Of a stretch of 64,000 nucleotides of DNA, positions 1-64,000 are shown piece after piece; position 1 is the stretch's first letter; every line of letters begins with the position of its first letter. A model generated the notes under the pieces. It did no database searches. It had not been told where the DNA came from and saw only the letters and a program-made list of their open reading frames with translations. The DNA lies in sequence record NC_070966.1. One strand, given 5' to 3'. Made by a program: the position numbers and the translations under genes.

Positions 1-213
1 GCTGTCATATCAACGATTATCTCTAATGAATCTAACAATTCTAGTTCGACTCATTCAGATCATTCAAGTAACTCCTCATCTTCTCATTCGAGCAGCTGGT
101 CCTCATCTCACTCGGATAGTTCATCTTCTCACTCATCGTCTTATGACTCAGGATCGTCCAGCTCATACGACTCTGGTAGTAGCACGTCAGACTCTGGTGG
201 AGGAGGATGGTAG
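1..213 (+). CDS. 3' end of Ser-rich low-complexity protein (partial, runs off window start)
   Basis: Frame +1 is open from base 1 to TAG 211-213: AVISTIISNESNNSSSTHSDHSS...SSYDSGSSTSDSGGGGW*. Not in the ORF track. Confidence 0.85.
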   Translation, partial: AVISTIISNESNNSSSTHSDHSSNSSSSHSSSWSSSHSDSSSSHSSSYDSGSSSSYDSGSSTSDSGGGGW

Positions 214-231
214 GCGAATTTATTTTAACGA

Positions 232-265
232 ATAGGTTCACTTGAGGTCGTTAAGGGATTCTTCT
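232..265 (+). promoter_or_regulatory. Motif class B copy 1: ATAGGTTCACTT-N9-AAGGGATTCTTCT
   Basis: The same two blocks with the same 9-nt spacer occur at 45295-45328. Both copies are intergenic. Confidence 0.6.
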
Positions 266-305
266 CTGAAGGGTCGGGTGGTCCGGTCCTCCTAGGAGAA
301 TTAAA

Positions 306-437
306 ATGAAACTCGCTGCTCTTGTTCTGTTTTCAGTTGGTCTCGGTTGGTATGCACTTGGTACGTCTCAGTTGGACGCCATTCATAAGTGCCAGCTCAA
401 ATTCTCTGAGTCGACGTGCATTAATCAATACCGTTAA
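306..437 (+). CDS. Small exported/membrane peptide (43 aa)
   Basis: AGGAG RBS at 294-298. MKLAALVLFSVGLGWYALG is a hydrophobic N-terminus, followed by two Cys. Below the track length cutoff. Confidence 0.7.
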   Translation: MKLAALVLFSVGLGWYALGTSQLDAIHKCQLKFSESTCINQYR

Positions 438-467
438 GTTCACTCCATCTAAAAGAGGGGAATCAAG

Positions 468-671
468 ATGGTAGCGTTCGGTGTATCGAAAGATCCTGCT
501 GTACGTAAAGGATTTGAAGTACTAGCTCAACAAGCTGGTATCGATGCTGCGAAAGACAATGAGCAGAGAGTAGTACCTGATCCATGGGTTAATTTCTCGG
601 ATCAGTGGAGATCTGGTTATGACTCCTTTGTGAAGGGAGATGTGAACTACGACTTCCTTCGACGTAACTAA
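468..671 (+). CDS. Hypothetical protein
   Basis: ORF with GAGGGG RBS, co-oriented. Confidence 0.75.
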   Translation: MVAFGVSKDPAVRKGFEVLAQQAGIDAAKDNEQRVVPDPWVNFSDQWRSGYDSFVKGDVNYDFLRRN

Positions 672-685
672 TAAATCGTGAATTG

Positions 686-728
686 TCTGGGATACTTGCT
701 TAGGTAGGTATCCCAGATTACTTGTTTC
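686..728 (+). terminator. Putative intrinsic terminator
   Basis: TCTGGGATAC/GTATCCCAGA stem followed by a T-rich tract. Confidence 0.55.
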
Positions 729-806
729 TAGACTAACTCTGACGATCGTATGATCCGATGAGGGATGCATTATTATTACACGAACCCCTCCCTTGGAGAT
801 TTATTG

Positions 807-1091
807 ATGACTAAGACATATGAGACTCGAGAGATTAGTCCAGGTGAACCATTTCAGGTAGACAAGGCTAAATTCACATTCTACAAGGAATCAGGTAAGT
901 ACTACACGGAGGGTGAGGGTATTGCTCCATTATACGCTCACTACGACAATTCTCGTGAAGCATTGATCAAGATAAATGGAGGTAAGATGCCAGGTCTCAG
1001 TGGTCCAGGAAATGACTTCCATCTTGTAATCTATCCTCTCAATGACGAGAGTGATATCGTCCCACGTTTACTATTAAAACCAGGAGAGTAG
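807..1091 (+). CDS. Hypothetical protein
   Basis: GGAG RBS at 795-798 favours ATG 807 over 765. Confidence 0.75.
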   Translation: MTKTYETREISPGEPFQVDKAKFTFYKESGKYYTEGEGIAPLYAHYDNSREALIKINGGKMPGLSGPGNDFHLVIYPLNDESDIVPRLLLKPGE

Positions 1092-1092
1092 T

Positions 1093-1389
1093 ATGAGTGA
1101 CGTGCGTCTTCAGGAATTGGATGAGATAGTTGAAGTTTCTCGTCAATCGAGCACTCTGGATATTACATATCCAGTTTCACACATTCTGAGATACTACCAT
1201 GAGGACTCAGATAAGTACGATGTGGATCAGATGCTTGAGATCTTCAACAAGTGGCTTGATAATTATCTGCGTACTCATATAAACTCTGAAATGCACATAC
1301 TCTCGATTGATGCTATCCTCGTGAAATTCTTTGAAGATCACAAGGTTGAATTTCCATCGTACCTCATTTCTAATAAGGATTTAGATTAA
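1093..1389 (+). CDS. Hypothetical protein
   Basis: Tightly packed ORF. Confidence 0.75.
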   Translation: MSDVRLQELDEIVEVSRQSSTLDITYPVSHILRYYHEDSDKYDVDQMLEIFNKWLDNYLRTHINSEMHILSIDAILVKFFEDHKVEFPSYLISNKDLD

Positions 1390-1390
1390 A

Positions 1391-1831
1391 ATGAACTGGT
1401 CAGATCTTACAATCGCATTTCAGTACGTCGTCAGCAACGTACCAGAGCCCTCAGGTAAATCTAGCGATGGGATCCTGAAAGTTGAGTTCAGTAATGATAA
1501 TCTATGGGATCGAGAATTTTACAAGAAACCTGCAGTATCTGTCGAACTCGGATCCTATCAGATAGGTACCTGGAATAGACATACAGTGATTGGACCATTC
1601 GAGTCTGAAGAAGATGCTATGGAAGGTACTCGTAAGAAGATTCTCGAAGCATTTGATATTGTTAATCAAGAGATCTTTGAACATCTTCGACCTGAGTATT
1701 ATTGTCTTGACGATGATCAGATTCCTCGATGGAATAATGAGATTAGTAGATTCTCAGATTTAGAGAAATCTAAGATGATGAATCTTGAGAACGAATTTCT
1801 CTCTGTATTAAGCGATCGGAAGGCTCTGTAG
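1391..1831 (+). CDS. Hypothetical protein
   Basis: Tightly packed ORF. Confidence 0.8.
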   Translation: MNWSDLTIAFQYVVSNVPEPSGKSSDGILKVEFSNDNLWDREFYKKPAVSVELGSYQIGTWNRHTVIGPFESEEDAMEGTRKKILEAFDIVNQEIFEHLRPEYYCLDDDQIPRWNNEISRFSDLEKSKMMNLENEFLSVLSDRKAL

Positions 1832-1838
1832 CCTTCCT
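1812..1838 (+). promoter_or_regulatory. Motif class A (near-match GCGAT-N13-AGCCTTCCT)
   Basis: One mismatch to consensus. Overlaps the hairpin GGAAGGCT-CTGT-AGCCTTCC. Confidence 0.55.
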
Positions 1839-1840
1839 CT

Positions 1841-2143
1841 TTGAATAAGAATAATATAGAGATTATTATGAGTACTATTATATCTAATCAGATGATCTGG
1901 GAATGGGCAGACGAGGACCAGTGGCTACTTTACTATAATCCTACTGATGGAACTCCTAAGATTATGATCGGAGAGATATACTGGTCTATCTCAGGATCAA
2001 TTAGATGGATTAATAAATTGACAGATTGGAGAGATACATCTTCAACTACGATCGAACAAGGTCGTGATAATCTTATGACTAGTTGTCTCGAAGAACTTAA
2101 CAGACTCAATAAATCACATCAGAGGATAACGTATGCCAACTGA
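1841..2143 (+). CDS. Hypothetical protein (start may be ATG 1868)
   Basis: ORF overlapping the next gene. Confidence 0.7.
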   Translation: MNKNNIEIIMSTIISNQMIWEWADEDQWLLYYNPTDGTPKIMIGEIYWSISGSIRWINKLTDWRDTSSTTIEQGRDNLMTSCLEELNRLNKSHQRITYAN

Positions 2144-2561
2144 GATCGTAGATGGTAAAATTGATGGGATTGACATAAATGATCCTCACTTTACTCTAAA
2201 GCATATGTATCGAATTATTCCAGAGAGTGAAGCTAGTCAAGGATACATCGATCGTATGCTTAGTTTCTTCACAGAGCATCCATACATTCCTGAACAAGAT
2301 TCATATACTAAATATGAATTTGCTAATGTTCTGACAAAACATGATCATCGATTTGAGATGACAGGATATCATTTCAATCCTGATGAAGAGTTTAGCAACC
2401 TGACTGTCGAGGATGACGAGAAGGCTATCCTAAAACCTTATGCACTGATGCTAGCATGCCTACAAGGTAATGCATTCCCTGACCTCATCGAACAATACAT
2501 GAAGGATGCTAAATACATGCTCATGTCTAACGGTTGGTGGGATAAAGTACGTCAGGCATAA
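2133..2561 (+). CDS. Hypothetical protein
   Basis: ORF with GAGGA RBS. Confidence 0.8.
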   Translation: MPTEIVDGKIDGIDINDPHFTLKHMYRIIPESEASQGYIDRMLSFFTEHPYIPEQDSYTKYEFANVLTKHDHRFEMTGYHFNPDEEFSNLTVEDDEKAILKPYALMLACLQGNAFPDLIEQYMKDAKYMLMSNGWWDKVRQA

Positions 2562-2576
2562 TCTGAAAGGATATGC

Positions 2577-2822
2577 ATGAGTATAGAATACTTTATCAAA
2601 CTAGGGATCAATCTTACATTATCATTATCCTGTATTGGTATGTTGATAATTATGAGGCAGATTCTCCACAAGGAGAGTTTTACTCAGAAAAGATTGATCA
2701 TGCTGTTCACAAGTATACTGATTGTAGTCATTCTGGCCATGATCTGGACTGACTACTCATTTGTCGTCTATCGTTATTTGCATCCAGCTGTTAAATCAGA
2801 CTTGATCCTTAACGGTAATTAA
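2577..2822 (+). CDS. Small membrane protein (2 predicted TM segments)
   Basis: Two hydrophobic stretches. Confidence 0.7.
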   Translation: MSIEYFIKLGINLTLSLSCIGMLIIMRQILHKESFTQKRLIMLFTSILIVVILAMIWTDYSFVVYRYLHPAVKSDLILNGN

Positions 2823-2836
2823 TCACTCTAGAATCG

Positions 2837-2863
2837 GCGAACCTAACGTCGGATAGCCTTCCT
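2837..2863 (+). promoter_or_regulatory. Motif class A GCGAA-N13-AGCCTTCCT (putative phage promoter)
   Basis: Exact consensus, intergenic. Confidence 0.7.
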
Positions 2864-2899
2864 TAATGTCAGACGTTCGATCGTCTTTCAGGTTGCCTT

Positions 2900-2943
2900 A
2901 GCCAGTATCTTAGTCTTCGGATTAGGATACTGGCTCTTTTTCT
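2900..2943 (+). terminator. Intrinsic terminator with cTTCGg loop
   Basis: AGCCAGTATC...TTCG...GATACTGGCT followed by CTTTTT. Confidence 0.8.
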
Positions 2944-2969
2944 GTTTCTACTGAAATTAGTGGTGTGAC

Positions 2970-3155
2970 ATGAGTATTAAAGATCGTGAGATGAAGTCTC
3001 TATGCAATCAACTCAAAACTCTGTTTTGTGGAGGTAAGATAGATGATCTCACTAGATTAATAATTTCGAATGAGCTAGCAATTTTCAATCGGAAGTACAA
3101 GAGTAATCTCACAATGGACATTTCCAATAATGGAATATTGTTCGAGGAACGTTAA
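2970..3155 (+). CDS. Hypothetical protein
   Basis: ORF coupled (TAATG) to the helicase-like gene. Confidence 0.65.
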   Translation: MSIKDREMKSLCNQLKTLFCGGKIDDLTRLIISNELAIFNRKYKSNLTMDISNNGILFEER

Positions 3156-5404
3156 TGTCAATTGTAGTCGTCAATGGTCAGAACTTTGATATCGATACTC
3201 TGGATTTCTCAGAGAAGTCGAAGAGAGATGACTGGCATTCTAATGAAGGTAAGTTCATTAGGCTGCTGAAGCAAGACGTATACCTTACCTCCAAGATCTT
3301 GGAGTATGTCGTAGATAATGTGGACGATCTCATTGTAGGATATAAATCCTCTGACGGTCTTAGTCCATCGTACTTTCGTAAGTCTCTCCTCGTAGAGATT
3401 AATGAGATTCAAAGAAATGGTAAGATCCTAACAGACAATTTTATGAATAGTCTGTTCATCCGTTATAACTCTATCTTTGTTAAGGTTATCAAAGATCTTT
3501 CATCTGCAGTCAGCATTGACGAGAAGGATGAAGACTGGGTATGGACGTATGATAGCGATGGAAAGATCGTCTTTGATTATTCCCACGAAGCCCTCTCCCG
3601 TAGACGTACTCATCTGCAGAATTTCGACCGATCCATCCTTCCATTGGACTATACCAAGCTGGAAGATGTGTTTACCAAGCCTGAATTCACTGCTTTATCC
3701 AATAAACGTGTGGTATGTTGGTCTTGTGGGTCGTATAAGACCACTTTGATCCGTCAATTCATTGTCAAACACTGGCTTGATGGCATCCTTTATGCGTGTT
3801 CTACGATCGAAGAAGTAAACCTTCTGACATATGATATTGCCTGCTTCATTGGAGAAGAGAATGTCTTCAAGTTGCATCACCAGATTGATACTGATATCTA
3901 CGCAGAGTACCATAAGAATCCTGAGTTTCTGAAAGAGAAGAGTGTTGTAGTCACTACGCACTCTCGTCTCATGAAGGATCCACCTTCGATTCTTATTACT
4001 CAGATCGATGATCCACTAGGTGGAGATTCTCGACGTCAGTATGTTCTCATCGATGAGAAACCTCAGTTCTATGATCACATCAGCTTGAACAATGATCAGG
4101 TACAGAATGTGATGAATCTGAGTACAGATCTATCTCCTCGTGAAGCTCAGAAGAAATTTCGAGAAGGTGTGAAGAATGCTTCAGGTATCTTCAAGTCTCT
4201 GAAGCATAACTCTGTTGAGTTGTTGAGTAAATCATCCGTCGATCGATCTGTCAACTTTCTTGACACGAGAGTGAATCCAACTACAGGTGCTGAGTATTTC
4301 GTACCCAACATCAACATGTTGAGAGCTGAGTTCGCAGTTAGTATGATTGTGAAACAGATCAACAAGAAGATCAAGATCGATCCGAACTACGAGATCAAGA
4401 AAGATAAGAATCGTTACTTCTACAATCTAGGTGATCTGGAATTTAAGAACCTAATCATCTTTGATGGTACAGGTGATCTGATTCTCAATGAAAGTCCTGA
4501 CTGGAAGATCATCAAAACTCCTGAGACTAGTTTTAATTTCAAAGGTAGTTTTAATGAGATTGAAAGTGATATTCGTAGAAGACTCGTAGGTAATGATCTC
4601 GAGCACTCCTCACAAGAATTCGATAAGATTATTCAATATCTTATTGGATTGACTGAGAAGCATGAGAAGATCTTCGTAGTCTCTTGGAAGGACATGAAAG
4701 GTAATGAAGATGATATGCCTAAGACAGGTGCTATCATTGACAATAATGTTCTTGCTAAGTTGACTGATCAGAGGATTGTCCAAGCGACTGACGATCTGAA
4801 TGCATACATTAAATTCAGGATTCCTCTAGAGCTTAGACATAAATTCGAGTTTACATACTACTTGTCAGGTAAAACTCGAGGTACGAATCGTTATGTTGAT
4901 TGTGATGCAGTTGTATTGTTAGGTAGTTTCTATATTCCTAATCATGCTATTGCTATGATGAATGAACAGAATAATGCGAAGATGACTAACGATATGCATT
5001 CAATGGCTGAAATCGTTCAAGCTATCTATCGTACGAGAGCTCGTAAGCTCAAACCTGTTGATGTTTATTATACATCTGATTGGAGTAAGCAACTCATTGT
5101 TGATACAATGAAGTATATTAATGCTCCGATCAGTGATGAATTCACATCAGACATACAGACTAAGATGAGATTGTTCTCAATGCAGTATGGAGTTAATATA
5201 ACTCCGACTACGACTAAGCTAATTAAACTATTAGCATCTAAGTATTCTGATCTAATAGCAGGTGATACATCTGAATATCAAGTTCCACCTGATGAAGATA
5301 GTCGAGAATTTAAGAGAGGTATTCAAAATCTCTTGAATAAAGTTGATGAATTGAGATACGAGGATAAAAAGTATTCGAGATTCTTCAAGGTAATACCCGT
5401 TTAG
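3155..5404 (+). CDS. Divergent SF2 helicase-like protein (origin-binding/UL9-like candidate)
   Basis: Walker A-like CGSYKTT, motif II-like VLIDEKP, FDGTG, motif VI-like QAIYRTRAR. Confidence 0.55.
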   Translation: MSIVVVNGQNFDIDTLDFSEKSKRDDWHSNEGKFIRLLKQDVYLTSKILEYVVDNVDDLIVGYKSSDGLSPSYFRKSLLVEINEIQRNGKILTDNFMNSLFIRYNSIFVKVIKDLSSAVSIDEKDEDWVWTYDSDGKIVFDYSHEALSRRRTHLQNFDRSILPLDYTKLEDVFTKPEFTALSNKRVVCWSCGSYKTTLIRQFIVKHWLDGILYACSTIEEVNLLTYDIACFIGEENVFKLHHQIDTDIYAEYHKNPEFLKEKSVVVTTHSRLMKDPPSILITQIDDPLGGDSRRQYVLIDEKPQFYDHISLNNDQVQNVMNLSTDLSPREAQKKFREGVKNASGIFKSLKHNSVELLSKSSVDRSVNFLDTRVNPTTGAEYFVPNINMLRAEFAVSMIVKQINKKIKIDPNYEIKKDKNRYFYNLGDLEFKNLIIFDGTGDLILNESPDWKIIKTPETSFNFKGSFNEIESDIRRRLVGNDLEHSSQEFDKIIQYLIGLTEKHEKIFVVSWKDMKGNEDDMPKTGAIIDNNVLAKLTDQRIVQATDDLNAYIKFRIPLELRHKFEFTYYLSGKTRGTNRYVDCDAVVLLGSFYIPNHAIAMMNEQNNAKMTNDMHSMAEIVQAIYRTRARKLKPVDVYYTSDWSKQLIVDTMKYINAPISDEFTSDIQTKMRLFSMQYGVNITPTTTKLIKLLASKYSDLIAGDTSEYQVPPDEDSREFKRGIQNLLNKVDELRYEDKKYSRFFKVIPV

Positions 5405-5470
5405 AGTCGAGGCGGCCTAAGGAAGCTCTAATTCCCGTTCTAATCAACCGGGAATTTAGCGTTTCTTAAG

Positions 5471-5520
5471 TAATAATAAGAAGAGCAATATAACCTTCTT
5501 ATTATAATTATAATTATCAT
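5471..5520. repeat. AT-rich island with 11-bp inverted repeat ATAATAAGAAG/CTTCTTATTAT
   Basis: Arms at 5473-5483 and 5495-5505, followed by TAATTA repeats. Confidence 0.75.
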
Positions 5521-5533
5521 AGAAAGAAAGTCA

Positions 5534-5821
5534 ATGAAACTCACGAGGACTGAAGTTTATCAAATCAACGGTAAAGAGACAGCTCATATAGTAGCTAGCA
5601 AGTTTGCTATAGATGGATCACTCTTCAACAAGTTCTATCTTGAAGTTAATGACAAGGTGAGTGCTCCTAGATTGATTAGAGATTATATTGATACTCTACA
5701 ATTGACAATCCCTGATAAGGTTGTCTATATTCTTAGCTTAGAGAAAACTGAAATTAGGACTACAGATTTTCGAAAGAAGAATAATGAGCAAGGTAGGAGA
5801 CCTACTCCAAAATCTGAGTGA
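5534..5821 (+). CDS. Hypothetical protein
   Basis: ORF. Confidence 0.7.
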   Translation: MKLTRTEVYQINGKETAHIVASKFAIDGSLFNKFYLEVNDKVSAPRLIRDYIDTLQLTIPDKVVYILSLEKTEIRTTDFRKKNNEQGRRPTPKSE

Positions 5822-5996
5822 TAAGTATGTAGCAAGTGATGAGCTTAGACAATCTCGTCTAGACATTTGTGCTACTTGTCCATTCAGTATAATGAAGAAA
5901 TTTACAATAGAACTTAATATATGTGACTCCTGTGGATGTGTTATAAGCCAGAAGACTAAGATCAAATCTGCGGAGTGTCCTGAAGGTAAATGGTGA
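5784..5996 (+). CDS. Small Cys-rich zinc-binding phage protein (DUF6171-like)
   Basis: RLDICATCP...CDSCGC...CPEGKW pattern. Confidence 0.7.
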   Translation: MSKVGDLLQNLSDKYVASDELRQSRLDICATCPFSIMKKFTIELNICDSCGCVISQKTKIKSAECPEGKW

Positions 5997-6104
5997 TGAT
6001 CATCAATCGTTCTAAGGACGGAGGATCCACTATCTACTATGGGAGTCTTAGTAGAAGATCAAGTAGAGATCCTACTGATCAAAAGATATTTTACGTGAGT
6101 AATT

Positions 6105-6518
6105 ATGACAAAAGTTGCAGTAGCAGGAGTCATCGTTAAGGATGGCAGACATGTACTCCTAGGCAAGAGAATTGGTGGCATCATTGATGGATACTATGTT
6201 CTACCTGGAGGTAAGCTCGAAGATGAAGAGTCTCTGAAGGAATGTTTAATTAGAGAGACTCTTGAAGAGACTCATCTTGAGTTAAAGAATATATCTACAA
6301 ACATTGCATATCGTGAACCTGACATCAAGGGATTTAGATTCTTGATGATCTACTTTAGAGCAGACGTAGTTGATGCTGATGCTCTAGTTAACAGTGAACC
6401 TGACAAATGTGAAGGGTGGGGATGGTATGATATCCACGATCTACCTTCACCTTGTTGGGATCTTGATCCAATCAAACAATTCTATCCTTCAGCTCTTATC
6501 AAGAAGAAAGCTATCTAA
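6105..6518 (+). CDS. Nudix hydrolase (MutT/NUDT15-like)
   Basis: Nudix box GGKLEDEESLKECLIRETLEETHL and EPDKCEGWGW. Confidence 0.9.
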   Translation: MTKVAVAGVIVKDGRHVLLGKRIGGIIDGYYVLPGGKLEDEESLKECLIRETLEETHLELKNISTNIAYREPDIKGFRFLMIYFRADVVDADALVNSEPDKCEGWGWYDIHDLPSPCWDLDPIKQFYPSALIKKKAI

Positions 6519-6731
6519 ATGAGTGATCTCTACTTTGAATACGCTAAGTCCCAGAACAATAAGACTGTAATGACGATGAAAGAATTCAAAGGTAAGAGAT
6601 ATTTAGATATCCGAGAGAAATTCTTTGATGGCACCAACTGGCATTATACCAAGAAAGGTGTAAGTATTCCACTCGAGGAGATGGAACAGTTGTCGAAGGA
6701 TCTAGAGGAACTTAAGAGAAACTCAGCATGA
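6519..6731 (+). CDS. PC4/YdbC-like ssDNA-binding protein
   Basis: EFKGKRYLDIRE...KKGVSIP. Confidence 0.85.
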   Translation: MSDLYFEYAKSQNNKTVMTMKEFKGKRYLDIREKFFDGTNWHYTKKGVSIPLEEMEQLSKDLEELKRNSA

Positions 6732-6970
6732 ATTATTTTACAGATATAAGCAGTGTCAGAGAAATGTTAGGTAAGCTAGCAGAAGCTCCTGATTCTCAAG
6801 TTGATGTTAAGTTCCGTAAGGAACTATCTCATCTAGCTACACTAGATACTCTAGGATCACAAGATGTTAAGTCAGCGTTAGATATGTGTGTACATTCATC
6901 TCTTGCATCTGACTTCGTAGTCAAAGTTCTAGATATTATCTACAAACAATTGAAGACGTGGAATGAGTGA
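6728..6970 (+). CDS. Hypothetical protein
   Basis: ATGA-coupled ORF. Confidence 0.7.
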   Translation: MNYFTDISSVREMLGKLAEAPDSQVDVKFRKELSHLATLDTLGSQDVKSALDMCVHSSLASDFVVKVLDIIYKQLKTWNE

Positions 6971-7187
6971 AATCACTTTAGGTCAAGCTGATAAAATCCA
7001 ACAGATCTGCAAGGATGTTCAAGTCGAAGGAGCTCACTTTATCTTTAGACTCGCTACTGCTCTTGCAGCAGATGTAGGTTATAGTTTATACCCTGAGTCA
7101 GATTATAACTACGGTGCAGAGTCTGATACGATTCGGAATCTTAGAAGTCTTGCTCAGTCTATGGGTTACAAATTGGAACCTCTTTAA
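6963..7187 (+). CDS. Hypothetical protein
   Basis: Overlapping ORF chain. Confidence 0.7.
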   Translation: MSEITLGQADKIQQICKDVQVEGAHFIFRLATALAADVGYSLYPESDYNYGAESDTIRNLRSLAQSMGYKLEPL

Positions 7188-7567
7188 TGGGTAAGATTAA
7201 TAAATTAGATCGATTCAAAATTGTTGAGTCGATCGCAGGCAAGAAGCCTGAGAGACAATACAAGAACTTCGGTCACTACATTTTGACTACCAGAGGAGAG
7301 TGCCAGAACTGTCATGGCGCAGGTAGAGTAGTGGCTCCAGGGGAGAGACCTGACGTTTATGAGGGACATAAAATGTCAAGGAGAATTAACTGTCCTAAGT
7401 GTGAAGGTACAGGTCGTGCTACTAGTAAAATGCTGACCTCGTACTATGCTAAGACTGTTAGTAATTTTAATACGAGAATGCATAAGTGGAGGGAAGACAG
7501 AGCGAAGATCGAGAAAGCGATTCTATCTCTATCTCGAGAAGATGCGAAAGTCTTAAAGCTGCTATGA
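7187..7567 (+). CDS. DnaJ-type zinc finger protein
   Basis: CQNCHGAG and CPKCEGTG (CxxCxGxG) repeats. Confidence 0.7.
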   Translation: MGKINKLDRFKIVESIAGKKPERQYKNFGHYILTTRGECQNCHGAGRVVAPGERPDVYEGHKMSRRINCPKCEGTGRATSKMLTSYYAKTVSNFNTRMHKWREDRAKIEKAILSLSREDAKVLKLL

Positions 7568-7584
7568 TTTAGCGGAATGTTTCA

Positions 7585-7827
7585 ATGAGTTTTATCAAGA
7601 AAATTGTTAGTTTTCTATTAAAGCTATTCTATCGAGACTACATTTTCCTTAGATATAAGCCTCTGAAGAATATCACTAGTTCAGAAGTATCGAGATGTAT
7701 AGATTTGGTACCTATGACAACAATCGACAATCCTCTTGATGAGGATGTCCGTATCAAGATTAGTCGAGCTCAGTACGATGAGCTTCCCTATGAGATTTCT
7801 AGACACTTTGAGGACTACTATGGTTAA
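7585..7827 (+). CDS. Hypothetical protein
   Basis: ORF. Confidence 0.65.
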   Translation: MSFIKKIVSFLLKLFYRDYIFLRYKPLKNITSSEVSRCIDLVPMTTIDNPLDEDVRIKISRAQYDELPYEISRHFEDYYG

Positions 7828-8182
7828 ATTCGGATCAGAACCATTTCTTGAATGTTCGTCGAAAGGAGATAAGAGATTCAGTGCATTCTACGCTCGAATC
7901 AAGTCTCGTGACAACAAGTCGATTGAAGATATTTATCAGTCTTCTAAGATCTTCGAAGATGGTTCTACTGGATTGTCATGGAAAGAGGCTAAAGGTCGTA
8001 AGTGTGTTAATCAGACTGAGGTCAGGAACCTCTACCGTAGACTCTGGATTGAATATCTAGATGAAAATCCTGACCTCGTCGAATTCCTTAAGAGATTTAA
8101 CGGTTATTCAGATATCTTCGGTCAAGACGGTCATGCATGTCAAGCTGAAGAGATCTATGATTATATGGCTATGAGATCATGA
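7820..8182 (+). CDS. Conserved phage protein, NADAR/YbiA-like candidate
   Basis: LECSSKGDKRFSAFYA and SIEDIYQSSK (resembles the NADAR E..YQA.K motif). GAGGA RBS before ATG 7820. Confidence 0.5.
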   Translation: MVKFGSEPFLECSSKGDKRFSAFYARIKSRDNKSIEDIYQSSKIFEDGSTGLSWKEAKGRKCVNQTEVRNLYRRLWIEYLDENPDLVEFLKRFNGYSDIFGQDGHACQAEEIYDYMAMRS

Positions 8183-8424
8183 CAATAAATAGTAATGTAT
8201 TGCATGCAATTAATGATTTCAAGAACTATATCATTGAACTTGATAATGGTGTACCGTATCGTCGAGCAGTTCAGATAAGAGATCAAGCTAGTATCTGCAA
8301 TGATCTGATGAACTATACGAGTGCCAGTATGTGGGATTCTAATCCTCCTGAGTGGCAGGAATTAGATTCACTAGTGACAATGGTATTTCAAAAGACAAAT
8401 AAATTGATCTACAAGAGCGAATGA
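8179..8424 (+). CDS. Hypothetical protein
   Basis: ATGA-coupled ORF. Confidence 0.7.
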   Translation: MTINSNVLHAINDFKNYIIELDNGVPYRRAVQIRDQASICNDLMNYTSASMWDSNPPEWQELDSLVTMVFQKTNKLIYKSE

Positions 8425-8443
8425 GAGGTCGATTAACCTTCCT
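8417..8443 (+). promoter_or_regulatory. Motif class A GCGAA-N13-AACCTTCCT
   Basis: Exact consensus, upstream of the flavoprotein gene. Confidence 0.7.
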
Positions 8444-8476
8444 CTTTACAACAACGAATCCAGGTATTTTTAGATA

Positions 8477-9436
8477 ATGATTATTTTAGGAGCAGGTCTG
8501 GCTGGTACATTAGCTGGACTAATTAATCCTCAGGCTTTGATCTTAGAAGGATCAAAGTCCGTTGACGATATGAGAATGCATAAAGCTGTTCTTAGATTCA
8601 GAGACGATAAGATCGGTAAATTGACTGGCGTACCTTTTACTAAGATCAAGGTCCGTAAGTCAATTCATATCGACAATAAAGACTATTTGGAATGCACTCC
8701 TCGACTAGCGAATATGTATTCGAAGAAAGTCACTGAAGGATATTCAGATCGTTCGATCTGGAATCTAGAGACTAGCGATCGATTCATTGCTCCTACGAAT
8801 TTCCATGAGATTCTTATGAGCTACTGTGGTGATCGTATCAAGTTCAATCATAGTGTCACTGCAATCAAGTCAGATATGATTTATGCAAAAGACGATGTAA
8901 CGATTGAACGAGATGATGCTCCTATCGTTAGCACACTACCAATGCCTCTTCTAGGTCGTGTCATTGGTAAGCCATTCGACATCAAGTTCGAATCTAAGCA
9001 GATCAAGGTCTCTCGCTACAAGGTGAAAGGTGCCAAGATCAATCAAACGATCTATTTCCCAGGAACTGAGACACTTGCATATCGTGCATCGATGGTTCAA
9101 GATATTCTGATTATCGAGAAGATTGAAGACGATAGTGGAGCAATTAACGATCGAGTTGATGATGCGTATATTATCAATGCGTTCGGTCTAGATACTCTTG
9201 ATGTTGAATTCATTGAAGATGCATCTCAGCTTGGTAAGATCACAGCAATTGATGAGAAGGTTCGTAAGAATTTCATCTTCAATGTGACACGTGATCTGAA
9301 TGTATACTCATTAGGTAAATTTGCATTGTGGAAAAATCACACGTTATTGGATGACGTTTATGATGACATATTCAAGATTAAAACTTATATGTCAGGTACT
9401 GATTACGATAGAATGAAATCAAGTTTTGGTAATTGA
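8477..9436 (+). CDS. FAD/NAD(P)-binding oxidoreductase-like protein
   Basis: N-terminal Rossmann motif IILGAGLAG and C-terminal VYSLGKFALW. Confidence 0.75.
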   Translation: MIILGAGLAGTLAGLINPQALILEGSKSVDDMRMHKAVLRFRDDKIGKLTGVPFTKIKVRKSIHIDNKDYLECTPRLANMYSKKVTEGYSDRSIWNLETSDRFIAPTNFHEILMSYCGDRIKFNHSVTAIKSDMIYAKDDVTIERDDAPIVSTLPMPLLGRVIGKPFDIKFESKQIKVSRYKVKGAKINQTIYFPGTETLAYRASMVQDILIIEKIEDDSGAINDRVDDAYIINAFGLDTLDVEFIEDASQLGKITAIDEKVRKNFIFNVTRDLNVYSLGKFALWKNHTLLDDVYDDIFKIKTYMSGTDYDRMKSSFGN

Positions 9437-10086
9437 TGTTTTATGTTATCTATAAAATAACTAATAATATTAATGGTAAAATTTATATCGGAGCTCATAG
9501 AACTCATAGTTTAACTGATACGTATATGGGATCCGGAAAATATATAAAAAGAGCTATTGATAAGTATGGTCGGAAAAACTTCTCGAAAGAAGTACTATTC
9601 AGTTTTGATAATTCAGAAGATATGTATAATAAGGAACGAGAAATCGTTAATGAAGAGTATCTTCAATCACATGGTCACTATAATTTAAGAGTAGGTGGTC
9701 TAGGTGGATTTGATCATATCAATGACAAAATTAGTAAAGATCCTGAATTTAAACAGTCTATTATAAAGAAGATTGCGAATTCTAATCGAGGGAAGCCTCG
9801 TACTGAAGAATTTAAATTAAAAGTATCTCTTCAGCATAAAGGTAAAACTGTTTCAGAAGAGTCTCGTAAGAAAATGAGTGATGCTCATAAAGCGAGAAGA
9901 TCTAATCCTAATTATGTCGACAAAAGAGTATGGTCTGAAGAGTCTAAACGTAGTTCAGGTAAACATCGTCGAGGATCTTTATGGATTACTAATCCAGATC
10001 TTAAGATAAATAAATTCATTAAGACAGATCTTGAAACTTATCTATCAAATGGATGGGTCAGAGGTCGAGGTAGTTACAATGCATAG
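9436..10086 (+). CDS. GIY-YIG homing endonuclease (Seg-like, NUMOD3-type tail)
   Basis: VIYKITNNINGKIYIGAH, YMGSG, basic repeats (SEESRKKMS). Locally more AT-rich. Confidence 0.9.
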   Translation: MFYVIYKITNNINGKIYIGAHRTHSLTDTYMGSGKYIKRAIDKYGRKNFSKEVLFSFDNSEDMYNKEREIVNEEYLQSHGHYNLRVGGLGGFDHINDKISKDPEFKQSIIKKIANSNRGKPRTEEFKLKVSLQHKGKTVSEESRKKMSDAHKARRSNPNYVDKRVWSEESKRSSGKHRRGSLWITNPDLKINKFIKTDLETYLSNGWVRGRGSYNA

Positions 10087-10360
10087 AAACGTTGAAGAGA
10101 TCGTTAGATCATCCTTCGACGGATCGAAATGTCCAGTATTTCTGGAGAGACATATGAGAGTCTCTCCAGATGGTCAAAGACTTGCTCGAATTATTATGAA
10201 CAAGTTTGATATTTTCGATACGAACGAAGTCTCTTATAATCTCGTAGAATATTACAATCCAGAAGGTGGTGAGGAATCATTTCTCATTCACATTAAAGAT
10301 GACAAGGATGTCTATTTCGATATCCAGGTACCTTCTAAGGCTATTTCTAGTTATATCTGA
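10079..10360 (+). CDS. Hypothetical protein
   Basis: ATG 10079 after GAGGT. Confidence 0.7.
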   Translation: MHRNVEEIVRSSFDGSKCPVFLERHMRVSPDGQRLARIIMNKFDIFDTNEVSYNLVEYYNPEGGEESFLIHIKDDKDVYFDIQVPSKAISSYI

Positions 10361-10368
10361 AAGTCATT

Positions 10369-10941
10369 ATGAACCATATTATGTTAGACTTTGAGACACT
10401 CGACACTAAACCTAGTGCAGTCGTGATGTCCGTAGGTATCGTTGCATTTGATCCCCTAGCTAACGATACCATTGAAACCCTCCGTAATGATCCTCACAGA
10501 AAATTGTATCTAAATCTGCAATTCGATGATCAGATCAAAAATGGTCGTACTATATCAGAAGATACGATCAGATGGTGGTTCGAGGATAAACTTGCAGAAG
10601 CTCGATCCAAACTCAAAAGTACTGATCTTGTAAGTACTCCATTAGCTCTGACTCTAATCGATAACTTTATTCTGAAACATGATATCAGATACAGTTGGGG
10701 TAATGGATCTGACTTTGATAATGCGATCTATGACGATCTTCATCGTACGTTTAATCGTCTTAATCGCATTAAGTATAAGAACAAGAGATGTGCTCGTACG
10801 ATTTTCGGTATGACTAAGAAAAAGTATAATCCTAAGGATTATAATATTCTCGAACATGATGCAATTGAAGACTGTTACTTTCAAATCCTTCGTCTTCAAG
10901 ACATGTTCAGAAATCATCTCACAGGAATCGATTTCTCATGA
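10369..10941 (+). CDS. 3'-5' exonuclease (DEDDh, DexA/Rv2179c-like)
   Basis: MLDFETL, WGNGSDFD, HDAIED. Confidence 0.85.
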   Translation: MNHIMLDFETLDTKPSAVVMSVGIVAFDPLANDTIETLRNDPHRKLYLNLQFDDQIKNGRTISEDTIRWWFEDKLAEARSKLKSTDLVSTPLALTLIDNFILKHDIRYSWGNGSDFDNAIYDDLHRTFNRLNRIKYKNKRCARTIFGMTKKKYNPKDYNILEHDAIEDCYFQILRLQDMFRNHLTGIDFS

Positions 10942-11306
10942 TACTATTCATGCATGAAGATGGATCCTACTACAGTAGTGAAGAGATCTTCCAAGACATT
11001 CATACTAATATTGATACTTCAGATGAGGGATCTTTTCTGCTCAAGTATCTTGAGAGAGGATTTGAACCTCCTGCAGATGCTACCTCTGAGACAAAGTATG
11101 AGTATCATCTTGCCAAAATTGGATTTGGTCGATGGATCCGTAACTCATACGGTCTATGGCAAGAAGATAATCCTCATGTCATACTGAATCCTTCTCCAAA
11201 TGACGAAGGTATCATTGATCATCCACTATTTCCAGACAATCTTAGTGGAACTATAATCAATAGATTGATCCAGCACTATCAGTCTAAGCTTCCTCAGGCT
11301 TCATGA
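10938..11306 (+). CDS. Conserved hypothetical protein (DUF6794-like)
   Basis: GRWIRNSYGLW...HP..PDNLS pattern. Confidence 0.55.
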   Translation: MILFMHEDGSYYSSEEIFQDIHTNIDTSDEGSFLLKYLERGFEPPADATSETKYEYHLAKIGFGRWIRNSYGLWQEDNPHVILNPSPNDEGIIDHPLFPDNLSGTIINRLIQHYQSKLPQAS

Positions 11307-11314
11307 GCCTTCCT
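11306..11314 (+). promoter_or_regulatory. Motif class A, 3' element only (AGCCTTCCT)
   Basis: Intergenic. The upstream pentamer is not conserved. Confidence 0.4.
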
Positions 11315-11330
11315 TGTTATCGAGCATCAA

Positions 11331-11843
11331 ATGATTTGTGAATTCTGTAATATCCGAAATAGGGTATTCTACAATAAGTCTAAAGGATATGCTAAGACTT
11401 GTGGTGATAAGTCTTGTATGTTTAAGATGAGATCTCGGATGCAGTCAACTAGAGATAGATCTCATGAAAATTATTCTGATAGAATAACTAAGCTTCATAG
11501 CACTGAAGCTATTCTTAAATCAGTAAAATCTAGAGGTCACGAGACTTGGACACTACTCGAAGATAATCTTAAAATTTATTTACCGTACTTCGTAGGTATG
11601 CATAATAGAGTTAGAGACGGTAAGTCTCCTTCTATAGAGTGGACTCGAACAATTGAAGGTCTTAAACTCTTTGTTGAACATATAGGCGAGATTCCAGCTC
11701 ATCTGAGTAAACCTTCTGTAGGTCGAATACGTCATGAAGAAGGATATATTGTAGGTAATGTTCAATGGGATGAGTATTCTTGGAATAGTGTAAAGAGACG
11801 AGGTACTCGTTATGTTAATGAAACCAGCACTCATAGGTTATAA
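11331..11843 (+). CDS. Putative HNH-type homing endonuclease
   Basis: SVGRIRHEEGYIVGNVQW resembles the S.DRID...GY..GNV.W motif. N-terminal CxxC pair. Confidence 0.55.
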   Translation: MICEFCNIRNRVFYNKSKGYAKTCGDKSCMFKMRSRMQSTRDRSHENYSDRITKLHSTEAILKSVKSRGHETWTLLEDNLKIYLPYFVGMHNRVRDGKSPSIEWTRTIEGLKLFVEHIGEIPAHLSKPSVGRIRHEEGYIVGNVQWDEYSWNSVKRRGTRYVNETSTHRL

Positions 11844-11845
11844 TT

Positions 11846-12646
11846 ATGGTAAGTAGAGCTGTTCCTAATGTCCGACTTCTGCAGTCGACTCAGAAAGCTA
11901 AAGAACTACTAGTATTTAGTAAGAATACTAGACTGACAATGACAGCCAATATGTATGACGATATCGTCAATCGTAAGGATCAGTGGACAGAGGAGAAGAT
12001 CGACTCTGAACTTGATTATATGGCTAATACAATTCCTAGTAGTTGGGAGTTCTGTGATCTGTATTTTATTATCACAGGTGTCTCTCGAGCATTCACGCAT
12101 CAGTTTGTTAGAAATCGTACTAACTCTTATGCACAACAGACAATGAGAGTTCTGGATATGTGCGAGTTTGATTATGTCTTTACTCGACCATATACTGATC
12201 TTCCGACGGATCGAGATCCGACTAAGGAAGAACTCATTAATATGTCTTATGACTTCCATACTAATAAAGCATTGGAAGAAGTCCAGAAGAGATATAATGC
12301 TATGATTGAGGATGGCGTACCTGCAGAAGATGCACGAGGCATTCTCCCTACGAACATCGCTACCAACATTCTTGCGAAGATCAATCTTCGTACGTTTGCT
12401 GATATGGCTAAGTCTCGTACAGGTGGACGTACTCAAGGTGAGTACCAGATGATCATGAATCAGATGGTTGATGAAGTTCTGAAGGTACATCCATGGGCTG
12501 AGAAATTCTTCTTTAAGCAGGGTCGAGATTACTTCAAGGATCTTGAAGATCTATGTGCTGAAATCTTTGGGTCTGGTACAACCAAAGAGAATCTGCATAC
12601 TAAGGGTCGATTCTTGAAAATTATCGACAAGATGCGTAAAGGTTAA
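11846..12646 (+). CDS. thyX: Flavin-dependent thymidylate synthase family protein, variant motif
   Basis: SRAFTHQFVRNRTNSYAQQTMRV, ARGILP, NLRTF. Confidence 0.85.
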   Translation: MVSRAVPNVRLLQSTQKAKELLVFSKNTRLTMTANMYDDIVNRKDQWTEEKIDSELDYMANTIPSSWEFCDLYFIITGVSRAFTHQFVRNRTNSYAQQTMRVLDMCEFDYVFTRPYTDLPTDRDPTKEELINMSYDFHTNKALEEVQKRYNAMIEDGVPAEDARGILPTNIATNILAKINLRTFADMAKSRTGGRTQGEYQMIMNQMVDEVLKVHPWAEKFFFKQGRDYFKDLEDLCAEIFGSGTTKENLHTKGRFLKIIDKMRKG

Positions 12647-12648
12647 TA

Positions 12649-12834
12649 ATGACAGAGAGATTTTATCGTACTAAACCTTCATCTGCTTTGACACGTCATG
12701 GTCGTGTAGTCTACAAACTTGTGAAAGTTTCTGTGACTGATGACTTTGATTATGCTAAATTTGAAGCAGATACTCCTGATTTTGCATCATGGGTCGATGA
12801 GTCTAAGTCGACTCCTATATTTGGAACTAACTGA
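12649..12834 (+). CDS. Hypothetical protein
   Basis: ORF chain. Confidence 0.65.
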   Translation: MTERFYRTKPSSALTRHGRVVYKLVKVSVTDDFDYAKFEADTPDFASWVDESKSTPIFGTN

Positions 12835-13067
12835 TGAAAGCGACTGAATTCTGTTATTGGCTTCAAGGTTACTTTGAGATTAATGATCAGTCATCTACTT
12901 CAACTCCTCCAACTCTAAATTCATCTCAAGTCGAGGTGATTAAACGTCATCTTCAACTCGTATTCGTTCATGATATTGATCCTAGTTATCCTGCAGAACA
13001 GCAGAGTAAGTTAAATTCAATTCATAATGATACGCATAAGACGACAGGTCCTCTTATGAGGTGCTAA
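12834..13067 (+). CDS. Conserved small phage protein
   Basis: MKATEFCYWLQGYFE N-terminus of a type common in phages. Confidence 0.7.
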   Translation: MKATEFCYWLQGYFEINDQSSTSTPPTLNSSQVEVIKRHLQLVFVHDIDPSYPAEQQSKLNSIHNDTHKTTGPLMRC

Positions 13068-13379
13068 ATGCATTATAGTTATAATCTCGGTGAGAGATTT
13101 GATCGTGCTCGTAAGATACGTAAATTTGAAGACGAGGTTAATGCTATTGCAGGACCTCGACAGTATCAAACGAAGAAGCTGACTCCTTGTGAGCAGTATA
13201 TCTGTAGAGTATGTAATGGTACCAATCAAGTCGAAGAGACAGGTGACTTACATCGATCTGCAGGAATTATTCCTTGTCCTCATATGCATTGTGTAGGAGG
13301 CATTGTCGTAGCTGAAACTATTGAAATCAAACGTAGAGTTAGAGTAAAAGCTATCTCTCGGAGATCTGAAGATGAATAA
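13068..13379 (+). CDS. Zinc-finger hypothetical protein
   Basis: CRVCNG and CPHMHCVGG. Confidence 0.65.
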   Translation: MHYSYNLGERFDRARKIRKFEDEVNAIAGPRQYQTKKLTPCEQYICRVCNGTNQVEETGDLHRSAGIIPCPHMHCVGGIVVAETIEIKRRVRVKAISRRSEDE

Positions 13380-13596
13380 AGCTAATCAAGTCCTCAAAAG
13401 ATTGAGTGAAGACTATGATGTTCTGGAACCTTGTACTAAGGACCAGTTCTATACTGCAGTTAATACTGCTCATGGAGAAGGGTCGTATACGTCCGTCGAA
13501 GATGAGTACGGTAACATTGACTGTAAAAGAGATGACCTCGTGATTGCATCTTATGCAAAGGGTCAAGAGAAGTACCTTGGGTACATCTATAAGTGA
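13372..13596 (+). CDS. Hypothetical protein
   Basis: ORF chain. Confidence 0.7.
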   Translation: MNKANQVLKRLSEDYDVLEPCTKDQFYTAVNTAHGEGSYTSVEDEYGNIDCKRDDLVIASYAKGQEKYLGYIYK

Positions 13597-13600
13597 CATC

Positions 13601-13828
13601 ATGACAAATGTTGATCAGAGTAAGATTGTAGTTATTGACTACACTAATTGGGAAGGTAAGAGATCAGTTCGAGAGATTATCCCGACTGGTGAACTCAAGT
13701 TCAAGAGTACTCTTTATCATCCAGAAATGCAATGGATTCTAGAAGCAATCGATGTGCGTAAAGGTGAAATTCGTCACTTTGCACTGACAGACATCCATTC
13801 TATTAACGCTTATAAGGAATCGAAATAA
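13601..13828 (+). CDS. Stand-alone WYL-domain protein
   Basis: IDYTNWEGKRSVREIIP...QWILEAIDVRKGEIRHFALTDI. Confidence 0.75.
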   Translation: MTNVDQSKIVVIDYTNWEGKRSVREIIPTGELKFKSTLYHPEMQWILEAIDVRKGEIRHFALTDIHSINAYKESK

Positions 13829-14097
13829 TGAGCAGAGCTCAACAAGTCATTAAGACTCTTACTGAGAATGAAAATCCACTGTACAAGAATATCGTTATGC
13901 ATGTTCGTGACGGTGACTTCGATAAGTTTCAGTCAGCACTAGGTCTTCCTCTTGACCCTTCAAGTGAAGGTTATGCTAAGGGTAAGGAACTCTATGACCT
14001 ACTCTCTAATGGCGCAGCTGATGATACGACTTATTCTACGACAGCAGAAGTCGTTGACAAGTTCATGACTGACAATACTGGACTGTTCAATAAGTGA
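13828..14097 (+). CDS. Hypothetical protein
   Basis: TAATG-coupled ORF. Confidence 0.75.
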   Translation: MSRAQQVIKTLTENENPLYKNIVMHVRDGDFDKFQSALGLPLDPSSEGYAKGKELYDLLSNGAADDTTYSTTAEVVDKFMTDNTGLFNK

Positions 14098-14372
14098 TCT
14101 ACGTCTTTGTCAAGACTCCAATGCATGCATGGCTTCAGGTACCTACTGAGTCTGTCGTAGGTGCAGTAGGTTCACTCTCTAAGATTGGACCTACATGGAG
14201 CTATCTTGAGAAGGAGAATGATGCTGATATGTTTATTAAAGCATATCAGCTCACCATCGATAATCTTCATTACTATATTTTTGATCATGAACTCATGTTC
14301 TGGAATGAAGATGATTTTGAACTATTCCAACAGATGCATACTACATTAAATACTAAAGAGAACATTGCGTGA
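14094..14372 (+). CDS. Hypothetical protein
   Basis: GTGA-coupled ORF. Confidence 0.65.
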   Translation: MIYVFVKTPMHAWLQVPTESVVGAVGSLSKIGPTWSYLEKENDADMFIKAYQLTIDNLHYYIFDHELMFWNEDDFELFQQMHTTLNTKENIA

Positions 14373-14551
14373 AGTTATCAGATAATGAGATCGCAGAGTT
14401 GAACGCTCTGATTCGTAAATTTGTCCTCCCTATTAATAAGAAGGAGGTCACTAGGCATAACTCAAATTACGAGTGGCTTAGAAAGAATATCAGGATTAAG
14501 AATTCTGATAGATTGACTCCACGTATTATCGAACTATTGAAATTGAATTAA
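14369..14551 (+). CDS. Hypothetical protein
   Basis: GTGA-coupled ORF. Confidence 0.65.
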   Translation: MKLSDNEIAELNALIRKFVLPINKKEVTRHNSNYEWLRKNIRIKNSDRLTPRIIELLKLN

Positions 14552-14560
14552 TTTGATTCA

Positions 14561-14605
14561 GCCGTACAGGAGTAAGGATAGCCTTCTCTCTTGTACGGCA
14601 ATTCT
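14561..14605 (+). terminator. Hairpin enclosing a class A 3' element (AGCCTTCTC at 14580)
   Basis: GCCGTACA...TGTACGGC stem with a weak T tract. Confidence 0.45.
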
Positions 14606-14616
14606 TAGGCATGTAA

Positions 14617-15339
14617 ATGACAACGAATACTAGTGAGAAATCTCTGAAGAATGACATTGCTGTTAGTTCTCCAGATAAGAAGAGACTGACATTCGCTATC
14701 GACTTCGATGGCGTTATTTATCCATACAAGAATGGATATAACAATGGGCTCATGTCTGAAGATCCCATTCCAGGTGCTCGAGATGCACTGATTCACCTTC
14801 GCAATGAAGGTCATAAGATCATAATCAACACCTGTCGAGGTGCTGTAGAAGATCTTAAATCTTACTTCAATCTCCATGACATTCCATTCGATGAAATCAA
14901 TGAGAACTCAGATAACTATGAGGACTCAAATAAGGGTAAACCTTTTGCTGATTATTACATCGATGATCGAGCTATTCGATTCGAAGGCGATTGGTCCCTC
15001 ACATTAGATGAGGTACGTCGCAAGAGATTCCCATGGTTCATTAAGTCTGAGAATAAGATTGCAGCAGATCTTATGAATGACTCAGCAGAACTGTATCGAC
15101 AGCGTAATCTTGTTTATGGCGACTCATACCGTCGTCACGGTGAGATTATGGCTAAACTATTTCCTAATGGCGTAACCTTGAAGACAGCCGAAGATTTTAA
15201 TCGATTCGGTATCGTTAACATGAAGATTTCTAAGGTTACAAGATATTGTCAGAATTTTGAGAAGGGTGGTCATCTTGACTCAGTGATCGATGATGGTGTT
15301 TATACCTTCATGCTTGCTGAGCTTGATATGTCCAAGTAG
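14617..15339 (+). CDS. HAD-family phosphatase fused to a putative all-alpha dNTP pyrophosphohydrolase (DUF6378/DUF1599-like)
   Basis: N-terminal IDFDGVI...KPFADYYIDDRA. C-terminal RNLVYGDSY...K..R...DS..D..VY. Confidence 0.65.
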   Translation: MTTNTSEKSLKNDIAVSSPDKKRLTFAIDFDGVIYPYKNGYNNGLMSEDPIPGARDALIHLRNEGHKIIINTCRGAVEDLKSYFNLHDIPFDEINENSDNYEDSNKGKPFADYYIDDRAIRFEGDWSLTLDEVRRKRFPWFIKSENKIAADLMNDSAELYRQRNLVYGDSYRRHGEIMAKLFPNGVTLKTAEDFNRFGIVNMKISKVTRYCQNFEKGGHLDSVIDDGVYTFMLAELDMSK

Positions 15340-15349
15340 TGGAAGTTAT

Positions 15350-15712
15350 ATGCATACTGAAACTGAATTCACTCCTGAGGTACCTGAAGGATCTATTCAA
15401 GCTCTCACGATCTACATTCACGATAATGGTGTCTACGTCAAGCTTTCTGATGAGATGAAAGAGAAGTCGAAGGACGATCTAAGGAATGCAATTCATACAT
15501 CTACGGATGTACTCATGCAATTATGTGGAGATAATCCTTTAATCTCAATCTTCTCTATCGACAATAATGTCGCAGTGAGTCCTCTCCATAACTTTCGTCA
15601 ATTGAACTCTAAGAGTAAGCTCTCTTATATTCAAGATCTTATTAACATCCTGCAAAGGATGAGATTTAACATTGAGAATCAGGTTTCAGCATTACCTGAG
15701 ACAGTCAACTAG
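15350..15712 (+). CDS. Hypothetical protein
   Basis: ATG 15350 after GGAAG. Confidence 0.7.
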
Positions 15713-15720
15713 GCACAATA

Positions 15721-16218
15721 ATGACTAAATCAATTAAAGTTAAAGTAATTAATGAATCTACTACCAATGCTCTTCCAGCTTATGAGACTGAAGGTTCCGC
15801 AGGTATGGACCTCAGAGCTCATATCAATGGCGACAGTCCATTCTCGAAGATTGTTAAGATCGAGAACAAAGAAGAGCATGTAATTGATATCGCTCCAGGT
15901 GAGCTACGTCTCATCTCTACAGGACTCAAAGTTGAAATCCCTGTAGGTTATGAACTTCAAATTCGTCCACGTAGTGGACTAGCTTATAAGAATATGGTAA
16001 CAGTACTGAATAGTCCTGGTACCATTGACTCTGATTATCGAGGAGTAGTCGGAGTACTTTTATTCAATCATCATCCTAGTACAGTTTTCAGAGTCAGGAA
16101 TGGTGAGCGTATCGCTCAGGCAGTTTTTGCTGAGTATGTACGTGCTGAATATGATAATGTAACTGATCTGAGTGCCACTGATCGAGGAGAAGGTGGATTC
16201 GGAAGTACTGGTAAATAA
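15721..16218 (+). CDS. dut: dUTPase (trimeric)
   Basis: [34 protein letters not shown]. Confidence 0.97.
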
Positions 16219-16231
16219 TTTAGGAAATATT

Positions 16232-17215
16232 ATGCGTAATATCTTTGAACCAAGAACTGCTCCTAAGCCATACGAGTATCCTGACGTTATGGGCTTCAAG
16301 GATGCAATCCGTCATAGTTACTGGTTGCATACTGAGTGGAACTTTGAAGCTGATAAACAAGACTTCCATGTCAAGTTAAATGACGTAGAACGTTCACTCG
16401 CTAAGAATGGTCTACTCACTATCTCTCAGATCGAAATAGCTGTTAAGAAGTTCTGGGGACGACTTGGTGATAGATTTCCTAAGCCTGAGATTGAAGCAGT
16501 AGGTGCTACATTCGCTGAATCTGAAGTCAGACACTTTGACGCCTATTCGCATCTTCTAGAAATTCTAGGTCTGAATAGTGATTTCGATCAACTACTTCAG
16601 AATCCTGTAATCCAAGGTCGAGTTGATTATCTCGAGAAATACATCAAAGGTGGATCCAAGAATTCGGATCAGAACTTTACGATGACCTTGGCACTATTCT
16701 CGATCTTTATCGAGAATGTAAGTCTCTTCTCGCAGTTCCTGATTATCAAGTCGATTCACAAGCACCGTCAGGTACTTAAGGATATTGACAATGTTATCCA
16801 GGCTACTCAGCAAGAGGAGGTGATCCATGCTCTGTTTGGCATGCAGATCATCCAGTATGTTAAAGACGAGAATCCTGATTGGTTTAATGAGGATTTCTAT
16901 GTCAAACTTTATGAAGCATCCAGAAAAGCTTATGACTCTGAGTGCAAGATTATTGATTGGATCTTCGAGAACGGTGAGACTACCTATCTGAAGAAGGATA
17001 CTGTCAAGGAATTCATCAAGGATAGATTCAATGAGAGTCTGACCATGATTGGAGGAAAGGAAATATTCCCAGTCGATAAGTCTGTACTATCGAGTATCCA
17101 GTGGTTCAAGGATGAGATCGTAGCTGAAATTCAGGTTGACCAATTTAATAAGAAGTCAATTAATTACGCTAAGAAAATGCAATCTATTACAGCAGAAGAT
17201 CTTTTCAATGACTAA
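16232..17215 (+). CDS. nrdB: Ribonucleotide reductase class Ia beta subunit
   Basis: W...EWNF..D, ESEVRHFDAY, FIENVSLFSQF, EEVIH. Confidence 0.95.
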   Translation: MRNIFEPRTAPKPYEYPDVMGFKDAIRHSYWLHTEWNFEADKQDFHVKLNDVERSLAKNGLLTISQIEIAVKKFWGRLGDRFPKPEIEAVGATFAESEVRHFDAYSHLLEILGLNSDFDQLLQNPVIQGRVDYLEKYIKGGSKNSDQNFTMTLALFSIFIENVSLFSQFLIIKSIHKHRQVLKDIDNVIQATQQEEVIHALFGMQIIQYVKDENPDWFNEDFYVKLYEASRKAYDSECKIIDWIFENGETTYLKKDTVKEFIKDRFNESLTMIGGKEIFPVDKSVLSSIQWFKDEIVAEIQVDQFNKKSINYAKKMQSITAEDLFND

Positions 17216-18872
17216 TGAGTACGCTGAATACAGATGGCTCAACGAGATAGGATACGAATTCCTATCTCGTGACTATCTGCTTGAGAATGAAACGTGGGAC
17301 GACAAGGTAAATGTTATCGTAGGTCGTGCTGCTGAAATCCTAGGTGATAAGGTACCTGACTTCTTCGAGAAGTTTAAGGGGTATTATCAGAAGGGATACT
17401 ATTCTTGGTCCAGTCCGATTATCTCGAACTTTGGGACCTCCAGAGGTCTTCCGATTAGCTGCTTCGGTAGTTATATTGAAGACTCAATGGAATCGATTCT
17501 GTACACGTTTGCAGAAGTAGGAATGATGTCTAAGATTGGTGGAGGTACGTCTGGTACCTTTGACCAACTTAGACATAAAGGTGCTGAGATCCGTGGAAAC
17601 GGTAAGAGCTCAGGTCCAGTTCACTTTATGAGACTGTTCGATACGAATATCAATGTCGTCAGTCAAGGTAAGACTCGTAGAGGTAGCTTTGCTGCTTATA
17701 TGAGTGTTGCTCATCCAGACATTATGGAACACCTCACTCTACGTAGTGAAGGTAGTCCAATTCAAGATCTTTCATTCGGTGTCACTATTCCTGAAGGATG
17801 GATGCAATCCATGCTTGATGGTGACAAGGATAAGAGAAAGATCTGGGCTCGTATCCTAGAGGTACGTGCAAATACTGGTTATCCTTACATCATGTTCTTG
17901 GATAACGTTCAGAACGGTCGACCAGACGTTTACAAAGATTACGATATGAGAATCACTCATTCGAATCTATGTTCTGAGATCATGCTTCCAGATAGTCCAG
18001 ATGAGTCATTCGTCTGTGATCTATCTTCGATGAATATTCTTTACTACGATGAGTGGAAAGATACTGATGCAGTTGAGTATCTGACTTACTTCCTCGATGC
18101 AGTTATGACTGACTTCATCGAGAAAGCCAGAAATATTAAGTTCATGGAACGTGCAGTAAGATTTGCTGAACGTCATCGTGCTCTAGGTATTGGTCAGTTC
18201 GGATGGCATAGCTATCTTCAGAGCAAGATGATTCCATATGAATCTATTGAAGCTAAGATGCATGTCATTCAGATCGCTCGTAGAATCAAGGAGAAGGCTT
18301 ATGCAGGATCAGCTAATCTAGCCACATGGTTCGGTGAGCCTGAACTCCTTAAGGGATATGGTCGACGTAACACTACGCTGATCGCTATTGCTCCTACGAA
18401 GTCCTCAGCATTCATCCATGGTCAAGCATCAGAAGGTATTGAACCTTATCAATCCAATGCTTATATTAAGGATCTTCAGAAGGGTAAGTATACCTTTAAG
18501 AATCCTTATCTGAAGAAGTTACTAGCTGAGAAGGGATACGATAACGATCAGGTTTGGTCAGGTATCCTCAAGAATCGTGGATCTGTCCAGAATCTAGAGT
18601 TCTTGACTCCAGAAGAGAAGAGTGTCTTCAAGACATTCTCTGAAATCTCTGCTCGTGATGTTATCATCATGGTAGCTCAACGTCAGAAGTATGTTGATCA
18701 AGGTCAGTCTACGAACATCATGATCCATCCTAAGACTCCAATCAAGGATGTTCATGAACTGTATGTTGAAGGATGGAAGCTTGGTATCAAGTCATTCTAT
18801 TATCAGTACAGTATCAATGCTGCTCAGGAATTCTCGAGAGATCTGGTTATCTGCTCGAGTTGTGAGGGTTAA
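17208..18872 (+). CDS. nrdA: Ribonucleotide reductase class Ia alpha subunit (short, no ATP cone)
   Basis: PISCF, SNLCSEI, IAPT, KSFYY, C-terminal CSSCEG. Confidence 0.95.
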   Translation: MTNEYAEYRWLNEIGYEFLSRDYLLENETWDDKVNVIVGRAAEILGDKVPDFFEKFKGYYQKGYYSWSSPIISNFGTSRGLPISCFGSYIEDSMESILYTFAEVGMMSKIGGGTSGTFDQLRHKGAEIRGNGKSSGPVHFMRLFDTNINVVSQGKTRRGSFAAYMSVAHPDIMEHLTLRSEGSPIQDLSFGVTIPEGWMQSMLDGDKDKRKIWARILEVRANTGYPYIMFLDNVQNGRPDVYKDYDMRITHSNLCSEIMLPDSPDESFVCDLSSMNILYYDEWKDTDAVEYLTYFLDAVMTDFIEKARNIKFMERAVRFAERHRALGIGQFGWHSYLQSKMIPYESIEAKMHVIQIARRIKEKAYAGSANLATWFGEPELLKGYGRRNTTLIAIAPTKSSAFIHGQASEGIEPYQSNAYIKDLQKGKYTFKNPYLKKLLAEKGYDNDQVWSGILKNRGSVQNLEFLTPEEKSVFKTFSEISARDVIIMVAQRQKYVDQGQSTNIMIHPKTPIKDVHELYVEGWKLGIKSFYYQYSINAAQEFSRDLVICSSCEG

Positions 18873-19135
18873 TGAATAAGCTCGACTATTGTCACGATTG
18901 TGCGAGAGCTCATCTACAATCAGTAGTCGAGCGTATTGCTATTAAGAAGAATCTGAAATTAGAAGTAATAAATGCAGGCATACCTTGGCAGACTTTCATT
19001 GTTATGAATCGAGATAGTCAGTACTGGGTTCAGATTGACATGAAAATCGATCAGATCTCTTATCATGACATCAAAGAAGACTTAATGTTTTCGTATGTGG
19101 ACCTAGATGCAACCTTAAGTGAGATTCTTAAATGA
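18872..19135 (+). CDS. Hypothetical protein
   Basis: TAATG-coupled ORF. Confidence 0.65.
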   Translation: MNKLDYCHDCARAHLQSVVERIAIKKNLKLEVINAGIPWQTFIVMNRDSQYWVQIDMKIDQISYHDIKEDLMFSYVDLDATLSEILK

Positions 19136-19590
19136 AAATCCGGACATCTCTTTCAATCCTGTTACTATCTTCATCCGTTGCATATGCTGATCCTAAGGTC
19201 AGTGAAGTTGATAAGATGACTCATGTCCCTTCATGGAAGATTCTGAGAGTTGTAGATGGAGATACTGTCAAGGTTATTCTTCCAGAGTCTCCAGATATTC
19301 CTGCACAGCTTCGAGAGATGAGCATTCGTATCTACGGTGTAGATACTCCTGAGAAGGGTGGTCGTGCTAAATGTGCTCAAGAAGCTGCACTAGGTCGTAA
19401 GTCTACACAATTCGCTAAAGATATCGTCGACCCTAGTTCTGCACAGATCTATGTTCTTCAACATGATAAATTTGGTGGAAGAGTAGATGGAGATATCGTA
19501 GTTAATGGAGTACCACTGTCCAAGATTCTTATTGACAATGGATTAGCTCATGAATACTACGGTGATACCAAGAAGTCCTGGTGTGATTGA
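19132..19590 (+). CDS. Thermonuclease (SNase-like) with signal peptide
   Basis: RVVDGDT, IRIYGVDTPE, DKFGGR. Confidence 0.88.
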   Translation: MKIRTSLSILLLSSSVAYADPKVSEVDKMTHVPSWKILRVVDGDTVKVILPESPDIPAQLREMSIRIYGVDTPEKGGRAKCAQEAALGRKSTQFAKDIVDPSSAQIYVLQHDKFGGRVDGDIVVNGVPLSKILIDNGLAHEYYGDTKKSWCD

Positions 19591-19617
19591 ACGAATTTGA
19601 GGTCCTAAAGCCTTCCT
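19591..19617 (+). promoter_or_regulatory. Motif class A ACGAA-N13-AGCCTTCCT
   Basis: Consensus match. Overlaps the terminator hairpin. Confidence 0.65.
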
Positions 19618-19647
19618 TGTCAGGTCGGTTTTAGGACCTTTTATTTT
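19600..19647 (+). terminator. Putative intrinsic terminator
   Basis: AGGTCCTAAA/TTTAGGACCT stem followed by TTTATTTT. Confidence 0.6.
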
Positions 19648-19658
19648 AGAGGTTAGCT

Positions 19659-20021
19659 ATGGAATTCGGATTACTTCTATTTAAGCTACTCGTAGGTCAT
19701 GCTATATGGGACTATCCTGGACAAGGATTTCTAGCCGATCTTAAGAATTGTAATAAAGACTGTAAGTCTCTTTTGAAGAGCAACTTCGCAGTTGATAAGC
19801 ATGCATGGATGTTCGGACTATTCTTTCATGTCCTACTTCATTGTGGAGCAGTTGCTTTTATTACTCAATCTGTCACTGCTACTATACTAGAATTCGTAGT
19901 GCATATTATTACGGATCACGTTAAATGTAAGGATAAGATCTCATTTGTAACGGATCAGATTATTCATATCCTCACTAAAGTAGTTATCTGCATTATTGTA
20001 CTCCACGGAGGATTTCCATGA
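19659..20021 (+). CDS. DUF3307-like membrane protein
   Basis: GHAIWDYPGQ, HIITDHVK, DQIIHI. Confidence 0.75.
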   Translation: MEFGLLLFKLLVGHAIWDYPGQGFLADLKNCNKDCKSLLKSNFAVDKHAWMFGLFFHVLLHCGAVAFITQSVTATILEFVVHIITDHVKCKDKISFVTDQIIHILTKVVICIIVLHGGFP

Positions 20022-20188
20022 GTAGAGCAGACGATATTATTAACATTGTAAATTATATTACTCATGAAGATTCGATTCACAAGAAGGCTGCTCAAGCAGC
20101 TGATAAGATTAAATCTGATCGTAAATCTGCATGGGATAAAGATCTTGAACGTCTGAAAGACTCAGGATCTACAGGTACCAAATATTAA
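20018..20188 (+). CDS. Hypothetical protein (56 aa)
   Basis: GGAGG RBS, ATGA overlap, MSRADDIINIV...; below the track cutoff. Confidence 0.7.
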   Translation: MSRADDIINIVNYITHEDSIHKKAAQAADKIKSDRKSAWDKDLERLKDSGSTGTKY

Positions 20189-20197
20189 GAGAAATCA

Positions 20198-20380
20198 ATG
20201 ACCACAGCTTCAAGTCTAGAAGATATTGTCTATAGTATCAACAAAGTCTTGAGTTCTCCTATCGAATCGAGTGTTGCTCCTAGAATAACGAGCACTCTGT
20301 CTTCTTTACTGAAGCTACAAGAGTCTCATATGAAAACTCTCAAGGATATTAAATCCAAGATGGAAAGCTCAGAGAGTTAA
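20198..20380 (+). CDS. Hypothetical protein
   Basis: ORF chain. Confidence 0.65.
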   Translation: MTTASSLEDIVYSINKVLSSPIESSVAPRITSTLSSLLKLQESHMKTLKDIKSKMESSES

Positions 20381-20382
20381 CC

Positions 20383-20625
20383 ATGAGAAAAACATTGACT
20401 GATATTCCTATTCCTGCAGAGCGTAGATGTGCGACTCTGAAGGTAGTTACTAAAGTCCCTACTAAATACATCTTGATCGACTCTGAGACAGGTCATGTTT
20501 ACAGAGGAAATTCTTCTCACGATCAAGAGATTCATGGATATGATTGGAGATCACATAAAGTTGATCGAGATTTAGTACAGAAGGTGATCTCAGAAGTCAT
20601 CAAAGAAGAAGAGAATGTACTGTAA
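20383..20625 (+). CDS. Hypothetical protein
   Basis: ORF chain. Confidence 0.7.
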   Translation: MRKTLTDIPIPAERRCATLKVVTKVPTKYILIDSETGHVYRGNSSHDQEIHGYDWRSHKVDRDLVQKVISEVIKEEENVL

Positions 20626-21052
20626 TCATTTCAAGAATCCTATCACCTGCTTGCAATGTACTCCTGAAGAACGTGATCAAGCAGTGGAAGTTGCTAAACA
20701 ATTAATTAGATCAAGACCTGTAGTCTCTGAAATTCAAGAGTCTGAGGTACTTGATAAAATCGAACCTGTAGTTATTGTTGAAGAACCTGAGTCTCTGACT
20801 CCGCAGAATGAAACGATACCATTAAATATCGTAATTTCACCTGCACCACTTCCCGTAGATAAGAATCCTGTCATGTCTGAGAATACAATTACTGTTAATC
20901 TTGAGACTGTAACTGGAGAATCCATCAGATTCGAGTGTTCTGTATGTGAAGATACTCAAGATCTGTTGTCAGCAATATCTCGTAACATTAGTGCTAAGAA
21001 TCCATCTCTCAAGAAGATGGTTATTCATAATCCTCGGAAAAATTCTGTATGA
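20615..21052 (+). CDS. Hypothetical protein
   Basis: ORF chain; N-terminal Cys/His cluster. Confidence 0.7.
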   Translation: MYCNHFKNPITCLQCTPEERDQAVEVAKQLIRSRPVVSEIQESEVLDKIEPVVIVEEPESLTPQNETIPLNIVISPAPLPVDKNPVMSENTITVNLETVTGESIRFECSVCEDTQDLLSAISRNISAKNPSLKKMVIHNPRKNSV

Positions 21053-21384
21053 ACATTTCTAATCTAGAAGGTACTCTCTTAGTAAATGCTAAAGAGATAA
21101 CTATGATTAAAGGATCTAAAGGATCTGGAAAATCTCACTGTGCCCATCTCCTCTTCAAAGATGCTACGGATAAGTGGGAATCTGTGCTACTTATCGATGG
21201 TCCTAATAGTAAGCAACACATTCAAGTCAATCAGACTACTCGTGTTATTGACGTGGCTGCAGCTACTGTTGGTAGATCTTATGACAAAGTCATCTATGTC
21301 GATAATGATGAGAAGGACTTTAAAGTCGTCTCACTTAATAGTGATCTCAGAATCCGTCAAATCAGTGTCGGAGACGTCGACTAA
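21049..21384 (+). CDS. Hypothetical protein with P-loop-like GSKGSGKS
   Basis: ATGA-coupled ORF. Confidence 0.65.
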   Translation: MNISNLEGTLLVNAKEITMIKGSKGSGKSHCAHLLFKDATDKWESVLLIDGPNSKQHIQVNQTTRVIDVAAATVGRSYDKVIYVDNDEKDFKVVSLNSDLRIRQISVGDVD

Positions 21385-21385
21385 C

Positions 21386-21781
21386 ATGATTAATTTGAAT
21401 AAAGTAAGTACTCCGATTTGCAAGAGTGGATTTGAGATTATAATTCACTCGGATTCTCTGAGTAAACGAGAACGTGAAGCAGTAGCACTGAGTCTACTCA
21501 AACAGGTCAAAAGACTTGATAAACGTACTCGTGTTGAGACGATCGAGCTTCAATTCGCTGAGATGCTTCATCCGAACATCTACGAGTGTTTGAAGACTCT
21601 AGTCCTAGATTCTACAGGTAGTATTGAATATTTTGATTCTGACCGTGTAGGAGATATCGATCGTTTGACTTGTGACTTGTACAAGTTTAATGATTTCGAT
21701 GATGTCACTATGATTTCTCGTCGTGATGTTGAATGTGATGATGTAGCAACTATTGTTTTAACTATGAAAGTGAATGTATAA
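21386..21781 (+). CDS. Hypothetical protein
   Basis: ATG 21386 right after the previous stop. Confidence 0.7.
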   Translation: MINLNKVSTPICKSGFEIIIHSDSLSKREREAVALSLLKQVKRLDKRTRVETIELQFAEMLHPNIYECLKTLVLDSTGSIEYFDSDRVGDIDRLTCDLYKFNDFDDVTMISRRDVECDDVATIVLTMKVNV

Positions 21782-21897
21782 TGGGTAGTCCCGCACGTAT
21801 TCTTAATGAAGTAGTCGCTGATTCTTCCAAGGATCGTAAGCTTAATGAGTCTCCTGAGAAGAAGGCTGAGAAGAAATCACATGAAGTTGGTATTTGA
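21781..21897 (+). CDS. Small hypothetical protein (38 aa)
   Basis: TAATG overlap; MGSPARILNEVV... Confidence 0.5.
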   Translation: MGSPARILNEVVADSSKDRKLNESPEKKAEKKSHEVGI

Positions 21898-22210
21898 TCG
21901 AGATAATCCAAACAATATGAGTGTTGGAGGTACGATTACTGTCGAGCCTTCATTCTCTTCTATGTATCCTCCATACAACATTCCATCTACTAGTCCATAT
22001 ATTAAACCATATGATCTGACTCCTATGAGTCCGAATGTAGCTCCAATTCCATCATTCACACCTGCTACTACCATTCCAGGTATTGGAGTGTATTATACCA
22101 AGCGTGAAGATATCTTCTTTAAGATTCTGAACTTGCCTCGATTTGATGATAAGTCAATCGAAGAAGTATGGGAAGCATCTGGGAAAATGGAGCAGATGTT
22201 TAAATCTTAA
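21881..22210 (+). CDS. Pro-rich hypothetical protein
   Basis: ORF chain. Confidence 0.65.
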   Translation: MKLVFDRDNPNNMSVGGTITVEPSFSSMYPPYNIPSTSPYIKPYDLTPMSPNVAPIPSFTPATTIPGIGVYYTKREDIFFKILNLPRFDDKSIEEVWEASGKMEQMFKS

Positions 22211-22220
22211 GGAGAATTCC

Positions 22221-23714
22221 ATGAGTCAGGTGAGCACCATCAAGTTGGAGTTTGCTGATTTCTACAAGATCGCTCTATCATCTGACAGTCAATTTATTCT
22301 TGATTATTTCAGGAAATCTCTTTCAACTGAGTATGAAACATCTTATACTATTAACCTTAGAGGTGGTGGTAAAAAGAAGATAACTCAGAAGAAGGATATG
22401 AAAATCTATCAAGATCTGAAGTCATGCTTGCTAATCGATGCTGGTCTTGTGGACTACATCATAGCAAGCATTTCTACTCTATTGCGAGAGAACGGACCTG
22501 AGAATTTCAAGATTGAATCCTTGTTACCTAAGATCCAACCTCTCGTACTGAGTGAGAAGTGGTTTAAGATTTTTAATAGTCATCCTCGTGGTGAAGAATT
22601 TGCTAAGAATCAGTTAACTGATTTTCCTAAGATCACTTCTTCATTCGGCGGTACTGCAGAACTATTTACAGGATACGGTAAGACAGAATTGCAATTATCT
22701 ATTGCTGAATGTTTTACTGAACAATATCCAGGTAATGTCCTTATTCTTGCTCCAGATAATGCGATTAAAGATGAAATCTATCTTCGATCTAAAAGATGGG
22801 AAGTTGATGTCGGAGATCGTGATTGGAGTAAAAGGATCAATGTAATCAATCCTGTAGGATTCATGAGATCCAAGGCATTGAGTAGTGAATCGAGAGAGTG
22901 GCACTCTGACGTCAAGATGGTTTTAACTGATGAGTCTCATCACTTAACTGCAGAATCTTGGCATAAGATCTTTGGATTAATTTGTCATCTTGATAGATCA
23001 TACGGCTTCTCCGCATCTGTTGACGTTGGTGAAGGTCAGATTATGCTACCAGGTAGTACTACTCTGAAGAGTCTAGGACCTCGAAATATGAAGATCGTAG
23101 GTTTGTCAGGTAGTCTTAAGGTACGTCGTAGACTTCCAGTTCCGGTATCTGTTCTTAGAGTTTATCATCGTGTAGCTGATCCTACAAAATGTAGAGATCA
23201 AGACGGTTGGATGATCGCTTATGATCAAACAATTACGCAGATGAAATTTGCTGCAGATATGTTGAATACAATGGTAGAAACGGATCGAATATTCTTCGTT
23301 CCGATTTATAAGAAGGAATCAGGATTCCAATTGTACAAGAATTTGATCTCGTTAGGGTCAAGTTCGATCTTTTGGACTTCAGATGAACTTCATGTTAATG
23401 GTGAGAAAGTCACCACGGACAACCCTCTTGCATACGTTAAAGAATTTATGCGTAAAACTCCTGCAAGAACTCTAATATCGACACGATTTGAAGGTATCGA
23501 TATTCCTAATCTTGACGGGATTGTACCACTTACAGGTACGAGTCATCGAATGACGATTCAGCCTGTAGGACGATCAGCACGTAATCAAGACGTGTTGGTT
23601 ATTTTAATGTATGACAAGAATAATCCTATTGTTATGTATCAATCTAAAATACGCAGAAATAGAATCGAGAATGAATATAACATCGTGAGTTCGCGATCTA
23701 GAACAATTGATTAA
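22221..23714 (+). CDS. SF2 DNA helicase (UvsW-like)
   Basis: TGYGKT, LTDESHH, GFSAS, EGIDIPNLD, QPVGRSAR. AAGGAG RBS. Confidence 0.85.
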   Translation: MSQVSTIKLEFADFYKIALSSDSQFILDYFRKSLSTEYETSYTINLRGGGKKKITQKKDMKIYQDLKSCLLIDAGLVDYIIASISTLLRENGPENFKIESLLPKIQPLVLSEKWFKIFNSHPRGEEFAKNQLTDFPKITSSFGGTAELFTGYGKTELQLSIAECFTEQYPGNVLILAPDNAIKDEIYLRSKRWEVDVGDRDWSKRINVINPVGFMRSKALSSESREWHSDVKMVLTDESHHLTAESWHKIFGLICHLDRSYGFSASVDVGEGQIMLPGSTTLKSLGPRNMKIVGLSGSLKVRRRLPVPVSVLRVYHRVADPTKCRDQDGWMIAYDQTITQMKFAADMLNTMVETDRIFFVPIYKKESGFQLYKNLISLGSSSIFWTSDELHVNGEKVTTDNPLAYVKEFMRKTPARTLISTRFEGIDIPNLDGIVPLTGTSHRMTIQPVGRSARNQDVLVILMYDKNNPIVMYQSKIRRNRIENEYNIVSSRSRTID

Positions 23715-23741
23715 CCTCTAGAGAGGTTAATAAGCCTTCCT
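23711..23741 (+). promoter_or_regulatory. Palindrome TTAACCTCT-AG-AGAGGTTAA plus class A 3' element
   Basis: Inverted repeat at 23711-23730, AGCCTTCCT at 23733. Confidence 0.5.
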
Positions 23742-23802
23742 TATTGAGGAGGATTTCTTAGATATCCCTATCAATTAGAAATTTTAAGTTGACGAGAATT
23801 AA

Positions 23803-25047
23803 ATGTCTGAAATAACTTTTGCATGCGCACTATCCAATCCTACCGTACGTTCAGCAATTAGAGGTCACGTATCGGAACTGAATTGGAAATCTAAGCTTGC
23901 ACAACAGATTGTAAATTTCTTTCTGAGTAAGACTGAAGCTAATGTTAATCCAGGATCTTTGAGAGCATTTCTAGGAAATGTATGTTTGGAGAATGAGATT
24001 GATAATCTTCTTGTCAAGATGAAGGATTATATGGATGCAGGAGAGAATGTCAATGACATCTTGCAATCCTTCGGAGACTTCTATGCTAATAAGAGACTCA
24101 CAGAGATTCTTGAAAGTAACAGAGGTACTGGTGCATCTGAAATCATTAAACGTGTTAATGAGATTAAGAAGATCGAATCATTCTCGACTCCAATTGATTG
24201 TCTAGGTGAACTAGATATCGATAAAGTTATGGAGGCAGAACTAGGTGGAACAGCAATCCTACCTAGTAAGTTCGATCTGATTAAAAGAGCTACGCCATGG
24301 GCTGGATATCTTCGTGGTCAGGTAGTTCAGGTAGTTGCACCTCCAGGCGTTGGTAAGTCACTATTCCTAGCAAATGAGTCAGTCGAAATGGCTCGAGCTG
24401 GTGCAGAAGGTTACTTCGTAGCACTAGGTGATATGATGAAAATCGACTTCATTGTCCGATTTACTTCAATCGTTACAGGAGTAGATTATTATGACGTATC
24501 ACTTGCTCCAAAGAAATATTATAGTGATGAAGTTAAGAATCTTCTGAAGAAGCTTCGAATCACAGTTCTACCTTCAGGTCAAATTGATCCTGTAGCACTA
24601 GGTGAATTTATTGAGAATAAAGTCCAGCCAGCTAAATCACTGGACTATGTATGTGTTGACTACGATTCTAACTTTGCGAAGACAAGCGATAGTATGTATG
24701 AAGAAGGTGGTATTGTTTACGATTCACTTTCTCGTATCTCTCGTCCTATGCATGCTCCGTATCGTCTAGTATTCGTAGCATCTCAGCCTAAGACTGCATT
24801 CTGGAATAATGAAGAACTTCCAATGGAGTGTGCAGCTGAATCATCTCGTAAGCAAGCCATTATCGACTTGCAAATCACGATTGGTAGATCTCCTCAGATT
24901 AAGCAGTGTAAAGCTGGTGTTATGAAGGTAGGTAAGGCTCGTCGTGGTAAGGTGAATGAGAAGTCCTGGTATAAAGTTGAAGACTGTGGACGTCTCAAAG
25001 AAATTGAACAATCAGATTACGCTCTCTTGAAGTCTCATGAGGGTTGA
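23803..25047 (+). CDS. dnaB: Replicative DNA helicase, DnaB-like
   Basis: APPGVGKS, VCVDY, VASQP, ESSRK...ID. Confidence 0.8.
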   Translation: MSEITFACALSNPTVRSAIRGHVSELNWKSKLAQQIVNFFLSKTEANVNPGSLRAFLGNVCLENEIDNLLVKMKDYMDAGENVNDILQSFGDFYANKRLTEILESNRGTGASEIIKRVNEIKKIESFSTPIDCLGELDIDKVMEAELGGTAILPSKFDLIKRATPWAGYLRGQVVQVVAPPGVGKSLFLANESVEMARAGAEGYFVALGDMMKIDFIVRFTSIVTGVDYYDVSLAPKKYYSDEVKNLLKKLRITVLPSGQIDPVALGEFIENKVQPAKSLDYVCVDYDSNFAKTSDSMYEEGGIVYDSLSRISRPMHAPYRLVFVASQPKTAFWNNEELPMECAAESSRKQAIIDLQITIGRSPQIKQCKAGVMKVGKARRGKVNEKSWYKVEDCGRLKEIEQSDYALLKSHEG

Positions 25048-25080
25048 TATTAATAACCGCCATAATTTATTCCATCTTAG

Positions 25081-25530
25081 ATGAATGTGGAAATTTTATG
25101 GAATAAGCATTTGAGTGAATGGATTGAATTTGAAGGGATGATCCGATTTAAAACTAGGAGCATCCCCTCTGAAAATGATTTGTATAAACCTAATTATCGT
25201 AGCAAGCATATGTACAAGAATCCTGAGATCGGTGGATATCAGGATGACTTTATCGAGCTTGGTAAGAAGACAGATTTAATTAAAGTAAGAGATTACGTTG
25301 ACAAGTGGAGTGAGATTCGAGTTGAATTTCACTTCTACTTGCGATCTAATAGAAAGATTTGGGGTCTCGATGTAACTAATATGGTTAAGGCAACGGAAGA
25401 TGCTCTTAAAGATATTACTAAAATTGATGACTCGAAGCATAAATCTGTAACATCTGAAAAGTATGAATCTGAAGACGAATACGAGTCTGTGAAAGTCGTA
25501 TATCGAATGAAGTTAAAAGATGAAGCATAA
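25081..25530 (+). CDS. rusA: RusA-like Holliday junction resolvase
   Basis: DVTNMVKATEDAL...IDD. Confidence 0.75.
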   Translation: MNVEILWNKHLSEWIEFEGMIRFKTRSIPSENDLYKPNYRSKHMYKNPEIGGYQDDFIELGKKTDLIKVRDYVDKWSEIRVEFHFYLRSNRKIWGLDVTNMVKATEDALKDITKIDDSKHKSVTSEKYESEDEYESVKVVYRMKLKDEA

Positions 25531-25753
25531 TCTTTCTACATTAAAAACACTTTATAGTATCGACAAGAAGTCAGCAGCATCATTAATGGCGATGTTGTGC
25601 AGTTTAAATGAAGGTGAGGAGTTCCACTCTAATCTTGGTCGTATCAAGAAAGATGGAGAGAATTCCTTCAAGATTATATTTAACAACAATACGATTAACA
25701 ATATCGTAGATGAGTTAACAGATGACGGAAACATCAGTAAAATCTTTGATTGA
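25520..25753 (+). CDS. Hypothetical protein
   Basis: ORF chain. Confidence 0.65.
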   Translation: MKHNLSTLKTLYSIDKKSAASLMAMLCSLNEGEEFHSNLGRIKKDGENSFKIIFNNNTINNIVDELTDDGNISKIFD

Positions 25754-26870
25754 CGTTATGTCAGATAAGGTTTTAGAGCTCGTAGTAATTTATCGTCAGA
25801 CGAAGAGTTCTACTGATCTAAAGAATTTGTTAGATACAACAATTCTACTAGTGAAGTCTGTAAGAATTATCATATTGAATCTTCGTAATGTGAGCAATGA
25901 AGATTTTGATCAGGATGTATGTCTTGATTTTATCTCCATGATTCTTACAGGACGAGACATTCAAAATCCTACCTATAAAATCAAGTCGATCATCGAGTTC
26001 AGGATTAGAAATAATTCTCGGACGTATCGACTTGATGACGGTGACATGGACGTACTTGAAGATATGGAATCTTCAGACTATGTCGACAATCGTCTATTAA
26101 TCGATGAGATTATTAGACGAGAGACTGAAGGACTACCAGACCGTGTTGTAGTGCAGATTCTTTATTATGTATCGAATCCTGCCTACATTAAGAACTATAT
26201 AAAAATGGCTCCTGAGTGTCCTGAGAAATATGTTATTGTTCTCAAGACGTATTACATTCGAAGAAAGATCATGGACGATAAGTCTAAAGAACTAAACATT
26301 ACAGTATCAAAGGATAGAGTTGCTAATCTACTTTTGATGTCAGGCTTGTACAATACTAGCCCACCAGCCTTCGTGCTACTTTCACTGATGAAAGATTTTA
26401 AGAATCTTCTTCAATTCCTAGTCTTGTTCGAAGGTCAATCTATCAAAATACCTACTATTGAGCAGATTAATCATATCTTCTCAGATAGTAGTCATGTCTC
26501 GACAGCATTCGAGAATGATACATTGACGATCAATAACAAAGAGATGCTCGCATCACTTGTTACAGATACAGATCTTTCTCAGATCGACGCGGATACTAAA
26601 TTGAATAGGTTCATTGATGAATATCTATCTGAGCTTATCAACGTAGCTACTAAGAACTACGATGTGATTCAGACTAGACTTCTCAAGAATATCGACTACA
26701 CTGATACCAAGCGTGTCAGTGAAGCTTACAAGATTATCAATCAAGAGATGACTGCTCAAATTAAGTTGATGGGAGAAATCGTATCAACTCTTAGTACGAT
26801 CAAAGATATCAGATCTGCGATTGAGATGATCAAATCAAACAAAGAAGATAATTCTTCTAATAGTGTTTAG
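25722..26870 (+). CDS. Hypothetical protein; N-terminal part weakly sigma-factor-like
   Basis: 382-aa ORF; EDFDQDVCL and EGLPDRVVVQILYY segments. Confidence 0.75.
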   Translation: MTETSVKSLIDVMSDKVLELVVIYRQTKSSTDLKNLLDTTILLVKSVRIIILNLRNVSNEDFDQDVCLDFISMILTGRDIQNPTYKIKSIIEFRIRNNSRTYRLDDGDMDVLEDMESSDYVDNRLLIDEIIRRETEGLPDRVVVQILYYVSNPAYIKNYIKMAPECPEKYVIVLKTYYIRRKIMDDKSKELNITVSKDRVANLLLMSGLYNTSPPAFVLLSLMKDFKNLLQFLVLFEGQSIKIPTIEQINHIFSDSSHVSTAFENDTLTINNKEMLASLVTDTDLSQIDADTKLNRFIDEYLSELINVATKNYDVIQTRLLKNIDYTDTKRVSEAYKIINQEMTAQIKLMGEIVSTLSTIKDIRSAIEMIKSNKEDNSSNSV

Positions 26871-26875
26871 TTCGA

Positions 26876-26902
26876 GCGAAGTTAGGTGCGATAAACCTTC
26901 CT
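26876..26902 (+). promoter_or_regulatory. Motif class A GCGAA-N13-AACCTTCCT
   Basis: Exact consensus, intergenic. Confidence 0.7.
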
Positions 26903-26956
26903 TCTTCGTTGAGCGGATTCGAGTTATTGAATTCGTTCATTTAATGTGAGAGAAAT

Positions 26957-28090
26957 ATGCAGAAGATTAGTTTTAATATTGATAAACTCCAGAGTATCAT
27001 TGGTGCTGCGAAAGCTTCGGCAAACAGTGGTCAAAGACGTGAGTTCACAAATACTGCGTTCCTTCCAGATGGTACGCATAAAATGCGATTCTTCCTAGGT
27101 CCAGATAATGAACTGTTCCGTGATGTGAAGATGTATCAATTCAAGGGTAAGAAGACTCTGTCTCCTCAAGTCTTGAATCGCGAGAATGAGAAGAATCCTG
27201 AATGGCCTAAGATTGTACAGGCTATGAAGCCTGAATGGAAAGAACAAGAAGTTACGAAGATTCCTCTTGAAGATACCATTGACAAGGCTGCTAAGGAAAT
27301 TAATAACTGGAAGTCTGGTCTATCTCTGAAGGGTCGTACCATGGTTTATGCCAAGGTATACGCGACTAACAAGGAAGATCAATACTGGAAGCCAGATAAT
27401 GTGTATGCCGTCATTGGTAAGAAGAAGCTGAAGGACGCTATTCTTGCTATGCTTGAATCTCTTGCAGCAGATTCGCCTGACTACATTATCTCGATGCTTA
27501 ATCCTTCACTTTCTGGTGGTATGGTAACGGTTAACGTTACTGGTGGTACTCAGGGTGCAGTTACGATTACTCCGATCCCTGGATCAACCAAGGATCCGAT
27601 CCTTACTCTCGACGAGGCTGGTAAGGGTCCAGAATGGTGGAGACCTCTTGATGAAGTCTTCATTGGTAAAGATTTTAATCTCAAGGCATGGGAAGAAGCT
27701 GAAGCAGAAGCTCAGAAGATTCTTGCTGAATGGCGTGAGAAGAAGGCTAATGGCACTGCTCCATCAGGTGATGGAGACGGTGACGGAGAAGGCAGCTCTG
27801 ATGATAAGGAGGGCGAGAGGTCTAGTACCTCTCAGTCCTCTCAATCTGAATCTCAGCAGTCATCTGAAGTAAAGGATTCTCCTAAAGAGGATCCTAAGCC
27901 TGAAGTGAAGACAGAGGTCAAGTCTGAACCTGACCTAGCTTCTAATCAGCGCAAGTGTCATACAGGTAGAGTAGTGACTCTACCTGATATCGCTATCCAG
28001 GATAATTGCTGGAAGGGATATGACGCTGGTAATATCAAGTGCATCTCATGTCCTGTTAACATTGAGTGCATGTCTGAGCAGGCTTTTTAA
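26957..28090 (+). CDS. Putative ssDNA-binding protein (gp32-like layout) with acidic/Ser linker and C-terminal Cys cluster
   Basis: GTHKMRFFLG N-terminus, GDGDGDGEGSSDDKE linker, CWKGY...CISCP...C tail. Confidence 0.5.
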   Translation: MQKISFNIDKLQSIIGAAKASANSGQRREFTNTAFLPDGTHKMRFFLGPDNELFRDVKMYQFKGKKTLSPQVLNRENEKNPEWPKIVQAMKPEWKEQEVTKIPLEDTIDKAAKEINNWKSGLSLKGRTMVYAKVYATNKEDQYWKPDNVYAVIGKKKLKDAILAMLESLAADSPDYIISMLNPSLSGGMVTVNVTGGTQGAVTITPIPGSTKDPILTLDEAGKGPEWWRPLDEVFIGKDFNLKAWEEAEAEAQKILAEWREKKANGTAPSGDGDGDGEGSSDDKEGERSSTSQSSQSESQQSSEVKDSPKEDPKPEVKTEVKSEPDLASNQRKCHTGRVVTLPDIAIQDNCWKGYDAGNIKCISCPVNIECMSEQAF

Positions 28091-28097
28091 GTCATAT

Positions 28098-28135
28098 GGG
28101 TGGGATTCAGAAATGGATTCCACCCAATTCTTTTG
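28098..28135 (+). terminator. Putative intrinsic terminator
   Basis: GGGTGG...CCACCC stem followed by TTCTTTT. Confidence 0.6.
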
Positions 28136-28150
28136 TCTTCAGGATTATAA

Positions 28151-28441
28151 ATGTACGAACATTATACTACCAGATTTAAACTGTTCGATGAGGTAGAAAT
28201 CTCTGATAATTATCAATATGCAGGTGATTATAAAGGAGAGAAATTCCTCGTTACAGGTATCAAATATGATCGTCCTCTTGGTATGACATTTAATTCTCAT
28301 AGAAATGGTTATAGGATTAGTGACTTGAATCTTAACATTCAACTTACTCAGATAAGTAGAGATACAGGTCGAATGTACGATGCTCCGACTGATGAGTGGA
28401 AAGAGGAAGATTTGACTCTAATTAAGAGGAACGTACCGTGA
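28151..28441 (+). CDS. Hypothetical protein
   Basis: AGGA RBS. Confidence 0.7.
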   Translation: MYEHYTTRFKLFDEVEISDNYQYAGDYKGEKFLVTGIKYDRPLGMTFNSHRNGYRISDLNLNIQLTQISRDTGRMYDAPTDEWKEEDLTLIKRNVP

Positions 28442-28758
28442 AGTCTAGTAATCTATCTGCTGTCATAGAGCTCATGGATCTGAAAGAGAAGCTTAGACAT
28501 CTAAGTGACTCAGAACATGGATTCATTAGAGTCGAGGTAGGTCAAGATAGTAGATGTAACTTCTTCAAAGATGGAAGTGCAAGTGTAGAAAGTGATTACG
28601 ATGACGACGATGATGATCGTGTGATCCTGTCTAAGTCTAATTCTAAGCACAAGAAGATATCTTTCGACATCTACACTCGCATTATACAGGTATTGCAGGA
28701 CTCTATCTCGGACTGCAACGTGGCTCTCAAACAACTAGGAGTTGAGATTGATGACTAA
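28438..28758 (+). CDS. Hypothetical protein
   Basis: GTGA-coupled ORF. Confidence 0.65.
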   Translation: MKSSNLSAVIELMDLKEKLRHLSDSEHGFIRVEVGQDSRCNFFKDGSASVESDYDDDDDDRVILSKSNSKHKKISFDIYTRIIQVLQDSISDCNVALKQLGVEIDD

Positions 28759-29866
28759 TAATTCATTTGCAGATCGTCTTTCTAAGGTAACTACAGTACC
28801 TCCTCCAGCACCTGTAGGTAATCTACCTGTAGCTAAGCCAGCAGGGTTCTCAGGGATCAAGTCTAATACCAATTCTGATCTCGTTTACAAGAGTGTTGTT
28901 ACCAAGGATGACATCGAGAATCTTGGTAAGGATATTGGTCGATCTGTAGGTGAAACTACTGAGAAGATCGTTCAGAAGGTTGCTCTCAGTAACTTCGGTG
29001 ATCTAGGAGCTATCCTCGCTCAAGTTCAAGCTGAAGCTGATAAGCTGGATCCTAATGCACAATTCTCAGGTGTAGGTGGATGGATTAAGTCCAAATTCAA
29101 GGACATTAAATCCGTACTCATTCAACAGTTGAATAGCGCTAGTAAAGTATTTGATGATCTTGAAGTGAAGATCGCTGACAATATCGCTGTTCATCAAGAG
29201 TGGGTAAAGGATTTGGATCTCCTATACAAGGAGAATTACAATCACTTTAAAGCTATTAATGCACTCATCGTCAAGGCTACTGAGTGGAAGGCTATGATCG
29301 AAACTCAGATCAAGAATCTGCCTCCGATCGATCCTAATGATCCTGAAGCTATGATGAAGGGTGAGCTCATTCGAGAACTCGAATCTCTGAAGAACCGTGC
29401 GGCTATCAAGCTCGACAACTTCACGAGACTTCGTATTATCTCGGAGAGTAATGCTCCTAAGATCAAGAGTCAGTCTGAGACATCTGAAACGACTATCATG
29501 ACTCTTCGTGATCTCATGGAACAAGCCATTCCGATGATCAAGATGGAATTTGCACTCTATCTCCAATCAATGGCATCTAAGTCTTCGCAAGATCTGATCA
29601 AGAATGGTCGTAATCTTGCTAATCAGACGCTGAAGAGATCTGCTGATGCAGCACATGATGCAGCTATCACTTCAGCTACTTCTCTGAACGACTCTATCGT
29701 TCAGACAGATACTCTGGATCACATCCGTAAGAAGATGCTTGATACTGTGCAGAATGTTCGTAAGATCCAGAGTGATGCACAGGCTAAACGAGATGCAGAT
29801 GCTAAGACTCTCAAGGAGAGTTCTGCAGCTTATCTCACTGAATTGCAGAAGAACAACGCTATCTAA
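28751..29866 (+). CDS. telA: Toxic anion resistance protein (TelA/KlaB family)
   Basis: Helical coiled protein: GGWIKSKF...QQLNSASKVFD...LDLLYKENY..IPMIKMEF; lies upstream of ter genes. Confidence 0.7.
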   Translation: MTNNSFADRLSKVTTVPPPAPVGNLPVAKPAGFSGIKSNTNSDLVYKSVVTKDDIENLGKDIGRSVGETTEKIVQKVALSNFGDLGAILAQVQAEADKLDPNAQFSGVGGWIKSKFKDIKSVLIQQLNSASKVFDDLEVKIADNIAVHQEWVKDLDLLYKENYNHFKAINALIVKATEWKAMIETQIKNLPPIDPNDPEAMMKGELIRELESLKNRAAIKLDNFTRLRIISESNAPKIKSQSETSETTIMTLRDLMEQAIPMIKMEFALYLQSMASKSSQDLIKNGRNLANQTLKRSADAAHDAAITSATSLNDSIVQTDTLDHIRKKMLDTVQNVRKIQSDAQAKRDADAKTLKESSAAYLTELQKNNAI

Positions 29867-29884
29867 CGAGGATAAATCATAGAT

Positions 29885-30598
29885 ATGACTAACGCTATCA
29901 CACTCGACCTCACCAAGAAGTTTGAACTCAATCTCGAGAAGGCTGGTATCACTCAGATTCCAGTTCTGGAGACTCGTCTCGCAGTAGATCGTTCGGGTTC
30001 TATGCAGGAAGAATTCGATGCAGGATGGGTTGATAAGACGATCAATCTCTTCATCGTAGCAGCTATGAAGTTCGATGACAATCAGTCTCTGGAAGTCGGA
30101 TTCTTCAATACTGAATTCACTCAGACTCCTGAAGCTCAGGCTAGTGATGTAGGTACGTATCTTAAGAGCAAGGCTCGTAATATTCGTCCGACATCTGGTA
30201 CGTATTATGCTCCGATCATCGAGAATCTCGAGTCTAAGATGTCAGCCTCTGCTCCGATTCAGGAGAAGAAGTCTGGATTCTTCGGATTCTTCAAAGGAGA
30301 CTCTTCTGCTCCAGCATCTAAGGAACGAGTAGCTAAGAACAAGGCATACGTTGGTGTTATCACTGACGGTGATCCAGGTGACAAGCGCAGCTTCGAGTCT
30401 GCACTTGCTAATACTTCTGGCGATACATTCTACCAGTTCATCGCTATCGGTAATCAGATCGATGCCAACTATCTGAAGGGACTGTCGAATCAGTACAAGC
30501 ATGTCTCCTTCATTCATCTGAAGGATCCTTACAAGGTGACTGACGACTCCTTCTACGAGAACCTCTGCAATGAGAAATTTGTAGCCTGGACGAAGTAA
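29885..30598 (+). CDS. vWA-domain protein (TerF-associated type)
   Basis: MIDAS AVDRSGSM, T(RPTSGT), ITDG. Confidence 0.85.
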   Translation: MTNAITLDLTKKFELNLEKAGITQIPVLETRLAVDRSGSMQEEFDAGWVDKTINLFIVAAMKFDDNQSLEVGFFNTEFTQTPEAQASDVGTYLKSKARNIRPTSGTYYAPIIENLESKMSASAPIQEKKSGFFGFFKGDSSAPASKERVAKNKAYVGVITDGDPGDKRSFESALANTSGDTFYQFIAIGNQIDANYLKGLSNQYKHVSFIHLKDPYKVTDDSFYENLCNEKFVAWTK

Positions 30599-30604
30599 TA
30601 CTCT

Positions 30605-30641
30605 AAGTAGTAGCTTCGTACCAGCGGAGCTACTACTTTTC
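30605..30641 (+). terminator. Putative intrinsic terminator
   Basis: AAGTAGTAGCT/AGCTACTACTT stem followed by TT. Confidence 0.6.
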
Positions 30642-30668
30642 ATTAATCTGGTAATCCTAGAGGGTTAA

Positions 30669-31706
30669 ATGTTTAAATATTTCGGTGGATCGTTCATTTT
30701 CGCAGCTGCAGCATTGATTGGACTGTATCTCTTTACAGGCAATCCTGCTGCTCTAGTGACAGCAGTTGTCCTCTCGATCGTAGAGGTAGCTGTTAGCTTC
30801 GATAATGCTATCGTAAATGCATCAATCATGAAGACGATGTCTCCTTTCTGGAAGAAGATGTTCGTTACAGTCGGTATGTTGTTTGCAGTAGGATTCATGA
30901 GACTATACTTCCCGATTCAGATCGTATCAGCAATTGGAGGTATCTCACTTCATGAAGCTGGTCATCTAGCTCTTGCTGAGCCTGATCGATTCTCTCACAT
31001 TCTTATCGAGTCTCATCACATCGTAGCTGGGTTTGGTGGTGCATTCCTTATGCTCGTAGCTTTGAAGTACTTTATCAATGCTGAGAAGGATGTCCACTGG
31101 GTACACGCTATTGAAGCACCTCTAGCATCTCTCGGTAAGCTTGATGAAGTCCAAGTTCTGATCGTAGCAGTTGTATCGTATATCCTTTCTCGCTATCTCG
31201 GAGATCATGGTACAGAGTTCTTCTATGCTGCTTTGATCGGTATCGGTACACATATTGTAGTTGATCTGATCAAAGAAACTCTGAGTCATATCGATACGTT
31301 TCTTGCTAAGGGAGCAGATGTAGCAGTCAAGGGTGGTCTTGGTGCATTCATCTATCTTGAAGTACTTGATGCATCCTTCTCGTTCGATGGAGTCATCGCT
31401 GCATTCGCTATCACCAATCAGATTGCAGTTGTAGCTGCCGGTCTTGGTATCGGTGCTATGTTCGTACGTAGTCTGACTCTCATGCTTGATGACAAGGATA
31501 CTCTCACAACTTTCCGATATCTTGAGAGTGGTGCATTCTGGGCTATCGGTGGACTTGCTGCATTCATGTACATCAGCACACTTGTACATGTCTCAGAGTG
31601 GATTATCGCAGGATTCTCTGCTGTAGTCATTCTCGTATCGTTCCTACATTCGATTAAGGCTAACAAGGATGAAGAACTCCTACAGCCTGTCCTCGAAATT
31701 CATTAA
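30669..31706 (+). CDS. DUF475/TerC-family integral membrane protein
   Basis: EVAVSFDNAIVNA, EVLDASFSFDGVI, YLESGAFWAI. Confidence 0.9.
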   Translation: MFKYFGGSFIFAAAALIGLYLFTGNPAALVTAVVLSIVEVAVSFDNAIVNASIMKTMSPFWKKMFVTVGMLFAVGFMRLYFPIQIVSAIGGISLHEAGHLALAEPDRFSHILIESHHIVAGFGGAFLMLVALKYFINAEKDVHWVHAIEAPLASLGKLDEVQVLIVAVVSYILSRYLGDHGTEFFYAALIGIGTHIVVDLIKETLSHIDTFLAKGADVAVKGGLGAFIYLEVLDASFSFDGVIAAFAITNQIAVVAAGLGIGAMFVRSLTLMLDDKDTLTTFRYLESGAFWAIGGLAAFMYISTLVHVSEWIIAGFSAVVILVSFLHSIKANKDEELLQPVLEIH

Positions 31707-31735
31707 CATTAACTCCTAGATAAGGATTTGGAGAA

Positions 31736-32320
31736 ATGATCGTGCTCGACCTCAATAAAGACGCAGGTATCGTACTGGATCTCAGCAAGGAAGATCCGTC
31801 TCTTGAAACTCTCAAGATCAAGCTGGACTGGAATCCTCATCCAGTTCATGGTGCTAGCCTGACGGATGGCTTCGATCTGGATATCTTCGCATATGTTCTC
31901 AATGAACAAGGTAAGATCACTAGCGGTTCTGATGTTGTATTCTTCAACAACAAGAATTTCGCTAATGGTGCTATTGTTCTTCCTAAGGACAACCGTACTG
32001 GTGAAGGTGATGACGATGAAGAATTGCTCATCACCACGTCTAAGATTCCTGCAGACAAGAAGTCTGTAGCTATCTATGTGACCATTCACAAGGCTACAGA
32101 ACGTGGTCATCACTTCGGTATGGTATCTGGAGCATCTCTTCAGTTCATCAATGCTGACTCTGGTAAGATTATTGCCAAGTATGACCTGACTGCCAACTAC
32201 TCTGGTAATACTGCATTCTTTGGTGGTATCCTTTCTGTTGAGAATGGTAAGGGTAAGTTCCAATCGAATGGTGAGGCAGCAGACGCTGATCCTAATCAGA
32301 TCGCTCAGTTGTACGTCTAA
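31736..32320 (+). CDS. terD: TerD-family protein
   Basis: FDLD, VVFFNN, DNRTGEGDDDE, HHFGMV. Confidence 0.9.
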   Translation: MIVLDLNKDAGIVLDLSKEDPSLETLKIKLDWNPHPVHGASLTDGFDLDIFAYVLNEQGKITSGSDVVFFNNKNFANGAIVLPKDNRTGEGDDDEELLITTSKIPADKKSVAIYVTIHKATERGHHFGMVSGASLQFINADSGKIIAKYDLTANYSGNTAFFGGILSVENGKGKFQSNGEAADADPNQIAQLYV

Positions 32321-32327
32321 CATTATC

Positions 32328-32365
32328 GGGCTGGTATCTCAGTAGAGGTACTGGCCCTTCTTTTT
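32328..32365 (+). terminator. Intrinsic terminator
   Basis: GGGCTGGTATCTC/GAGGTACTGGCCC stem (G-U pairs) followed by TTCTTTTT. Confidence 0.75.
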
Positions 32366-32376
32366 GGAGAAATTTC

Positions 32377-33009
32377 ATGGATATTGCATTATTTGGTCTA
32401 CTTGACTATACTCTCTTAAGTTGGGTACTCTTTGTAGCACTCATCGGAATTGTAGGTCTCATCGAAGAGAATGAACTACCTGTTCCGGCATTCATTACCT
32501 TTATTGTTGGTCTCACAGGACTTCAATACTTTACGGATCTGAAACCTTGGACATACGTCTACGAGAATCCATGGTACTTCCTACTGTATGTAGTTATCTA
32601 CATTGTAGCAGGTATCATATGGTCTCATGTTAAGTGGGTACTTTATCTTCGAGAGATTAAGAATTATCATCCTACGAGCATCAAAGAAGCAGAGGCTCAT
32701 GCACTCGTAGTCGAGAAACGTAATGAAGATTATCGTAAGACTCATCCTAACTACGTAGAATCAACTGTTGATGTTAACGAGAAAGCGATCGAGTATACTA
32801 CGAAGAAATTTCGATTGAGATCTCTTCCTCCGAAGGCTTCTGAGAAGAAGACTAGAATCACATCTTGGTTGATGTACTGGCCGATCTCGATGTTCTGGAC
32901 AGTTGTTGACAAGTTTGTAGTCAATCTGTTTAACAATCTGTTCGAACTGATTCGTGCTAGCTATCAGCGTGTATCTGATAAGATGTTCGCTGACTTCACG
33001 ACCAAGTGA
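32377..33009 (+). CDS. Membrane protein
   Basis: Three hydrophobic N-terminal segments; WLMYWPISMFW. Confidence 0.75.
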   Translation: MDIALFGLLDYTLLSWVLFVALIGIVGLIEENELPVPAFITFIVGLTGLQYFTDLKPWTYVYENPWYFLLYVVIYIVAGIIWSHVKWVLYLREIKNYHPTSIKEAEAHALVVEKRNEDYRKTHPNYVESTVDVNEKAIEYTTKKFRLRSLPPKASEKKTRITSWLMYWPISMFWTVVDKFVVNLFNNLFELIRASYQRVSDKMFADFTTK

Positions 33010-33027
33010 GGCTCGATTAGCCTTCCT
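33001..33027 (+). promoter_or_regulatory. Motif class A (near-match ACCAA-N13-AGCCTTCCT)
   Basis: One mismatch in the pentamer. Confidence 0.55.
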
Positions 33028-33056
33028 CTTTATCGAGAGAACGAAGTGAGATATTT

Positions 33057-33962
33057 ATGACTGTTCTAATATTTGATGGATCACATCTGCTACAACGGAT
33101 GAAGTTCGTAGCTGTTAAAGAGAATCGTATATCCTCAAAATATATGTCATGGCTCTTATTCCGTTCTCTCATTAAGAAGTGTGTTGAGAATCAACCTTCT
33201 CGTATTTATGTACTATGGGATGAAGGAGCTTGTACATATAGGCATAAGATTGTTGAAGGCTACAAAGAAAGTCGAATCAACAATAATCCTTCAGAGAAGG
33301 ACGTTCTCGCATTTAGAGAATTTCTAGATTCACGTAGATATCTCCATGAGATCCTACCTACAATTGGTGTAGTATCTATCAAAGTACCTGGAGTAGAAGC
33401 AGACGATTGGGGACATTATCTCTCCAATAAGTTTGATACTGGTGTTCTCGTAAGTGAGGATAAGGACTGGCTTCTTAATCTCCGTCCAGGATGGAAGTTG
33501 ATTCGTCCCATTATCAAAGAAGAGTATACATGGGAATCGTTCGACAAGATGATGAACGAACGCTACTATAAGAATCCCACTGAGTACACTCACTATGATC
33601 CTCTCAAGAAGTATCTGATCATGAAGGCAGTTTATGGAGACAAGGACGAGGTTCCTCGTATCACAACTCCTGCTCCTGCTAAGAAGATTATTGATTACTT
33701 GACAGGTCAAATCAAGTCGTTGGATCCTAAGGAGAAGAGCACTCTAGACAATAGTCGTAAAGAGCTAGCTCGTAATCTTAGACTAGCGGCTACTGACTGG
33801 CTGACAGTTCATCCTGAACTTATTGATAGTGAAGGAATCCATCAGTCAGAATTAAATAGGGTAACGTACAAGAGTAAAGAGAATTTCTTAAAAGTCGCAT
33901 CTGAGTTAAATCTCTTTCAATACATTAATAAATGGCATAAAATATCGGAGAGACTAAGTTGA
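33057..33962 (+). CDS. 5'-3' exonuclease / RNase H (T4 Rnh, PolI N-terminal-like)
   Basis: FDGSH, WDEG, YR....YK..R, EADD, SEDKD, GDKDEVP. Confidence 0.85.
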   Translation: MTVLIFDGSHLLQRMKFVAVKENRISSKYMSWLLFRSLIKKCVENQPSRIYVLWDEGACTYRHKIVEGYKESRINNNPSEKDVLAFREFLDSRRYLHEILPTIGVVSIKVPGVEADDWGHYLSNKFDTGVLVSEDKDWLLNLRPGWKLIRPIIKEEYTWESFDKMMNERYYKNPTEYTHYDPLKKYLIMKAVYGDKDEVPRITTPAPAKKIIDYLTGQIKSLDPKEKSTLDNSRKELARNLRLAATDWLTVHPELIDSEGIHQSELNRVTYKSKENFLKVASELNLFQYINKWHKISERLS

Positions 33963-34147
33963 CAGTTAAGTCTATCAATGAAGTCATAAACAACCTGACG
34001 AATCTTGTAGAACAAGGTGGTATTCAGGCTATTAAGAATGCATCTGATGAAGATCTATACGCACTGTTCAGATCTTATATCATGATGAATGATCTTCTCA
34101 AAATTAGACAGTCACGCATTGCTAACTTAGAGCGTGGCATCAAATAA
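33959..34147 (+). CDS. Hypothetical protein
   Basis: TTGA-coupled ORF. Confidence 0.6.
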   Translation: MTVKSINEVINNLTNLVEQGGIQAIKNASDEDLYALFRSYIMMNDLLKIRQSRIANLERGIK

Positions 34148-34161
34148 TCTTAGGGTATATT

Positions 34162-35031
34162 ATGAACTTAGAATCTATGAAGGCTGCTCTCGAAGAATCA
34201 GGTAAATACATGATTCTCGATGTCTATAAGTATCAAGACAAATATAATGAGAATATAGATAATAGACCCTTGCGACTGGTCTCTGTTATCGATACTGAAA
34301 CGACTGGTCTAGATTCTAAGAAAGACTCTATTATAAATCTCGGAATAGTGAACATCGAAGTTGATGACGATGGTAATATCTATCGAGTAGTGGAAGGCTA
34401 TAATGGATTTGAGCAACCTCGCTATCCTATCCCTCCACACATTACAGATATCACAGGAATCACCGATGATCTAGTCAAAGGTCATAAATTTGATTATGAC
34501 AAAGTGAATAAAATGTTGGACGCATCGGATCTTGTCATTGCTCACAATGCTGGATTCGATCGTCCATTCGTAGACGATAAGTTTACATCATCTACAGAGA
34601 AGATATGGGCATGTTCCTTAGAAGATGTTCCATGGAAAGCTTATAATTTTGGTAGTAAGCGATTAATTGATATTGCAATCCACTTTGGATTCTACTATAA
34701 TGCCCATCGTGCAATCAGTGACGTAATGGCTCTTGTTCATATCTTGAGTAAGAAGCTGGACGGTACCACGATGATGAGCCATATGCTCGATTCTATAAGT
34801 AAATCGTACGTGATGATCTATGCACTAGAAGCTCCGTTCGAAACAAAGGATCTGTTGAAGGCTAAGAGATATAAATGGGATTTTGTCAGAAAGTCCTGGT
34901 ACAAGATTGTACCTACATCGGTATCTATGTTTGAGAAAGAATTTCTTGAAAGAGAGATCTACGATGGATCTCCGAGATATCAAATCACACCATTACCTCG
35001 AAATACGGTATATAGTACTCTGGTCAAATAA
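34162..35031 (+). CDS. DNA polymerase III epsilon-like 3'-5' exonuclease
   Basis: DTETTG, AHNAGFDRPF, HRAISD, APFETKDLLKAKRYKW. Confidence 0.88.
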   Translation: MNLESMKAALEESGKYMILDVYKYQDKYNENIDNRPLRLVSVIDTETTGLDSKKDSIINLGIVNIEVDDDGNIYRVVEGYNGFEQPRYPIPPHITDITGITDDLVKGHKFDYDKVNKMLDASDLVIAHNAGFDRPFVDDKFTSSTEKIWACSLEDVPWKAYNFGSKRLIDIAIHFGFYYNAHRAISDVMALVHILSKKLDGTTMMSHMLDSISKSYVMIYALEAPFETKDLLKAKRYKWDFVRKSWYKIVPTSVSMFEKEFLEREIYDGSPRYQITPLPRNTVYSTLVK

Positions 35032-35486
35032 TGAAGAAGAATGTATTAGTAGGATTAGATCATAGGATCCTTACAGGTCTAGATAATCTTGTCCTACTCT
35101 TATGCACCAGACTACAAATCAAGAAAATCCATCTTCAGAGACTTCTGGTTTGTATTTATTGTGTCTTATTGCATAAAATTGGATTTTCTGTCATAGGCAT
35201 CCTTGTTCTACAAGGTCTACAAGAATTGTCCCTGTTAAATATGGGGACGAAATCATACAACAATTACATCGAAGGAACTCGATTTGAGCCATTCAATATT
35301 TATGTCAGGCTCATCTCCTTCCTATTCTGTATATATTATACTGCATATTCATTCGCTCTTCATGAGATCACTACAATTAATGTACTTCAGAAGATTATTC
35401 TGGAAGTGTACGTGTATAGTGTATTCTGTCGAGACTACAACGGTACGACGCAAGTAGAGTACTGGGACGAGACGAAGTTCGCCTGA
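35031..35486 (+). CDS. Hydrophobic hypothetical protein
   Basis: TAATG-coupled ORF. Confidence 0.55.
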   Translation: MKKNVLVGLDHRILTGLDNLVLLLCTRLQIKKIHLQRLLVCIYCVLLHKIGFSVIGILVLQGLQELSLLNMGTKSYNNYIEGTRFEPFNIYVRLISFLFCIYYTAYSFALHEITTINVLQKIILEVYVYSVFCRDYNGTTQVEYWDETKFA

Positions 35487-35498
35487 ATAAGCCTTCTC
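35472..35498 (+). promoter_or_regulatory. Motif class A ACGAA-N13-AGCCTTCTC
   Basis: Consensus match at a gene boundary. Confidence 0.6.
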
Positions 35499-35563
35499 TT
35501 CTTAGAGAATCAAGAATTTTCTACTTAGATATAAATTTAATTTAACATAACATTAGGTATAAA

Positions 35564-36019
35564 ATGCCTCTACTATTCAGAGAAAATATCTGGAGAGTCG
35601 ATCTTCAACTTAATCGCAATATTCTATTCCTTTTTGGTGACAATGAGGCTAGATATGGCTTAGGTGGTCAAGCTAGAGAGTGCAGAGGAGAGCCTAACGC
35701 TGTAGGCGTCAGAACTAAGAAGAAACCTTCTCGAGATAATGACGCTTACTGGTCTGATAATAAGTACGATAAATATGTTGAAATGATCGATGAAGATTTT
35801 AAACGTGCATTCGATCATATCTTAGCAGGAGGTACAGTAGTCTGTCCTATGGCTAAGCTAGGATCTGGTATGTCTGAGCTCCCTACAAGAGCACCTAAAC
35901 TTTATCGATATATTGAATATAAAATTAGCGAACTCGGTCGTCTGGGCAACATGATCCGAGAAGTCGATACTGAGATTAGTGATAGATACCTTGCTCAGAA
36001 GGGTATCTTGAAAACATAA
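35564..36019 (+). CDS. Conserved phage protein (FGDN...GGQA family)
   Basis: LFLFGDNEARYGLGGQARECRGEPNAVGVRTKK; LGSGMSEL. Confidence 0.7.
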   Translation: MPLLFRENIWRVDLQLNRNILFLFGDNEARYGLGGQARECRGEPNAVGVRTKKKPSRDNDAYWSDNKYDKYVEMIDEDFKRAFDHILAGGTVVCPMAKLGSGMSELPTRAPKLYRYIEYKISELGRLGNMIREVDTEISDRYLAQKGILKT

Positions 36020-36028
36020 GAGTTCAAA

Positions 36029-36292
36029 ATGAACAAACTAGGTATTTCATGTTACGAAGTGCTATGGATTGTTATCCAACTATCTCTCATTACCATTAGT
36101 ATACTTGGTAATGTAAATTGGGATTGGTTTACAGTTCTAACTCCAGTTTGGACACATCTGTTCTTAACAATGATGACATTCCTATACGTTAGTCGTTATC
36201 GTAATTCGTCATTCAGTTACAGAAAAGATAGATCCTACTTGATGAACAAGTTCTTCAGCATATCTATCAAACTGTTATCCACAGAGAGATAA
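36029..36292 (+). CDS. Small membrane protein
   Basis: Hydrophobic segments; WDWFTVLTPVW. Confidence 0.65.
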   Translation: MNKLGISCYEVLWIVIQLSLITISILGNVNWDWFTVLTPVWTHLFLTMMTFLYVSRYRNSSFSYRKDRSYLMNKFFSISIKLLSTER

Positions 36293-36452
36293 ATGAATCT
36301 GCAAGTTAAAGAGTGCCAGTCTTCTTTGACGATTCGGAGAGCTATACAGACGTTAGTCCGGAGATATGAAAATGCTCAGACTTACGTAATGAAGAAATCT
36401 GACGACAAAGTAGGCAAAGAATTAGTAGTCCAATAACGGGGTATCGTATAAG

Positions 36453-36698
36453 ATGGCGCATGGGGATGCAGTTGTTCAACTCAAGCCTTTGTCTACTACA
36501 GAATCTTTGTCTAGTATCTTGAATCTTTTGGACGCATCTAGTCGTGTAGAAGATATCAGTAATATGACCGTAGAAGTTTTAGATAAGTGGGCTAATAATT
36601 TAGCTGGCTTCGTAGGTCTGAAAGTGACAAGTGTCACTGAAGACGCAATTGAATTTATTCCAAGTCCTGGACATAGAATTATTTTAGACGTCGCATAA
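36453..36698 (+). CDS. Hypothetical protein
   Basis: ORF. Confidence 0.6.
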   Translation: MAHGDAVVQLKPLSTTESLSSILNLLDASSRVEDISNMTVEVLDKWANNLAGFVGLKVTSVTEDAIEFIPSPGHRIILDVA

Positions 36699-36710
36699 TC
36701 AGGAAATATT

Positions 36711-39590
36711 ATGAAAGTACTTATTACTGGAGACATCCATCTCCATGATTTTAGAGTACACAATCTATTTGGAAATCCCTATTTTAGACTAGGTCAATAC
36801 AGTAAATTAGCTGATCGACTGGTCCAAATTATTAAAGAGCATAACGTCGGAGCGATGGCTATTGCTGGAGATTTTCTCCACGTAGCCTCGCCACGTCCAT
36901 ACATTACGAATGCTGCTGGTAAGTTCCTAGATAAGATTGCTGCTCATGTACCTCTATACGTCACTCATGGTCAACATGACTATGACTCTCGTACAGAGAT
37001 GAGTTCTGATAATACTCTGTTGAGTATGTACAATGGTCGTCCTAATATTAGGTATCTCCATAAAGAGTCTGTCACACTAGATGGTAGAAAGTTCTACTTC
37101 CAAGGATGGACTAGTCAACAAGATTTCTCTCATATCAAGCATGGTGAATATGACGTTTTGATTGGTCATGCTACCATTCAAGACTCTATCATTAATCAAT
37201 ATGGGACAACGATGGAACATGGGCAGTCGATCGAGAACGATAAGTTCAAGATCTGCTTCTTTGGTGATATTCATCGACATCAAGTTAAAGGTAATCAAGT
37301 TATTCCTGGAGTACCAATTCAGGCTAATTTCGGTGACCATCCTGATGTAGGAGTGATTATCCTTGATACAGAGACTCTTGAATGGACTCGTGTCAAGACT
37401 ATTACAGAAGAATTCCCATTCCTACGATTTCTTGTTACAGATAAGGTTTTTGACGATCCATATATCGTCACTAAACTACCTGCCAGTAACTCTAATGCTA
37501 CTAAGCGTGAGAAGTTACATAAATCAATTGACATCATGGAAGTCATCGACAAGTCTGTACTAGGTGCGGATGTGCTTGACATTCATGATTTAGCACTAGC
37601 TGCAATCTCTAAGCTTGAGTCTGATGAAGTTAATCTGAACTTCTCGATCATCTCTCTGAAGATTAGAAATTTCAGATCCATTGATAAGGTCGAGTGGACT
37701 CCTAAAGACGGAGTCATGCTGATCAATGGTATCAATGGTGCAGGTAAGTCTACACTTATTCGAGCTATATCGTTTGCTCTCCATGGATCACGTAGTGGTA
37801 AGTCACTCGTCCGTAAAGAGCAGACTGAGATGAGTGTTGATCTTGAATTAACGTACAATGGTATCAACTATCGTATCTACAGAGGTCTCTCTGACGGTAA
37901 GGGATGGTTAAACTATTTTATTGATTCCAAACAGATCGAAACTGAGAATCAAACTGCGACTAATGATAGAATCTCCAAAGATTTGAAGTTTCTATCGATG
38001 TGGCAATTACTGTACCATGTTCAAGGTAAGCCTAGATTCCTATCAGCATTCAATTATGGATCTCGAGTTGAACTCGTATCCAATGTTGTTGGACTATCAA
38101 TTGTTGAACGATTGAAGCAAGCTGCTGAGTCCATTAAGTCTAAGTCAGATAAAGAGTATTCATCTTTGTCAACAGAGACTGATGGTATAAATATGTATCT
38201 CGAAACTATGAAGTCTGTCGACTTCTCGGAGATGCAAAATGACTATAGTGACTTGATAGGATGGGCTGACAGGATCATCAAGGATTTGAATGATCTTATC
38301 AATCTTGAAAGAGATCTCGCTAGCGCTCAAAGTGAAATGAGATCTTCAGAAAATGCTTTATCTCAGTACAAAGATATCGACTTCAGTCGAGCATCTATGG
38401 ATACTGAACAGATGACTGCTCGTATTACTAGTTTGAGTGATACGATCAATTCTAAGAATAAGAGCATCTCTGAGTACGAACGTGAGATCTCTGAAATCCG
38501 TAATAAAATGGGTCTCAAACAACAAGAGATTCAGTCTAAGAAAGTTGACATCTCTTCGATCGAGACTAAAATGCACTCTCTGCAAGCTAGCACATGTTAT
38601 GCTTGTGATCAGATTGTTGGAGAAGACAAAGTCTTTCAAATGAAAGGTCAGTTTGAATCTAGCAAGATGAATATCGAGGAGGTCATCAAGTCTCTTCAGA
38701 CAGAGATACCGGACCTCCTACAAGCTGCTACTAAGTACATGGCAGACATCGAGACAGTACGTAAAGATGTCAATGTCTATGTTGAAGAGAAGTCCAGCTT
38801 GAGTACAGATCTGTCGAACATTACAAATCTTCGTAATCAATATGCAAGATTTAATAATGTGAAGGCAGTGCTAAATAAGAATATCGACGATGTAGCTGCA
38901 CTTAATTCTAAAGTCGATCTTCAGAAAATTCGAATCAAAGAACGATTCGGCACCATAATCAGTCACGAGAATACATCGAACGATGTCCTAATGAAGACGA
39001 GAGAACAACTCGCCATTCTGAAGGAGAAGCAGTCGAATGTTCAGAGACTGACTGATTTGCATAAAGACATGACTGCTAAGATCGAGAGACTCTCAGCTGT
39101 TAAGGTCTTGATGGAAGAAATTGTAGCTTCCAGATCTAAGTATGACAAGTACATCAGTTTGATGGATCCAAAGGGTATTGTAACGAGATCAGTTCTTACT
39201 GCTATCTCTGAACAATTGTCAAATGACAAGATTAAGGTCGTTGCTCATAAGACTCTAGCAAATGGTGAGACAAGACCTGACTTTAATCTACTGCTCAATG
39301 TCCACGGTAAGTGGATTGAGTACGATGAATTGTCAGGTGGTCAGATGATTGTCTGTGATTTATATATTCTTTCTCACTTAATTTCTATCTGTGGAGGAGC
39401 AGGATTACTTATCTTCGACGAGACATTCGGAGAGCTAGATCCTACAAATCTTGAGTATACTGTTGATATGATCAAGTCGATCAACGTTCAGAACATTCTT
39501 ATCGTGAGCCATCACGAGGCGTTCCCGTACTACGATCATCATACAGTAGCGAGACTCCAGGATGGGGTGACCAACTATACATTCTCTTAG
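36711..39590 (+). CDS. Fused SbcD-SbcC (Mre11-Rad50) nuclease-ATPase
   Basis: GDIHLHD, GDFLH, GQHD, GHA, GDIH; GINGAGKST; coiled coil with CYAC hook; LSGGQ, IFDETFGELD, VSHH. Confidence 0.9.
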   Translation: MKVLITGDIHLHDFRVHNLFGNPYFRLGQYSKLADRLVQIIKEHNVGAMAIAGDFLHVASPRPYITNAAGKFLDKIAAHVPLYVTHGQHDYDSRTEMSSDNTLLSMYNGRPNIRYLHKESVTLDGRKFYFQGWTSQQDFSHIKHGEYDVLIGHATIQDSIINQYGTTMEHGQSIENDKFKICFFGDIHRHQVKGNQVIPGVPIQANFGDHPDVGVIILDTETLEWTRVKTITEEFPFLRFLVTDKVFDDPYIVTKLPASNSNATKREKLHKSIDIMEVIDKSVLGADVLDIHDLALAAISKLESDEVNLNFSIISLKIRNFRSIDKVEWTPKDGVMLINGINGAGKSTLIRAISFALHGSRSGKSLVRKEQTEMSVDLELTYNGINYRIYRGLSDGKGWLNYFIDSKQIETENQTATNDRISKDLKFLSMWQLLYHVQGKPRFLSAFNYGSRVELVSNVVGLSIVERLKQAAESIKSKSDKEYSSLSTETDGINMYLETMKSVDFSEMQNDYSDLIGWADRIIKDLNDLINLERDLASAQSEMRSSENALSQYKDIDFSRASMDTEQMTARITSLSDTINSKNKSISEYEREISEIRNKMGLKQQEIQSKKVDISSIETKMHSLQASTCYACDQIVGEDKVFQMKGQFESSKMNIEEVIKSLQTEIPDLLQAATKYMADIETVRKDVNVYVEEKSSLSTDLSNITNLRNQYARFNNVKAVLNKNIDDVAALNSKVDLQKIRIKERFGTIISHENTSNDVLMKTREQLAILKEKQSNVQRLTDLHKDMTAKIERLSAVKVLMEEIVASRSKYDKYISLMDPKGIVTRSVLTAISEQLSNDKIKVVAHKTLANGETRPDFNLLLNVHGKWIEYDELSGGQMIVCDLYILSHLISICGGAGLLIFDETFGELDPTNLEYTVDMIKSINVQNILIVSHHEAFPYYDHHTVARLQDGVTNYTFS

Positions 39591-39622
39591 ATGTAGAAAA
39601 ACAAGAGAATGAACAAAGAGTA

Positions 39623-39844
39623 ATGTCTGATATGTTCAACGAACTAAACATTGAAGTAGCTCAACGAGTTACGGATAACCATATTAATACTGCTATTAAA
39701 CGTGCATCTGCAGCATGTGCTCCTCAGTCGAGTTCGAGATTCGATGGTATTCATTGCATCACATGTAATGAAGCTATCCCTGCGAGAAGACTGGAACTTG
39801 GACGTATCAGATGTATTGATTGTCAATACGATCTGGAAAACTAA
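39623..39844 (+). CDS. TraR/DksA C4-type zinc finger protein
   Basis: CITCNEAIPARR...RCIDCQ. Confidence 0.85.
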   Translation: MSDMFNELNIEVAQRVTDNHINTAIKRASAACAPQSSSRFDGIHCITCNEAIPARRLELGRIRCIDCQYDLEN

Positions 39845-39853
39845 GAGAAGTAA

Positions 39854-40303
39854 ATGTCACTTGTAGCATATAAGAGTAAGCTAAACATTTTCGAGAGATT
39901 TCTTAGATATGTAGATAATATCTTCTATGCTGACGAATACGGAGACAAGAGACCTTCTTCACAGGAGGTCCTTGATCTGAGTAATACGTCTTTAAAAGAG
40001 ATCATTCTACCTGCCAACATTGTTATTAAGTCTCCTGGGAATATCTTTATCAAATCAGAACGACATATTGTTCTTGACTCAGGACATAGAAATGACAACG
40101 ATGGGAAGGTATGGCTTAATAGCGATCAGCTTGTATTTGATATTGATACATTCGATAGCTACGCTTATAGAAAGATTCATGGAGTCATCGATTCTATGGA
40201 TCATTCGGATTATCATAACGTGAAGCAAGATGATCATCTTCAGCTTGAGTTTGATTTCTGCAATCATAAGGAGACTTGTGGATGCCAGGAGCAGCACGCT
40301 TAG
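39854..40303 (+). CDS. Hypothetical protein, possibly spike/beta-helix related
   Basis: IVIKSPGNIFIKSERHIVLDSG; directly precedes PAAR. Confidence 0.6.
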   Translation: MSLVAYKSKLNIFERFLRYVDNIFYADEYGDKRPSSQEVLDLSNTSLKEIILPANIVIKSPGNIFIKSERHIVLDSGHRNDNDGKVWLNSDQLVFDIDTFDSYAYRKIHGVIDSMDHSDYHNVKQDDHLQLEFDFCNHKETCGCQEQHA

Positions 40304-40575
40304 CTGATATATGTACAGGACATGGATGTTGGCCACCTAGAGCTAATTCGAGTGCATCTTCAGATGTATTCATAAATGGTCGAGGAGCTCATCGTCAAGG
40401 TGATACATGGTTACCTCATACATGTCCTGATATACCTGAGACTCATGCATCTGTATTAGCATCAGGGTCAAGTACCGTTTATACTAACGGTAAACAACAA
40501 GGTCGAATAGGAGATCCAGTAGCTTGTGGAAGTACTGTAGCTACTGGATCTGGCAATGTCATAGTTGGTGGATAA
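40282..40575 (+). CDS. PAAR-domain protein (T4 gp5.4-like)
   Basis: AARLAD.CTGH, AHRQGD, GRIGDPVACG, GSGNV. Confidence 0.92.
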   Translation: MPGAARLADICTGHGCWPPRANSSASSDVFINGRGAHRQGDTWLPHTCPDIPETHASVLASGSSTVYTNGKQQGRIGDPVACGSTVATGSGNVIVGG

Positions 40576-40581
40576 TTTATA

Positions 40582-40950
40582 ATGTTAGATGAAGATACGA
40601 TTTCGATGGCAGGTCTTCAGTCTTCTACGACGATGGAAATCGTCAAGAAGGTACTGAGAGCTGAAGATGTCGAAACTCGAGATTTGAGAGCAGCTATCAT
40701 CTCAGTTTATGGTGCTGTTAACCAGTTGTACGATATGGGTAAGAAGATTACCAATAGTAAGATGACAACTGCTAAGATCCGTAAGGATTTTGAGAGAGCA
40801 CTGAAAGGCGTCGAGGTAGGATTTAATATTCCTATCGAAGTACGTCTACCTAATCACCTTCGAGGTGATACTGACGTCACTGAAGCAGTTAAGTCTGTAG
40901 GTGGTGTAATTGATCTGGGACCTGTAGTAAGTGAGACTAATCTACAGTGA
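40582..40950 (+). CDS. Hypothetical protein
   Basis: ORF. Confidence 0.75.
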   Translation: MLDEDTISMAGLQSSTTMEIVKKVLRAEDVETRDLRAAIISVYGAVNQLYDMGKKITNSKMTTAKIRKDFERALKGVEVGFNIPIEVRLPNHLRGDTDVTEAVKSVGGVIDLGPVVSETNLQ

Positions 40951-40959
40951 TCTAATATC

Positions 40960-41002
40960 GCGTAATTCTTCTAAATAAACGGAAGAATTACGCTTTATTT
41001 TT
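40960..41002 (+). terminator. Intrinsic terminator
   Basis: GCGTAATTCTTC/GAAGAATTACGC stem followed by TTTATTTTT. Confidence 0.8.
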
Positions 41003-41013
41003 GTCCATATGAA

Positions 41014-41040
41014 GCGAAGGAGCGTCCCTTAAGCCTTCCT
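41014..41040 (+). promoter_or_regulatory. Motif class A GCGAA-N13-AGCCTTCCT
   Basis: Exact consensus just after the terminator, upstream of the vWA gene. Confidence 0.75.
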
Positions 41041-41140
41041 CTCTCGTAAGACGTTAATTCTAGAAATTCCAATACGGAGTATGTAATGTCTTCTATTAAA
41101 AACTCCGATCCTAAAACCATCTCCTGAAAGGAAAATTCTC

Positions 41141-43396
41141 ATGGATCTCAATAAGTTCAAAGTAACTATCGGTGGTAAGTCTGTCAATGTGACCGCATTC
41201 ACTCCTGACACTACAGCTACCAAGGCTGCAGGTAAGACTCACCATGTCCTTCTCATCGACCGTTCCGGTTCGATGTACTCCTCGATCAGTTATCTGATTG
41301 ATCAGGTTCAGAATACAGTTAAGCTCATCGGTCAAGACGATCTGATTAGCATTCTCTGGTTCTCTGGTCAGGGTAGTAAGGGAGTTATCTGCCAAGGTGT
41401 TAAGGGATCTGAGGACATTACTACTGTTCTCAATAAGTTCCGTAGCGTTCTTGGTACGACATGCTTCTCTGAACCTCTCGCAGAGTCGACTAATGTTGTT
41501 GCTATGTACAAGGACGTTGTTGATCAGTCCGTTATCACTCTCTTCACGGACGGTTGCCCAGTAGTCAGCTGGTCTACTAAGGAAGAGACTGAACGTTGCC
41601 ACGAGATCATTAAAGATCTCGTTGATGATCTCAATGTCTCGGCAGTCAATACCGTAGGTTATGGTAACTACTACAATCGTGATTTCTTGCAGACTCTTTC
41701 CGAGGCATCGGATCAGGGGATGTTCGTTCACAGTAGTAAGATTGAACAATTTACTGACGTCTTCACCTCAGCAGTGGAGGTCGCCAGTGGTCTGGTACTT
41801 CAGTCTCTGGACATCGAAGTATCGGATGACGACGCTGATATTCTTTACGTAGGTAATGGTACCAGTGGTCTTCACAAGTCTGACCTCAGCATGCGTCGTC
41901 TTGACAAGTCTCGTAACCTTGTCTTCATCGTATCTGAGAATTCCAAGTACGATCTGACGATCAACGGTGTTACGGATCACAAGATTGAGTCCATGACTCA
42001 GTCCTCGAATCCTGAATTCGTTGAGAACTTCCTCTACTCGTATGCAGATTCTCTCTACTATCGTGGAGAACGTCAGAAGGCTCTTGACATTATTGTCAAC
42101 AATCTTCGCGACAAGCATCTCGCAGATCTGATGATGAATGCATTCACCATCGACGAAGTAGCTGATGTTCAGAAAGCTCTGAACATTGCATGTGAGTTCA
42201 AGTCTGAACGTTACATCAGTGGTAAGTGCGGAGTAGGATACCTTCCCAAGAAGGATGCATTCTGCTTGATGGATCTCTTTAATCTGTTCTTCAAGAAGGA
42301 TGTAACCGCATATTATGTCCCATTCTCGAAGAATGTTGAGGAGTACCAGCGTATCGGTCGTAAGGTAACCGATGAATTCAATCTGTTCACCAAGTCTCCT
42401 GAAGAAGTTATCGTACCACTGAACGACTTCGTCTGGAACAAGGACAAGCTGAATCTCTCGATCCGTATTCTGATCCCTGGTACAGTAACTCTCAATCCGA
42501 AGGCTGCTAAGACAGTAGGACTTGCTTCTACCTATCCGTCCAAGATCTATCGTAACCATACGTTTATCAAAGACGGTCAGCTGAATATTAAGACTGCAGA
42601 ATTCCTTCTGTCGTCTGATGTACTTGAAGTACTTAATGCGAATAAGATCGGTAACCGTATCCTGTCTACGGATGAGGATGTTGGTGGGATCCTTCTGAAT
42701 CGAGTAGTAGTCGATCTCACGAAGCTTCCTGTTATCAATCGTCTTTACATTGATAACTCCGACTCTCTGGATGATCTGAAGGATATTGTCGTCAATATCT
42801 CTAAGGCTGAGGCTTCCATCAAGGTAGCTAAGGATGCACTGGCAACCGTTCTGGCATCGAATGTGAATCTGACGAAGGTCGGAGCATATAAGGGTCTTAC
42901 GGCTGATCAGATCACCGTACTCGAAAATCACGGTATCTCCAAGGATGGAGTCTACGGAGGTATCGATAATGTCAAGCCTAAGGCTGCGGATTCAGATAGC
43001 TACGAAGTACGTACTCTCGAATTCTATCTGAAGGGATTCTCGTCGCTTCCTTCCATCGCTGACTTCAACAAGATGCTCAATGGTGAGAAGAGAGTGAATG
43101 CTCCTGGACAAATGATGATCGACTATCTGAAGGATCTTGAATTCCGACTGAAGGCCGAGAATCTTAGTCTGAATCAGCCGAATGCAGCTGTTAGAGACTT
43201 CCTTAATGAGGAACTCGAAGAGCTTAAGGCTGGCCTAGCTACTGCTCGTAATCATCTCAATGCTGTCAAGATGGCTAAGGTGCTTACACATGACTTCTTC
43301 CATGGTCTAGTTGCTGACGACAAGGGTAACTACTCTTATGGAGATGAGAATCATACTATGATTCTTCGTAATGACCGTACTGTAGAGTACGTTTAA
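41141..43396 (+). CDS. Large vWA-domain protein
   Basis: MIDAS LIDRSGSM, GTT, FTDG in the N-terminal 200 aa. Confidence 0.85.
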   Translation: MDLNKFKVTIGGKSVNVTAFTPDTTATKAAGKTHHVLLIDRSGSMYSSISYLIDQVQNTVKLIGQDDLISILWFSGQGSKGVICQGVKGSEDITTVLNKFRSVLGTTCFSEPLAESTNVVAMYKDVVDQSVITLFTDGCPVVSWSTKEETERCHEIIKDLVDDLNVSAVNTVGYGNYYNRDFLQTLSEASDQGMFVHSSKIEQFTDVFTSAVEVASGLVLQSLDIEVSDDDADILYVGNGTSGLHKSDLSMRRLDKSRNLVFIVSENSKYDLTINGVTDHKIESMTQSSNPEFVENFLYSYADSLYYRGERQKALDIIVNNLRDKHLADLMMNAFTIDEVADVQKALNIACEFKSERYISGKCGVGYLPKKDAFCLMDLFNLFFKKDVTAYYVPFSKNVEEYQRIGRKVTDEFNLFTKSPEEVIVPLNDFVWNKDKLNLSIRILIPGTVTLNPKAAKTVGLASTYPSKIYRNHTFIKDGQLNIKTAEFLLSSDVLEVLNANKIGNRILSTDEDVGGILLNRVVVDLTKLPVINRLYIDNSDSLDDLKDIVVNISKAEASIKVAKDALATVLASNVNLTKVGAYKGLTADQITVLENHGISKDGVYGGIDNVKPKAADSDSYEVRTLEFYLKGFSSLPSIADFNKMLNGEKRVNAPGQMMIDYLKDLEFRLKAENLSLNQPNAAVRDFLNEELEELKAGLATARNHLNAVKMAKVLTHDFFHGLVADDKGNYSYGDENHTMILRNDRTVEYV

Positions 43397-43401
43397 AATC
43401 T

Positions 43402-43451
43402 AGGCTCCATTATTCTTCTCGCAAGGGATGAGTAATGGAGCCTTTTCTTTT
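43402..43451 (+). terminator. Intrinsic terminator
   Basis: AGGCTCCATTA/TAATGGAGCCT stem followed by TTTCTTTT. Confidence 0.8.
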
Positions 43452-43469
43452 GTCTTATTGAGAGGTAAT

Positions 43470-44048
43470 ATGCATACCGCTGATCTAGAGAATATGCCAT
43501 CTCTGGTTCTCAATGCTGATATGTTACCCTTATCTTCTTCACCATTAAGCTTGTATCATTGGCACGATACGATCAAGGCAGTGACTGAAAATAAGGCTAG
43601 TGTAATAGCTGAGTACGACAGAGTTATTCGATCTCCTACATTTGAGATGAAGCTACCATCCGTGATAGCCTTGAACAACTATGTCGGAATCTATACCGAG
43701 ATTAAATTCACACGTTACAATCTATTTCTAAGAGATAAATTCACTTGTCAGTATTGTATGGAGAAGTTTGCTTACAAGAATCTTACGTTTGATCATGTCG
43801 TACCTGCATCTAGAGGTGGTAAGACAGTTTGGACTAATATTGTAGCAGCATGTCATCCTTGCAATATTAAGAAACGTGATAGAACTCCTGAAGAAGCAGG
43901 TTTGCATCTCCATTACAAGCCATATGCTCCTAACTATGAGCAGTTTAAACGTTTAGGTCGTCAAGATCCTGGTAAGAATCATTACGGTAATCTCCATAAG
44001 ACCATTATAGACTGGTTGTACTGGGACACAGAATTGGAATCAAAATAA
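43470..44048 (+). CDS. HNH endonuclease (McrA-like, alphaproteobacterial type)
   Basis: LVLNAD.LPLS..PLS, CQYC, TFDHVVPASRGG..W.NIVAACHPCN.KK, YWDTELE. Confidence 0.9.
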   Translation: MHTADLENMPSLVLNADMLPLSSSPLSLYHWHDTIKAVTENKASVIAEYDRVIRSPTFEMKLPSVIALNNYVGIYTEIKFTRYNLFLRDKFTCQYCMEKFAYKNLTFDHVVPASRGGKTVWTNIVAACHPCNIKKRDRTPEEAGLHLHYKPYAPNYEQFKRLGRQDPGKNHYGNLHKTIIDWLYWDTELESK

Positions 44049-44050
44049 CA

Positions 44051-44374
44051 ATGGCACACGCCTGTATTCTACTGATCGGCAAGTACAAGAAGTCACTTGT
44101 CAATTATCTTGACCAAGATCCTATTTATTACAGTCAAGTCGAAGAAGGTACTGAGGTCATAGCTCATTACTTCAACGTACATAATGTCATTGATGTTCAG
44201 AGACTAGGTGAACTAGTCGGCATCGATGATTACAAAGACATGAGTCAGTCCGTAATCAATAAGGCACGGATTGACCATGAGGAGCTCGAAGAATTTGGTA
44301 GTCCTGCAAAGGTAAATGGATTTATCAAACTCCTTGATAATGGATTTAAACCATATTTTGAGGTGAGCTTCTGA
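44051..44374 (+). CDS. Hypothetical protein
   Basis: ORF chain. Confidence 0.7.
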   Translation: MAHACILLIGKYKKSLVNYLDQDPIYYSQVEEGTEVIAHYFNVHNVIDVQRLGELVGIDDYKDMSQSVINKARIDHEELEEFGSPAKVNGFIKLLDNGFKPYFEVSF

Positions 44375-44601
44375 TGACAAATCCTGACACTCCTGTAACA
44401 TTTTCCTTTTCTGGTCGACGTCTATATGATATAACGGACGATCAGTTGAAGATTGTCAAAGCATTCAGACAAGTTTTATCTAAAGAACTAAAATTTTGTT
44501 CAATGATAGACTGTGCATATGCTTTGAAAGAATCTAACTGGGATGTTGACAAGGCTAGGGTACTTATGATTGAATTGAGTAGATACAGAGTTGTTCTTTA
44601 G
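44374..44601 (+). CDS. EF-Ts N-terminal (UBA-like) domain protein
   Basis: VKAFR...SMIDCAYALKESNWDVDKA resembles EF-Ts VKELR...[12 protein letters not shown].E.A. Confidence 0.55.
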   Translation: MTNPDTPVTFSFSGRRLYDITDDQLKIVKAFRQVLSKELKFCSMIDCAYALKESNWDVDKARVLMIELSRYRVVL

Positions 44602-44636
44602 TGTGAGTACAACGGTTCTACTTAAAGGATGAAAAA

Positions 44637-45047
44637 TTGAAGATCTACACTGTAATTGTCAGCATTATGTTGGCTCTCATCTCTACTTCAGTTTACGGAG
44701 GAGAAGTGATAACACGTAAAGTTGGTTATTCCAGCAGATCGCTCATTGTGAGTGAGGCAGCTAAATACGGAATAAGCAAAGCAGTCATCGAACATGTCGC
44801 ACGTAAGGAGAGTACATTTAGATGTACGACTGGAGGTCGATATAAAGGTCCACTTCAAATCAGCCCAAGGAGCGCTCGTGCTCTAGGGTATCAAGGTAAA
44901 GGTGGTCTAGATAATTGCGGAGACGGTCTGAAATACGGACTGAGACACTTAGCAATCTGTGTTAAGAAAGTAGGTCAGAATCCAAAGAAGGCAGCTTCAT
45001 GTCATGCGTCCCCAGGTGCGTATGGTGTGAGAGTAGTATGGAGATAG
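44637..45047 (+). CDS. Lytic transglycosylase (SLT domain) with signal peptide
   Basis: Catalytic ES (RKESTF), GPLQI, ARALGY, GLRHL. Confidence 0.8.
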   Translation: MKIYTVIVSIMLALISTSVYGGEVITRKVGYSSRSLIVSEAAKYGISKAVIEHVARKESTFRCTTGGRYKGPLQISPRSARALGYQGKGGLDNCGDGLKYGLRHLAICVKKVGQNPKKAASCHASPGAYGVRVVWR

Positions 45048-45298
45048 TTCCATCAAAATGGACGGTTTATATCGTAGAGTGTAGAGATAAATCCTTGTAT
45101 ACAGGAATCACTACTGATATAAACCGTCGTCTACTCCAGCACAATAATGGTACTGGAGCCAAGTATACAAGAAGCAGAAGACCTGTTAGTATCGTTTATA
45201 CCGAGAAATTACCAGATAGGTCTTCTGCTCTCAAACGTGAATACGCTATTAAGCAACTATCTCGTAAGGAGAAGTTGCAATTAGTAAATTTTAGATAG
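45038..45298 (+). CDS. GIY-YIG nuclease (UPF0213/YhbQ-like)
   Basis: VYIVEC.D.SLYTGIT.D..RRL.QHN.G.GAKYTR.RRP. Confidence 0.92.
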   Translation: MEIVPSKWTVYIVECRDKSLYTGITTDINRRLLQHNNGTGAKYTRSRRPVSIVYTEKLPDRSSALKREYAIKQLSRKEKLQLVNFR

Positions 45299-45328
45299 GT
45301 TCACTTAACGTCTCCAAGGGATTCTTCT
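45295..45328 (+). promoter_or_regulatory. Motif class B copy 2
   Basis: Matches 232-265; overlaps the hairpin TCTCCAAGG/CCTTGGAGA. Confidence 0.6.
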
Positions 45329-45366
45329 TTAGGAAGGGACCTTGGAGATTCTTAGAGGTAATTTAA

Positions 45367-45603
45367 ATGGGCACTAGTGCTCCTGATATTACAATTAGTA
45401 ATCCCAATATTGATCATACTTACGATACGAGTAATCTTCCATTTCTCAGGAAGACTCCTCCTCACGTCCTTGGAGAATCTAAGGACGATTTTCTAAGTAG
45501 AATGTCCCTTGCTACTCATGACCGAGTGAACAACTTAGAGTTCACGATTGTGAGTCGTAGAGATTGGGACCATCTGCTCTACTTAGCAAGTAGATCCATC
45601 TAA
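45367..45603 (+). CDS. Hypothetical protein
   Basis: GAGGT RBS. Confidence 0.65.
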   Translation: MGTSAPDITISNPNIDHTYDTSNLPFLRKTPPHVLGESKDDFLSRMSLATHDRVNNLEFTIVSRRDWDHLLYLASRSI

Positions 45604-45659
45604 TCCCTTAACAATTTGTCTTAAGAATCGTCTGCTTTAATGGCAGGTAGGAGAAAGTA

Positions 45660-45905
45660 GTGGCCGAGTATAGTAGCACTGTAACTGCATATGATAGTGC
45701 AGGTAGTGAGAAATTATTTAATATCTTTAAAGATCTTAAAATGGATTTGGATATGCTTAGTGCAATTGTTCAGAATCCTATGAAGATCAAACATACTGAA
45801 CTTCTTAGATTTAAGAAAGATATGGATATCTTTTGTCTAAAGTTTGTAATCCTAAAGGATGAAACTATGGATTTCGTTATGAGTCAACCACCTAGTGATC
45901 CTTGA
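45660..45905 (+). CDS. Hypothetical protein
   Basis: AGGAG RBS, GTG start. Confidence 0.6.
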   Translation: MAEYSSTVTAYDSAGSEKLFNIFKDLKMDLDMLSAIVQNPMKIKHTELLRFKKDMDIFCLKFVILKDETMDFVMSQPPSDP

Positions 45906-45990
45906 TCTTATTGATCTTGATTATCATTATAATAATGATAATTATAATAAGAATAGTATAGATAATATTATTCTTATTATTCTTGTGATC
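45905..45990. repeat. AT-rich island with palindrome and 12-bp inverted repeat (candidate origin)
   Basis: ATTATCATTAT-A-ATAATGATAAT; ATAATAAGAATA (45944-45955)/TATTCTTATTAT (45969-45980); GATCTT repeats. Confidence 0.7.
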
Positions 45991-46042
45991 TAGGACTGAT
46001 TTTACAGATATTCGACTCCTGATTAAGGACTTATTCCAGTCA

Positions 46043-46069
46043 GCGAAGTAGAGGCCGGAGAGCCTTCCT
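46043..46069 (+). promoter_or_regulatory. Motif class A GCGAA-N13-AGCCTTCCT
   Basis: Exact consensus, heads the topoisomerase gene run. Confidence 0.75.
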
Positions 46070-46082
46070 TGTTAGACGTCAA

Positions 46083-46406
46083 TTGGTGATGAATATGAAA
46101 ATAAAACGTATATTTAAATCATTATTCTTTAGACGTAAGCATGTGATTGATAAATTAGTTCTCATAGGTAGAGCGTCTGATTATGTAAGTGATCCTTTTA
46201 TGGTTGGATCATATGCATGGAAGTCACTCTATGGTACTTACAAGTTACAAGTTGATTCTGTTGATGTAGCACAAGATAAAGTTGTCTTTTATTCGTACTA
46301 CATTGATCCTCACGGTAGCGAGTTCATTCAAGGTAACTATCGAGTAACAACAATCACTGAAATCGTTCGAAGAGTTAGAAGTTTAAGATTGTTGGTAGAT
46401 ATCTAA
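46083..46406 (+). CDS. Hypothetical protein (start uncertain)
   Basis: ORF; ATG alternatives at 46089 and 46095. Confidence 0.65.
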   Translation: MVMNMKIKRIFKSLFFRRKHVIDKLVLIGRASDYVSDPFMVGSYAWKSLYGTYKLQVDSVDVAQDKVVFYSYYIDPHGSEFIQGNYRVTTITEIVRRVRSLRLLVDI

Positions 46407-46594
46407 TGAATCCCTTTATAAAAGTAGAAACTGTCGATTGTAATTGTGACAAGATTATGTACCTTGTTCAGATATCAGACGGTCAAGAAGTGCATGAAGT
46501 ACAGATTGAATCTCCTGATTTAATCCCTGTACTAGGTCGTGGTATTGAGTTATTGAATGCGGCTAGACGTGCAGAGAGTAATGCTAAGACATGA
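46406..46594 (+). CDS. Hypothetical protein
   Basis: TAATG-coupled ORF. Confidence 0.65.
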   Translation: MNPFIKVETVDCNCDKIMYLVQISDGQEVHEVQIESPDLIPVLGRGIELLNAARRAESNAKT

Positions 46595-46609
46595 CAAAGG
46601 AGATACGAA

Positions 46610-46810
46610 ATGTCGAGCACCAGGGCTAAGAAAGAAGACTTGACTCCAGAGCAAATCATGGAGCTAAAGGAGACTCACGTTATCCTTCACGAGGATGATG
46701 TTTATATCGAGTTCGTTCCCAATATTGTGGAAACGATTATGCTCGATAAGTTTTTCAGTGCAATCAACCCAGAAGAAGAGAATAATGGCGACAACAACCT
46801 CACAACCTAG
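46610..46810 (+). CDS. Hypothetical protein
   Basis: AAGGAG RBS. Confidence 0.7.
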   Translation: MSSTRAKKEDLTPEQIMELKETHVILHEDDVYIEFVPNIVETIMLDKFFSAINPEEENNGDNNLTT

Positions 46811-48110
46811 TGCAGCTCCGATCGCACAGATTGAAGCTCGTAATCTTATCGAGGCTGATTATCTCGAGTACGGTGCATATGTGAACACGACTCGATCTGT
46901 TCCAGGCTATGATGGTCTGAAGTCAGGTCAACGTCGTGTTCTCTTTGCATTAAGAGATGTAGATGATGGATCTGATGAAATTCCTTCTCTGGAAGTAGTT
47001 ACTCAGACTCTGAAGAAGTACCATCCTCACGGTGATGCCTCTATCTACGATACGATGTGTCGACATATCCACAAGGGATTTATCGAAGGTCGTAGTAACT
47101 TTGGTACCAATCACTTGATGGAAGAAATCGGTGCAGCCGCATACCGATATACCTATGTGAAGCCTCATAAGCAATTCACTGATGGTGCGTTTCGATTCAT
47201 CGATCAGGTACCGACTGTTGAGAATGAATATGGTCTCAATGAACCTACGTATCTACCAGTACCGATTCCTCTAGGACTAACAACTGGTGCAAAAGGTATC
47301 GGTATTGGTCTTCTCTGCAACATTCCTGCATTTTCTCCTAAGTCTCTTTTTGATGCACTTATGGCAGATGATCCTTCTCGTCTGAAAGCACCTGCTGGTA
47401 CTTTCATTGTAAGTGGCGATATGGATAAGCTCTGGAAGACAGGTGAAGGCTGGATCCAATATGGTCTCAAGTGCTATCAGACTTGGCATGATCTGGACGG
47501 TAAGACCGTATCAGTTATTGAAGGATCTGGTCGTATCTTCAAGCCTCGTATTTGGGATACTTTCTCTACATTGATTGAAGATGAGAGTGTTTATACTCGA
47601 GACGAATCTGGTGAAAAGATCAAGATGATCATCACTCGAGTCAAGGGTCTTAAGCGTATTACTGATGAACAAGTTCACCAGATGGCTCAGCAAGCAGCTG
47701 TCGAGAAGATGTTCTTCCGTATCTACGTTACTGAGAACAAGGTCGTTTATCGTAAGTCGATGAAGGACTGGATGCAAGAATTGTGGGCTCGTTACGAGAA
47801 AGTAGTTGATACTTACAAGACCACTCAGGTTAACGATTTGAATCATCGAATCAGAATTCTGAATCTAATTCCTGTAGCAGCACCTGGCATTCTTCAGGAT
47901 CTTCCGATCTCTGAAATTGCTAAGACAACTGGAGCTAGTGAGGCTGATCTTCGAGAAGTCGAAGGTAAGTCGATCAAAATGCTCCGTAAGTCAGACTTTG
48001 GTGCTCAGATTACTGATCTCAATAAGAAGATTACCAATGTCCAGAAGATCAGTGCTAAGGCTCTAGCAGTTGACTTCGTTGATATGCTTGAGAAGGCTCA
48101 GGCTATCTAA
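46785..48110 (+). CDS. Type IIA topoisomerase subunit A (GyrA/ParC/gp52-like, no C-terminal pinwheel)
   Basis: DGLKSGQRR, KYHPHGDASIY, AAYRYT (catalytic Tyr), GIGIG. Confidence 0.92.
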   Translation: MATTTSQPSAAPIAQIEARNLIEADYLEYGAYVNTTRSVPGYDGLKSGQRRVLFALRDVDDGSDEIPSLEVVTQTLKKYHPHGDASIYDTMCRHIHKGFIEGRSNFGTNHLMEEIGAAAYRYTYVKPHKQFTDGAFRFIDQVPTVENEYGLNEPTYLPVPIPLGLTTGAKGIGIGLLCNIPAFSPKSLFDALMADDPSRLKAPAGTFIVSGDMDKLWKTGEGWIQYGLKCYQTWHDLDGKTVSVIEGSGRIFKPRIWDTFSTLIEDESVYTRDESGEKIKMIITRVKGLKRITDEQVHQMAQQAAVEKMFFRIYVTENKVVYRKSMKDWMQELWARYEKVVDTYKTTQVNDLNHRIRILNLIPVAAPGILQDLPISEIAKTTGASEADLREVEGKSIKMLRKSDFGAQITDLNKKITNVQKISAKALAVDFVDMLEKAQAI

Positions 48111-48136
48111 ACTCATTTATAAATCGAGGAGTCAAT

Positions 48137-50083
48137 ATGACTGAATCAATTTCGATTATGACGCCACTCCAGCAGATGTTCCATCGTCGTGGTATGTACA
48201 TCGGTGGCGCTGAGAATCCTGAAATCCTAGCTAAGGAACTTATCGATAACGCACTCGATGAACTCCTCTGCGGTTATGCCGATCGAATTGAATTCGATTG
48301 GGATCTCAAAGAAGGATGGTTCAGGATTCGAGATAATGGTAGAGGCATGCCTCTATCTCAGTTCCATACTGAAGATCAGGACATGTCTGGATTGAATGGA
48401 GCTATTCAGGCTCGTCTTCTCTTCACTCGACCATTCTCGTCTGGTAAGTACGACAAGAATAACTACAAGTATTCGTCCGGTACGAATGGTGTAGGTATCA
48501 AGGCAGTCAACGTTTTCAGTACGAAGACTGAAGTACGTGTCAAGGATAAGAAGCTCGTTCATAATGGCGATCTGTATCATCTCACTCTTGGATGGACTGA
48601 GCCAGAACGTGTCCAGACAATTGATGAGCAGTGGATTGATGCTAGCACGATTGAAGACTTCTGGTGGTCTACTGAAGTCAAATGCTATCCGAATATGGAA
48701 GTCTTTAAGACGATCAAGTGCAAGATTCGTGAGACTCAGCTTCAGCTAGCTAAGACTTCGAAGCCTACCTGTAAGATCGTTGTCAATGGTGAAGAGATCA
48801 AGCCATTCTCATTCCGTGAGAGTGTTACTAATGATCTCCTTCTGAATAAGACTTTCAAAGTCAATGTCACGGTTGGATATACCAACTTCGAGATTGAACT
48901 TGGATGGTCCTCTAAAGATTTCAATTCCTACTATCGTGGAGCAGTCAATCTTGGTTCATGTAATGAAGGTTGGCATATCAAGGAGACCAAGTATGCAGTA
49001 GGTCGAGTACTTGCTGGATATGATGATCTGTTGACTAACTCGGATGCCGAGTACGGTCTCCGTATGTTTATCAACTGCCTGATCTCTGAACCGATCTACA
49101 CTTCTCAGACCAAGGAGAAGTTAGCTGGTGTGACTGACTTCGATGTATTCAATGAAGCATTGATGCGTAAGAAGTATGCCGATCTTATCGAGAAGGATGA
49201 GAACGGTAGAGAGAATGTCGTCAAGGCTAAGGAAGCAGTCAAGAATGATCCTGAATTCCTGAAACCTGAGTTGCTCTATGCTGCTATTCAGAAAGCTGTC
49301 AAGAAAGAACTTGACCAGGATGAATCGTTCAAGACAGTTCTTGTTAAGAGAATTGTTGAGTACAAGAAATCTGTCCAGAAACTATCTGAGCAGAGCTTCA
49401 TCAATTCTATCGTTAAGACTGGCAATCATAAGATCGCTAGAAATTCGGTAGTAGGTATCAAGGAAGCAGGGTCTGCTGATCGTGCTAAGTGCGAACTCTT
49501 CATCTGCGAAGGTAAGTCTGCAGAAGGTAATCTTCTTCAGAAGAGAGATCGTATGTTCCAGGCAGTCTTCCCTCTTCGTGGTAAGCCATTGAATGCTGCC
49601 AATGTGAGTGACATCAAACAGATTCTTGAGAATCGTGAGATGAAGACTCTGGTCAACGGTATCGGTGCAGGTATTCTTCCTCAGGTCGATCTTACTCATG
49701 CTCGTTATGGTAAGTTGATCATCCTTACAGACGCTGACCCAGACGGTAAGAATATTGAAGCTCTCATTATCGGAGCTCTCTTGTTCTTGAATCCTAAGGT
49801 CATTGAAGCAGGTATGCTATATACAGTAGCTGCTCCTCTGTACAAGCAGGATGGTAAGCTTCTATATTCAGAGAAGGATCTGAATATGAAGAAGAAATTC
49901 AAGAGATTCAAAGGTCTCGGATCGATGATGGCTGATGAACTTGAAGCTAGTGCTCTGAAGTCAACTACACGTAAGCTACGTCAAATCACATTAACTGAAG
50001 CTCGTGAGAAAGCTCTCGAAATCATTACTTCTTCTCACGAGAAGAAGCGTATTATGACAACCAATAAAATCCTAGTCGAGTAA
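48137..50083 (+). CDS. Type IIA topoisomerase subunit B (GyrB/ParE-like)
   Basis: MYIGG, ELIDNALDE, DNGRGMP, GTNGVG, EGKSA, PLRGK, TDADPDG, RFKGLG. Confidence 0.95.
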   Translation: MTESISIMTPLQQMFHRRGMYIGGAENPEILAKELIDNALDELLCGYADRIEFDWDLKEGWFRIRDNGRGMPLSQFHTEDQDMSGLNGAIQARLLFTRPFSSGKYDKNNYKYSSGTNGVGIKAVNVFSTKTEVRVKDKKLVHNGDLYHLTLGWTEPERVQTIDEQWIDASTIEDFWWSTEVKCYPNMEVFKTIKCKIRETQLQLAKTSKPTCKIVVNGEEIKPFSFRESVTNDLLLNKTFKVNVTVGYTNFEIELGWSSKDFNSYYRGAVNLGSCNEGWHIKETKYAVGRVLAGYDDLLTNSDAEYGLRMFINCLISEPIYTSQTKEKLAGVTDFDVFNEALMRKKYADLIEKDENGRENVVKAKEAVKNDPEFLKPELLYAAIQKAVKKELDQDESFKTVLVKRIVEYKKSVQKLSEQSFINSIVKTGNHKIARNSVVGIKEAGSADRAKCELFICEGKSAEGNLLQKRDRMFQAVFPLRGKPLNAANVSDIKQILENREMKTLVNGIGAGILPQVDLTHARYGKLIILTDADPDGKNIEALIIGALLFLNPKVIEAGMLYTVAAPLYKQDGKLLYSEKDLNMKKKFKRFKGLGSMMADELEASALKSTTRKLRQITLTEAREKALEIITSSHEKKRIMTTNKILVE

Positions 50084-50085
50084 CA

Positions 50086-50985
50086 ATGAACGATTTTAAT
50101 GTAATCCTTACAGGTTCTGCTGGTTACATTGGAAGCATCGTTGGCGATCGTCTACTGAAATCCAATTCGATTGATTTGGAGACAGTAGACGTCGTCTCTG
50201 ACGTTCTTCCAGTAGATACTATCTTAACTGAAGTTGGTAATCTATCCAACAAGTCATCTGATGTCCTTGTTCATCTTGCTGCAAAGATCTCAGTAGTCGA
50301 ATCTCATAAGCAAGCTCGTCAGTACTACGAGAACAATTGTAGTCAATTCCATGAGATGTTGAATGATCGTGGTAACTATTTCAAGCATGTTATCTATGCA
50401 TCCTCTTTCTCGATTTATGATTCTGATTTGAGTATCTATCCTCAGTCTGTCTATGCATCCACCAAATACGAAGGTGAATGGATTCTCAAGAGATGGGCTC
50501 AGATGACGAATCGAGATTATTCAATCCTACGATTTGCCAATCCAATTGGCGTTAGTCAATCACTTCACTCTCATATTGCAGACCGTATTCAATCGAGCTA
50601 TGCTAATGTTATGTGGAGACTTGCTCGATGCAAATTACTAGGTGAGATGTTCTACATTCATGATCTACCTGGTATGACACGTGATTTTTATCCCGTTGAA
50701 TGGATTGGATACGCTATCGATTGGATCGCGAAGAATGGTCCCGTAGGTACTGTAAATCTAGGTAGTGGTAAGCCTGTATCGGTTATGGATCTTCTTCAGC
50801 ATATCTGTGAGAAGTATAATATCAGTTACAAATATGTTCTACCACCTGAAGGTACTGCTCTAGGTATTACCAAGAAGGTTGATGTATTCAAAGAAGGTAT
50901 TCCTGATTTTGATACATACGATCCAGTTGTATATTGTGAGAAGTCGTTTTTAGATTATCTATCGTTGATTCAGAACGCGAACTAA
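50086..50985 (+). CDS. NAD-dependent epimerase/dehydratase (GalE-like SDR)
   Basis: TGSAGYIG, HLAAKISVVES, YASTK (YxxxK), LRFANPIG. Confidence 0.88.
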   Translation: MNDFNVILTGSAGYIGSIVGDRLLKSNSIDLETVDVVSDVLPVDTILTEVGNLSNKSSDVLVHLAAKISVVESHKQARQYYENNCSQFHEMLNDRGNYFKHVIYASSFSIYDSDLSIYPQSVYASTKYEGEWILKRWAQMTNRDYSILRFANPIGVSQSLHSHIADRIQSSYANVMWRLARCKLLGEMFYIHDLPGMTRDFYPVEWIGYAIDWIAKNGPVGTVNLGSGKPVSVMDLLQHICEKYNISYKYVLPPEGTALGITKKVDVFKEGIPDFDTYDPVVYCEKSFLDYLSLIQNAN

Positions 50986-51003
50986 CGCTAGATTAGCCTT
51001 CCT
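50977..51003 (+). promoter_or_regulatory. Motif class A GCGAA-N13-AGCCTTCCT
   Basis: Exact consensus upstream of the glycosyltransferase genes. Confidence 0.75.
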
Positions 51004-51030
51004 TCTCGTAGAATGAATAAGAGGATCACC

Positions 51031-51213
51031 ATGAAAGATCTACGTGAATTCAAATCTAAGCTTGATGCTAAGTTCGATACTCAGACATCTTGGGGTAAGA
51101 ATCAGATCAAGCAAGTCATCAATGATACTTATATTGAAATCATTGAAAGTAAAGTAGAAGGTACTATCGAGCAGTCGACTCCTTCTAATCGTATCGACGA
51201 AGACTCTAAGTAA
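51031..51213 (+). CDS. Hypothetical protein
   Basis: GAGGA RBS favours ATG 51031. Confidence 0.7.
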   Translation: MKDLREFKSKLDAKFDTQTSWGKNQIKQVINDTYIEIIESKVEGTIEQSTPSNRIDEDSK

Positions 51214-51235
51214 TTTTCTAGTCAAGGTTAACAAT

Positions 51236-52423
51236 ATGAATTTTCTTTATATCACAAGAAGCATTGATCCGCTAGCTGCTGATCATCGTCCTGAAGCATA
51301 TGATCGTTATCGATTCTATGCTCCGATGATGTCACGACTAGCTGAGATCGGTGGAGGTGACGTCTACCTTCAGACTCGTTATAATCCTAAGGATTATCGT
51401 CCTGGTGGTACGATTGAAAGAATGGAAAGAAATTTCCGTCTTCCTAAGAAGTACAAGACTGGTGATAAGATTGATATGATCGTATGTGCCATCTTCTGCC
51501 CAGACGATGACATTACATTCAATGAGGATCTGAACAAGTTTCGTCAGACTCTTGAAGATACAGGTGCTCCGTATATCTATCATGACTCTGACAAAGAATT
51601 CTCTACTCAGGACGATCAGCAAGATCTTTTCCATCCAGGAAATAAGAACTATTTCCTTCAGACAATATCTAAGCTTCCAGAGGATGATATTCTCCGATCC
51701 CGACTACGCTGCGTGGCTACGTCGGTTCCGGATGCAGATTATCATCAGATTCTGAAGGATAATCTCAAGGTCGATGTAACGTATCTACCTGCTACGTTCT
51801 GGGGAGACTGGAAAGATAAGTTTGGATACACTCCTCTTTCAGATCGTAAGTACGATCTGACATTCCTTCGTGACTTCTATCTGAATCCGAAGCGTTCAGT
51901 CATTTTGAAGAATCTTGGTACTGGTGTATCGGATATCAGTGTTCTTCTTGGATCTCGTAGTGGCGACCCTTCTAGTCGTGGAGGATACATCAGCCATAAG
52001 GTTCCGACGATTGATTTTGATCAGATGCGTCAAGGAGCTACGTACAATGATCTATCGAAGTACATGTCTAAGTCTCGTCTGACTCCGTCTACGAGTATTT
52101 ATATGCGTGTCACTTCTAAGCTATTCGAAGCAGCTGAGAGTCGTACTCTAGCACTACTCTTCTCTCCGTGCTTCTATTCAGACGTAGTTGATCATCCTTC
52201 TGAGGCAGATGCTTATCTGAGTCAACTTGCTCTTGTAATTCCAGGATCCACTACTGTAAGTCAGTTGATTACACGTATTCGTAGTCTGACTGATGAAGAA
52301 TACTTGAAGCTTGTTGAGGTTCAGGATAAGCTCGTTGAGACTGTATTCAGTATCAAATCTGATTACATCACAGGCAAGCTGACCAAGATCATCACGGATT
52401 ATGTAGGTAATGTGAATGGCTAA
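51236..52423 (+). CDS. Putative GT-B glycosyltransferase (DNA beta-glucosyltransferase-like)
   Basis: C-terminal half YDLTF..., TSKLFEA, LITRIRSL..EEY....QD loosely resembles T4 BGT; next to the epimerase and GT-A genes. Confidence 0.45.
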   Translation: MNFLYITRSIDPLAADHRPEAYDRYRFYAPMMSRLAEIGGGDVYLQTRYNPKDYRPGGTIERMERNFRLPKKYKTGDKIDMIVCAIFCPDDDITFNEDLNKFRQTLEDTGAPYIYHDSDKEFSTQDDQQDLFHPGNKNYFLQTISKLPEDDILRSRLRCVATSVPDADYHQILKDNLKVDVTYLPATFWGDWKDKFGYTPLSDRKYDLTFLRDFYLNPKRSVILKNLGTGVSDISVLLGSRSGDPSSRGGYISHKVPTIDFDQMRQGATYNDLSKYMSKSRLTPSTSIYMRVTSKLFEAAESRTLALLFSPCFYSDVVDHPSEADAYLSQLALVIPGSTTVSQLITRIRSLTDEEYLKLVEVQDKLVETVFSIKSDYITGKLTKIITDYVGNVNG

Positions 52424-53294
52424 TGTTCTAGTTACTCTCATTACCAATCGACCAGATATTTCTTCGGAACGATGGATCGGTACCATCGGAAAGCTATCTA
52501 AGCTTTCCGAGTACCATGATATGACCTACTCGATTCTTCTACAACCTCCTTTTACAGTAGAAGACTGTGATAAAGTTCGTTCTCGAGTAGTTGAAGCACT
52601 CGGTCCTAAGAATCAGGTAGTCGTAGAGCATTTTATTAATCCTCCAGGTCCATTCAATTTTAGAACTGCTCGAAATCAGGCTATGTTGAATGTACCGTAT
52701 CTGAATACTTTTGACTACGTTCTTATCACTGACGATGACTTCAAGTTCAGTGGTCCTACTCCTAAGGGATATGACTCATGGGAACGTTATCATCAGGCTA
52801 TTAAGTATCTCGATGAAAACCGTCGATGCGGTGGTGTATTAATCAAAGGTATGTTTGGATCTCCTCCAGTCGATAAGGGTGGAAATGAGGTATCAAAGGT
52901 ACATGACGAGTACTACTCGACCAATCGAGGCATTCTTCATCGTAATGTGATGAAGTACGATAACGTAGATTGGATCTACTCAAATGAATGCTTCGATTAT
53001 CCTTCTGCTCTCGAGGATGCAGCAGCTTGTTTCTCTCGAATTGAGCTCGGCTACTATTATGCTCGTATCTGGAAGTCACCCACCACACCTCTTCCTGTGA
53101 AGCAGACATGTGCTGATGACATCCCTGATGACAATATCTACTCGCGACATATGGTCAATGAAGTAGGTATTGGTAAAGCTATCCGTGAACGTTACGACGA
53201 TCCTACATGGGAAGTCGATCAGAAGCGTATGCCTAAGAAACTCAACAATCTTAAACTCGAAGCCATGAACAATCGTGGATGGGTTGTAACCTAA
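52416..53294 (+). CDS. Putative GT-A (GT2-like) glycosyltransferase
   Basis: FRTARNQAM, YVLITDDDFKF (DxD), LEDA. Confidence 0.6.
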   Translation: MANVLVTLITNRPDISSERWIGTIGKLSKLSEYHDMTYSILLQPPFTVEDCDKVRSRVVEALGPKNQVVVEHFINPPGPFNFRTARNQAMLNVPYLNTFDYVLITDDDFKFSGPTPKGYDSWERYHQAIKYLDENRRCGGVLIKGMFGSPPVDKGGNEVSKVHDEYYSTNRGILHRNVMKYDNVDWIYSNECFDYPSALEDAAACFSRIELGYYYARIWKSPTTPLPVKQTCADDIPDDNIYSRHMVNEVGIGKAIRERYDDPTWEVDQKRMPKKLNNLKLEAMNNRGWVVT

Positions 53295-53305
53295 GGAGTC
53301 TCGAC

Positions 53306-53545
53306 ATGAAACATCTTCTTGAGAAAGCAACGACTCTCGTCAAGCAGTCTAATAAACTGACTCTGGAATACCGTAAGTCTCCAGATGAATTGAAATCTAA
53401 GACTCAAGAGATCGTCAAGCACTTTCTCGAATTCAACGAGATCGAATCGAAAGAAGATTTCATAGATCAATTGTCGTCCAAATCTGAGGAGACAGGTAAT
53501 ATGGATTACCTGTCTGCAGCTGAGATTATCCGAGAGTACTCTTAA
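53306..53545 (+). CDS. Hypothetical protein
   Basis: AAGGAG RBS before ATG 53306. Confidence 0.75.
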   Translation: MKHLLEKATTLVKQSNKLTLEYRKSPDELKSKTQEIVKHFLEFNEIESKEDFIDQLSSKSEETGNMDYLSAAEIIREYS

Positions 53546-53850
53546 TGTTTAAAATTACTGTAGAGTCGTCTCAACCTGTTAAGAGTATCAACATTGAGTT
53601 CGGTGAAACTCAGGAGACGAAGGCTGAATTCTATCCTGTACCGACCTTTGAGACTAAAGGTGTAGAGAGTCTTAAATACGAGACTCCTCCTTCATCTGAG
53701 TCATATGAAGACGTTCTAGCAAGACGAGCATCGACTGTATCGACTACTCCTGTAAAGCCTAAAGAGACTGAGACTGCTCCAGAAGTAGTCGAGGATCTCA
53801 CTAATCGACCTGCACTTGTTGATCAATCCTTTGCAGGATCTACTTTCTAA
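53545..53850 (+). CDS. Hypothetical protein
   Basis: TAATG-coupled; MFKITVES. Confidence 0.75.
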   Translation: MFKITVESSQPVKSINIEFGETQETKAEFYPVPTFETKGVESLKYETPPSSESYEDVLARRASTVSTTPVKPKETETAPEVVEDLTNRPALVDQSFAGSTF

Positions 53851-53858
53851 GAGGTAAT

Positions 53859-54824
53859 ATGAAAACTGTATTAGGTCTTGATCCTGGGTACGGAGACTTC
53901 AAGGTATGCTTCGGTAATTCTAAAGGGATTATCTCTAAGCTATACAAGTTCAACTCCGTACTAGGTCGTGTTGATGTCAGTCAACATATCAACGATACTC
54001 GAGTTTATGGATATAAAGGTACGACCTACTATGTAGGTGAGATGGCCTTGAAACTTGAGTCATCTCGAATCATCGACTTGATGTCTTACAACAATCTGGA
54101 GACATTCTCTCCTCTCCTGATTGAACATGTCATCAATGAACTAGGAGAAGTTCCAGATATCGTCGTATGTGGTCTTTCGATCGCTCACGTTGACTATTCA
54201 GGATACTATCGAGATGCGATTCTTAACTATCTTGTTAAGGAGAAGAATCTTCCAATCAAGGATGTCCGCATCATCCCACAAGGTGTAGGTGGTAAGTTAA
54301 CGTATGACAAGTATGGTCGTACATTCCCTGCCCTCACATCAGAATTCAGTGATGACAACAACTATGTAGGTTGTGATATTGGATTCAATACACTCGATGT
54401 ATTCCATGTCATTCAGAACAAGGTATCTCCTAACTTGATTAGAGGTATTGAGAGTCAAGGTGTAGTCAAGATCGTAACTCGACTTCTTGAGTATATCAAG
54501 AATGACTACAGTCTGGAGTTCTCTGTTAAGGAAGGTAAGAACATCCTTGATAATGGTCAATTTAAGATCCGTGGACGTGAATTTGATGTCACCAAACAGA
54601 TTGAAGTGATCAAACGTTCTTATCTTGAAGAAGTCAAGGAACTCATCGAGAATGAATTCGGAGCAGTACTTGACAAGGTCGAGAAGATCAAGATGTTTGG
54701 AGGAGGTTCATATCTCTTCAATACGATGAATGACTCCTTCATCGAAACTCCAGAATCTCGTGCTGAATACTATAATTCCATCGGGAATTATCTACATGGC
54801 TTGACAATTGTCGAGAAAGATTAA
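53859..54824 (+). CDS. ParM/StbA-family actin-like ATPase
   Basis: Phosphate-1 GLDPGYGDFK, connect PQGVGG, phosphate-2 CDIGFNTLD, adenosine GGGS. Confidence 0.88.
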   Translation: MKTVLGLDPGYGDFKVCFGNSKGIISKLYKFNSVLGRVDVSQHINDTRVYGYKGTTYYVGEMALKLESSRIIDLMSYNNLETFSPLLIEHVINELGEVPDIVVCGLSIAHVDYSGYYRDAILNYLVKEKNLPIKDVRIIPQGVGGKLTYDKYGRTFPALTSEFSDDNNYVGCDIGFNTLDVFHVIQNKVSPNLIRGIESQGVVKIVTRLLEYIKNDYSLEFSVKEGKNILDNGQFKIRGREFDVTKQIEVIKRSYLEEVKELIENEFGAVLDKVEKIKMFGGGSYLFNTMNDSFIETPESRAEYYNSIGNYLHGLTIVEKD

Positions 54825-54828
54825 TCTT

Positions 54829-54868
54829 AAGGTCTACTAGAAGAGATTCTAGTAGACCTTTTCTTTTT
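54829..54868 (+). terminator. Intrinsic terminator
   Basis: AAGGTCTACTAGAA/TTCTAGTAGACCTT stem followed by TTCTTTTT. Confidence 0.85.
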
Positions 54869-54877
54869 GAGGATAAA

Positions 54878-55237
54878 ATGCTCAAATTAGATAGAAGTGT
54901 CAAAGAGTCTGAGTGTCTACACTACGAATTTGATATTAATGGTGGTTATAGCATTACACTAAAAATCGTCTTTGATGATACTGAAGAGAATGCGATTCAC
55001 TTTGATTCTCATGATCACGATGTTCAGATTAATGGATTTAAATATTATATTTTAGACTCAGATACATACAGTAATGGGACATCAATGAGGATTATGAAGA
55101 TATCGTCTACAAATGATGATAGTGCTAAATACCTGATGTCTTATATTGAAGGTTTTATCATCAAAAATAAATTAGGAAACTCTAGCGGACTTCGATATAG
55201 ATCTTATATACGATCAGATCAACATTCACTCAAGTGA
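54878..55237 (+). CDS. Hypothetical protein
   Basis: GAGGA RBS. Confidence 0.7.
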   Translation: MLKLDRSVKESECLHYEFDINGGYSITLKIVFDDTEENAIHFDSHDHDVQINGFKYYILDSDTYSNGTSMRIMKISSTNDDSAKYLMSYIEGFIIKNKLGNSSGLRYRSYIRSDQHSLK

Positions 55238-55246
55238 GGACAGAAG

Positions 55247-55975
55247 ATGGCTCGTTGCTATGTAGGATGTAGTGGATTCTCGTATAATCATTGGAATGAT
55301 AACTTCTACCCTGCAGGAGTAGAGCGGTTTTCATTTTATACGAGTCAATTTGATTCATTAGAGATCAATAGTTCATTCTACAGATTACCTAGTGCAAGCG
55401 TATTCTACTCATGGTATCGACGATCACCTGCTCATATGACATTCACTGTGAAAGCTCCTCAGACGATTACTCATCGTAAGAAGCTAAAGGATGCTGACGA
55501 TATAGTTCAGAGATTCTATGAGAATACTCTTGAGCTAGGTGACAAGATGAAATGTGTCTTATGGCAGTTACCTCCTAATTTCTCCATAAGAATGTATGAT
55601 CGTGTCAAGAAATTCTGTGACAGTATTCATAACAGATTTCCTAATTCAGCATTCGAGTTCAGACATCCTTCATGGATGCAGACTCACGTACCTCAACTTC
55701 TATCTGCATACGACTTTGAGTTTGTACGTACAGATTTTCATAAATACGTAAATGTATCCATGGATGGATCCTCGTCTAAATTCCAGTACTATCGATTACA
55801 TGGACCTACAGGTCAGTATCACGGTCGCTACACTGATGAGTTTCTTGAGAATATAGCTGATCGTCTAACGGATGGATCATTCGTATTCTTCGATAATGAT
55901 AGTGGAGGTCAAGCTCCTAGGGATGCTAAAAGATTAATCAAAATTCTAGAGACAAGAAATGAAATTAAATTATAG
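55247..55975 (+). CDS. DUF72 (YecE-like) protein
   Basis: VGCSGFSY..W...FYP, EINSSFY, FTVKAPQ.ITH, LWQLPP, EFRH.SW, YYRLHG, FFDND. Confidence 0.92.
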   Translation: MARCYVGCSGFSYNHWNDNFYPAGVERFSFYTSQFDSLEINSSFYRLPSASVFYSWYRRSPAHMTFTVKAPQTITHRKKLKDADDIVQRFYENTLELGDKMKCVLWQLPPNFSIRMYDRVKKFCDSIHNRFPNSAFEFRHPSWMQTHVPQLLSAYDFEFVRTDFHKYVNVSMDGSSSKFQYYRLHGPTGQYHGRYTDEFLENIADRLTDGSFVFFDNDSGGQAPRDAKRLIKILETRNEIKL

Positions 55976-56504
55976 AGCATATGCAGGAATTGGATCAAGA
56001 AGTACTCCTCCACATATTCTTGAATTTATGAGAATTCTAGCATTCAAGCTTGGATCTCAAGAAGATCCGTGGACTGGTCGATCAGGTCACGCTGATGGTG
56101 CAGATGATGCATTCGAAGTAGGTATGGAACAAGCTAATGGACCTATGGAGATCTTTCTACCGTGGAGAGGTATGGCTAACAGTCGATGTAAGAGTGATTC
56201 TCCGTATTACGAAATCAAAACAATTGCTTACGATCTAGCTTCTAGGATTCACCCTAAATGGTACGGATTAACTCATGGAGCTAAGAAACTTCATGCTAGG
56301 AATACTTATCAAGTCTTAGGTTACGATCATCAGACTTGGAGTAAAGCTGTTGTATGCTATACTTCTGACGGTCTACCGATTGGAGGTACTCGTACAGCGA
56401 TTAAGATAGCAGAGATGCACGGTATTCCGGTTATCAATCTAGGTGATCCTGAGTGTAAATACGAAACTCCTGATCAAGTTGTGGAATATTTAAACTCTCT
56501 ATAG
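55959..56504 (+). CDS. SLOG-superfamily (DprA/Smf-like) protein
   Basis: YAGIGSR.TP, RSGHADGADDAFE, LHARN..QVLG, GGTRTAI. Confidence 0.75.
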   Translation: MKLNYRAYAGIGSRSTPPHILEFMRILAFKLGSQEDPWTGRSGHADGADDAFEVGMEQANGPMEIFLPWRGMANSRCKSDSPYYEIKTIAYDLASRIHPKWYGLTHGAKKLHARNTYQVLGYDHQTWSKAVVCYTSDGLPIGGTRTAIKIAEMHGIPVINLGDPECKYETPDQVVEYLNSL

Positions 56505-56505
56505 A

Positions 56506-56532
56506 GCGAATCTAGCGTGGGAAAGCCTTCCT
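56506..56532 (+). promoter_or_regulatory. Motif class A GCGAA-N13-AGCCTTCCT
   Basis: Exact consensus, intergenic. Confidence 0.75.
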
Positions 56533-56560
56533 TCTTATTGTAGAATGGAGTGCAGATTCA

Positions 56561-57469
56561 TTGAGAGAATTCTATATTAAGGAATTCTTGAAGCTGAATG
56601 AGACTGTAGACTTGAGATATCTTAATAAGTATCTAGACGTTTGTTTAGGTACTTATGACAAAGACGTTAAATGTGAATATCATCACGTGCTACCTCGATC
56701 AATCTTCGTCGAACACAAGGAGAATCCTAAGTTCGTAGTAAGGATATCGTTAAAAGCTCATTATCTAGCTCATAGAATTTTAACTAAAGCCATACCTAAT
56801 AATGTTCAGATGAAACATGCACATTATTTTATGTCTCATACTGAAAGATATAAAGGATTTGTGACTAGCAGAGTTTATGAGGTACTTAGAGAATTTCATT
56901 ATCAGAAGAACTTAGGTAATAAGTATAATCTAGGTAAGAAGAACTCAGACGAGACTAAACGTAAACGTACTGTTAGCTGGAAGAAATCTGTAGAAGCTAA
57001 TCCTGAAGGCATGAATAAATTCTTAGAAAGAAATTTCGGAAATAAACATGCTCAAGGATGTAAGTGGATGCATAATCCTACTACAGATGAAACATCTTTA
57101 ATACCATCTGATAAAATCCAGTCGAGACTATCTGAAGGATGGATATATGGTCGTAAATCCATAGTTGGACGTAGATGGAAAATGTCAGATCAAGGTAGAA
57201 GAAATGTGTCGGAGTCCAAGAAAGGATCTACTCAGTCTGATTCTACTCGTCAAAAGAGATCTGAAGCTCTAAAAGGGAATAAAAATTCTCTTGGTTATAA
57301 ACATTCGTCTGAAACTTCTAGAAAATTATCTGATAAATTAAAAGGTAATAGTCGTACAAAAGGTTACAGATGGATGAGTTGTAATAATGTAAATAAACTT
57401 GTAGCTCCTGATGAATTTAATCAATTGAGTTTATCAGGATGGAAATTCGGAAAATCTAAGGTATCATAG
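56561..57469 (+). CDS. HNH homing endonuclease with NUMOD3-type repeats
   Basis: EYHHVLPRS, HYLAHRIL, repeated S.ET.RK.S...KGN. Confidence 0.85.
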   Translation: MREFYIKEFLKLNETVDLRYLNKYLDVCLGTYDKDVKCEYHHVLPRSIFVEHKENPKFVVRISLKAHYLAHRILTKAIPNNVQMKHAHYFMSHTERYKGFVTSRVYEVLREFHYQKNLGNKYNLGKKNSDETKRKRTVSWKKSVEANPEGMNKFLERNFGNKHAQGCKWMHNPTTDETSLIPSDKIQSRLSEGWIYGRKSIVGRRWKMSDQGRRNVSESKKGSTQSDSTRQKRSEALKGNKNSLGYKHSSETSRKLSDKLKGNSRTKGYRWMSCNNVNKLVAPDEFNQLSLSGWKFGKSKVS

Positions 57470-58372
57470 ATGTTTAACCTCAAAATTGATAATCCAAACT
57501 TGCACAGTATTCTTGAATCTCTGAGTGGGAAAAATATTGATTATTTTCACAATAATGGGAATTCAGGAGATTCAATAATATCGGTTGCAGCATATCAAAC
57601 ATTTGATAAGTTTGATATTAAAGTTTCGGCTTACAATAAACCTCGTGCTCATAAACAAACTAGTGACACACTCTTCATAGCCGGAGGGGGAAATCTTGTA
57701 TCATATTACCCTGACTGTGAACGAGCTATCAAAGAGGGTATGAAGAAGTACGATAAAATTATTGTCCTTCCTCACTCTATCCGAGGTAAAGAAGAACTTC
57801 TCAAGAAGATGGATAAAAGGTTCACAGTCTTTACTCGTGAAGTTCCATCTCATGAATACGTTAAGTCGATGGTCAGATCGGACGTAACTGTTCATCTTGA
57901 ACATGATATGGCTTTCTTCATGGATGTAAAAGCTATCTTTGAAGATCCTACGATCAATGAGAAAGCTAATAAATTCTACATTAATAAACTTCGATCAATC
58001 GGTCGAGGTCCTGAAGATGTTATTGGCAAGGATAATTACTGTTTCCGTGAAGACGTCGAAGCAGTTGTAGAGGTTAAGTCTTCTCAGAATGTCGATATCT
58101 CTCATCTGTTCGAAAGAGGATTGGATCGTACGAACTCTTTCATCGCTGCTAATGCATTTCTAAAGTACATTGATGCTTCAAAGTCAATTACTACAAGTCG
58201 TCTTCATACAGGCATTGGTGCAGCTATGTGCGGTACTCCTGCTACGGTATTTGATAATTCATATGGCAAGATTTCTAGTATCTACGAATTCTCAATGAAG
58301 GATCGTGGATACAACTTCCGTGTAGGTCTCATTGATGAAATGAGATCAATTATCGAACGAATTGAGGACTGA
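57470..58372 (+). CDS. Polysaccharide pyruvyl transferase family protein
   Basis: GNSGDSII, GGGNL, LPHSI, RE..S, HDMAF, TSRLH..I.A...G, NSYGK. Confidence 0.85.
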   Translation: MFNLKIDNPNLHSILESLSGKNIDYFHNNGNSGDSIISVAAYQTFDKFDIKVSAYNKPRAHKQTSDTLFIAGGGNLVSYYPDCERAIKEGMKKYDKIIVLPHSIRGKEELLKKMDKRFTVFTREVPSHEYVKSMVRSDVTVHLEHDMAFFMDVKAIFEDPTINEKANKFYINKLRSIGRGPEDVIGKDNYCFREDVEAVVEVKSSQNVDISHLFERGLDRTNSFIAANAFLKYIDASKSITTSRLHTGIGAAMCGTPATVFDNSYGKISSIYEFSMKDRGYNFRVGLIDEMRSIIERIED

Positions 58373-58963
58373 ATGAACATCTTCATCTTGGATCCAGATC
58401 CGATCAAGTCTGCTAGATCATACGTCGCGAGTCATCAGAAGATTATTCTGGAGGCTACTCAGATGTTATGCACTAACGTAAGACTAACAAATGGTAAGCT
58501 TAGAGTCCCTATTCATCCATTTACAGGTCGTAAGAGAAAATTCTGGGTCCTCGATGGAGAGGAGTTAATGTACAAGGAGAATCCTGAGAATCCTTCTAAG
58601 GGATTCTTCTGGATCAAGTCTTCTAACAAGATTTATGGTGCATGTCATGCTAATCATCCTTGGACTGTATGGGGTCGTAAGTCTAGGGAGAATTTCGTAT
58701 GGATGCAAAACTTTGTTGAGATACTTAACAATGAATTTATGAGTCGAGGATATAGATCCCATGGATCAGCCTCTATAGCTAAGTCTCTAATCGTACCTGA
58801 TTTACCTGAGACTGGACTGACTCCGATGCCTCACTGCGTTGATCCTGGATCTAAATCGGATGACGTAGTTGAAAGCTATAGAAATTATTATCGTAGAAGC
58901 AAGAAGCACTTACATGTATGGAAATCCGTTCCTATACCTGATTGGATAAATAATGAAGAATAG
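58373..58963 (+). CDS. Pyrimidine-dimer DNA glycosylase-like phage protein
   Basis: MNIFILD.DP..SA, KIILEATQML, H.NHPWTVW, SYRNYY. Confidence 0.7.
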   Translation: MNIFILDPDPIKSARSYVASHQKIILEATQMLCTNVRLTNGKLRVPIHPFTGRKRKFWVLDGEELMYKENPENPSKGFFWIKSSNKIYGACHANHPWTVWGRKSRENFVWMQNFVEILNNEFMSRGYRSHGSASIAKSLIVPDLPETGLTPMPHCVDPGSKSDDVVESYRNYYRRSKKHLHVWKSVPIPDWINNEE

Positions 58964-59111
58964 ATATCTAATGTTAGAATCTAGTAAGAAAAACAAGAAT
59001 AAGGTTAAGTCTAAGCTTCTCGAATCTGTTACAGAGAAGACTGTGAAGAAGGAAGATAATCCTAATTCTAATCGTGCTCTGAAATTGCTGAGTTTAACTA
59101 ACGGTAAATAA
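58953..59111 (+). CDS. Small basic hypothetical protein (52 aa)
   Basis: Fills the gap between flanking genes; MKNRYLMLESS...KLLES. Confidence 0.55.
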   Translation: MKNRYLMLESSKKNKNKVKSKLLESVTEKTVKKEDNPNSNRALKLLSLTNGK

Positions 59112-59112
59112 T

Positions 59113-59430
59113 ATGACCGAATCTGATATTTTCTCTAAGTTTAGACAAGGTCGTAACGATATTGATCGTGATGCCTGCTTGCATATGTTGCTGGCTAATT
59201 GCTGGAATCGTAATTCTTTGGTTTCAGTAGAATTTCCTGTAAGACCTAATATTAATTTATGTGTTGATTTTGTGATTTCTCCGTCTCTACGATCGATTGA
59301 TGTTAAGAGGAAAGAATACAAGTCATTCATAGGTGGTAATGAAACATTATCTACCAGTCTCGATCTAGCTAAAGATGCTCTCGAGAAATTGGAAGAAGTG
59401 TTCTACGCATCGATGTTTGGAGCCCACTAA
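59113..59430 (+). CDS. Hypothetical protein, possible PD-(D/E)xK nuclease
   Basis: VEFPV...VDFVI...IDVK. Confidence 0.6.
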   Translation: MTESDIFSKFRQGRNDIDRDACLHMLLANCWNRNSLVSVEFPVRPNINLCVDFVISPSLRSIDVKRKEYKSFIGGNETLSTSLDLAKDALEKLEEVFYASMFGAH

Positions 59431-59432
59431 AT

Positions 59433-62400
59433 ATGTCAATTAATTCCAGAGACTACGCTCCGTTATTATCTTATGCTAAGATGCTAACGTCAAGACTGTC
59501 TACTATTCCAGACGTCACGATGATTGGTAACTTTGCTAAGACTCCTCCTAATCTTAATGTCTTTCAAATTAAGCCTACTCTGATCCGATTCGGTACTGAT
59601 CTTCTCATTCAAGGTGACAAGTCAGATATCGTACTCGGATCTAATTATCTTGCTGCTCATCCTAAGGATGAATACGAAATCCTCGAATATGAGGATCCTA
59701 GCATCGCTGCACGTCGATTCGAGAGTACATGGGGTATGACTCTTGAAGAGTATGATGACCATGTTAAAGTTCTGAATACGCAAGTAGCTACTGTCAATAA
59801 CGAAAGTTATGTCCTAGATGAGGAGACGAAAGCTAAGATGTCAGATGCATCAGACTTTCTCACACGATGGATTAGAATGTTCAGTTCTAAGACCAACAAA
59901 GCACCACTGCTAGTTGGTCATTCAGGTATCTCGAAATCTGCATTCGTTAAGGAAGTTATATCTCGTCTAGATGCTCAGTCGACTGAATGGGGATATCGCC
60001 TCGTTGACATTCGTGCTGCTTATCTTGATAAGACTGACCTCATGGGTTACATCTCTGTCGAGAGTTTCAAGGGTAATGATGTATGGACTGACTCTCCTAA
60101 GATTGAATTCTTGACATCTACATCTGAGTTCATCAAGGAGTGCCGTAAGTTCGTTACGACTACTCCTCGTGATGATGACAACGGTGAGATGTGGGATATC
60201 GTCAAGGAATATTCCAAGACACCTGTCCTCTTCTTCGATGAAATCAATCGTGCACCTGCTTATATTCAAGCTCAGGTCATGATCATCATCAACCAGCATC
60301 GTCTGAACGACTACTCGCTGGATCTCGCTCCTAAGATCGCTGCTGCTAACGTACCGATTGATATGGAAGATCTTGATGATACGCAGAAAGAACTGATCAA
60401 GTACGTTCTGCAGGATGAGATCACCGATAAGGCAATCATTGACCGATTCATTCCTATAGAAATCAAAGGTAAGGATAAATCTGTTATTGATGCTACGTAT
60501 TCATATCTCACCAGAAGATATGCTACGAGTGGTGCCAGTATGGACCTTCTTGAGTCTGTCTACAAGAAGGGTAAACCTCTTCATGACATCACGACAATCG
60601 ATAAGTATGGTAAGTTCAGATCACACCGTGGTCTAGAATTTGTATGTACGTACCTGTCAGGTTGTGAAGGCGCTAAAGAGAAACCTATGCTATCAGTGAT
60701 CAAGTCACTGATTGGTGAGAATGCTACGGATGATTATGTAAGTTATCTTGCTGAGAAATTCAAGACGACTAAAGAAAATCTCTCTAAGAAGATCTTTGAT
60801 CTGAATGAGTCAACTTCCAAGTTTACAGCTCATTGCATCAAGTTCAATATTCCTACGATGCTACTAGGTCGTATGGGTATTGGTAAGACTGCTAAGATCA
60901 ATGCTGCTACGAAAGAATTGGATGCTGATGTTATCAACATCGATCTTTCCTCGAGAGATCGTACTGATATCAGTGGATTCCCGAGTCAGTATTCCTTTGC
61001 TCAGTATATCTTCAGCAAGGGTGGTCAGAATGATGATCTAACAACATCCTCCGCATTCAGACAATTTGAAGCTCAACTAGTTAACAATCCTAATGTTCCT
61101 AAGAAGACAACTGGATTCGTAGGTAGTGGTACTCTTACTCGTCGTCTGGATGAAGCTAGAGCATCTGGTAAGAAACTAGTTATTGTATTCGATGAGATCA
61201 ATCGTGCATCTCCTATCGTCCAGTCAGCCGTCTTTGAAGCAATCTCTGATAAGCGATTCATGGGTGTATCTCTAGAAGGTATCGACTACTCTGTCGTATC
61301 TGCTGGTAATTGGGAAGATCCTAACGAGTCTTCAGGTAACTATCAGGTTACACCTCTTGATACTGCTACTCTTCACCGATTTGCATCTCGAGTCATCGAT
61401 AAGATGACAGAAGACGATATCGGAGAAATGAGAGACTTCATCAAGACAACGTATCCGAATACTTACTCTGCTCTCAATATGGGTCAGATGAGTAACAACG
61501 ATATCGTTCAACTCCTGAATACTTCTTCAGATGAAGATGATAACGCTGAGCCAGGTACTGAATGGGCTAGACCCTCATTCTCGATGCGTACATTCCAGTC
61601 TCTGAACGAGATCCTGGATATGTATAAGTTCGTCTGGACTCAAGAGATGACGGTAGATGAATCGGACGATATCGTCAAGGTACTCGAATCACCTAACTAC
61701 ATTCTCCGTGATCGTGCAGGTGAAGAAGTTACTCTGAGAACATCAGGTATAAAGAAGTACTTCCCGAGTCTAGTAGTTGAAGACTTTATCGCTAAAGCTG
61801 CTCAGATGCTGGGTGACGATAATGTTTCAGTCCTCGATAAAAGTATGATTCTTGCAGAGCTTCAATACAATGAAGTCACTGCATATCAGTCACTTGAGAA
61901 GGCTGTCCGAGGAGTCATTCCTGGATCAATGCTTAAGCATATGGGATCAGGTCTTCGTGTATACTATACGGATCTGAGTAAGGCTTCAGTAGGTGCTGTT
62001 GATCTTGATCAATTAGTTATGGAACTCTCGGATAATGAAATCCGTAAGGTTCTAAACAAGATGATCTCAAGATCTGAGGCTTCGAAGACTAATGACGTTA
62101 TCAAGAGTGCTATCATTGCTCTTGGTCAGGCTAATGAGATCTCTGTCGATTATATTAACAAGATTCTCAGTCTGTACAAGTCAGTAGTTCCAACATCTAC
62201 GATCAGTCTTGTTGATATCTTGAATCAGATTCCAGACGAGAATATCGTAAGTGGAGGGTCTGAGATTGTATTCAACTTCATAGATCTTGCTGCATTCCCT
62301 GAACGTGATGTCATCTTACAGTCAGGTTCTGTCTCAGTAGGTACACCAGTTTCGACTAATCCTACTGATTATAAGTTCCTAGGCTACTTGAAGGTTCCAC

Positions 62401-62957
62401 TTGAATTTGGGTCTGTTAATCTTGGATCTAAATATGAAAAGGATCAGAGACTTTACATTCGAAATATCATTCCTAACTGCTTCAGAATCATCTGTAATGC
62501 TGATGCATTACAAGCGTACTATCGTTATGAGTTTACGATTTCTGATGCATTCTGGAAGATCGACACTATCAAACCTTCGACTAAACGATTTGAATACAAT
62601 GTCGAATACGTAGCGAAGATTAAAGGTGTCAGCTTCAGAATGAAGATTGATAATATTCGTCATCCTGTAGCTCATAAGGATGGTGATCTGACTAAGCCTC
62701 TGACTAAGGATACAATTATCCAACGTGATACGACAGTCTTGTCAGGTATGCTGGCTACACAAGCAGTAGTATCTGACTCTTCTGTTAGTAACTTGACTAA
62801 GAATCTATCAGACGTTCTGACGGATGATGATATCACAATCATCAAAAGTACAGTGATGAAGAAGAAGGCAGATACTGCCAAGATGTCACTCACTAATGAC
62901 TATATGCAACTCATCCTTGTCGGATGGCGTAAAGTCGAGCCTAAGTTCTCATTCTAA
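59433..62957 (+). CDS. Tandem AAA+ ATPase (two MoxR-like modules)
   Basis: GHSGISKS / FFDEINRA and GRMGIGKT / VFDEINRA. Confidence 0.85.
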   Translation: MSINSRDYAPLLSYAKMLTSRLSTIPDVTMIGNFAKTPPNLNVFQIKPTLIRFGTDLLIQGDKSDIVLGSNYLAAHPKDEYEILEYEDPSIAARRFESTWGMTLEEYDDHVKVLNTQVATVNNESYVLDEETKAKMSDASDFLTRWIRMFSSKTNKAPLLVGHSGISKSAFVKEVISRLDAQSTEWGYRLVDIRAAYLDKTDLMGYISVESFKGNDVWTDSPKIEFLTSTSEFIKECRKFVTTTPRDDDNGEMWDIVKEYSKTPVLFFDEINRAPAYIQAQVMIIINQHRLNDYSLDLAPKIAAANVPIDMEDLDDTQKELIKYVLQDEITDKAIIDRFIPIEIKGKDKSVIDATYSYLTRRYATSGASMDLLESVYKKGKPLHDITTIDKYGKFRSHRGLEFVCTYLSGCEGAKEKPMLSVIKSLIGENATDDYVSYLAEKFKTTKENLSKKIFDLNESTSKFTAHCIKFNIPTMLLGRMGIGKTAKINAATKELDADVINIDLSSRDRTDISGFPSQYSFAQYIFSKGGQNDDLTTSSAFRQFEAQLVNNPNVPKKTTGFVGSGTLTRRLDEARASGKKLVIVFDEINRASPIVQSAVFEAISDKRFMGVSLEGIDYSVVSAGNWEDPNESSGNYQVTPLDTATLHRFASRVIDKMTEDDIGEMRDFIKTTYPNTYSALNMGQMSNNDIVQLLNTSSDEDDNAEPGTEWARPSFSMRTFQSLNEILDMYKFVWTQEMTVDESDDIVKVLESPNYILRDRAGEEVTLRTSGIKKYFPSLVVEDFIAKAAQMLGDDNVSVLDKSMILAELQYNEVTAYQSLEKAVRGVIPGSMLKHMGSGLRVYYTDLSKASVGAVDLDQLVMELSDNEIRKVLNKMISRSEASKTNDVIKSAIIALGQANEISVDYINKILSLYKSVVPTSTISLVDILNQIPDENIVSGGSEIVFNFIDLAAFPERDVILQSGSVSVGTPVSTNPTDYKFLGYLKVPLEFGSVNLGSKYEKDQRLYIRNIIPNCFRIICNADALQAYYRYEFTISDAFWKIDTIKPSTKRFEYNVEYVAKIKGVSFRMKIDNIRHPVAHKDGDLTKPLTKDTIIQRDTTVLSGMLATQAVVSDSSVSNLTKNLSDVLTDDDITIIKSTVMKKKADTAKMSLTNDYMQLILVGWRKVEPKFSF

Positions 62958-62966
62958 GGTGCAACC

Positions 62967-63668
62967 ATGCTTGTTTATTCTTACATCTTATACGGATGGG
63001 CACAATCCACTATCACAGGTGGAGATGGCAGTAGTGCTAAGCGTCTGACTCTGATCAGAAAGCTTAATCAGGAGTTCAATCTGCTACCCGACTCTCTCAG
63101 AGGGAAGGGTGGCAAGAATGACTTTGATACAGCTAGAGCATTGACGACATATCTATGTCAAATGTTGAAGGTACCTCCTATCAAGTTTCCTGATCCTGCT
63201 AGTTCTATCAAGTCTATGGATCAGGCTGTACTTGTTTCTGATAAACTCAGTATCGATGTCATCAACAAAGGTAGTCCTGTCTACTTTACGATGAGTAAAG
63301 TAATGCAGACGATTCAGAGTTCAGGTACAGATGCTCACAGAGCATATTTCTTGTCAGCTATCATCAATATGATGTTGGCAGGTAGTAGAATGTTCTTCAC
63401 ACTTGCAGCATCTCAAGGTAGTTATAACTACGATGAGTCGACTGCAATAACATCGTATATCAATCGATTTACGAAGATGAAGATCAGTACTTTTGGTAAG
63501 TCAATGACGTTCATGGAATTGAATTTCACTTCTATGACTGAACAGTTCAATAACTGCTACAGAGCTCTTGTCAGAGACTATCCGAATCTTCAAATAAGCG
63601 ATCCTAATGCGTTGATTGCATCAATTCGTCAGAATATCATTCTGTACCGTATGCAGGAGATCAAATGA
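62967..63668 (+). CDS. Hypothetical protein
   Basis: 233-aa ORF. Confidence 0.8.
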   Translation: MLVYSYILYGWAQSTITGGDGSSAKRLTLIRKLNQEFNLLPDSLRGKGGKNDFDTARALTTYLCQMLKVPPIKFPDPASSIKSMDQAVLVSDKLSIDVINKGSPVYFTMSKVMQTIQSSGTDAHRAYFLSAIINMMLAGSRMFFTLAASQGSYNYDESTAITSYINRFTKMKISTFGKSMTFMELNFTSMTEQFNNCYRALVRDYPNLQISDPNALIASIRQNIILYRMQEIK

Positions 63669-64000
63669 CTGAAACTATTTCATTGAATGAAGTAGATCAC
63701 TGGGTCGAGACTAATCTTGAGGTCGAGAGCATCGTTGATGCTCTCGGTCTTAGATACAAAGAGCCTGTTGAGAAGGACTATGGATACAGCTCAAAAGTTG
63801 AATTCACAGTAAATATCTCTCTGAACTCTGAAGGTCAAGATCTCATGATCATTGACGGTGGGTATTCATACAATAAACTCAAAATCCATGATCTACCTGA
63901 CAATGCTCCTGTTCAACTACAAGGTGCTACGAGAGCAGTATCAACAGATACTGACTTCAGACTGAAGACTCAGATTCCTATCCAGAATTATATTGAAGGA
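63665..64000 (+). CDS. Hypothetical protein (partial, runs off window end)
   Basis: AGGAG RBS, ATGA overlap with the previous stop; frame open to the window end. Confidence 0.7.
   Translation, partial: MTETISLNEVDHWVETNLEVESIVDALGLRYKEPVEKDYGYSSKVEFTVNISLNSEGQDLMIIDGGYSYNKLKIHDLPDNAPVQLQGATRAVSTDTDFRLKTQIPIQNYIEG

Follow-up and report, generated by a model that had tools for sequence, protein, structure and literature searches.

An actin-like protein and its conserved small acidic partner in Rhizobium phage RHph_TM30 and other large lytic phages: a candidate filament system

The cytoskeletons known from phages are mainly the tubulin PhuZ of nucleus-forming jumbo phages and one prophage actin, AlpC, and to our knowledge the only phage actin systems to have been characterised are AlpAC and the ParM-type genes of plasmid-prophages. 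What, then, would an actin-like gene do in a phage that carries it behind two small genes and in front of a terminator? The question is raised by a locus in a 64,000-nucleotide stretch of record NC_070966.1 (the window), for which a preliminary description had proposed an actin-based spindle or transport system for phage DNA or capsids, with the two small open reading frames (ORFs) as adaptors. Here we follow the locus through its gene layout, the actin-like protein, the small genes upstream of it and the surrounding DNA, and ask which function these features favor.

Gene layout in RHph_TM30

Positions 53000-55300 of the window match Rhizobium phage RHph_TM30 (NC_070966 / MN988521) at 100% identity, a member of the genus Cuauhnahuacvirus in the Kleczkowskaviridae with a circular genome of 207,623 bp. 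The locus is also present at 98.5-100% identity in nine other records, so that, TM30 included, it is known from eight Rhizobium phages. The actin-like gene itself is not new, because gp264 is already named in the databases, as 'MreB-like ATPase protein' in GenBank and as 'partition protein' in RefSeq, while gp262 and gp263 are annotated as hypothetical. The module comprises the following features:

orfA (gp262), 53306-53545, plus strand: ORF of 79 aa with the annotated start and AAGGAG 8 nt upstream
orfB (gp263), 53545-53850, plus strand: ORF of 101 aa, the partner of the actin-like protein
ALP (gp264), 53859-54824, plus strand: actin-like protein of 321 aa, from Pfam, PHROG 691, AF2 fold and nucleotide-binding motifs
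Intrinsic terminator, hairpin 54829-54860 with a T-run to 54870, plus strand: perfect 14-bp stem, 4-nt loop and T-run

The stop codon of orfA overlaps the start codon of orfB in the sequence TAATG, and the 8-nt spacer between orfB and the ALP start codon, GAGGTAAT, contains a GAGG Shine-Dalgarno. This arrangement indicates that orfA, orfB and ALP are translationally coupled, as had been described for the two small ORFs. At the downstream end, the hairpin folds at -21.8 kcal/mol (z = -4.0), a stability reached by none of 200 shuffles, and together with the T-run it is by its sequence the terminator of the transcription unit after ALP, which agrees with the strong terminator noticed earlier; comparable hairpins trail the ALP gene in the related metagenomic loci L082, L084, L002 and L006. 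At the upstream end, the glycosyltransferase-like gene gp261 precedes orfA by only 11 nt, and orfA has its own AAGGAG. With neither an intergenic gap nor a promoter in front of orfA, transcription of the unit probably starts at a point further upstream. Thus, the operon of the preliminary description stands as three coupled genes closed by a terminator, but its start probably lies outside them. The T4 late-promoter motif TATAAATA showed no enrichment and does not occur near the module, and PADLOC returned no defence-system matches.

The actin-like protein and its distribution

Three Pfam models match ALP above their cut-offs, namely ALP_N (PF17989; 41.4 bits, cut-off 26.3, E 2e-10), MreB-like_C (PF21522; 46.5 bits, cut-off 27.8, E 7e-12) and Alp7A_like_C (PF22128; 22.8 bits, cut-off 22, E 8e-5). 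The model of the ParM C-terminal domain, PF21523 ('ParM_N' in the output), reached 14.4 bits, which is under its cut-off of 27.4; Pfam MreB_Mbl was not reported as a match, and no NCBIfam model, ParM models included, matched the protein. PHROG 691, 'partition protein', covers the whole of ALP (E 1e-30, residues 2-315 against positions 3-323 of the 329-position profile). The nucleotide-binding motifs are intact, and in an alignment of 31 sequences, with homologs of 27-59% identity, they are invariant or nearly so:

Phosphate 1: D8/G10/G12/K15 of ALP
Q141-G142 of ALP: invariant
Phosphate 2: D173/G175/T178/D180 of ALP
Adenosine: G281-G283 of ALP

In a profile alignment the motifs of CorM align with these, with E in CorM at position 141, where ALP has its invariant Q; we take this position to correspond to the catalytic E148 of R1 ParM and to Q137 of actin.

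The AF2 model of ALP (pLDDT 91.3, pTM 0.89) has a two-lobed actin/ASKHA fold. Its best Foldseek matches in the PDB are Ta0583, the 15-stranded C. botulinum ParM, pSK41 ParM, R1 ParM, Alp12, CorM and MamK (probability 1.00, TM 0.65-0.72, identity 15-18%), with Ta0583 at the top (TM 0.72, 17-18% identity) and the ParM structures 4a62, 1mwm and 5aey matching at E about 1e-14. MreB structures, 13-15% identical to ALP, rank below ParM and Ta0583, and Hsp70/DnaK nucleotide-binding domains are also found among the lower-ranked matches. When PDB sequences were searched with a profile, ALP was closest to CorM (9rmi, E 8e-5), then to Ta0583 and AlfA, while the match to R1 ParM (E 7e-3) was confined to the C-terminal half; searching the same database with the single sequence gave spurious importin matches, and the profile search was used instead. 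Judged by these Pfam, profile and fold matches, ALP is a true member of the actin-like superfamily of bacteria and an actin-fold ATPase, and its clade stands apart, being strictly neither ParM nor MreB. The complete actin-fold motifs and the ParM-like actin gene that had been read from the letters are therefore borne out, the latter as a genuine ParM/Ta0583-like protein. From this relationship, ALP very probably forms filaments.

The same description had held that actin-like proteins occur 'only rarely' in phages, which does not agree with the databases. Searching by tblastn with ALP retrieved, in the range of 38-46% identity, Vibrio phages (pv27, Va1, phiKT1024, 150E35-1, Va2 and others), Ralstonia phage RP13, Acinetobacter phage Ab1-TPeters and fifteen Campylobacter records of the Eucampyvirinae. 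The clade is found in 39 sequenced phage records and in 73 IMG/VR loci (more than 70 contigs), in addition to the existence of PHROG 691 and the annotation that gp264 already had. The phages retrieved by tblastn have myovirus-type genomes of 110-210 kb, except for the partial 53-kb record vB_CcoM-IBB_35, and the isolates that carry the clade are all large lytic phages, mostly T4-like. Distant homologs in Yersinia phages bear the annotation 'DnaK-like chaperone'. Among 72,556 plasmids the clade was not found, the nearest genes being ParM/StbA at 24-28% identity. Thus, as far as found, the ALP clade is restricted to large lytic phages.

A search of the phage record showed that TM30 has a single copy of ALP and no tubulin gene, in support of the preliminary reading. 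The TM30 module belongs to a stretch of co-directional genes longer than 60 kb, which encodes RNR, ThyX, dUTPase, helicases, SbcCD, topoisomerase II/gyrase subunits and a DprA-like protein and contains no structural genes. In other phages, ALP is found near ligase, clamp, gp32-type SSB, RNase H, PolX, dCMP/dCTP deaminase and primase genes. Directly upstream of the module in TM30 and in its nearest relatives L080, L084 and L083 lie glycosyltransferase or base-hypermodification genes; unlike orfB, this sugar-gene neighbourhood is not retained across the clade.

The small upstream genes and the search for a centromere

A small protein of the orfB type is encoded just 5' of ALP throughout the clade, and its homology was recognised by eye and then with an HMM. 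This HMM, made from 23 seeds, was scored on the 68 ALP loci having sufficient upstream DNA, and in 58 of them it placed orfB upstream of ALP and in the same orientation, with a gap of mostly less than 100 nt. The isolates RP13, pv27 and 150E35-1 and the nearest metagenomic relatives have the same order. In the reverse test, an alignment of marine-clade orfB proteins served as the IMG/VR query, and ALP lay downstream of orfB in 38 of the 39 loci retrieved, seven contigs being new in that the ALP search had missed them; one orfB locus (L120) has no ALP inside 3 kb. The partner is not universal, since the HMM did not detect orfB beside ALP in the Campylobacter phages and in a small metagenomic subclade (L052-54, L058). 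Nevertheless, orfB is a near-obligate companion of ALP and therefore fits an adaptor or regulator role, and the conserved synteny makes direct binding of orfB to ALP rather likely.

At 90% identity, the orfB family falls into at least 432 clusters, as counted in a word-index profile search, all of 89-117 aa. None of these clusters carries a Pfam domain or name, there is no NCBIfam domain in orfB, and in PHROGs a single family, phrog_38645, matches just 3 of 41 members. The family is detectable by motif or profile only. Indeed, tblastn with TM30 orfB alone retrieves ten Rhizobium phage records and nothing else, which would explain why the family has gone unnoticed until now. Full-text literature searches found no study of the ALP clade or of its orfB partner, and with no prior annotation the family appears to be new.

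TM30 orfB has a pI of 4.6 and a net charge of -7, and acidity is a property of the family (47 of 51 members have a pI below 5.9; net charge of the N-terminal motif zero or negative in 50 of 51). In the family alignment, the architecture is constant, with three conserved segments and variable linkers between them:

N-terminal motif, residues 1-20: alternating hydrophobics, amphipathic strand pair with a strand-turn-strand pattern
Mid motif, helix 54-64: short, within a variable low-complexity linker
C-terminal motif, about residues 78-101 (~25 residues): last residue aromatic or aliphatic

The mid motif reads D-[VI]-L-A-x-R-x-A-S in the soil subclade and is of the L-D-T-D-x-D-F type in the marine clade. 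The AF2 model of orfB (pTM 0.21) is confident solely at residues 1-20, in the helix 54-64 and at residues 80-100; it contains no folded domain, and no RHH or HTH-like fold is seen in it. The ESM model has a pLDDT of 0.30, and ESM Atlas structural matches were set aside for this reason. From its sequence and models, orfB resembles a regulator or adaptor that is intrinsically disordered and made of short linear motifs. Being acidic, disordered and composed of three motifs, it is unlike a ribbon-helix-helix or HTH centromere binder, and its acidity together with the absence of DNA-binding features argues against a ParR-like DNA adaptor.

In contrast to orfB, orfA does not extend across the clade. 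It is an acidic, helical protein with no matches in Pfam, PHROGs, NCBIfam or the ESM Atlas, and its homologs, of 73-79 aa and directly 5' of orfB, occur solely in L080, L081, L082 and L084, the closest metagenomic relatives of the locus (ALP identity 54-58%); RP13 has an unrelated small gene in its place. On this distribution, which is confined to the nearest subclade, orfA is a lineage-specific accessory and not a member of the core orfB-ALP pair. Thus, of the two small ORFs put forward as adaptors, orfB is a conserved partner for which that role is fitting, whereas orfA belongs to the nearest subclade only.

Repeats that could serve as a centromere were searched for around the module. Direct-repeat analysis and Tandem Repeats Finder detected no iterons in TM30 at 50-57 kb, in line with the earlier observation that no iteron centromere was visible. 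In 49 related loci, the region from 400 nt 5' of orfB to the ALP start contained no 8-mers enriched over shuffles, bar low-complexity cases, and a few of these loci have low-complexity A-rich or coding repeats. The spacers in orfB-ALP loci are short and A+T-rich, with a TATAAT-like element that is frequent in the marine clade, and upstream of the TM30 module there is no non-coding space. A ParMRC-type centromere adjoining the module is absent in TM30 and in the 49 related loci. Some loci have gaps of 0.4-1.6 kb between orfB and ALP. The genes inserted there were considered as a third component and rejected, since they are a mixed set that includes, by the sequence motifs read, HNH and GIY-YIG homing endonucleases, nucleotidyltransferases and an HU-like protein.

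Possible functions and comparison with known systems

We propose that orfB and ALP make up a centromere-less phage filament system, in which the disordered partner would, in the replication phase, regulate the filament or connect it with a protein cargo, and we consider this proposal to be evenly balanced between right and wrong. It is made plausible by the precedents AlpA-AlpC (PMC4446434) and CorMR (bioRxiv 10.1101/2025.06.27.661541). According to this proposal, gp264 would polymerise in an ATP-dependent manner into filaments, on which the C-terminal motif of orfB would dock by analogy with ParR, while the N-terminal strand pair of orfB would either self-associate or attach to a protein cargo by beta-augmentation. 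The pair would then serve to nucleate, cap or anchor filaments, whose target would be a protein cargo or site and not a DNA centromere. Presumably expressed together with the replication, recombination and nucleotide-metabolism genes, the module would probably organise the replication phase of infection, with positioning of the phage DNA factory or the replisome, and later of capsids, as possible tasks, and orfA would act as a lineage-specific accessory to the pair. Any specific cargo or role for the module can be named only tentatively. In a wider form of the idea, which we regard as rather doubtful, large lytic phages from soil and marine sources and those of Vibrio, Ralstonia and Acinetobacter would share a DNA-free actin cytoskeleton in which orfB is the nucleator and the linker to protein cargo (procapsids, replisome), as the actin counterpart of a PhuZ spindle without a nucleus.

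The names given to ALP and its homologs point to other functions. The 'partition protein' label in PHROG 691 and RefSeq would imply classical type II partition of the ParMRC kind, with orfB or orfA as a ParR-type DNA adaptor acting at a remote centromere, and maintenance or positioning of the genome, such as during a carrier state or pseudolysogeny, as the outcome. The ParM-like fold of ALP is consistent with this, and so is AlpA-AlpC, which has the same order of adaptor and actin and binds DNA repeats. However, repeats are absent both near the TM30 module and in the 49 related loci, and there is no upstream non-coding space to hold them; orfA and orfB are acidic, and orfB has no RHH or HTH-like fold. 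In addition, the clade is missing from the 72,556 plasmids, and the isolates that carry it are all large lytic phages. Partition therefore seems improbable, although a centromere at some other place in the 207-kb genome, or a different protein that binds DNA, would leave room for it, and caution is advised with the label.

The GenBank name 'MreB-like' would instead suit a host-directed cytoskeleton, in which orfB recruits ALP to the membrane or to a host protein and the filament alters or replaces MreB-type organisation, cell shape or division during infection, on the pattern of CorMR. Indeed, CorM is the top profile match of ALP among solved structures, CorR recruits CorM to the membrane and not to DNA, and the N-terminal motif of orfB is amphipathic. 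On the other hand, this motif is acidic and has the alternating pattern of a strand, with no amphipathic helix, MreB structures are just 13-15% identical to ALP and rank under ParM and Ta0583, and the neighbouring genes belong to DNA metabolism and not to the envelope, all of which leaves a role directed at the host hard to credit. We think it very unlikely that gp264 is a non-polymerising ASKHA ATPase, such as a kinase or an Hsp70-like chaperone, which would serve the adjacent sugar-transfer and DNA-modification genes with orfB as its substrate or co-factor. The glycosyltransferase and base-hypermodification genes directly upstream in TM30, L080, L084 and L083, the 'DnaK-like chaperone' annotation of the distant Yersinia phage homologs and the DnaK nucleotide-binding domains among the fold matches all speak for such an enzyme, but the top fold and profile matches are without exception filament-forming actin-like proteins, the Pfam matches above cut-off are specific to these proteins, and it is orfB, not the sugar-gene neighbourhood, that is found across the clade.

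If the orfB-ALP pair is a working filament system, actin-based intracellular organisation would be common in ordinary large lytic phages, and the pair would provide a small two-protein model for the control of a bacterial actin by short linear motifs. The module is widespread, with 39 phage records and hundreds of metagenomic clusters, and the orfB homologs that are now 'hypothetical' could be labelled as ALP-associated.

Among known systems, AlpA-AlpC of prophage CGP3 of Corynebacterium glutamicum has an adaptor gene 5' of the actin gene, with which it is co-transcribed, and is expressed early (PMC4446434; PMC5539076), and it is required for full replication of CGP3 DNA (PMC4446434). AlpA binds the alpS DNA repeats in the promoter region of its own operon (PMC4446434; PMC5539076). 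The TM30 module is similar in that a gene in the adaptor position, orfB, lies upstream of the actin gene (58/68 loci, 8-nt spacer) and in that a phage-encoded ALP is linked to replication genes and not to plasmid-style segregation. In contrast to AlpAC, alpS-type repeats and upstream non-coding DNA are absent in TM30, orfB is acidic and disordered (AlpA being compared by description, not by sequence), and the ALP clade belongs to large lytic phages, whereas CGP3 is a temperate, cryptic prophage.

ALP has the same actin fold as ParM in the type II partition system ParMRC of plasmid R1. The C-terminal peptide of ParR docks on ParM, in a complex (PDB 4a62) that is among the fold matches of ALP, and by analogy the C-terminal motif of orfB may bind ALP in the same way. 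Nevertheless, the similarity of ALP to R1 ParM is marginal (profile E 7e-3; PF21523 under its cut-off), and unlike ParMRC the TM30 module is phage-borne, reverses the gene order, has no parC and contains a partner that is not an RHH DNA binder. Ta0583 of Thermoplasma is the best structural match of ALP, which passes the MreB-like_C and ALP_N cut-offs; it differs in being a cellular protein of an archaeon, for which no partner like orfB is known, and its filament biology is uncertain. As for MreB, the GenBank name of ALP is not matched by close similarity in sequence or fold.

CorMR of Anabaena is a ParMR pair that was turned to a non-DNA role, with CorR bringing CorM to the membrane, and CorR retains its ParR ancestry and binds the membrane by an amphipathic helix (bioRxiv 10.1101/2025.06.27.661541). 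It resembles the TM30 module in that CorM (9rmi) is the best profile match of ALP among solved chains and in that its adaptor couples the filament to a target other than DNA. However, orfB was unrelated to CorR in every search of this analysis, and the invariant Q at position 141 of ALP distinguishes it from CorM, which has E. The likeness to PhuZ and TubZ is a functional analogy only. These proteins have the tubulin fold, ALP has the actin fold and TM30 has no tubulin gene, but in both cases the comparison would be that of a cytomotive filament of large phages that positions DNA or capsids.

Probable duplication of the partner gene, and irregular copies of the module

Some phages carry a tandem pair of genes resembling orfB, which encodes the acidic, disordered partner protein, ahead of the gene for the actin-like protein (ALP). 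Such pairs lie at L002:2741-3409 (Vibrio phage pv27, CDS0303 and CDS0304), L018:663-1025 and L075:1950-2165. A second type of orfB N-terminal motif, M-I-I-x-I-E-D-x-P-N-I-K, also occurs, and it is the sole orfB type present in L029, L037, L056 and L062. Together, the tandem genes and the second motif type point to a probable duplication of the partner followed by divergence.

Two copies of the module are irregular. In L115:4194-5173 the ALP homolog is broken across two overlapping frames (4194-4817 and 4775-5173); the explanation is a frameshifted pseudogene or else an error in the assembly. In Rhizobium phage RHph_TM21B (MN988560.1:92206-94114) the module is matched in two pieces, with coverage of 81% for orfB and 79% for window 53000-55300. 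An indel or rearrangement has thus probably occurred in this relative, in or near orfB and the accessory gene orfA.

The junction between orfB and ALP

In the marine clade, a TATAAT-like -10 element is regularly present in the spacer of 50-100 nt ahead of the ALP gene (L007, L013, L022, L023, L025, L028, L031, L060 and L075). A separate promoter may thus drive ALP in this clade, in contrast to the tight coupling in TM30.

Other genes are inserted at this same junction; their labels were read off sequence motifs alone.

Inserts between orfB and ALP
HNH-type: L036, L048, L049, L125
GIY-YIG-type: L057
Nucleotidyltransferase-like: L018, L069
Cytidylyltransferase-like: L033, L038
HU-like: L062

This mixed set, in which homing endonucleases are often found, indicates that the junction is a likely hotspot for mobile insertions.

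Genomic surroundings

Glycosyltransferase-like or hydroxymethyl-dU hypermodification genes (HMUD2, HMUDK) lie directly upstream of orfA, orfB and ALP in TM30 (window 51236-53294) and its nearest relatives (L080:2318-3427, L084:2395-3552 and L083:1473-3600); this neighbourhood was not seen across the wider ALP clade.

Past the terminator, window 54878-56504 holds, on the + strand:
gp265, a 119-aa protein
a DUF72 protein (Pfam, 1e-55)
a DprA-like recombination mediator (phrog_768, 5e-49), adjoining and overlapping the DUF72 gene in TM30

In window 1-64000 the + strand carries all annotated genes, and the cumulative skew in GC climbs monotonically throughout. The 64-kb window is a single long co-directional block, probably of early/middle genes.
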